Shown here: piece by piece, positions 1 through 32,000 of the stretch
How positions within the stretch are numbered: the first letter of the stretch is position 1
Layout of the letters: every line of letters starts with the position of its first letter
NCBI RefSeq assembly: GCF_001735745.1
Contig: NZ_CP017260.1
Coordinates: 1-32,000, forward strand
DNA: 32,000 nt
Origin: Formosa sp. Hel1_33_131
Lineage (GTDB): Bacteria > Bacteroidota > Bacteroidia > Flavobacteriales > Flavobacteriaceae
Reading direction: 5' to 3'
Made by a program: the position numbers and the translations under genes
Notes under the pieces: generated by a model
Seen by the model: only the letters and a program-made list of their open reading frames with translations
Database searches by the model: none
What the model was told of the DNA's origin: nothing

Positions 1-1119
1 ATGAAATTTATAGTTTCCAGTACGTATTTATTAAAACAACTTCAAGTCCTAGGTGGCGTGATTAACAATTCGAACACCCTGCCGATTTTAGACAATTTCT
101 TATTTGAATTAGAACATTCAAAACTAACGGTTTCCGCAAGTGATTTAGAAACCACCATGGCCTCCACTCTGGAAGTCGAAAGTGAGAGCGAAGGCAGTGT
201 TGCCATTCCTGCTAAACTCTTGTTAGAAACGCTTAAAACCTTTCCTGAGCAACCGTTGACGTTTGTAATTGAAGAGAATAATACGATTGAAATTAGTTCT
301 AATCATGGAAAATATGCGTTGGCATACGCAAGTGCTGACGAGTTTCCAAAAGCGATTTCTTTAGACAGTCCTAGTACCACAGTGATTGGTGCACATATAT
401 TGGCCACTGCCATTTCAAAAACGATTTTTGCCGCTGGAAATGACGATTTACGCCCCGTAATGAGTGGCGTCTTTTTTCAGTTTTCAACAGAGAGTTTGAC
501 CTTTGTAGCTACCGATGCGCACAAACTAGTTAAATATTCTCGTACCGATGTGACTGCCAATGAAACAGCTGAATTCATCATGCCTAAAAAACCATTAAAT
601 TTATTAAAAGGTATTCTGGCGGGAAGCGATGACGATGTCACAATTGAATACAACGATTCTAATGCTAAATTTTCGTTTGAAAATTCTGTGGTAATCTGTC
701 GTTTGATTGATGGTAAATATCCAAATTACGAAGCAGTAATTCCAAAGGAAAATCCAAACCACTTAACGATTAGCCGCAATCAATTTTTGAACTCGGTACG
801 TCGTGTGTCTATATTTTCAAATAAGACAACGCATCAAATTCGCTTAAAAATTGCAGGTGCAGAACTTAACATTTCGGCGGAAGACATTGATTACAGCAAC
901 AAAGCCGAAGAACGCTTGACTTGTGATTACCAAGGCGATGATATGCAAATTGGGTTTAACTCTCGTTTCTTATCCGAAATGTTGAGCAACTTAAATGCTG
1001 ATGATGTTCAATTGGAAATGAGTATGCCCAACCGTGCAGGAATCCTTACTCCTATTGACGGATTGGACGAAGGCGAAACAGTCACCATGCTCGTCATGCC
1101 TGTGATGCTTAACAGCTAA
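1..1119 (+). CDS. dnaN: DNA polymerase III beta subunit (sliding clamp)
   Basis: Full 372-aa ORF. The N-terminus MKFIVSSTYLLKQLQVLGGVI, the three-domain length and the C-terminal MPxM tail are typical of DnaN. Confidence 0.95.
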   Translation: MKFIVSSTYLLKQLQVLGGVINNSNTLPILDNFLFELEHSKLTVSASDLETTMASTLEVESESEGSVAIPAKLLLETLKTFPEQPLTFVIEENNTIEISSNHGKYALAYASADEFPKAISLDSPSTTVIGAHILATAISKTIFAAGNDDLRPVMSGVFFQFSTESLTFVATDAHKLVKYSRTDVTANETAEFIMPKKPLNLLKGILAGSDDDVTIEYNDSNAKFSFENSVVICRLIDGKYPNYEAVIPKENPNHLTISRNQFLNSVRRVSIFSNKTTHQIRLKIAGAELNISAEDIDYSNKAEERLTCDYQGDDMQIGFNSRFLSEMLSNLNADDVQLEMSMPNRAGILTPIDGLDEGETVTMLVMPVMLNS

Positions 1120-1148
1120 TACCTAAATTTTTCATATATAAATTTAAG

Positions 1149-1176
1149 AAGCATTCCGACGGGAATGCTTTTTTAT
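1149..1176 (+). terminator. Rho-independent terminator after dnaN
   Basis: Perfect 9-bp stem aagcattcc/ggaatgctt with loop gacg, followed by a T-run. Confidence 0.75.
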
Positions 1177-1255
1177 TATTATATTTATTTCAAAATTTCG
1201 CCCTAACGCTTGGCAACTTGCTCAGAAGTAAACAGACTATTTAATACGATCCACA

Positions 1256-1702
1256 ATGAATTACAGAAAAGGAACTCCTAAAGACTTAAATCAATTTTCT
1301 GAATTGTTTGATGCGTATAGAATGTTCTATGGCAAAACAACAGATATTGAAGGTGCCAAAACTTTTTTGGAAGAACGCATTTCTAATAAGGACTCTGAAC
1401 TTTTTGTAGTCGAAACTACTGAGAACAAATTAGTTGGATTTGTACAATTATACCCACTTTTCTCTTCAACCCGTATGAAGAAGTTTTGGCTGCTAAACGA
1501 TTTGTTTGTATATCCAGAATCGCGTGGTAAAGGAGTTTCAATCGGGTTGATAGAAATGGCTAAAACGCTGGTAGCAGAATCCAATGCTTGTGGCATGTTT
1601 TTAGAAACTGAAAAATCAAATTTGATTGGGAATAAGTTATATCCAAAAACAGGGTTTGAATTAAATACAGAGTCTAACTTTTATGAATGGAACGTGAAAT
1701 AA
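1256..1702 (+). CDS. GNAT family N-acetyltransferase
   Basis: 148 aa. Acetyl-CoA binding-like segment VYPESRGKGVSIGLIE and overall GNAT size and pattern. Confidence 0.85.
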   Translation: MNYRKGTPKDLNQFSELFDAYRMFYGKTTDIEGAKTFLEERISNKDSELFVVETTENKLVGFVQLYPLFSSTRMKKFWLLNDLFVYPESRGKGVSIGLIEMAKTLVAESNACGMFLETEKSNLIGNKLYPKTGFELNTESNFYEWNVK

Positions 1703-1988
1703 TGTTTTTGCCTTACTAAATCTAGCTTCTTAGGGTCTTTTTTTGTGTTATATTATATAATCTGTAAATTATTAATTAAAAGGTTTCCAGATTTAGTTAT
1801 TTATTATATATTTATCCTGAAGTTTCGCCCCACAGCTTTTCTTCATAACCAATATTATTTTTTTGTAAGTTTTGTTTTACTATAAAACGAGACCCTTGTA
1901 AACAGGCCTTGTTTTGATCACTTTTTAGTTTTAAGGGATTGAGACTTTTTCTGCTACATCACATTTATAAAACAATAAAAACAAACAC

Positions 1989-2945
1989 ATGAAAAAAGTA
2001 AACTTAGTATTCGTTGCATTACTACTCGCAAATTTTGGAATTTCCCAAACCTCTACCACTTTATTTACGGAAACGTTTGAATCTGGAAATAAATTCACGC
2101 TTAATACGTCGGATTTAAATGCCTCCACAACCGATAATATTTGGCAAATGAATAATACTTATACGGGCGGTTCTGCCAGCATTACTTGTGTCGGAGTGAC
2201 ACAGACTATTCCTATTGCTAATACACCTGCACAACCCACTGGAATCACTAGTGGACCGTCAAGTAATTATATACACATCTCAGCACAGTTAGCCATCAAT
2301 GCTGGAATTAATTGCTCGTCGTACGCACCTGCTGTGAGTTTATGTGGTATAGCTGGTGGATCAAATTTCTCAAAGATGACTTCTTCTATTTCTACAACAG
2401 GCTATTCAGGAATAAAATTTAATTTTTGGTGGGTATGTGCTGGCAGTAATGACGCGTTTGGTGAGGTATATTACAGTCTCGATAATGGATCTAATTGGGT
2501 GTCAAAACAAACGAGCTATAACAATACTTCTACTTGGACACAAGCATCCTTATCGGATACTGCTTGGGACAACCAATCCAGTGTGTTATTTGCATTTCGT
2601 TTCGTAAACAACACTACAACCTCGACGGCTGCTGCAGTCCCAGCATTTTCTATTGATGAGATTACAGTTACAGCTGATACCACATTAAACATCGCTAATA
2701 ACAAGCCTATAATCAGCTCCGTAGTACATCCAAATCCAACAAATGGGAATGTAAATCTTATTTTAAATAAGACTTACAAAGCTGTTAAAATTTACATTTC
2801 AGATGTAACTGGTAAAACAATTGATGTGAAGCACTTTAAAAACACAAAAGATTTGAGTTTTATATTAAGAGGGACTCCTGGTCTCTATTTTTTAAATATT
2901 GAAGCGGATGCAGAGAGATTAAATTATAAGATGGTGAAGAAATAA
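1989..2945 (+). CDS. Secreted protein with T9SS type-A C-terminal sorting domain
   Basis: N-terminal signal peptide MKKVNLVFVALLLANFGISQ. The C-terminal ~75 aa (HPNPTNGNVNLIL...GLYFLNI...KMVKK) match the Por secretion tail pattern. Confidence 0.8.
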   Translation: MKKVNLVFVALLLANFGISQTSTTLFTETFESGNKFTLNTSDLNASTTDNIWQMNNTYTGGSASITCVGVTQTIPIANTPAQPTGITSGPSSNYIHISAQLAINAGINCSSYAPAVSLCGIAGGSNFSKMTSSISTTGYSGIKFNFWWVCAGSNDAFGEVYYSLDNGSNWVSKQTSYNNTSTWTQASLSDTAWDNQSSVLFAFRFVNNTTTSTAAAVPAFSIDEITVTADTTLNIANNKPIISSVVHPNPTNGNVNLILNKTYKAVKIYISDVTGKTIDVKHFKNTKDLSFILRGTPGLYFLNIEADAERLNYKMVKK

Positions 2946-3045
2946 AATAGCCTTGATCGTTATGAATAGATAGAATAATTTATTTCTAATTTTTACACTC
3001 CAAATGGGAAAATCCCATGTCTTAGGTCGAATAAAAATTAATAAA

Positions 3046-4269
3046 ATGAAAAGAAAAGCTCTACTCCTATTAATAGCAATTATAAGTATTAATAGCTATT
3101 CACAAATATCTTTTGAAAAAGGGTATTACATTGATAACTCTGACAAAAAAATTAATTGTTTAATCAAAAATATTGATTGGGTGAATAACCCCAGTGAAAT
3201 TGAATACAAACTTTCAGAAAATACAAAAGCTAAATATATTGGTATCACATCAATTAAAGAATTTGGAATTCTAAAGGCCTCAAAATACATTAGAAGTGCC
3301 GTTAAAATAGATCGGTCGAGTGGGAACTTAAACTACTTGAGCGATACTAAAGCACCGATATTTAAAGAAGAACAGCTATTTCTAAAAGTAATAATAGAAG
3401 GCAAAGCTAATTTATACCATTATAAAGAAGGGAATTTAGAACGATACTTTTATAATAAAGGAAACGCAGCTATAGAACAGTTGGTTTTTAAAAATTATAA
3501 AATCAATGAATACGATTTAGGTAAAAATAACAGGTTTAAACAACAATTATGGAATGATTTAAAATGTTCCTCAATTACGATGAAAAACATTGAAAATTTG
3601 GAATATAAAAAAAATAGTTTGATTCGGTTTTTTACTGAATTTAATGTCTGTAGTAATTCAGAGTTTATCAACTATGAAAAAAAACAAAAAATAGATTTAT
3701 TTAATTTAACTCTAAGGCCTCGCCTTAATAATTCTTCTTTAAACATTCAAAATTCTAGTTATAGCACTTCAGATACTAAATTTAGTAATAAATTAAGTAT
3801 CGGTTTTGGTTTAGAAGCAGAATATATATTTCCTTTTAATAAAAATAAATGGTCTGTTTTTATAGAACCTACTTATCAAAACTATAAGGCAGAAAAAACA
3901 ACTGATGTAAGTAATGTTTTAGGAGGTAAAATAATATCAGAAGTAAACTATAATTCTATTGAAGTTCCTTTAGGGATAAGGCATTATTTTTTTATAAATA
4001 GTACTTCTAAAGTTTTTATTAATGCTTCTTACGTGTTAGATTTTAGTTTTAAAACTTCAATCGAACAAAAAAGATCAGATAACTCAAATTTTAAATCCTT
4101 AAAAATTGATTCTCGAAACAATTTAGCATTCGGAATGGGTTACAAACTAAATGATAAATATGGTTTAGAGTTCAGATATCAGACCAGTAGGGAAGTTTTA
4201 GGAGATTATGTTTTTTGGAGTTCAGACTTCAAAACAGTATCAATAATATTTGGGTACACAATTTTTTAA
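3046..4269 (+). CDS. Putative outer-membrane beta-barrel protein
   Basis: I prefer the start at MKRKALLLLIAIISINSYSQ (signal peptide) over the track start at 3004. The C-terminal half has alternating beta-strand patterns and ends in an aromatic residue (GYTIF). Confidence 0.6.
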   Translation: MKRKALLLLIAIISINSYSQISFEKGYYIDNSDKKINCLIKNIDWVNNPSEIEYKLSENTKAKYIGITSIKEFGILKASKYIRSAVKIDRSSGNLNYLSDTKAPIFKEEQLFLKVIIEGKANLYHYKEGNLERYFYNKGNAAIEQLVFKNYKINEYDLGKNNRFKQQLWNDLKCSSITMKNIENLEYKKNSLIRFFTEFNVCSNSEFINYEKKQKIDLFNLTLRPRLNNSSLNIQNSSYSTSDTKFSNKLSIGFGLEAEYIFPFNKNKWSVFIEPTYQNYKAEKTTDVSNVLGGKIISEVNYNSIEVPLGIRHYFFINSTSKVFINASYVLDFSFKTSIEQKRSDNSNFKSLKIDSRNNLAFGMGYKLNDKYGLEFRYQTSREVLGDYVFWSSDFKTVSIIFGYTIF

Positions 4270-4297
4270 AAACATGAGAGACTATAAAACAAATCTT

Positions 4298-4795
4298 ATG
4301 AAATTATCAAACAGAATTATAATTTTATTAATTATCGGATTCATTAGCTGTAAACAAACCCCCAAAGAAATCGATATTAAAGGACCTAAAGTGGTCAGTG
4401 GAAACAATAAAACAGCCTACAATGTCCTAAAAAAAATGAATTTAGACAGTACCTACACGAATCTACTTGACCCTAGAAATGTGACCGCAGATGAGTATAA
4501 ACTTGTGGCGGCTTCTTGGGCTAAATTTCATAAAAATCTATCTCATTTCATTAAAGAAGAAAAATTTAAATGGGAAGTTTCGGATTCAACCATTACTATT
4601 ATGAATAGAATCTATTTTGATAAAAATGGAACGATCGATTATTACACCTTTAAAATTAAAAATCCATCTGTTACAGACGAAAAAATAGTGGAGTATAAAA
4701 GAGTACTTCAAAAATTTAGTAAAAATGTGAAACTTGATTTAAATCGAGATGAAAACTATGCGCAATGTGGGAAAATAAAATATAAGAATTTTTAG
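4298..4795 (+). CDS. Hypothetical lipoprotein
   Basis: The internal start MKLSNRIIILLIIGFISC gives a lipobox. The track start at 4250 overlaps the previous gene. Confidence 0.55.
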   Translation: MKLSNRIIILLIIGFISCKQTPKEIDIKGPKVVSGNNKTAYNVLKKMNLDSTYTNLLDPRNVTADEYKLVAASWAKFHKNLSHFIKEEKFKWEVSDSTITIMNRIYFDKNGTIDYYTFKIKNPSVTDEKIVEYKRVLQKFSKNVKLDLNRDENYAQCGKIKYKNF

Positions 4796-5002
4796 AGGTT
4801 TTTATAGGAACTCTTAGCTTTAATCCCAATCAGCCCATTCGATATAACTAGCTGTTTATCAGTATTTAATTTTCCTTTATTAATTAGAGCTAATTATTAA
4901 ACTTAATACAACCCCCTTTCATCTACAGGTAATTATCATTTATCGAAAATTGAAATTCTTGCTATTGTAGTGGTATAAATTTGTGTTATAAATAATAATA
5001 CA

Positions 5003-8000
5003 ATGAAAAAAACAGTACTTCTTAGAATAGTGATAATCCTAATAACTTTTATTACTTCAGCTCAAACCAATATTGTAAATAATGCAAGTGGAGATTGGAA
5101 GTCCTTAATACAACTAGAAAATTTTGATCCCAATGATGATCAGCAATCCAATGCAGATACCGATTTTGTTGGGAATGCTACACATGCAATTATGGAAACT
5201 CAAAATGAAACCGTTTCCTTTAATGATGGTATAACAGATGATGTTTATTACTTTAGAGTCAGAATGGGACAAAGCAACCCCAATGCATCTTTCTATTTTG
5301 GATTGGATATTAGTGGCGATTATATCGCTGATATATTTATTGAAGCTAATGTGAAAAGTCAGACACCTTTTGTGGCATTTCATTTGAGAGATTACTCAAT
5401 GTCTGGACTGTCTCCTTCCCAAACATCCTGGTTAAATGGCTCTCAAAATAATGAGTTAGAGTTAACTTCTAGAAACGCAGTGATCAGTGACTACAGTGCT
5501 GGAACTGATTTAGACGGTGGAAATAGCGGGACCGATTTTTGGATAAAATTTGGTTTTACAGAAGAAAGTATAAAAGCCTATGTGTTAGATAATTTTGGTT
5601 TGTCAATCGATGGAGATTCAATTATCGCATTGTATGGTTTTACGTCCACGAGTCAAACATCAAATGGAGATGTTATTGGAGTTGATGACCGTATTCAAGG
5701 AGAACTTGATAGAACTTGGGTCGATTTAGGCGTGGTTATTAATGGGACTTTAAATAATATCACTTCCGGGAATATTGTAATTCCAACCGTCAATTTTTTA
5801 ACTACAGAGAATACCACACCTACATTAACTGGCAGTTGGGGAAGCACCATGTTAGGCGATGACAGCTTGTCAGTAAGCTTAAATGGAACCGTTTATACGA
5901 CGGATAATGGATTGCTTATAGACACTCTAAATTGGAGCTTACCCATCGGGGAAGTTTTAAGTTCTGGAACCTATGGTGTAATCGTAACCGTTTCTAGAAG
6001 TTCAAATGGGCAAACAGTTTCGGATACGACAACCAATGAATTGACAATACAAGACACTCCCTTTTATTGTGATTATAATGCCTATCTATTTCAACACAAC
6101 GATGTCTATGCCATCGATTTAGCTTCTGGAAATTCATATACAGTTGCAACCGACATAACACCAGGAAATATCAATGCTGCGGCTTATAATCCTATAGATG
6201 GATTTATTTGGGGTTCGTTAAGTGCACCCTCAAAAACCATTGTACGGATTGGTAAGAACTTTGAAACCAACCTTTTTTATATTGATGAGTTGCCCATAAA
6301 CGGACGCTATGTTGGAGGTGTGAGTGCCTCAGGAATCTATTATTTAAAAGGTGACGGCACAACCTATCATAGCATCGATTTAAATCCAAATTCTGCCAAC
6401 TATAGTCAGTATATGGCTACTCTAACTTTATCTCAAGATATAAATATCCATGATTGGGCATTTAATGCCGTAGATAATTTGTTGTATTCCATTGAAAAAG
6501 GATCCAATATTTTATACCGTATAAATGCCGAAACCGGAACTGTACAAAGCTTGGGTGAAGTGCCAATTCTCTCCGGATTAAATTATACCTATGGCGCTGT
6601 TTATTTTGATGCTTCAGGGCGATTTTATGTCAGTGCCAATCAAACAGGAACCATCTATATCATCCAAAACGTTCAAGACTTGAATGCTAACAGTACCATG
6701 AATTCGAATCTATTTGCTTTTGGACCTTCCAGTTCTAGTAATGATGGTGCGCGTTGCCCAACGGCTCCAGTACCTCAGGAAGATTGTATCAATGGACTAG
6801 ACGATGATGGTGATGGATTAATCGATTGTGATGACCCTTCATGTTCTGGAGTTGCATCTTGTCCAGTTATAGAAGATCCAACGACTGGTGGTAATTCAGG
6901 GGGTTTAGAAAGTAATAACAGACTCTCTCAGCAAATTAGTAAACGAAATTTTAAACGCGCTAAAACAAGTTATAGGTTTGATAAAGCAACTGCAAAGCAA
7001 TTTGAAAAATCGATATCCTACGGAAGAAATGCTTCAAACAACGGATACCAATTTGAATTATCAGACTTCATTCCTCTTGAAGTTGTGAATGAAGATCTTG
7101 TGATTGAATCTTCTCCTAGAGATTTAATAGGCATTACCAATGCTTCAGATGTTTATTCTGTTGATTATTTAAGAGCGGGTGAAAATGTAAGTTCTATATT
7201 GGTTCTAAAAACGGAGGATGGTGTCTATGAACATACCAAATATATTTGTGATCGTTTATTAGGTGCTCAGTTAATTTCGGTATCGACTCTAGAAATTCAA
7301 GATCAACAATTCATAAAAGCGTTGATAAAAAATACCGATGGCTCCTTAGAATTTGTTTTGAGTCTTTCTGCAAAAGTAACAGATGACAACAACTTTGCTA
7401 TTGAGAGTCATTGGAATTTAGATAAGTATGAAGCGGATACAGCGTTTTATAATTTCCAAATATGGTCTAACTCTTTAGATGATTTATTACGTCTTGGAAA
7501 AGAAGTGGTGCGTTTATTAGAGGTTCAAAAGCCCATTGTAGCGTATCATAATTCTGCACCCCCTTCTGTATTTGTTAGAAAAGGCAAATACCACAACGGC
7601 AAACTCGATTTACAAATTGTAAATACCAACGGAACTCATACCATTACGTTTGATGGTGGTCTTAAGAGCCACAGAAACCAATTCGGTGGAGCAGGTATCG
7701 TCAACCATAGATCTAGAGGGTAATTACATCACCAATATGGAAATAGATGCTGGAAACTTGTTTGATATTGGTTTTAGAATCGGTGATGGTATTTCAATTC
7801 CAGATGATTTATTTATGTCTGATGGTCCTTGGGGCTATGATGATGCCCCAGACACTATGCTCGTTCATACGTATGAGGTAAATCCTAATGAGGAACCATT
7901 TCATGAGGATGAGTTTGCTGTCGAACGTAATATAGAGTTAGTCGGCAGTACCAATGCATATATGGCTGCTTACAGAGCCCTCACCCCAAAGTTTAGTCCT

Positions 8001-8567
8001 ATCAATTTTACGGAATATCAAAGCTTAAAATTAAAAGCAAAAGGGACTGGCAAGTTGATAATTCGGTTGGTGAAAGAAAGTGTAACGGATTGGGGATCTC
8101 AATACAAAACAACTATTCCCCTCACAAACAATTTGCAAGATTATAGCATACCATTTTCTAATTTCACTTCCATTAACGGGACTGATTTTATCCCTAATGA
8201 CATCACGTCTATCGTATTTACAATGCTCGCAGAAACAGGCGAAGTAGAAACAAAAGAAATGACGATACAACACCTTCGTTTTTCAACAACGAGTTCGCAA
8301 TCGGAAGACCCCTTAAATACACTCGTGGTATCCCCTAACCCTATGAAATCTAGTACAACCTTCCATTTTACAAGTCAACGTTTAGAAACTGTAGAAGTAT
8401 TGGTTTACAATCAATTGGGAAGTTTGGTAAAAACAATCACGCATGAAGCGACTTTAGGAGCGAATGAAATTAAATTAAACAGAGGAACCATCAGTTCAGG
8501 ACTGTATTTCTGTAAAGTTCAAAGTGATACTAAACTCTATAAAATAACAAAACTCATCATAGAATAA
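5003..8567 (+). pseudogene. Large T9SS-secreted surface protein (~1190 aa if joined), interrupted by one frameshift
   Basis: Fragment 5003-7723 has a signal peptide but no sorting domain. Fragment 7650-8567 has no start context or signal peptide but ends in a T9SS CTD (SPNPMKSSTTFHF...GLYFCKVQ). The two frames overlap at 7623-7723. It also contains a Cys/Asp-rich CINGLDDDGDGLIDCDDPSC motif (6784-6850). Confidence 0.7.
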
Positions 8568-8596
8568 AGATTAAAAACTAAGATATTAAAGGATGA

Positions 8597-8632
8597 AAGG
8601 ATAAGAAGCTTCGGTTTTTTATCCTTTTTTTT
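8597..8632 (+). terminator. Rho-independent terminator between convergent genes
   Basis: Stem aaggataa/ttatcctt with an internal gaagcttc palindrome in the loop, followed by a T-run. Confidence 0.6.
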
Positions 8633-8684
8633 GCTTGATGGGTATGAGTATAAAAAAGACAAGACTTAAGTGATTTCAAATCCC

Positions 8685-9182
8685 CTACATCCCTAATTCC
8701 AGTAGTTTCTTAGAAAATTTTTCTTTTTTACGAGTGTCAATAGAATCACATACTCGAATATAATGGGACATTATATCTTTATTATTAATGCTCATCTTAA
8801 TTAATCGTCCACTAACTAAAGAGGTGACGCCATCATTTTCGATATTAGAAATGGTGTTTTTACTAAATCCTAAAATAACACTTAATGTTGATGCAGCAAT
8901 GTGGTGTTTTTTCCTGAAACGAATAATTTCTTCTGGAGCTGCCGCTCCTTTAGAAATAAGATAAGCACTCTTTAGTGATTTTAAATTACGATTCATTTGA
9001 CTCTTGGTATAAAACGCAACCTTATGCTCCCTATGAATCATACCAGTATTTTCATCCACTTCATAATCCAAATAATACACTTCCTTGTATGATAATATAA
9101 TCCCTTTGACTTTTTTTTCTACAGTTCTTTCTAATTCATTTGTAGGTTTTTGTTCTCTTGTTATATTTTTTTTTGCTTCCAT
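8685..9182 (-). CDS. MqsA-like HTH antitoxin (type II TA)
   Basis: 165 aa. The segment PEEIIRFRKKHHIAASTLSVILGFSKNTISNIENDGVTSLVSGRLIKM resembles the MqsA linker plus XRE-type HTH (E. coli PEFIVKVRKK...). It starts 5 nt downstream of the toxin stop. Confidence 0.7.
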   Translation of the reverse strand: MEAKKNITREQKPTNELERTVEKKVKGIILSYKEVYYLDYEVDENTGMIHREHKVAFYTKSQMNRNLKSLKSAYLISKGAAAPEEIIRFRKKHHIAASTLSVILGFSKNTISNIENDGVTSLVSGRLIKMSINNKDIMSHYIRVCDSIDTRKKEKFSKKLLELGM

Positions 9183-9187
9183 AGTTT

Positions 9188-9517
9188 TTAATTTTTAAAC
9201 GGTTGATCCATTGTATAATCAGGAATATGATTTGAAAAAACCAACACCTGTAACCCACGAATTTCTAGTCCGTATTTCAAATAAATCTCAATTCTATCAG
9301 CTCCGACAAACACACGAAACGCACAAACGTTAAAATCAGCACCTCCAGAAGGATCAACGCCTCTGTAATAATTTTTAGGAGTTAATTTTAGAATCGCATC
9401 TTCAATAGCATTTGCATTTATATCATAATCAATCATCAAGTTTTCTAACTCCAAACTTGCTTTTTTTGTGAAAGTTTTAGCCTCACCTTCTAAAATTCTT
9501 TTTTTTTGTCTCAGCAA
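9188..9517 (-). CDS. MqsR-like toxin, C-terminal frame; the likely true start is ATG 9569 in another frame
   Basis: The motif order PKNYYRGV...FNVCAFRVFVGADRIEIYLKYGL...LQVLVFSNH parallels MqsR SDFYKSM...QDVYRPRL..VYLKI..LIVSFKEK. The track start at 9517 is a TTG. See the A9 frameshift finding. Confidence 0.55.
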   Translation of the reverse strand: MLRQKKRILEGEAKTFTKKASLELENLMIDYDINANAIEDAILKLTPKNYYRGVDPSGGADFNVCAFRVFVGADRIEIYLKYGLEIRGLQVLVFSNHIPDYTMDQPFKN

Positions 9518-9591
9518 TAAATTCCTGTATTACTCTAATATTGTCTTTCGTGTTTGGTAATTTGATCATCGGTATAATGGGCTTAATCCTA

Positions 9592-9623
9592 CAAATATAC
9601 AAATAAATTCCCAATCATTGGGA
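9592..9623 (-). promoter_or_regulatory. Putative TA promoter -7 box (TATATTTG, 9592-9599) plus 15-bp perfect palindrome TCCCAATCATTGGGA (9609-9623)
   Basis: A TAnnTTTG match lies 23 nt upstream of ATG 9569. The palindrome occupies the expected -33 region. Confidence 0.35.
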
Positions 9624-10048
9624 GTTAAAGCTGTTAATTTGATACTATAAGGGACTCTATAAATCCAAAATAAGTGTGACGAACTAATAAAAAAAGACTT
9701 CATTGTGAGTACTTTCCTTTTTTTACTAATTTGGAGTATAACAGAACCCAAATATGTTCTTGCTTTATGAAAAACCTACAGCTACTTCCGAGTACATTTC
9801 GCGATGAATCAATCGTTACGATTTCTTTTTCTTATGATCCCGAGCTTATTCAAACTATAATATCGTGTTTTTTTAGTAGTTATAAAACAACGTAATAAGT
9901 TTTTTTTAGGTATGACTAAACAACTTACAGAATATATTAGCTGGGTAAATGAGTTAAAAATATTAATTCAAAAAACCTAGCTCCGTATTCTATGACTAAA
10001 AAAATTAAATTTAGAACGGATAAGCACTGAACAAATAAACTTACCCTC

Positions 10049-11665
10049 CTACCCATACATCTTTGTACGAAGCTCCTTAATCTTAGAATCTTGCATATAC
10101 TCATCAAAGGTCGTGTAACGATCAATTACGCCCTTAGGCGTCAGCTCAATCACCCTATTGGCCAAGGTTTGTGCAAACTCATGATCGTGGGTGGTAAACA
10201 ATACCGTTCCTTTAAAGTTTTTTAAGGAATTATTAAAGGCTGTGATACTTTCCAAATCCAAGTGGTTGGTCGGTTCATCGAGCATGAGGACGTTGGCACG
10301 CATCATCATCATACGGGAAAGCATACAACGCACTTTTTCGCCACCCGACAGTACGTTCGATTGTTTGAGCGCTTCTTCCCCACTGAAAATCATTTTCCCT
10401 AAAAACCCACGAATGTGTACTTCTTCGCGTTCTTCTTCCGTTTTGGTCCACTGTCGCAACCATTCCACCAAATTCATGGCATTCTTAAAAAAGCTGCTAT
10501 TATCTAAAGGCAAATACGATTGCGTTGTGGTCACACCCCATTGGAATGTTCCGCTTTTAGCCTCTAATTTTTTTGTGACGATGTCGTAGAATGCAGAAGT
10601 GGCTCGGGAATCTTTAGAATACACCACCACTTTATCGCCTTTGTTCAAGTTAAAATCAATCTTATCAAAAAGCGTGTCACCTTCCAATTGGTAGGCTAAT
10701 TTTTCAACATTTAAAATCTGATCTCCTGCTTCGCGTTCGCGTTCGAAAATAATGGCTGGATAACGTCTGCTAGAAGGACGAATGTCCGCCACATCTAACT
10801 TATCAATCATTTTCTTTCGACTCGTGGCTTGTTTGGACTTCGCCATATTGGCAGAAAAACGACGGATGAATTCTTCTAATTCTTTCTTTTTATCTTCTGA
10901 CTTTTTATTCAGTTGGGCGCGTTGTTTGGCAGCCAATTGAGACGACTCGTACCAAAATGTATAATTCCCAGAGAAGTGGTTGATCTTATTAAAATCGATA
11001 TCTGAAATATGTGTACATACCGCATCCAAAAAGTGACGGTCATGCGATACCACAATCACACAACTATCGTAATTGGCTAAGAAATGCTCTAACCAAGAGA
11101 TGGTTTCATAATCCAAATCATTGGTAGGCTCATCCATAATTAACACATCTGGCGATCCAAACAGGGCTTGTGCCAACAAGACGCGAACCTTTTGTTTTCC
11201 GTCCAAATCTTTCATTAGGGTGTAGTGGTGCTCTTCTTTGATCCCTAAATTTGAGAGCATAGACGCCGCATCACTGTCGGCATTCCATCCGTTCATTTCT
11301 TCAAACTTCACTTGAAGCTCTCCAATACGGTCGGCATTTGCATCTGAATAATCGTTGTACAAGGCGTCAATTTCAGCCTTAATTTTAAACAGCGGATTGT
11401 TTCCCATAATCACCGTTTCCAATACGGTATGCTCATCGTAAAGATTGTGATTTTGCTCAAGTACCGACATGCGTTTCCCGGGCTCCAAGTGCACATGTCC
11501 AGAAGTGGGTTCTTGCACCCCTGCTATGATATTTAGAAATGTAGATTTCCCAGCCCCATTGGCGCCAATAATTCCATAGCAATTTCCGGTATTGAAAGAC
11601 GTATTGACTTCATCAAAAAGAATTCGTTTTCCAAATTGTACTGATAAGTTTGAAACTGATAACAT
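10049..11665 (-). CDS. ABC-F family ATPase (YbiT-like, two ABC domains, no TMD)
   Basis: Two Walker A/signature/Walker B sets (GANGAGKST, LSGG...). I chose the start MLSVSNLSVQFG at 11665 because a canonical promoter lies inside the longer track ORF. Confidence 0.9.
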   Translation of the reverse strand: MLSVSNLSVQFGKRILFDEVNTSFNTGNCYGIIGANGAGKSTFLNIIAGVQEPTSGHVHLEPGKRMSVLEQNHNLYDEHTVLETVIMGNNPLFKIKAEIDALYNDYSDANADRIGELQVKFEEMNGWNADSDAASMLSNLGIKEEHHYTLMKDLDGKQKVRVLLAQALFGSPDVLIMDEPTNDLDYETISWLEHFLANYDSCVIVVSHDRHFLDAVCTHISDIDFNKINHFSGNYTFWYESSQLAAKQRAQLNKKSEDKKKELEEFIRRFSANMAKSKQATSRKKMIDKLDVADIRPSSRRYPAIIFEREREAGDQILNVEKLAYQLEGDTLFDKIDFNLNKGDKVVVYSKDSRATSAFYDIVTKKLEAKSGTFQWGVTTTQSYLPLDNSSFFKNAMNLVEWLRQWTKTEEEREEVHIRGFLGKMIFSGEEALKQSNVLSGGEKVRCMLSRMMMMRANVLMLDEPTNHLDLESITAFNNSLKNFKGTVLFTTHDHEFAQTLANRVIELTPKGVIDRYTTFDEYMQDSKIKELRTKMYG

Positions 11666-11683
11666 GCTTAAAATAATTTTTTG

Positions 11684-11714
11684 CAAAAGTAAATAAATCA
11701 AACCACCCATCAAA
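11684..11714 (-). promoter_or_regulatory. Bacteroidota sigma-A type promoter for the ABC-F gene
   Basis: On the minus strand: TTTG (11714-11711), a 19-nt spacer, then TACTTTTG (11691-11684), 18 nt before the ATG. Confidence 0.55.
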
Positions 11715-11814
11715 TTAAACCGCCTCGTAATTTAACAACGCCTTAACAAGAATAAATCATATCATAGCGTACTTTTGAAAGTATCAAGATATTAATTGCC
11801 ATATTTTTAAATAG

Positions 11815-13221
11815 ATGAAACCAATACACCTCCTTTTTGGGCTTTTAATCTTTGTGGGCTGTCAGACCAGTCCCGAAGAAATCAAGCCTGTTTTTGTGGG
11901 TGGGGACATCATCAATCCCAGCAATAATTATGTGGTTTTATATGATACACAAAACAATACAGACACCTTATATCTGAATGATGAGAATCGGTTTTTTCAT
12001 CATTTCACAAACTTCAAACCGGGGATTCATTCTTTTGTACATGGCGGAAAATACCAATCCATTTTACTAGAAGAAAATGACAGTATTATGATGCACATCA
12101 ATACCCACGATTTTGACGAATCAATTGTTTATAATGGGATTGGCGCTAAAAAAAATAATTATCTTATTAATCTTTTATTAAAACTAGAGAAAGAAGATCG
12201 TAAAACCAATGCGTTTTACGCCAAACCACCTGAAAAATACCATCAAAATATAGAAGCATTCATTTCTAAAAACACCAAAGACTTAGAGTTTTTTATGACT
12301 AAAAACCTAAATTCTGAGCTCTTTAAAAAGGTAGCCCTTTCCAGTATAAAATACCATTATTTCACCCGAAAAGAATTGTATCCGTTCCGTCATTTTGGCG
12401 TTCATAATTTCAGTAATTTTAAAGAACTCCCTTCTGATTTTTATGAGTTCAGGGAGGAAATTGTTTACAACGATATCGATCTTAAAGATTTTTATCCCTA
12501 CTATAATTTTTTATTTCCTCATATCAATAATTTGGCACTGGAACAATTGACTACTGCCAATCCGGAATTCACTTTGGAGGATCATCAGCTAGACTACACC
12601 AGTCGAAAGTTAGAGCTCATCGATAGCTTGGTGACCAATACCATGATTAAAAATAATTTATTAAAATATACCACACGAAATTTCATTTCCAATTCAAACT
12701 CCATCGATCAGAGTTATATTTTGTACCAATCTTTTTTGGATAAAAGCACCAATGAAAAGGATAAAAAATACATTAAAGACTTGTTTAAAAATGTGCAAGG
12801 TTTGCAACCGGGCTATCCGCTCCCAGCGATTGAAGTGATCAATCATACAAATGAAACCGTAAATATCAATACGATATTTGATAAAACAACGGTGATTTAT
12901 TTTTGGGACAATGCCAGTCGTTACCATTTTGAAAACAGTCATATCAAAGTGAAAACCCTACAAGAAAAATTACCAAACATTGATTTTGTTGCCATCAATA
13001 TCAACTCCATGCACACCTATGTATGGAAAAATATGATTTTCGGAAATCAGTTCAAAATCAACAACGAATACCGTTTTGCAGATCCCTCCTATGCCAAAAA
13101 ACGCTTGGCGATTAACTACATAAAAAAAGTTTTGATTGTGGATCGTAATGGCGTTATTTTAAATGCTACCGCCGATTTGTTTGATCCTGAATTTGAAGTC
13201 TCTCTTAAAAAATACAAATAA
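11815..13221 (+). CDS. Lipoprotein with C-terminal thioredoxin-like (TlpA/AhpC-like) fold lacking CxxC
   Basis: Lipobox LIFVGC. The C-terminal segment TTVIYFWDNASRYHF sits where TlpA-type proteins carry FWATWCxxC. Confidence 0.6.
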   Translation: MKPIHLLFGLLIFVGCQTSPEEIKPVFVGGDIINPSNNYVVLYDTQNNTDTLYLNDENRFFHHFTNFKPGIHSFVHGGKYQSILLEENDSIMMHINTHDFDESIVYNGIGAKKNNYLINLLLKLEKEDRKTNAFYAKPPEKYHQNIEAFISKNTKDLEFFMTKNLNSELFKKVALSSIKYHYFTRKELYPFRHFGVHNFSNFKELPSDFYEFREEIVYNDIDLKDFYPYYNFLFPHINNLALEQLTTANPEFTLEDHQLDYTSRKLELIDSLVTNTMIKNNLLKYTTRNFISNSNSIDQSYILYQSFLDKSTNEKDKKYIKDLFKNVQGLQPGYPLPAIEVINHTNETVNINTIFDKTTVIYFWDNASRYHFENSHIKVKTLQEKLPNIDFVAININSMHTYVWKNMIFGNQFKINNEYRFADPSYAKKRLAINYIKKVLIVDRNGVILNATADLFDPEFEVSLKKYK

Positions 13222-13249
13222 AAAAAGACTCTCTAAAAAGTAGAAAAAC

Positions 13250-13340
13250 TGTCATTCTGAACCTGCCTGACGGTAGGCAGGTTTATTTCAGAATCTGAAG
13301 CAAGTTCAGATTGACAAAGCAAAATCTTTCTAGACAGCCT
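13250..13340. repeat. Intergenic nested-hairpin repeat, copy 1 (probable bidirectional terminator)
   Basis: Outer stem attctgaa/ttcagaat encloses the hairpin cctgcct-gacggt-aggcagg. A second hairpin is tctgaa-gcaag-ttcaga. It shares the blocks tgtcattctg, tttatttcagaatct, ttgacaa and tagacagcct with 19052-19154. Confidence 0.65.
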
Positions 13341-13370
13341 TCGCAAACTGCATCTATTTAAATCAAATAA

Positions 13371-14024
13371 TTAATTTCCTTTTTTATAATCTTCTAAAAA
13401 TTTAGCCAAACCACTATCAGTCAATGGGTGACGTAACAAACCTTCAATAGAGCTCAAAGGACCTGTCATGACATCGGCGCCTAATTTAGCACAGTCAATC
13501 ACGTGCATGGTATGACGTACAGAAGCTGCTAAAATTTCAGTACCAAATCCGTAATTATCGTAGATAAGACGAATCTCCGCAATTAAATTTAAACCGTCTG
13601 TTGAGATATCATCCAAACGCCCAATAAACGGCGATACATAAGTCGCACCTGCTTTAGCAGCTAACAAAGCTTGCCCGGGTGAAAACACCAAAGTAACATT
13701 GGTTCTAATGCCTTTATCGCTGAAATATTTACACGCTTTTACACCGTCTTTAATCATTGGAAGTTTCACCACAATTTGTGGATGCAAAGCTGCTAGAGCC
13801 TCCCCTTCTTTAACCATCCCATCAAAATCTGTAGAAATAACTTCCGCAGACACATCTCCTTCAACAATTGCACAAATGGCTTTGTAGTGGTTCAAAATGT
13901 TTTCTGCACCAGTGATGCCTTCTTTGGCCATTAATGAGGGGTTGGTAGTAACGCCATCCAAAACACCTAGGTCTTGCGCTTCTTTAATCTGATCTAAATT
14001 GGCAGTGTCAATAAAAAATTTCAT
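13371..14024 (-). CDS. fsa: Fructose-6-phosphate aldolase / short transaldolase family
   Basis: 217 aa. [31 protein letters not shown] is the classic family N-terminus, with the catalytic-Lys context VVKLP. Confidence 0.9.
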
Positions 14025-14052
14025 GATTTTTTTTGGTTTGAATTAATGGGAA

Positions 14053-14082
14053 CAAAATTAGTACATTATAACTGCTTGACAA
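14053..14082 (-). promoter_or_regulatory. Bacteroidota-type promoter for fsa
   Basis: On the minus strand: TTG (14082-14080), a 19-nt spacer, then TAATTTTG (14060-14053), 28 nt before the ATG. Confidence 0.55.
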
Positions 14083-14110
14083 CAGTTATTTTAAAAAATA
14101 ATAGGTTGCC

Positions 14111-14914
14111 TTATATATTATAAAAACGACTTAAAAGCTTCTCATACCACAAATCTGGAAGGATGCGCTTTAAAACCACTGAAAACTTTTGTAGAAATGC
14201 CCCAACTTTATAATGAATTTTTGGGTTTTTAGAGGTGATAATTTTATGAATAACCTGAGCCATGAGCAACGGATTTTTCCCAGAATCAACGTGGGAGTCC
14301 ATCAAATTTAAAGTGGTGCCGTAAGCTACTTTATAGGGGGAATCTTCTAATAAAGGCGCATGGTAACGTCCTGCTGCAATATTAGTGGCAAAATCACCAG
14401 GGGCAATATTACTCATCGTAATATTAAATGCTTTGAGTTCCATACGATACGATTCCGTAATCAGCTCCAAAGCGCCTTTACTCGCACTGTACACCCCTCT
14501 AAACGGCAATCCCATATAGCCCGCAATAGACGTGATGTTTAGAATTTGTCCTGATTTTTGCGTTCGCATATAAGGCAACACGGCATTGATCATATTTATA
14601 GGTCCAAATAGATTCGTTTCAAAATTACGTTTCATCTCCTCCATTGGGATTTCTTCTAAAGGTCCCGTAATTCCAATCCCGGCATTATTGACCAATACAT
14701 CAATTTGACCTGTTTTGGAAATCAATTCAGAAACACATTCAGAAATGGACGCTGTTTGGGTGACGTCTAATTTTATAATTGGAAACTTAGAATCTGTATA
14801 TTTTTCTGGAAAACGGCTTGTACCATAAACGGTAAAACCTTTGTCGGTAAGGTACTCTCCTATTGATTTTCCAATCCCAGAAGATCCGCCTGTAATTAAA
14901 ACAACTTTTGCCAT
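14111..14914 (-). CDS. SDR family oxidoreductase
   Basis: TGGSSGIG cofactor motif, NNAG, and the catalytic YxxxK (YSASK). Confidence 0.9.
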   Translation of the reverse strand: MAKVVLITGGSSGIGKSIGEYLTDKGFTVYGTSRFPEKYTDSKFPIIKLDVTQTASISECVSELISKTGQIDVLVNNAGIGITGPLEEIPMEEMKRNFETNLFGPINMINAVLPYMRTQKSGQILNITSIAGYMGLPFRGVYSASKGALELITESYRMELKAFNITMSNIAPGDFATNIAAGRYHAPLLEDSPYKVAYGTTLNLMDSHVDSGKNPLLMAQVIHKIITSKNPKIHYKVGAFLQKFSVVLKRILPDLWYEKLLSRFYNI

Positions 14915-14974
14915 TGAATATCGTGATTTAAGAAGCTAAAGATAGGAAAGATTTATGGAAACTATGGGATACAA

Positions 14975-15075
14975 AAAATGGCAAGCTACCTACATCACAC
15001 TGCTACGACCATTTACCTTTGCTGCGTTCCCGCCCTGGAGGATTCAACAGGAGCTAGTTGTGTAGGACTTGCCTC
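14975..15075 (-). ncRNA. ffs: Signal recognition particle RNA (small bacterial type, 4.5S-like)
   Basis: On the minus strand, CCAGG-GCG-GGAA-CGC-AGCA-AAGG reproduces the domain IV core AGG/stem/GGAA tetraloop/stem/AGCA. Terminal helix GGCAAG...CUUGCC is followed by AUUUUUUG. A canonical promoter sits just upstream. There is no ORF. Confidence 0.8.
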
Positions 15076-15077
15076 TG

Positions 15078-15107
15078 CAAAGATACAAAGTTTTAATATT
15101 CACGCAA
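15078..15107 (-). promoter_or_regulatory. Promoter of the SRP RNA gene
   Basis: On the minus strand: TTG (15107-15105), a 19-nt spacer, then TATCTTTG (15085-15078), placing the TSS at the base of the terminal helix. Confidence 0.55.
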
Positions 15108-15161
15108 TGATTTTTTTAACTGAATATAAATAAATAAATTGCTAAAAAATATAATTGCACT

Positions 15162-16187
15162 ATGCATACCTACAAACTATTGACATTCATCGGACTTAAC
15201 GTTTTGATCTCCGCCTGCGGATCAACCACCAAATCAAACTTTTCAATCAAAACAAACAGCGAAACAAACATAATTTCCAATGCTGAAACACTTTCTATTG
15301 AGCTTCTAAATCCAAACAATAGAGATTTTGACTCTATTCAGTTGACTTTGGATACTAAAATAATTACGGCTTCCGTTGATTTATCAGCAATACCCTTAGG
15401 AGAAAAACTCATAAAAGCCAAAGTATTTTATGACGATACTTTTGAAGTCGCCCTTAAAAAAGTGGTGGTGGTGAATGCCAAACCACCAAAAATATATACC
15501 TATGAAATTGTAAATACCTATGCTCACGATATCACATCTTATACACAAGGACTTGAGTTTTATAAGGGAGACCTTTATGAAAGTACGGGGCAATACGGCG
15601 AATCTAAACTGAGAAAACTTGATTATAAGAATGGATCCGTTGTTAAAAATGTTGATTTAAGTTCTTCTTATTTTGGGGAAGGGCTCTCGGTTTTAAATGA
15701 TAAAATTTATCAACTCACATGGAAAGAAGGCCGTGGGTTGGTGTATGATGTCAATAGTTTTGAACAGATAGAAACCTTTAATTACGGACAAAGTAAAGAA
15801 GGTTGGGGACTGTGTAATGACGGTCAGAAGTTTTATAAATCTGATGGATCTGAATATCTGTGGTTTTTGAATCCTAAAACTCTGGCGGAAGAAGGGTCTT
15901 TGCAAGCCTACACCAATAAAGAGAAATTGACAAACCTCAATGAATTGGAATGGGTGGATGGAAAAATTTATGCAAATCGCTATCAGAAAGATGGTATCGC
16001 CATCATCAATCCAGAAAATGGAGCGATCGAAGCGGTCATCGATTTTAAAGCCTTAAAAACAAAAGTAACCAAACACCAAGGATTGGATGTTTTAAATGGA
16101 ATGGCCTACAACCCAAAAACAAAAACCTTATTTGTGACTGGAAAACGTTGGGATAAATTATTTGAAGTTAAAATTATTGAAAATTAA
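15162..16187 (+). CDS. Glutaminyl-peptide cyclotransferase (beta-propeller type) lipoprotein
   Basis: Lipobox LISAC. YTQGLEFYKGDLYESTGQYGESKLRKLD and NELEWVDGKIYANRYQ are typical of bacterial/plant-type glutamine cyclotransferases. Confidence 0.85.
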   Translation: MHTYKLLTFIGLNVLISACGSTTKSNFSIKTNSETNIISNAETLSIELLNPNNRDFDSIQLTLDTKIITASVDLSAIPLGEKLIKAKVFYDDTFEVALKKVVVVNAKPPKIYTYEIVNTYAHDITSYTQGLEFYKGDLYESTGQYGESKLRKLDYKNGSVVKNVDLSSSYFGEGLSVLNDKIYQLTWKEGRGLVYDVNSFEQIETFNYGQSKEGWGLCNDGQKFYKSDGSEYLWFLNPKTLAEEGSLQAYTNKEKLTNLNELEWVDGKIYANRYQKDGIAIINPENGAIEAVIDFKALKTKVTKHQGLDVLNGMAYNPKTKTLFVTGKRWDKLFEVKIIEN

Positions 16188-16576
16188 TGATGGTATTTGA
16201 AGCCACTCGATCTGTTGTTTCGGACGACTTAGACGACTTAATGCATGTGAATAATGTGCGTTATGTGCAATGGGTTCAAGATATTGCGAAGTCGCATTGG
16301 GAAGCTTCCACCACTCCACTCCAACAACAAGAAAATATTTGGGTCTTATTGAGCCATCACATCGATTATAAATCTGCTGCCAAACTCCACGATGAAATTC
16401 ACCTCAAAACCTATGTCACACGCTCTGAGGGCGTCAGCTCTACACGCATCGTTGAAATGTATCATAAGAACAGTGACAAATTGATTGTCAAATCTGAAAC
16501 CACTTGGTGCTTGTTAGATGCAACAAGCAAAAAACCAAAACGAATCAGCCCTGAGATTGCTAAAGTGTTTCGTTAA
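16187..16576 (+). CDS. Acyl-CoA thioesterase (4HBT/YbgC-like hotdog fold)
   Basis: 129 aa. The pattern DDLDDLMHVNNVRYVQW is typical. TAATG overlap with the upstream gene. Confidence 0.8.
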   Translation: MMVFEATRSVVSDDLDDLMHVNNVRYVQWVQDIAKSHWEASTTPLQQQENIWVLLSHHIDYKSAAKLHDEIHLKTYVTRSEGVSSTRIVEMYHKNSDKLIVKSETTWCLLDATSKKPKRISPEIAKVFR

Positions 16577-16663
16577 TTTTAGTTTAAATGTGTGTTAAGG
16601 CATTCTTAATCTGTCTGTGATAGTAATCTGGATTGTTTTATTTTGAATAAAACTTAACCCCTA

Positions 16664-17386
16664 ATGCTTAAACCACTATTAACCCTCCTCTTAATAATGC
16701 CGATTGTGGGTTCCTCACAATCAATTTCAGGGATTCTATTTGATGCAAAATCGACCGCCAAAAACGTAACCATTCGCAACGTTTCTCAAGGAATTAAAAG
16801 CTATTCTGATGAGAACGGAACATTTAAAATCCAAGCTAAAATTAATGACACCCTTGTGTTTGAATCCATTTTATATAAAAGGAAAGAAATTATACTCAAA
16901 CAACTTGATTTTGAAGAAGTGTTTATTGTCGATTTGAAACGTATGCTTAACGAACTTGACGAAGTCATTTTAAGCACTGGTCAAAAAACGAAAGCGTTTG
17001 ATGAGAAAAAATATTCTAAAGACTTTCAAAAAAACTTAAAATCAGATAAAAAACAAAATCCCAATAAATATGTGACCCCGAACCCAAATATGGATTTTAT
17101 GGCAATTTTTAGTAAGATTGGTAAGCTTTTTAAAAAAAAGAATGTAGAATCTAAAAAGCAAATCAAGCTTGAACAATTAGACTCCCTGTTCCGTAAAGAT
17201 TTAGAATTTAACTACCAATTCCTCACTGAAAGCTTAGGCATTCAAACGGATCATATTCAATTATTTTTCAATTATTGTGAAGGGAAACAATTGGATGATT
17301 CCCTGCTTGGTGCATCAAAAAGGTTCGAGTTGATGGATCAACTATTTAAACTGAGTAAAGAATACTTGATTTTTATTAATGAATAA
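16664..17386 (+). CDS. Hypothetical secreted protein with CarboxypepD_reg-like N-terminal domain
   Basis: Signal peptide, then ISGILFDAKSTAKNVTIRNVSQG...ENGTFKIQAKINDTLVFES. Confidence 0.55.
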   Translation: MLKPLLTLLLIMPIVGSSQSISGILFDAKSTAKNVTIRNVSQGIKSYSDENGTFKIQAKINDTLVFESILYKRKEIILKQLDFEEVFIVDLKRMLNELDEVILSTGQKTKAFDEKKYSKDFQKNLKSDKKQNPNKYVTPNPNMDFMAIFSKIGKLFKKKNVESKKQIKLEQLDSLFRKDLEFNYQFLTESLGIQTDHIQLFFNYCEGKQLDDSLLGASKRFELMDQLFKLSKEYLIFINE

Positions 17387-17452
17387 AATTTAAAGACCTA
17401 CATACGATTCGTTTAATTCAAAAGTTATATTTTTACCAAAACACTACAACTT

Positions 17453-19018
17453 ATGATCCGCTCCCTTTATTTTATAATTAGTTTTTTTATACTCATTTTT
17501 TGGAGTTCTTGTCGTCAAGATTTTGAATTTACACCAAGTACGGGCACTCTTAGCTTTTCAAAAGACACCGTCTATTTAGATACTATTTTTTCAAATATTG
17601 GTTCTAGCACCTATACCCTTAAAGTGTATAACAACTCTGATAACGACATTCTGATTCCGTCTTTAAAATTGAGCAACGGACAGAATTCCAATTACCGAAT
17701 GAATGTGGATGGTATGATTGGAAACGGAACACTAGTCGGAAAAGAATTTGAAAATGTAGAACTTCTGGCACAAGACAGTATGTTTGTATTTATTGAAACC
17801 ACCATTGACATTCAGCCCTTAGTCGCCAATGAAACCCAGTTTTTATACACCGATGCGATTGAATTTGGAACGGGCCCGAACACTCAAAAAGTAGAATTGG
17901 TAACCTTAGTGAAAGATGCCGTATTTATCTATCCAAATAAAGATGCGAATGGCGTCGTAGAAACACTCATTTTTGATGTAGACGGCGATGGTGTTGACGA
18001 TGAAACCAATGTGCAAGGGCGTTTTTTAGAAGATTCAGAATTAACATTTACCAATGAAAAACCTTATGTGATTTACGGCTATGCGGCTGTTGCAGACGGA
18101 AAAACACTTGACATTAATGCGGGAGCCCGTGTGCATTTTCATGCCAATTCGGGGCTTCTGATCACTGAAAATGCTTCTTTACACATCAATGGATTGCCGA
18201 GTTTAGATGCCGAAATTTTGGAGAATGAAATCATCATTCAGGGCGATCGTTTGGAACCCCTTTACGAAGACATTCCTGGGCAATGGGAAGCTATCTGGTT
18301 GTTGAATGGCAGTACCAACAACAGCATCAATCATGCAACCATCAAAAATGGAACCGTGGGTATTTTAAGTGATGGCAATCAAGACGATCCTACAAAACTC
18401 GTGATTACAAATTCACAGATTTATAACTCCAGTAATTTTGGGATCTTGGGAAGAGGTACTTCCATCAGTGCTGAAAATGTAGTGCTCAATATTAGCGGCG
18501 TGTCCTCTTTTGCGGGTACCTACGGTGGAAATTATAATTTCACGCATTCGACCATCGCTAACTATTGGGCCAATAGCTTTAGACAATTCCCGGCCTTATT
18601 ACTTAATAATTTTATTATTGATGCAGAAAACACCGTATTTACAAATCCTTTAGAATCTGCGAATTTTACCAACTGTATTATTTATGGAAATGACAATCCA
18701 GAATTGTTGTTGGAGAAAGAACCCTCTGAAGTATTTAATTTTAAATTCACCAATAGTTTAATTTACTTTGACGACCCAACAGGGTTTTATTCAGAGTCCC
18801 AATACGATTTTAGCAATACAGATCACTTCGAAAATGTGATGTTTAACAACGATCCTCAGTTTTTAGATCCTTCTATAAACCAATTGAACATTCCATTTGG
18901 GTCTCCTGCAGAAGGCTCAGGTATTGTCGTAGGAAACTTAAACGTGGATATCACAAACACCACACGCACGTCCCCACCCGATTTAGGCGCTTATAATGCG
19001 ACTGAATTTGAGGATTAA
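17453..19018 (+). CDS. Hypothetical lipoprotein with parallel beta-helix-like repeats
   Basis: Lipobox FWSSC. Repetitive N/G/I-rich segments (NSQIYNSSNFGILGRGTSISAENVVLN). Confidence 0.65.
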   Translation: MIRSLYFIISFFILIFWSSCRQDFEFTPSTGTLSFSKDTVYLDTIFSNIGSSTYTLKVYNNSDNDILIPSLKLSNGQNSNYRMNVDGMIGNGTLVGKEFENVELLAQDSMFVFIETTIDIQPLVANETQFLYTDAIEFGTGPNTQKVELVTLVKDAVFIYPNKDANGVVETLIFDVDGDGVDDETNVQGRFLEDSELTFTNEKPYVIYGYAAVADGKTLDINAGARVHFHANSGLLITENASLHINGLPSLDAEILENEIIIQGDRLEPLYEDIPGQWEAIWLLNGSTNNSINHATIKNGTVGILSDGNQDDPTKLVITNSQIYNSSNFGILGRGTSISAENVVLNISGVSSFAGTYGGNYNFTHSTIANYWANSFRQFPALLLNNFIIDAENTVFTNPLESANFTNCIIYGNDNPELLLEKEPSEVFNFKFTNSLIYFDDPTGFYSESQYDFSNTDHFENVMFNNDPQFLDPSINQLNIPFGSPAEGSGIVVGNLNVDITNTTRTSPPDLGAYNATEFED

Positions 19019-19051
19019 ATAAAAAGGGATTGTTTAATAAATTAAAAAAAA

Positions 19052-19154
19052 TGTCATTCTGTTTTATTTCAGAATCTCAAAGTATTGTAAATCAATATTA
19101 ATGAGAAGCAGAAACCACTTCAGCTTGACAAGAAAAAAGACTTTTAGACAGCCT
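19052..19154. repeat. Intergenic repeat, copy 2 (lacks the inner cctgcct hairpin)
   Basis: Shares tgtcattctg, tttatttcagaatct, cttcagcttgacaag and ttttagacagcct with copy 1, in the same order and also just 3' of a + strand gene. Confidence 0.55.
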
Positions 19155-19194
19155 CTAGTGTTTAAAATTAAATACTCACTCTTTACCAGTAAAT

Positions 19195-19439
19195 TCCCCG
19201 CTACCGCACGAATCCTTTCGTGTGGTAATTTAACATTCTAAAAACCAGCACATCATCTATAAATCCTTTTTGACCTGCATAATCAACGGCACTACTATAA
19301 ACATATTCTTCTGGATTATGAAATTTATAATTTCTACTCATCTAACCTCCTTCTTAAATTTAAAATACAATTCTTTGTTTTTATCAAACTCGTTACTTTT
19401 CTTTATGACCACACGAAAGGATTCGTGCGGCAGCGAGGG
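19195..19439 (-). mobile_element. Miniature RAYT-like element, copy A (internally deleted Y1 transposase gene between hairpin inverted repeats)
   Basis: Terminal inverted repeats of ~30 bp (…accgcacgaatcctttcgtgtggt / accacacgaaaggattcgtgcggcagcgaggg), each itself an imperfect palindrome. The minus-strand ORF 19201-19341 reads MSRNYKFHNPEEYVYSSAVDYAGQKGFIDDVLVF... Confidence 0.7.
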
Positions 19440-19794
19440 TCAACAAACTTTATAGGATTATTTTTGACAAAATTATAAGGCGATAAAGATAAGTTTTGAG
19501 GAATTTCAGCTAAAGGGTCAAGGTTCATCCAACGTCCCAAAGCAGGATCATAATTTCTTGCAGAGACATCGTACCAATCCAATCCAATCCGAGTTCTTCC
19601 CCAGACTCTTTACCTCCAAATTTAAAACGTGACGCCACGCTATTTCTAAAGGCGCTCATGTTATTATTGTACCCTTTATGTTCAAGTCCAAAGGGATAGA
19701 AGCCCCCCGTCTTTTTTAAGGGCTTTACCTCTTTTTTTGAGTATGCCAACCTTAAATTTGGTACAGTTTCAATATGTAATTTTAGACAACCCAT
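19440..19794 (-). pseudogene. Orphan RHS/YD repeat-associated core fragment, frameshifted and 3'-truncated
   Basis: FYPFGLEHKGYNN...FKFGGKESGEELGLDW, then in the +1 frame YDVSARNYDPALGRWMNLDPLAE...SPYNFVKNNPIKFVD. The frame break is at (CCAAT)3 19574-19590. The ORF runs into element copy A. Confidence 0.7.
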
Positions 19795-19872
19795 GTGCTA
19801 TTCCTAAACTAATTCTTTGTCATGAATTGACCTAATGTTTCTCTAAAAATCATACGTTTGGAATGATTTATG

Positions 19873-19896
19873 TATCTTTGTTTATCTAAAAGATAA
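19873..19896 (+). promoter_or_regulatory. Putative TA promoter -7 box TATCTTTG (19873-19880) and palindrome TTATCT-AAA-AGATAA (19882-19896)
   Basis: The TAnnTTTG match lies 20 nt before ATG 19901, with the palindrome between the box and the start. I found no well-spaced -33 element. Confidence 0.35.
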
Positions 19897-19900
19897 TATT

Positions 19901-20149
19901 ATGGGAGCATTAGAATTAAGAGCTAAACTGATAGAACAATTTAATTTGTTTATACAAGACGATTCAAAACTTATAGCTTTAGATGGTGTTTTTGATTCTA
20001 TTAATACATCTACACAAGCCCCATCTATTATTCCAGAGGAACATTATAAAATTGTTGAAGAACGTCGTCGCAAATATCATGCAGGAGAAACAAGTGGTTC
20101 TACTTGGGACGAAGTCAGACAAAAATTGAGAAATAAGTATGGGTTCTAA
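19901..20149 (+). CDS. Addiction-module antitoxin (Unstab_antitox-like)
   Basis: 82 aa. The C-terminus IIPEEHYKIVEERRRKYHAGETSGSTWDEVRQKLRNKY fits the 'putative addiction module component' pattern (…Y..g…g.sWeEVk.kL). It overlaps the toxin by 11 nt. Confidence 0.75.
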   Translation: MGALELRAKLIEQFNLFIQDDSKLIALDGVFDSINTSTQAPSIIPEEHYKIVEERRRKYHAGETSGSTWDEVRQKLRNKYGF

Positions 20150-20432
20150 ATTAATCATTGAACTTGAAGCGCAAATAGAAATTGATAAAGCAATAGAATG
20201 GTACGAGTCCAAGCAAATTGGATTAGGTGCAGATTTTTTCAATTATTTAGATGGCTATTTTCAAACCCTAAAAAATGGTGAGGCATTATTTGAAATAAAG
20301 AGAAAGCCAGTCTTTCGAGAACTTCCGTTAAAAAGATTTCCTTACATAATTATATACGAAGAATATCAAAATCAGGTGATTGTATATTCTGTATTTAATA
20401 CTTTTCAAGACCAAAATAAAAAAACGAAATAA
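20139..20432 (+). CDS. RelE/ParE family toxin
   Basis: 97 aa. AQIEIDKAIEWY...GLGADF...LKRFPYIIIYEE..QVIVYSVFN matches the ParE-type pattern (FPYxIxY). Confidence 0.8.
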   Translation: MGSKLIIELEAQIEIDKAIEWYESKQIGLGADFFNYLDGYFQTLKNGEALFEIKRKPVFRELPLKRFPYIIIYEEYQNQVIVYSVFNTFQDQNKKTK

Positions 20433-20461
20433 ATTTCATTTTTATTATTCAGAATAAGGTA

Positions 20462-20746
20462 TTATCTGTTTAAACTTTTATATCCATCTACTCCATGTTC
20501 TTGTGCAAATTGACGAGCTACCATATGCCCTTCAAAGTGAACTTCTCTTTCTCCCCAAATACTCCAAATAAATTTATAATTGTTATCCTTAAGAAATTTA
20601 TTAAATAAGTCTTTCCTTAAATAGACAAAATGTTGATTAGAATTATAGTCGTCATAATTCCTAAGATTAATTGACGCTAAATCTCCATTCCTTTCGTAAA
20701 GATTAAAAGTTTGTGGAACATCAATTAAATCTAAATGAAATGCAAT
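20462..20746 (-). pseudogene. 5'-truncated ORF remnant of unknown function
   Basis: A 94-codon open frame (IAFHLDLIDVPQTFNLYERNGDL...IWSIWGEREVHFEGHMVARQFAQEHGVDGYKSLNR*). A TAA lies immediately upstream and there is no ATG/GTG/TTG until codon ~75. Confidence 0.4.
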
Positions 20747-20801
20747 TTATTTTGCTACAACATTCTGATGACCTGCCTGATTAACAGAACTATGATAGCT
20801 C

Positions 20802-21047
20802 TCCCCGGATACCGCACGAATCCTTTCGTGTGGTGATTTAACATTCTAAAAACCAGCACATCATCTATAAATCCTTTTTGATCTGCATAATCAACGGCAC
20901 TACTATAAACATATTCTTCTGGATTATGAAATTTATAATTTCTACTCATCTAACCTCCTTCTTAAATTTAAAATACAATTCTTTGTTTTTATCAAACTCG
21001 TTACTTTTCTTTATGACCACACGAAAGGATTCGTGCGGCAGCGAGGG
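20802..21047 (-). mobile_element. Miniature RAYT-like element, copy B
   Basis: Matches copy A over ~237 bp with 2 substitutions plus a small indel at the left tip, in the same orientation. It contains ORF 20755-20949 (MSRNYKFHNPEEYVYSSAVDYADQKGFIDDVLVF...). Confidence 0.7.
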
Positions 21048-21077
21048 ATAAAAAGTAAAATGAGAATTTTAAGTTTC

Positions 21078-21095
21078 ATAATAATAATAATAATA
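21078..21095. repeat. (ATA)6 microsatellite
   Basis: Read directly: ataataataataataata. Confidence 0.9.
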
Positions 21096-21192
21096 GATTT
21101 AGGAACTCTAAAGTTATAACGAAAAGTTAATTTAAAAAAATGGTTGTCTTAAATTTTAACAATTCGGTAACATACAATTGAAATATATCACA

Positions 21193-21222
21193 CAAAAAAC
21201 CTCCCAATAAAATTAGGAGGTT
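21193..21222 (-). terminator. Rho-independent terminator after sucD
   Basis: On the minus strand: aacctcc-taattttattg-ggaggtt followed by ttttttg. Confidence 0.7.
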
Positions 21223-21246
21223 AGATATTATATAAAAAAGAATTTT

Positions 21247-22119
21247 CTAAGCCAGCACTTCTGCTACTTTCTTCCCAATTTCTGCAGGAGATTCCACAAC
21301 GTGGATACCACATTCTCTCATGATTTGCTTTTTAGCTTGGGCAGTGTCATCACTTCCACCAACAATAGCACCAGCATGTCCCATCGTACGTCCGGCAGGT
21401 GCCGTTTCACCAGCAATAAATCCAACTACTGGTTTTTTGCTACCGCTTTCTTTATACCATTTGGCAGCATCTCCTTCAAGTTGCCCACCAATTTCACCAA
21501 TCATCACCACACATTCGGTTTCTGAATCGTTGATAAGCATTTCTAAAGCTTCTTTGGTTGTGGTTCCAATAATTGGGTCGCCACCAATTCCAATCGCAGT
21601 GGTAATTCCTAACCCTTGTTTCACTACTTGATCCGCTGCTTCATAAGTTAAAGTTCCTGATTTAGAAACAACACCAACTGTTCCTTTTTTGAAAACAAAT
21701 CCAGGCATGATGCCTACTTTTGCTTCTCCGGGTGTAATCACCCCAGGGCAGTTAGGACCTACCAAACGGCAGTCTTTTCCACTAATATAGTTAGAAGCCT
21801 TGATCATATCGGCTACGGGAATTCCTTCGGTAATTGTAATAATCACTTTAATACCAGCATCGGCTGCTTCCATAATAGCATCGGCTGCAAAAGCGGGTGG
21901 TACAAAAATAATGGTTGTATCCGCTCCTACTTTCTCTACCGCTTCTTGAACGGTATTAAAAACAGGTTTATCTAAATGTGTTTGTCCACCTTTTCCGGGC
22001 GTTACACCACCCACAACGTTCGTTCCGTAGTCAATCATTTGTGAAGCATGAAATGTGCCTTCACTCCCCGTAAATCCTTGAACTATTATTTTTGAATCTT
22101 TATTTACTAAAACACTCAT
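21247..22119 (-). CDS. sucD: Succinate--CoA ligase subunit alpha
   Basis: 290 aa. MSVLVNKDSKIIVQGFTGSEGTFH and the phosphohistidine loop GHAGAI. Confidence 0.95.
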   Translation of the reverse strand: MSVLVNKDSKIIVQGFTGSEGTFHASQMIDYGTNVVGGVTPGKGGQTHLDKPVFNTVQEAVEKVGADTTIIFVPPAFAADAIMEAADAGIKVIITITEGIPVADMIKASNYISGKDCRLVGPNCPGVITPGEAKVGIMPGFVFKKGTVGVVSKSGTLTYEAADQVVKQGLGITTAIGIGGDPIIGTTTKEALEMLINDSETECVVMIGEIGGQLEGDAAKWYKESGSKKPVVGFIAGETAPAGRTMGHAGAIVGGSDDTAQAKKQIMRECGIHVVESPAEIGKKVAEVLA

Positions 22120-22202
22120 CTGGTTTTGTTTTTATTAGTTTTTTAACTGCTGCAAATGTAATTTTTTGAATGGAAATTTTAAAGGTTTTAGCATTTAAAA
22201 TT

Positions 22203-23147
22203 CTATCCATTTTTATTTTGTTTTAATTCTTGAATGATCTCTGGTAATTTACGAAGTAATGCCAATTCTTTTAGTTTGGTTCGCGCCTCTTCAATGGGTG
22301 TTCCAAAGTATGTTTTGCCGCCTTCAATTGATTTTGAAACGCCTGTTTGGCCCAAGACAACCGCTTTAGCGCCAATAGTGATTCCACTCGTGGTGCCCAC
22401 TTGTCCCCAAATAGTGACATCATCTTCAATAACACAACAGCCAGCAATGCCCGTTTGAGACGCAATTAAGCAGTTTTTTCCGATCAGAGTGTCATGCCCC
22501 ACCTGAATCAAATTGTCCAGTTTAGAGCCTGCTCCGATAGTTGTGTCGCCAGTAACGCCACGATCAATGGTACAAGAAGCACCAATATGAACCTCATTTT
22601 CAATGATGACACGACCACACGATTGTAATTGATCGTAACCTTCGGGACGTTTCTTATAATAGAAAGCGCTAGCTCCTAAAACTGTATTTGCATGAATAAT
22701 GACATTATCTCCAATAATAGTTCCATCATATATACTTACGTTAGAATGGATTGTACAATGGTCTCCAATCACCACATTGTTTCCAATAAAACAGTTGGGT
22801 TGAAGGGTTGTGCCAGTTCCAATTTTTGCGGAGTCTGAAATCGGTTTATGAGATGCTTGAAAGGGTTTAAAATGCGCCGTGAGTTTGTTGAAATCTCTAA
22901 ATGGATCGTCAGAAATTAGGAGTACTTTTCCTTCTGGACATTCCACTTTTTTATTGATAAGTACCACCGTTGCTTTAGAAGCAAGGGCTTTATCGTAATA
23001 TTTTGGATGGTCCACAAAGACGATGTCACCAGCAGATACCACGTGAATTTCATTCATACCCAATACTTCAAAGTTTGGATCCCCTACATATTCACACTCA
23101 ATCAGGGATGCAATTTCTTTTAAGGCCTGTGGCTGAAGAAAGTTCAT
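22203..23147 (-). CDS. lpxD: UDP-3-O-acylglucosamine N-acyltransferase, short paralogue
   Basis: 314 aa. LpxD-like N-terminal domain plus left-handed beta-helix hexapeptide repeats. This is the second lpxD-like gene in the cluster. Confidence 0.8.
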   Translation of the reverse strand: MNFLQPQALKEIASLIECEYVGDPNFEVLGMNEIHVVSAGDIVFVDHPKYYDKALASKATVVLINKKVECPEGKVLLISDDPFRDFNKLTAHFKPFQASHKPISDSAKIGTGTTLQPNCFIGNNVVIGDHCTIHSNVSIYDGTIIGDNVIIHANTVLGASAFYYKKRPEGYDQLQSCGRVIIENEVHIGASCTIDRGVTGDTTIGAGSKLDNLIQVGHDTLIGKNCLIASQTGIAGCCVIEDDVTIWGQVGTTSGITIGAKAVVLGQTGVSKSIEGGKTYFGTPIEEARTKLKELALLRKLPEIIQELKQNKNG

Positions 23148-23148
23148 A

Positions 23149-23715
23149 CTATTCTTTAATACGTTCTTTGTACGATCCTTTGGCAGTCTCTACTTTAATT
23201 TTATCACCTTCATTAATAAATAAAGGAACCATCACCGTTGCACCAGTTTCTACTGTGGCGGGTTTAGTCGCATTGGTCGCTGTATTGCCTTTGATGCCTG
23301 GTTCTGTTGAAGTCACTTCAAGAATAACACTCGCTGGTAAATCTACCGAAAGTGGAGAGCTATCTTCTGTATTGATGAGCACCGTTACAACTTCGCCTTC
23401 TTTCATTAAATCGGGACTGTCTAAAACTGCTTTTTGGAGTTCTATTTGGGAGTAATCGGCTGTATTCATGAAATGAAACGTTTCCCCATCATTGTATAAA
23501 AATTGAAATTTATGCGTTTCCACTCTGACTTCCTCAATCTTGTGTCCTGCTGAAAAGGTATTGTCTATCACTTTTCCATTAGTGACACTCTTCATTTTGG
23601 TTCTTACAAACGCTGGCCCTTTTCCAGGTTTCACGTGTAAAAATTCAATCACTTTAAAAATATCGTGACTATATCGTATGCATAATCCATTTCTAATATC
23701 TGATGTACTTGCCAT
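23149..23715 (-). CDS. efp: Elongation factor P
   Basis: 188 aa. MASTSDIRNGLCIRY...HVKPGKGPAFVRTKMK is the canonical EF-P N-terminus. Confidence 0.95.
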   Translation of the reverse strand: MASTSDIRNGLCIRYSHDIFKVIEFLHVKPGKGPAFVRTKMKSVTNGKVIDNTFSAGHKIEEVRVETHKFQFLYNDGETFHFMNTADYSQIELQKAVLDSPDLMKEGEVVTVLINTEDSSPLSVDLPASVILEVTSTEPGIKGNTATNATKPATVETGATVMVPLFINEGDKIKVETAKGSYKERIKE

Positions 23716-23723
23716 ATGTGTGT

Positions 23724-24509
23724 TTAATTAGATTTAAAATATCCTTTCATAATTCCACGATGAGAATTTTTGATGAATTGTAAAATTTCATCACGCTCTG
23801 GAGTGGCTTCCATTTCAGCTTCAATAATTTCGGAAGCTTGAGAATTGTTATAATTTTTTTGATAGAGTAATCGGTATATATTCTGTATTTCTTTAATCTT
23901 ATCCGAAGTAAATCCGCGACGTCTGAGTCCTACCGAATTGATTCCAACATAAGACAAAGGCTCTCTTGCGGCCTTTACATAAGGGGGCACATCTTTACGA
24001 ACCAAAGATCCTCCTGTAACAAAGGCGTGATTTCCAATAGAACAGAACTGATGTACAGCAGTCATTCCGGCCAATACAACAGAGTCGCCAACTGTGGTGT
24101 GTCCAGCGAGTGTACTATTATTTGAAAATATACAGTTATTTCCAACGGTACAATCATGCGCAATATGGCAATAGGCCATAATCAAACAATTATCTCCGAT
24201 GACGGTTTTCATTTTATCTGTAGTTCCACGATTGATGGTGACACATTCTCTTATGGTAACATTATTTCCAATAACAACAGTGGTGTCTTCATCGTCATAT
24301 TTAAGATCTTGTGGCATTGCAGAAATGACAGAGCCAGGGAAAATACTACAATTTTTTCCGATGCGCGCACCTTCCATAATTGTAACGTTTGATCCGATCC
24401 AAGTCCCCTCTCCTATCACAACATTGTTATTGATCGTGGTAAAAGGTTCTATCACCACATTTTTGGCAATTTTTGCTCCAGGGTGTACGTATGCTAAAGG
24501 TTGATTCAT
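23724..24509 (-). CDS. lpxA: Acyl-ACP--UDP-N-acetylglucosamine O-acyltransferase
   Basis: 261 aa. Hexapeptide repeats plus the helical C-terminal domain typical of LpxA. Confidence 0.95.
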   Translation of the reverse strand: MNQPLAYVHPGAKIAKNVVIEPFTTINNNVVIGEGTWIGSNVTIMEGARIGKNCSIFPGSVISAMPQDLKYDDEDTTVVIGNNVTIRECVTINRGTTDKMKTVIGDNCLIMAYCHIAHDCTVGNNCIFSNNSTLAGHTTVGDSVVLAGMTAVHQFCSIGNHAFVTGGSLVRKDVPPYVKAAREPLSYVGINSVGLRRRGFTSDKIKEIQNIYRLLYQKNYNNSQASEIIEAEMEATPERDEILQFIKNSHRGIMKGYFKSN

Positions 24510-24537
24510 GTTGTTCGTTTTTTGATGTAAAACAGAT

Positions 24538-25941
24538 TTATTTAACTTTCGTTATTTGAGCCATTAATTCGGCCTCAGCACATAATTTTCCATTGGCATA
24601 GGCATAGCCTTGCATGTGACAAATCCCTCTTCTTATAGGAGTGATTAGTGTACAATTGAATATAAGCGTGTCTCCTGGTACCACTTTTTGTTTGAACTTC
24701 ACATTGTCCATTTTCATGAAAAAAGTAAGGTAATTTTCTGGATCAGGAACGGTATTTAAAACCAGTATTCCACCTGTTTGCGCCATCGCTTCAATAATTA
24801 AAACACCGGGCATTACGGGAGCTCCAGGAAAGTGTCCCACAAAGAACGATTCATTCATTGTCACATTCTTACATCCAATCACATGGTTTTGAGATAATTC
24901 ATAGACCTTATCTAAAAGTAAAAAAGGTGGACGGTGTGGCAACATATCCATAATGGCATTTACATCCATTAATGGGGGTTGATTTAAATCGATATTAGGA
25001 ACATTATTACGACGTTCCATTTTAATGATTTTAGATATTTTTTTCGCAAATTGAGTATTTACAAAATGACCTGGTTTATTCGCAATAACCTTCCCTTGAA
25101 TACGCGTCCCAATAAGGGCTAAATCCCCTATAACATCCAAAAGTTTATGACGTGCAGCTTCATTAGGAGAATGCAATGTAAGGTTGTCCAAAATCCCATT
25201 GGGCTTCACTGAAATAGAATCTTTATTGAAGGCTATTTTTAAACGCTCCATCGTTTCTGTTGAAATGGGCTTATCCACATAAACAATGGCATTGTTTAAG
25301 TCACCGCCTTTAATCAATCCATTCTCAAGGAGCATTTCTAATTCATGTAAAAAACTAAAAGTACGTGATTCTGAAATTTCTTTTTTGAAATTTGATAAAT
25401 GCTGTAGGGTTGCATTTTGAGTTCCCAATACTTTGGTTCCAAAATCGACCATTGTTGTGACCTGATATTCATCAGACGGGATGATCGTAATTTCACTACC
25501 CGTTTCTTCATCGGAGTAAGAAATAACATCTTTAACCACAAACACTTCTCTGTAAGCTTCTTGCTCTTTAGTCCCCGCAGTTTCTAAAGCTTCTATAAAA
25601 TACTTCGAAGACCCATCCATAATTGGAGGTTCTGAAGTGCTTAACTCTATGACAACATTATCAATCTCAAGTCCCACAAGTGCAGCGAGCACGTGTTCAC
25701 ATGTTTGTATCGTGACCCCATTTCTTTCTAAGCAAGTCCCACGTTGGGTATTCGTTACAAGATTGGCATCTGCTTTAATCATGGGCAGACCTTCTAGGTC
25801 AATTCTCCTAAAAGTATATCCATTATTAATATCAGCAGGAAGGAAGTTTATTTCGACTTCTAAACCAGTATGAAGTCCCACACCTTTTAAAGATACTTTT
25901 TTGGAAATCGTTGTTTGTTTCGATTCAGATTTAATAATCAT
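24538..25941 (-). CDS. lpxC/fabZ: Bifunctional UDP-3-O-acyl-GlcNAc deacetylase / 3-hydroxyacyl-ACP dehydratase
   Basis: 467 aa. N-terminal LpxC (GVGLHTG...) fused to a C-terminal FabZ hotdog (LPHRPPFLLLD...GHFPG.PVMPGVL). This fusion is typical of Bacteroidota. Confidence 0.95.
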   Translation of the reverse strand: MIIKSESKQTTISKKVSLKGVGLHTGLEVEINFLPADINNGYTFRRIDLEGLPMIKADANLVTNTQRGTCLERNGVTIQTCEHVLAALVGLEIDNVVIELSTSEPPIMDGSSKYFIEALETAGTKEQEAYREVFVVKDVISYSDEETGSEITIIPSDEYQVTTMVDFGTKVLGTQNATLQHLSNFKKEISESRTFSFLHELEMLLENGLIKGGDLNNAIVYVDKPISTETMERLKIAFNKDSISVKPNGILDNLTLHSPNEAARHKLLDVIGDLALIGTRIQGKVIANKPGHFVNTQFAKKISKIIKMERRNNVPNIDLNQPPLMDVNAIMDMLPHRPPFLLLDKVYELSQNHVIGCKNVTMNESFFVGHFPGAPVMPGVLIIEAMAQTGGILVLNTVPDPENYLTFFMKMDNVKFKQKVVPGDTLIFNCTLITPIRRGICHMQGYAYANGKLCAEAELMAQITKVK

Positions 25942-26969
25942 GATTTAAGGGTTTTTTCTAATGTATTAACGGTCTTTACAATATTTGGTAGGTTCTTGAA
26001 ATGAATGTATGATTTATAATAATCTCTAAAAGAAAATGCTGGAGATCCTTGCAAGACTTCGTTGTCTTTAATATTATGTCCGATGCCTGACTGTGCTTGG
26101 ATTTTCACATTGTTTCCAATGACGATATGCCCTGCAACTCCGACCTGTCCACCAATTTGACAGTTCGTACCAATTTTGGCAGATCCCGCAATGCCTGTTT
26201 GGGCAGCAATCACTGTATTCTCTCCAATCACCACATTATGTGCTACTTGAATGTGATTGTCAAGTTTTACGCCTTTTTTTATGAGGGTCGATCCAAGCGT
26301 AGCGCGGTCAATAGTCGTGGCAGCTCCGATATCTACATGGTCTTCAATAATGACATTTCCAATTTGTGGTACTTTTTGATACGCGCCAGTTTCATCGGGG
26401 GAAAATCCAAATCCGTCAGCTCCAATCACCGCCGCAGAATTGATAAAACAATGCGCACCAATCACACAATCAGAATAAATTTTAACACCAGAAAACAAGG
26501 TCGTATGTGATCCGATGGTAACATTATCTCCAATAAAAGTATTTGGATAAATTTTCACGTGATCGCCTATCACTACATTTTCACCAATATGAGAAAATGC
26601 ACCAATATAAACAGCTTCGCCATAAGTGGCTGAATCTGAAATAAATATAGGAGATTCAACCCCTAATTTATTGTTTTTTATATGGTTGTAATACTCCAAT
26701 AATTTAGAAAATGAACTGTACGCATTTTCAACTTTGATGAGTGTGGCTTCTATTTTCTGTTCAGAAACAAAGTCCTGACCGACGATGGCTATTGAAGCAT
26801 GAGTCGTGTATATATAAGGAGTGTATTTTGGATTTGCTAAAAAAGTAAGGGAGCCTTCAGCTGCTTCTTCAATTTTGGAAAGTGTATGGACTTCAACATC
26901 CGGGTTTCCAATAATTTCTCCGTTTAATATCTCTGCTATTTGTGTGGCTGTAAATTTCATTACTTGCAA
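25938..26969 (-). CDS. lpxD: UDP-3-O-acylglucosamine N-acyltransferase
   Basis: 343 aa, canonical LpxD length and hexapeptide repeats. ATGA overlap with lpxC/fabZ. Confidence 0.9.
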   Translation of the reverse strand: MQVMKFTATQIAEILNGEIIGNPDVEVHTLSKIEEAAEGSLTFLANPKYTPYIYTTHASIAIVGQDFVSEQKIEATLIKVENAYSSFSKLLEYYNHIKNNKLGVESPIFISDSATYGEAVYIGAFSHIGENVVIGDHVKIYPNTFIGDNVTIGSHTTLFSGVKIYSDCVIGAHCFINSAAVIGADGFGFSPDETGAYQKVPQIGNVIIEDHVDIGAATTIDRATLGSTLIKKGVKLDNHIQVAHNVVIGENTVIAAQTGIAGSAKIGTNCQIGGQVGVAGHIVIGNNVKIQAQSGIGHNIKDNEVLQGSPAFSFRDYYKSYIHFKNLPNIVKTVNTLEKTLKS

Positions 26970-26984
26970 AAGTAAAAAAAATTA

Positions 26985-28214
26985 TCAAAGAATATCCTTT
27001 GGAAAGCATATATAATGCTTTGTAACTGTTTTAGACAGTACTTTTGAAGAGAGGTGGTCCGATGCTTTTATGATATCTTTGATTTTTCCATTTTTATATA
27101 AAATCTTAAGTCCCCCCTGCTGTGGGTTGTATGCTAAGTTTTCTACATGCCCATTAAACACAAAATAAGAGGCTTCATGAGCATCTAATGTATATTCTAA
27201 CATAAGGTCTTGTTTGATGGATTCCACTTTGGAATCAGCAATCCGATTGTTTTTGAATTTTATTTTTAATAAGGTTCTGTTTAAGATCATTTCTGAGAGA
27301 TGACTCAACACAAAATCATCGTGAAATTGCCACGATTTTAAAGCCGACATCACATCATAATCATCCAATAATGAAAATTGATTCAAAGTAGCCGCCTCAA
27401 AATTAGTGGGATTGGTACTGCTGTTTAAAAAGAAACTTAAGGCGGAACTGGCTTCTAACTTCACTCCTTTGTGCGTCAATTCCTTGGCACGTTTCAAAAT
27501 GCGCGTGATCATTTGTTCGGCAACCAAACTTGTTTTATGAAGATAGACTTGCCAATACATCAAGCGGCGCGCCGTTAAAAATTTCTCAATAGAATAAATC
27601 CCTTTTTCTTCAATGACCAATTCATCGTTCACAACATTCATCATTGAAATCAAACGCTCACTGTTGATGTTTCCTTCGGAGACTCCTGTATAAAAACTAT
27701 CTCTTTTCAAATAATCAGAACGATCAATATCCAATTGTCCAGAGATCAGTTGTCCAAAAAACTTACGACTGTAATCCCCTTTAAACATTGAAATCGCTAC
27801 ATCAAGCGCGCCCTTAAATTCTATGTTTAAGGTTTCCATGAATTTTAAAGAAATTGCTTCGTGACTGATATTTTCTACAATGCTGTGTTCCATCGCATGA
27901 CTGAATGGTCCATGTCCAATGTCATGCAGCAAAATAGCGATGTACAAGCCGTTTTCTTCCGCTTCAGAAATTTGGACTCCTTTAAACCTTAAAATTCGAA
28001 CTGCATTTTGCATGAGATGCAGACAGCCCAACGCATGATGAAATCGGGTGTGGTGCGCCCCAGGATATACCAAATACGATAAGCCCATCTGAGAAATTCG
28101 TCGCAATCGCTGAAAATATTTGTGTGCGATTAAATCGAAAATTAATGTGTTCGGGATTGTAATAAATCCGTAAATTGGATCGTTAAATATTTTAAGCTTG
28201 TTGTTCGTATTCAA
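26985..28214 (-). CDS. HD domain-containing phosphohydrolase
   Basis: 409 aa. HTRFHHALGC...LLHDIGHGPFSH is the HD motif. The start codon appears to be TTG, because an in-frame TAA lies two codons upstream. Confidence 0.85.
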   Translation of the reverse strand: MNTNNKLKIFNDPIYGFITIPNTLIFDLIAHKYFQRLRRISQMGLSYLVYPGAHHTRFHHALGCLHLMQNAVRILRFKGVQISEAEENGLYIAILLHDIGHGPFSHAMEHSIVENISHEAISLKFMETLNIEFKGALDVAISMFKGDYSRKFFGQLISGQLDIDRSDYLKRDSFYTGVSEGNINSERLISMMNVVNDELVIEEKGIYSIEKFLTARRLMYWQVYLHKTSLVAEQMITRILKRAKELTHKGVKLEASSALSFFLNSSTNPTNFEAATLNQFSLLDDYDVMSALKSWQFHDDFVLSHLSEMILNRTLLKIKFKNNRIADSKVESIKQDLMLEYTLDAHEASYFVFNGHVENLAYNPQQGGLKILYKNGKIKDIIKASDHLSSKVLSKTVTKHYICFPKDIL

Positions 28215-28320
28215 ACTTTATAGTGTTAAATTTACATTCTAAACTTTCTTTAAAAAGTTTTACGACGTAAAAATACTAAAATGAAAGGACTTCTATTCTT
28301 AACTAAAAAAAATATAACAG

Positions 28321-29871
28321 ATGGGTAACATTAATATTTTATGGGTCGATGATGAAATTGAGTTTTTAAAGTCTCATATCATATTTTTAGAACAAAGAAA
28401 TTATACCGTAACCCCTTGTCAAAGTGGTACAGAAGCGCTTACACTTATCAAAGAAAATGATTTTGATATTGTGTTTTTAGATGAAAACATGCCCGGTCTG
28501 TCGGGATTAGAAACCTTGTCTGAACTCAAAGAAATTAAAGCAACACTTCCGGTAGTGATGATTACGAAGAGTGAAGAAGAGTATATTATGGAAGATGCAA
28601 TTGGAAATAAAATTGCCGATTATCTCATTAAGCCCGTCAATCCGAACCAAATTCTTTTATCACTTAAGAAAAACCTAGATCACAACAGACTAGTTTCAGA
28701 AAAAACATCTTCTAATTACTTACAAGAATTTCGTAAAATATCTATGAATTTAAATGAAATAAATTCATTTGAAGAATGGGAACAACTTTATAAAAAATTA
28801 GTGTTTTGGGAATTAGAGTTAGAATCGTCCAACGATGCCACCATGAGTGAAATATTAGACGCTCAAAAAATGGAAGCAAATCAACAATTTGGACGCTTTA
28901 TTGAGAAGTTTTATCCCGATTGGTTTGAGGACCACCAAGCGCCTGTGATGTCTCATACCCTCTTTAAAAATAAGATTGCAAACGAGCTTAGCGACTCCCA
29001 GCCTACCTTGCTTATTGTTATTGATAATTTAAGATATGACCAATGGAAAATACTGGAACCTACAGTAAACAACCACTATAAAACACAAGAAGAAAGTTTG
29101 TATTACAGTATTCTTCCAACGGCGACTCAGTACGCTAGAAATGCAATATTCTCAGGGTTAATGCCTAGTGAAATGGAGAAATTATATCCTCAGTATTGGA
29201 AAAACGATACAGATGAGGGTGGTAAAAATTTATTTGAAGCCGAATTTTTAGAAGCGCAATTAAAACGCTTAGGGCTTTCACATTTGAAACATGAATATAT
29301 AAAAATCACGAATTTAAGAGCAGGAAAAAAACTATCGGAAACCTTTAAAACAAAAGCGCAGAATGACTTAACCGTTTTGGTCTATAATTTTGTGGACATG
29401 TTGTCCCATGCAAAAACCGAAATGGAAGTTCTGAAAGAACTTGCTTCCAACGACAAAGGCTACAGATCGCTTACCAAGAGTTGGTTTCAAAATTCGCCCT
29501 TATTAGAGATTATCAAACAAGCCAAAGAGCTTAATTTTAAACTCATTATCACTACAGACCACGGAACCATCAACGTAAAAAATCCTTCTAAAGTCGTTGG
29601 TAATAAAGACACCAGTCTTAATTTACGCTATAAAACAGGACGCAGCATTTCTTATGAAGGAAAAGATGTGTTGGCAGTAAAAGATCCTAAATCAATTCAC
29701 CTCCCTTCAGCAGCAATGAATAGCACCTTTATTTTTGCCAAGGACAATCTGTTTTTTGCATATCCAAATAATTACAATTACTATGTGAATTATTTTAGAA
29801 ATACCTATCAACATGGAGGCATCTCTTTAGAAGAAGTCATTATTCCTTTTGTGGTTTTAAATCCTCGCTAA
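28321..29871 (+). CDS. porX: PorX-type response regulator (CheY-like receiver + PglZ domain)
   Basis: 516 aa. Receiver ILWVDDE...FLDENMPG..G followed by a PglZ/alkaline-phosphatase-like domain (TTDHGT). The architecture equals the T9SS regulator PorX. Confidence 0.8.
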   Translation: MGNINILWVDDEIEFLKSHIIFLEQRNYTVTPCQSGTEALTLIKENDFDIVFLDENMPGLSGLETLSELKEIKATLPVVMITKSEEEYIMEDAIGNKIADYLIKPVNPNQILLSLKKNLDHNRLVSEKTSSNYLQEFRKISMNLNEINSFEEWEQLYKKLVFWELELESSNDATMSEILDAQKMEANQQFGRFIEKFYPDWFEDHQAPVMSHTLFKNKIANELSDSQPTLLIVIDNLRYDQWKILEPTVNNHYKTQEESLYYSILPTATQYARNAIFSGLMPSEMEKLYPQYWKNDTDEGGKNLFEAEFLEAQLKRLGLSHLKHEYIKITNLRAGKKLSETFKTKAQNDLTVLVYNFVDMLSHAKTEMEVLKELASNDKGYRSLTKSWFQNSPLLEIIKQAKELNFKLIITTDHGTINVKNPSKVVGNKDTSLNLRYKTGRSISYEGKDVLAVKDPKSIHLPSAAMNSTFIFAKDNLFFAYPNNYNYYVNYFRNTYQHGGISLEEVIIPFVVLNPR

Positions 29872-29872
29872 A

Positions 29873-30298
29873 ATGACTAAAGAACTACATTTCAAGCTCG
29901 AAGAATTAGCAGAAGTCGCGCAAACAATTCTGAAAAATGCGCAGTCCAAAACACTGTTGTTTTATGGAGAAATGGGCACAGGAAAAACAACACTCATTAG
30001 CGCCATGGTCAAAGAAATGGGTGGAGCCGATACTGCTTCCAGTCCCACATTTTCCATTGTGAATGAGTATAAAGTTACAGAGGATACCGTCTATCATTTT
30101 GATTTTTACAGACTCAAAAACCAATATGAAGCATTGGACATGGGAATTGAAGATTATTTTTGTTCTGGTGTATGGAATTTTATCGAGTGGCCTGAAAAGA
30201 TTGAAAATTTACTTCCTGAAAACGTCACTGTTTTAGAATTGTCCCTTGCTGAAAATGGCGGTAGAATTCTCAAACTCTCAGAAAAAAAACTTTCTTAG
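29873..30298 (+). CDS. tsaE: tRNA t6A biosynthesis ATPase TsaE
   Basis: 141 aa. P-loop GEMGTGKTTL, SPTF, HFDFYRL. Confidence 0.9.
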   Translation: MTKELHFKLEELAEVAQTILKNAQSKTLLFYGEMGTGKTTLISAMVKEMGGADTASSPTFSIVNEYKVTEDTVYHFDFYRLKNQYEALDMGIEDYFCSGVWNFIEWPEKIENLLPENVTVLELSLAENGGRILKLSEKKLS

Positions 30299-30346
30299 GG
30301 GTGATCAAAAAAATAATTGTAAATTAGATGCTTTATACTAAAGGCT

Positions 30347-31546
30347 ATGCATAAACCAACTTCCCCTTTTACACGAGAACAATTACTTCCGAAAGAAGAA
30401 ACTTTAGAATTGACGAAGGAAAAAGGAGCCTTGTTTATTGGCATCCCAAAAGAAACCTCTTTTCAAGAAAAAAGAGTGTGTCTCACCCCCGATGCCGTTT
30501 CGGCGCTGACAAGCAATGGACACCGTTTATTGATTGAATCTGGTGCGGGAGACAATGCCAGTTTTGAAGATCATGAATACAGCGAAGCGGGCGCAGAAAT
30601 ATCTAAGGACAGAGCGAAAGTATTTGCCTGCCCTATAATTCTAAAAGTTGAACCTCCAACTTTAGAGGAAATTGCCCTATTAAATCCTAAAGCACTTTTG
30701 ATTTCTGCACTACAATTAAAAATGCAGCATAAAGAATATTTTAAGAAACTCGCCGAAAAACAAGTCACAGCATTGGGGTTTGAATTTATAAAAGATCAAG
30801 AAGGAGCGTTTACTGCGGTGCGCCAACTGAGTGAAATTGCAGGCTCTGCCTCTATTCTAATCGCCTCAGAAATTATGTCCATTACAAATGAAGGCAACGG
30901 TTTGATGTTTGGGAACATTAGTGGTGTCCCTCCAACAGAAGTGGTGATTATTGGTGCCGGAACTGTTGGTGAATTTGCAGCACGTGCTGCCATTGGACTC
31001 GGAGCCAACGTCCGTGTGTTTGATAATTCGATCAGCAAACTCCGTGCCTTGCAAGCGAATATTGGTCGAACGATTTACACGTCGACGATGCAACCTAAAA
31101 ACCTTCAAAAAGCATTGATGCGTTGCGATGTGGCTATTGGAGCGGCAAAAGGAAACAACAGAGCGCCTATTTTAGTGAGTGAAGCATTGGTAGAACAAAT
31201 GAAGCCAGGATCTGTGATTATAGATGTCAGTATCGATATGGGCGGCTGTTTTGAAACCAGTGAAGTTACTTCTCATGACAACCCCACTTTTGTAAAACAC
31301 GATGTGATACATTATTGTGTCCCTAATATTCCGGCGCGTTATGCACGAACTTCCTCAGTGTCAATTAGTAATATATTTACACCCTATCTTTTGAAAATTG
31401 CAGAAGATGGAGGGATAGAAAATTCACTAAGATTTGACATGGGATTAAAAAATGGATTGTACTTTTACCACGGCATTTTAACGAATAAATCTGTAGCCGA
31501 TTGGTTTGGTTTAGAGTACAGCGATGCCAATCTTTTAATCTTTTAA
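30347..31546 (+). CDS. Alanine dehydrogenase family protein (AlaDH/PNT)
   Basis: GIPKETSFQEKRVCLTP and the Rossmann motif VVIIGAGTVGEFAA. It has a ~25-aa N-terminal extension relative to classic Ald. Confidence 0.75.
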   Translation: MHKPTSPFTREQLLPKEETLELTKEKGALFIGIPKETSFQEKRVCLTPDAVSALTSNGHRLLIESGAGDNASFEDHEYSEAGAEISKDRAKVFACPIILKVEPPTLEEIALLNPKALLISALQLKMQHKEYFKKLAEKQVTALGFEFIKDQEGAFTAVRQLSEIAGSASILIASEIMSITNEGNGLMFGNISGVPPTEVVIIGAGTVGEFAARAAIGLGANVRVFDNSISKLRALQANIGRTIYTSTMQPKNLQKALMRCDVAIGAAKGNNRAPILVSEALVEQMKPGSVIIDVSIDMGGCFETSEVTSHDNPTFVKHDVIHYCVPNIPARYARTSSVSISNIFTPYLLKIAEDGGIENSLRFDMGLKNGLYFYHGILTNKSVADWFGLEYSDANLLIF

Positions 31547-31555
31547 AATTAATAA

Positions 31556-31915
31556 ATGAAGCTTGCTTACCGTTTTGTCTTTTACTTTGGAGGCTTCTCC
31601 ATAGGATTGGTCTTTTTAATGTTTTTTTTAAGTGGAAAAAAAACAAGTTGTGCCTACGGCCCTGATGCGCGTGTATTGAAAAACATTCAAATTAAGAGTC
31701 TTAAATATTCTGAATCCGTTCAAGAGCAACTCAATAACAATGTAATTGATACCTTAACTTTAAATTCCATATTTAAAGGGGCAGATATAAATTTCAGCAA
31801 AAGTGACACCAATTCAGTGCCTTGCAAAACGTATCGTGTTGTGGGAGATGTCTATGAATTGGATGTTGAAAATTGTGAACGCGTAGCAACAATCAAAACA
31901 CTTATAATCCGTTAG
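31556..31915 (+). CDS. Hypothetical membrane-anchored protein
   Basis: 119 aa with one N-terminal TM helix (FVFYFGGFSIGLVFLMFFL). I do not recognise a family. Confidence 0.5.
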   Translation: MKLAYRFVFYFGGFSIGLVFLMFFLSGKKTSCAYGPDARVLKNIQIKSLKYSESVQEQLNNNVIDTLTLNSIFKGADINFSKSDTNSVPCKTYRVVGDVYELDVENCERVATIKTLIIR

Positions 31916-32000
31916 ACATTTCGTCTTTGTTTTTCTTTTTTTATCAAGGAGAGCTCTCGACTTGTTTGTCCAGCAACCGAGGTGTTTTCCTCCGCCCTTC

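What the first reader, a model, noticed from the sequence alone, without database searches (positions are those of the whole stretch)
19195..21047. Two near-identical 245-bp miniature elements that look like internally deleted RAYT (Y1 transposase) genes with REP-like hairpin ends
Segments 19195-19439 and 20802-21047 are direct repeats. They differ by only 2 substitutions plus a small indel at one tip. Each is bounded by ~30-bp inverted repeats, and the core of each (ccgcacgaa-tcc-ttcgtgtgg) is itself an imperfect palindrome, so each end can form a REP-like hairpin. Between the ends, the minus strand encodes MSRNYKFHNPE|EYVYSSAVDYA(G/D)QKGFIDDVLVF. From memory of Bacteroidota IS200-like/REP-associated tyrosine transposases, the first 11 aa match their usual N-terminus (MSR.YKFHN...). 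The remainder matches their usual C-terminus (...W/Y.YSSA.DY.G.KG...). That would mean ~150 codons, including the HUH and catalytic Tyr motifs, are missing. Two almost identical copies of the same deletion derivative imply it was copied after the deletion. The copying could have been mobilisation in trans or a segmental duplication. RAYTs are usually described as single-copy domesticated genes, so a MITE-like RAYT derivative would be unusual. The remnant also keeps a strong Shine-Dalgarno-like AAGGAGGT 5 nt before its ATG, which is atypical for Bacteroidota genes.
Basis: partly seen in the sequence, partly recalled or inferred. Interest (0 to 1): 0.72.

Follow-up and report, generated by a model that had tools for sequence, protein, structure and literature searches.

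The report
Miniature deletion copies of a RAYT transposon
The two 245-bp repeats are gutted, non-autonomous copies of a Bacteroidota hairpin-flanked tyrosine-transposase (RAYT) element; they sit at about a dozen sites in this marine Formosa lineage and mark the points where strains differ in their toxin-gene islands.

Summary

**The element.** Window 19196-19439 and 20803-21047 are two copies (98% identical) of a 244/245-bp element. Each end is a 31-nt REP-like unit, made of a C-rich tail (CCCCGCTA or CCCTCGCTG) plus the hairpin CCGCACGAA-TCCT-TTCGTGTGG. The two units are in inverted orientation.

**The parent family.** The same hairpin flanks full-length 184-188-aa genes in many Bacteroidota. 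These genes pass NCBIfam's "REP-associated tyrosine transposase" cut-off. By motif they match TnpA-REP subclass 2.6 / RAYT group 5.

**The deletion.** The mini-ORF is an in-frame deletion of about 147 codons, including the HUH and Tyr motifs. The deletion lies between two direct CCAGAAG (…NPE…) microhomologies.

**Spread.**
- The element sits at 13 or more distinct left flanks and 11 or more right flanks in Formosa Hel1_33_131-type contigs. Borders are nucleotide-sharp and there is no target duplication.
- Most sites lie in Rhs/polymorphic-toxin islands.
- Strains carry one element, two (the window), or a much larger island at this locus.
- Internal SNPs are shuffled between copies, so the copies recombine.

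**Limits.** Trans-mobilisation by a full-length RAYT is inferred, not shown; none was found in the Formosa DNA I could reach. Ten or more independent deletion derivatives exist elsewhere.

**Verdict.** New variant of a known kind (a MITE/REPIN-like RAYT derivative), of moderate interest.

The parts
19196..19439 (-). Mini-element copy 1 (244 bp): REP unit, 67-nt leader, deleted RAYT ORF, REP unit
   Evidence: The borders coincide with the outer edge of the conserved REP tail.
20803..21047 (-). Mini-element copy 2 (245 bp). Its 3' tip variant TATCCGGGG destroys the TAG stop.
   Evidence: The same tip and right flank are seen in about 15 independent contigs (L147-L151, L162, L167-L176).
19409..19439 (-). 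5' REP unit of copy 1 (read on the minus strand: CCCTCGCTG tail + hairpin CCGCACGAA-TCCT-TTCGTGTGG)
19196..19225 (+). 3' REP unit of copy 1 (read on the plus strand: CCCCGCTA tail + the same hairpin); inverted partner of the 5' unit
   Evidence: (I2)
21017..21047 (-). 5' REP unit of copy 2
   Evidence: (I3)
20803..20833 (+). 3' REP unit of copy 2 (tail CCCCGGATA, variant)
19201..19341 (-). 46-aa remnant ORF MSRNYKFHNPE|EYVYSSAVDYAGQKGFIDDVLVF…. It lacks the HUH and Tyr motifs and reads through the 3' hairpin to the TAG in the tail.
20755..20949 (-). 64-aa remnant ORF of copy 2. The stop is lost and the ORF runs 18 codons into the flank.
19308..19314 (-). Deletion junction CCAGAAG. This microhomology is shared by the N-terminal …NPE-G and C-terminal …(N/K)PE-(D/E) sites of full-length genes. 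The same junction lies at 20916-20922 in copy 2.
19345..19352 (-). Shine-Dalgarno-like AAGGAGGT, 3 nt upstream of the ATG (also at 20953-20960). Absent from the leaders of full-length relatives.
19440..19794 (-). Frameshifted remnant of an Rhs core end (…YDPALGRWMNLDP…NNPIKFVDP). It abuts copy 1 exactly at the core/toxin junction.
   Evidence: NCBIfam TIGR03696 Rhs_assc_core 60.5 bits, profile positions 2-73 of 76
19901..20432 (+). Small toxin-antitoxin pair between the two copies: Unstab_antitox 19901-20149 and a ParE-like gene 20139-20432 (below the Pfam cut-off)
20462..20802 (-). Gene fragment without a start codon (right flank 'w2' of copy 2). Weak similarity to the Avs2 C-terminus.

Best explanation
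Each repeat is a non-autonomous miniature derivative ('mini-RAYT') of a Bacteroidota REP-associated tyrosine transposase element.

The parent is an IS-like unit of about 700 bp. It consists of a 31-nt REP unit (5'-CCCCCGCTN + 9-bp-stem hairpin), a 184-188-aa HUH/Y1 transposase gene, and the same REP unit inverted.

In the Formosa lineage, a deletion between two direct CCAGAAG microhomologies removed codons 12 to about 158, the whole catalytic core. Both REP ends, the leader, the start codon and the last ~23 codons survived.

Shown:
- This derivation from a RAYT gene.
- The sharp REP-tail borders.
- Presence at 13 or more left and 11 or more right unrelated flanks without target duplication.
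- All copies on one contig in the same orientation.
- Recombination and gene conversion between copies. This produces strains with one element, two elements (the window) or a much larger toxin island between sucD and the 521-aa gene.

Inferred:
- The copies were dispersed by a full-length RAYT acting in trans on single-stranded DNA. The enzyme would bind the G·T hairpin, cleave at the outer edge of the C-rich tail, and move the element by strand-specific peel-and-paste, as in IS200/IS605 and as proposed for REPINs.
- Once dispersed, the copies act passively as portable 244-bp homology. This homology deletes and swaps toxin/immunity cassettes.
For: Derivation:
- Peptide halves align to both termini of full-length proteins.
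- DNA matches L117 at 97% (N-terminal 34 nt) and 90% (C-terminal 91 nt).
- The junction lies in CCAGAAG.
- The full-length L135 protein passes NF047646 (84.2 bits against 80), fails the IS200 model (25.9 against 55), and hits Pfam Y1_Tnp. The best PDB hit is E. coli TnpArep 4ER8, which is weak.
- NCBI and JGI name relatives as RAYT.

Ends:
- The same 22-nt hairpin is found in at least 120 genome stretches across Flavobacteriales, Bacteroidales and Chitinophagales.
- The tail is conserved to exactly -9 (G-4 94%, C-3 91%, T-2 99%) over 157 occurrences.
- Compensatory stem variants exist.
- Plus/minus hairpin pairs enclose full-length genes.

IS-like parent: L093 and L117 hold duplicates at 100% and ~99.5% identity, and similarity collapses at the REP tails. 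P0146 has multiple copies and contexts.

Dispersal of the mini: 28+ copies at 98-100% identity, 13 or more left and 11 or more right flanks, no TSD. Formosa loci contain no solo hairpins.

Recombination:
- L172 (a 433-kb contig) has a single element between sucD and the 521-aa gene.
- The window type has two elements.
- L168, L170, L171 and L173 have other toxin genes upstream of copy 2.
- Internal SNPs are shuffled among orthologous copies.

Generality: at least 10 other deletion derivatives have different breakpoints. L101 carries 3 copies of another mini.
Against: - No intact RAYT was found in the Formosa-type DNA I could read (pieces totalling roughly 250 kb), and none among the 120 best of 2942 homologues carries a Formosa name.
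- A metagenome scan for a full-length gene with the mini's own leader found nothing. That scan had little power, because the collection holds only 5 mini-bearing contigs.
- No clean empty site was recovered, so insertion and excision were not observed directly.
- No target motif is apparent.
- Some flank re-assortments come from short-read assemblies, where a 244-bp repeat can cause chimeric joins. The key cases are in long contigs.
- Gene conversion means that high identity does not prove recent transposition.
Confidence: 0.8

Rival explanations
1. The unit never transposed as a mini-element. It spread only by homologous recombination, segmental duplication or horizontal exchange together with toxin/immunity cassettes. 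The sharp borders would then be inherited from one or a few original insertions.
For: - Copies cluster in Rhs/polymorphic-toxin islands.
- Flanks are re-assorted and SNPs are shuffled between copies.
- A 133-nt repeat lies next to two elements in L004.
- No RAYT was found in the Formosa contigs.
Against: - Thirteen or more unrelated left flanks and 11 or more unrelated right flanks all end at the same nucleotide of the REP tail.
- Recombination inside the element can re-pair existing flanks, but it cannot create new ones.
- The same border defines duplicated full-length units in other genomes and the conserved REP unit in 157 occurrences.
Confidence: 0.12
2. The element is retained because the remnant ORF encodes a functional 46-aa micro-protein, for example a regulator or inhibitor of RAYT activity, expressed from the unusual Shine-Dalgarno-like site.
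For: - The ORF is intact and in frame in all copies, with AAGGAGGT 3 nt before the ATG.
- Peptides of this type are annotated in Formosa sp. Hel1_33_131.
Against: - Three of the 4 coding polymorphisms are non-synonymous.
- Loss of the stop codon and 18-24-aa extensions into arbitrary flank are tolerated (P0001, P0004, P0009).
- In L150 the ATG is fused to an rhs fragment.
- There is no Pfam or NCBIfam hit.
- Only 11 + ~23 residues of the parent remain.
- Other lineages keep quite different remnants.
Confidence: 0.05
3. The copies are kept because they work like classical REPs: transcription terminators or mRNA stabilisers at gene 3' ends. This is a host-level role, compatible with a transposon origin.
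For: - Most copies lie just downstream of, and co-oriented with, the preceding gene: 8 of the first 10 left-flank types.
- The hairpins are stable.
- Classical REPs have such roles (established knowledge; PMC6006769 background).
Against: - No T-run follows the hairpins.
- Several copies interrupt or truncate genes, such as the Rhs core end, or are read through by upstream ORFs.
- Nothing here tests transcription.
Confidence: 0.15

Closest known systems
TnpA-REP / RAYT subclass 2.6 (Quentin et al. 2018, PMC6006769), equal to RAYT group 5 of Bertels et al. 2017 (PMC5581495)
   Same: The full-length relatives are Bacteroidota proteins of 184-188 aa with NH(V/I)H, Y(V/I)H(N/Q)NP and a C-terminal SS motif. 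Their genes are flanked by non-GTAG secondary structures that also occur elsewhere in the genome. This is exactly the published description of the subclass.
   Different: The window holds no intact member, only an internally deleted one. The published work discarded partial sequences. It does not describe the 31-nt REP sequence, its conservation across orders, IS-like duplication of the whole unit, or miniature derivatives.
REPINs (REP doublets mobilised by RAYTs; Bertels & Rainey 2011, PMC3116915, PMC3337134)
   Same: Two REP units in inverted orientation, non-autonomous, multi-copy, presumed mobilisation by a RAYT in trans, and no target duplication.
   Different: The spacer is 175 nt of non-palindromic leader plus RAYT coding remnant, not a short spacer that lets the whole element fold. 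Copy number is about 10 rather than hundreds. No cognate single-copy RAYT was found in the genome. The origin here is internal deletion of the gene, whereas REPINs were proposed to arise from duplication of a flanking REP.
MITEs, and PATEs of the IS200/IS605 family (e.g. Haloquadratum PATEs, PMC3119063; Nezha in cyanobacteria)
   Same: A miniature element that keeps the ends of an autonomous element and lacks a transposase. It is dispersed and promotes rearrangement.
   Different: The parent is a RAYT-type (NF047646) enzyme, not a TnpA-IS200 (NF033573 fails). The ends are true inverted repeats, each containing a hairpin. A recognisable in-frame gene remnant is retained.
TIRtrons / TIRYTs (Di Nocera et al. 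2013, PMC3733652)
   Same: RAYT-like genes bounded by terminal inverted repeats that can be partly self-complementary and belong to moderately repeated families.
   Different: According to Quentin et al., TIRYTs map mostly to subclass 2.1, which has HTH tails and a GGGGWSAS TIR motif. Here the protein is 2.6-like and the TIR is CCCCCGCTN plus a hairpin.
H-rpt (ISAs1-family) insertion sequences inside E. coli Rhs elements (my own knowledge of the classical Rhs literature; not checked here)
   Same: A transposable element habitually embedded among Rhs core ends and orphan toxin/immunity modules.
   Different: The transposase family is unrelated. No miniature derivative or hairpin ends are known for H-rpt.

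Membership tests
REP-associated tyrosine transposase (RAYT / TnpA-REP), parent element | Protein matches the curated RAYT model above its cut-off and not the IS200 model | tested here: met
   L135 full-length protein: NF047646 84.2 bits (cut-off 80), profile 4-146 of 146. NF033573 IS200 scores 25.9 (cut-off 55). Pfam Y1_Tnp scores 34-38 bits.
REP-associated tyrosine transposase (RAYT / TnpA-REP), parent element | HUH motif and catalytic Tyr motif present | tested here: met
   Full-length relatives carry NH(V/I)H and Y(V/I)HNNP.
REP-associated tyrosine transposase (RAYT / TnpA-REP), the window's own ORFs | HUH motif and catalytic Tyr motif present | tested here: not met
   Both motifs lie in the deleted codons 12 to ~158. 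There is no Pfam or NCBIfam hit for the 46/64-aa peptides. The window copies are remnants, not transposases.
REP-associated tyrosine transposase (RAYT / TnpA-REP), parent element | Gene flanked by palindromic repeats in inverted orientation that also occur elsewhere in the genome | tested here: met
   Plus/minus hairpin pairs enclose the genes. Solo copies and arrays occur in L105, L077 and L037. 98 of 120 loci have a hairpin without a partner hairpin.
REP-associated tyrosine transposase (RAYT / TnpA-REP), parent element | Canonical 5' GT[AG]G tetranucleotide at the hairpin foot | tested here: not met
   The tail is CCCCCGCTN. This agrees with the 'atypical' structures reported for subclass 2.6.
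REP-associated tyrosine transposase (RAYT / TnpA-REP), parent element | Single copy per genome, not transposing as a unit | tested here: not met
   Whole units are duplicated with sharp borders in L093 and L117, and in L177/L179.
TnpA-REP subclass 2.6 / RAYT group 5 | NH[LIV]H, YIH[QN]NP, C-terminal SS, ~179 aa, Bacteroidetes | tested here: inconclusive
   The motifs, length and taxonomy match by inspection against Table 1 of PMC6006769. The W motif reads WR rather than WQ. The authors' subclass HMMs were not available.
MITE | Small size, terminal inverted repeats, no transposase, multiple dispersed copies | tested here: met
   244 bp, 34-36-nt TIRs, at least 13 flank types, catalytic core deleted.
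MITE | Target-site duplication | tested here: not met
   No direct repeats at any junction. This is expected for HUH/Y1 elements.
MITE | Cognate autonomous element in the same genome | not testable with these tools
   The complete Formosa genome could not be read. None was found in the held contigs. Close full-length relatives with identical hairpins occur in the same metagenomes but in other contig backgrounds.
REPIN | Two inverted REPs separated by a short spacer so that the doublet folds as one hairpin | tested here: not met
   Only the terminal 34-36 nt are complementary. The 175 nt between the arms is leader plus coding remnant.
IS200/IS605 (TnpA-IS200) | Match to the IS200 transposase model; ends with hairpins on one strand, not inverted repeats | tested here: not met
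   NF033573 scores below its cut-off. The ends are inverted repeats.

The most novel reading that the evidence does not exclude
In marine Flavobacteriaceae this RAYT/REP lineage may not be merely parked in polymorphic-toxin islands. It may be the cassette-boundary device of those islands.

Full-length or miniature copies sit between successive toxin/immunity modules in four settings: the Formosa minis; the P0146 elements after a 2217-aa SpvB/RHS/Ntox23 toxin; L166 next to Imm7; and L117 next to a YD-repeat fragment.

Their single-strand hairpins would then be the sites at which cassettes are excised, captured or swapped. This could occur by RAYT-catalysed strand transfer or by recombination between copies, functionally analogous to integron attC sites.
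Probability: 0.15. Interest if true: 0.85.

Novelty: new variant of a known kind. Interest (0 to 1): 0.55.

Why it matters
**An intermediate on the route from gene to repeat.** RAYTs and their REP/REPIN partners are among the commonest repeats in bacteria, yet how non-autonomous doublets arise from the transposase locus is still debated (PMC3337134 poses it as an open question). This element still carries both REP ends and a readable in-frame remnant of the transposase gene, and it has nevertheless multiplied to about a dozen sites. That documents a MITE-style route: internal deletion, then amplification.

**A definition of the Bacteroidota subclass.** The element also defines the REP of this poorly characterised subclass. 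The unit is 31 nt, with a CCCCCGCTN tail plus a hairpin, and is conserved across orders. The results also show that this subclass behaves like an insertion sequence rather than a single-copy domesticated gene.

**Strain variation in an ecologically important bacterium.** The host is a Formosa Hel1_33_131-type flavobacterium, recovered here from many marine metagenome assemblies. Its copies are the break-points of strain-level variation in Rhs/polymorphic-toxin islands. These repeats therefore shape the repertoire of contact-dependent weapons within one population.

Tried and rejected
- **Pfam/NCBIfam on the 46/64-aa peptides:** no hits. The peptides are too short and chimeric, so the question was resolved through full-length relatives instead.
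- **A decayed older RAYT 3' end in the right flank of copy 2 (ESYHSSVNQAG…):** the alignment is unconvincing, so the idea was dropped. The fragment weakly resembles the Avs2 C-terminus.
- **Metagenome scan for a full-length gene carrying the mini's own leader:** 0 hits. It is uninformative because that collection holds only 5 mini-bearing contigs.
- **Phage vector hypothesis:** the hairpin occurs in only 4 viral contigs, none with a RAYT.
- **Target motif or TSD:** none was seen at any junction.
- **Rhs-core end as a specific target:** it is present at only two flank types, J and e.
- **Toxin-island association as a general property of the family:** not supported in L101, where the neighbours are unrelated.
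- **Whether the P0146-bearing contigs belong to the Formosa genome:** they share no segment of 150 nt or more with the Formosa loci held.
- **Literature search for the hairpin sequence or for RAYTs in Flavobacteria:** nothing found.
- **Formosa Hel1_33_131 plus 'transposase' in papers:** nothing found.
Full report
**1. Observation**

The window carries two direct repeats, 19196-19439 (244 nt) and 20803-21047 (245 nt), that are 98% identical. They differ by two substitutions and by the 3' tip. Each repeat is bounded by 34-36-nt inverted repeats.

The core of these repeats, CCGCACGAATCCTTTCGTGTGG, occurs four times in the window against none expected. As single-stranded DNA it folds into a 9-bp stem with a G·T pair and a TCCT loop. 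The energy is -8.4 to -9.6 kcal/mol on that strand and less on the complementary A·C strand.

The longer one arises because the tip variant of copy 2 destroys the TAG stop.

**2. What the ORF is**

The short peptides hit no Pfam or NCBIfam model on their own.

A word-indexed search found the same mini-peptide in Formosa sp. Hel1_33_131 (FORMB_14480, FORMB_26130) and in dozens of marine metagenome contigs. It also found other short proteins that join the same N-terminus to the same C-terminus at different points. Searching with one of these (P0012) gave hundreds of proteins carrying PF01797 and named 'REP element-mobilizing transposase RayT'.

They come from Flavobacterium, Chryseobacterium, Kaistella, Polaribacter, Croceivirga, Marinifilum, Prolixibacteraceae, Paludibacter, Saprospiraceae and others. 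In about 25 of these stretches a plus/minus hairpin pair 610-780 bp apart encloses a 184-188-aa gene.

That protein shows the following:
- It passes NCBIfam NF047646 'REP-associated tyrosine transposase' (84.2 bits, cut-off 80, whole profile).
- It fails the IS200 model.
- It hits Pfam Y1_Tnp.
- Its best, weak PDB match is E. coli TnpArep 4ER8.

Its motifs (NH[VI]H, Y[VI]HNNP, C-terminal YSS), its length and its phylum fit TnpA-REP subclass 2.6, equal to RAYT group 5. [quoted passage not shown]

**3. The deletion**

Alignment of the mini-ORF with full-length proteins shows residues 1-11 and the last ~23 residues retained, and codons 12 to ~158 missing. The missing part includes the HUH and Tyr motifs.

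At DNA level, the closest full-length genes found are L117 (97% over the first 34 nt, 90% over the last 91 nt) and P0146 (88% over the C-terminal 93 nt, with the same …PEEYVYSS…FRML residues).

The junction lies in CCAGAAG. This sequence occurs twice in the parents, at HNPE-G and at (N/K)PE-(D/E). The deletion is therefore a microhomology event that happened to stay in frame.

A diverged mini in another organism (L141) has the same junction but an L117-like leader, which suggests the same slip recurred. At least ten other derivatives have different break-points. Most are single-locus relics (P0014). One in a Bacteroidales MAG is present three times within 2 kb (L101).

**4. The ends**

Over 157 occurrences, the hairpin is preceded by a conserved 9-nt tail, CCCCCGCTN (G-4 94%, C-3 91%, T-2 99%). 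Conservation stops abruptly at -9. That is exactly where the Formosa mini-element ends on both sides. It is also where identity between duplicated full-length units collapses in L093 and L117.

Stem variants are compensatory: CCGCGCGAA…TTCGCGTGG and CCGCACGAT…ATCGTGTGG. The G·T pair is almost always kept, and this makes the two strands non-equivalent.

The family therefore has a defined 31-nt REP unit. In several genomes the whole REP-gene-REP unit behaves like an insertion sequence. This contrasts with the usual picture of single-copy RAYTs.

**5. Dispersal in the Formosa lineage**

In loci recovered through the mini-peptides and through the window's sucD and 521-aa proteins, the element is 98-100% identical. 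It abuts at least 13 unrelated left flanks and at least 11 unrelated right flanks. The border is always at the same nucleotide and there is no target duplication.

One 320-kb contig has four copies in 13 kb, all in the same orientation (L001 and L011). There are no solo hairpins in these loci.

Most sites lie within or at the edge of polymorphic-toxin arrays:
- large DUF6443/DUF6973 proteins, Imm-NTF2-2, and small orphan ORFs;
- in the window, copy 1 abuts a frameshifted Rhs core end exactly at …NNPIKFVDP (TIGR03696);
- another copy sits just upstream of an orphan module that begins with …NNPVFWADPD.

**6. Recombination**

The segment between sucD and the 521-aa gene exists in at least four states:
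- a single element (L172, in the middle of a 433-kb contig; also L154);
- the window state, with two elements around 1.36 kb of Rhs remnant plus a small toxin-antitoxin pair (L147, L149, L151, L167, L169, L175, L176);
- a larger island in which copy 2 is preceded by other toxin-like genes (L168, L170, L171, L173; also L174);
- no element, but an intact RHS gene (L152, L153).

Internal SNPs at element positions 166, 202 and 213 are shuffled among orthologous copies in different strains. This indicates gene conversion.

The window's two copies are therefore not a local duplication. They are two members of a dispersed family that flank the residue of a toxin island which recombination between copies has been trimming. 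Some re-assortments seen only in short-read assemblies may be chimeric, but the cases above are in long contigs.

**7. Mechanism and what remains inferred**

The anatomy fits the HUH/Y1 paradigm established for IS200/IS605 and E. coli TnpA-REP: hairpin recognition on single-stranded DNA, cleavage at a fixed distance from the hairpin foot, and no target duplication. I therefore take trans-mobilisation by a full-length RAYT as the most likely route of dispersal.

This was not shown:
- No intact RAYT was found in the Formosa DNA I could reach.
- The isolate genome could not be read.
- No empty site or excision product was recovered.

Close full-length, multi-copy relatives with identical hairpins occur in the same metagenomes and again inside toxin arrays. 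P0146 lies after a 2217-aa SpvB/RHS/Ntox23 protein, and P0132 lies next to Imm7. They sit on contigs that share nothing else with the Formosa loci.

**8. Comparison and novelty**

The parent family and the existence of odd flanking structures are published (PMC6006769). REPINs, MITEs, PATEs and TIRtrons are known kinds (PMC3116915, PMC3337134, PMC3119063, PMC3733652).

I found no description of the following:
- an internally deleted RAYT that keeps a readable gene remnant and has amplified;
- the 31-nt REP and its conservation across orders;
- IS-like duplication of this subclass;
- its role as break-point in toxin islands.

I rate it a new variant of a known kind, of moderate interest.

The more novel reading is that these hairpin elements are functional cassette boundaries of polymorphic-toxin arrays. 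The evidence does not exclude this reading, and it is supported only by co-location in four related lineages.

Noticed in passing
L021-L140 (genome loci), e.g. L105:243-1525, L077:1440-2530: The 31-nt unit CCCCCGCTN + CCGCACGAA-TCCT-TTCGTGTGG is conserved almost base for base across several Bacteroidota orders. In some Flavobacterium genomes it forms tandem arrays with 70-100-nt spacing (ten hairpins in 8 kb of F. fluviatile).
   Followed up: partly
L093:5063-5740 and 6998-7675; L117:434-1133 and 1847-2546; L177, L179: Full-length REP-gene-REP units are duplicated at 99.5-100% identity with borders exactly at the REP tails. This RAYT subclass therefore behaves like an insertion sequence rather than a single-copy domesticated gene.
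   Followed up: yes
L150:7073-9066: In one assembly the element downstream of sucD lacks its 3' hairpin. Its ATG is fused in frame to the middle of an rhs gene, giving an ORF of at least 632 aa starting MSRNYKFHNPEE…. The break is at the inner foot of the hairpin. L160 shows a second, independent loss of the 3' hairpin starting at the same place.
   Followed up: partly
L148:~8689-8712, L149, L169 (left of the copy orthologous to window 19196-19439): A 24-nt partial duplication of the element's 5' tail, first stem arm and loop sits directly in front of a complete element. This looks like hairpin-associated slippage.
   Followed up: no
L004:3144-3276 and 5607-5739: A 133-nt sequence is repeated at 100% identity, directly after one element and directly before the next (el-X-2.3 kb-X-el). 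The layout resembles Campbell-type integration of a circular cassette. This was not resolved.
   Followed up: no
window 19345-19352 and 20953-20960 (minus strand): A strong Shine-Dalgarno-like AAGGAGGT lies 3 nt before the remnant ATG. It is absent from the leaders of all full-length relatives inspected and is unusual for Bacteroidota. Its significance is unknown.
   Followed up: partly
L179:1-6567, L183, L186, L166:396-1460: Full-length RAYTs of the same clade, from the same metagenomes as the Formosa minis, punctuate the orphan-cassette array downstream of a 2217-aa SpvB/RHS/FG-GAP/Ntox23 toxin. In L166 the RAYT sits next to an Imm7 immunity gene. This is the same genomic niche as the minis.
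   Followed up: partly
window 20462-20745 (minus strand): A 94-aa open frame without a start codon shows weak similarity to the C-terminus of the Avs2 anti-phage protein (NF041813, E 1e-5, far below cut-off). It is probably a fragment of a nuclease or toxin domain left in the island.
   Followed up: no
L152:2755-8581, L153:5309-8575: Close relatives (98.5% identical in sucD) carry an intact RHS-repeat gene of more than 1000 aa immediately downstream of sucD and no element. Homology with the window ends at window position 21105, 58 nt outside copy 2.
   Followed up: partly
L022:6698-6961: About nine tandem copies of a 22-nt unit (…TGATGTGGCTGCGTCGAAGTCT…) run into a diverged REP hairpin in a Geofilum genome. 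Unexplained.
   Followed up: no
L117:73-504, L165:1-321, L004:2450-3004, L011:1-179: In several loci an upstream ORF reads through the element's 5' REP and leader and stops at an ATGA overlapping the RAYT or mini-ORF start codon. The frame across the 5' end is open in both the full-length and the mini forms.
   Followed up: no
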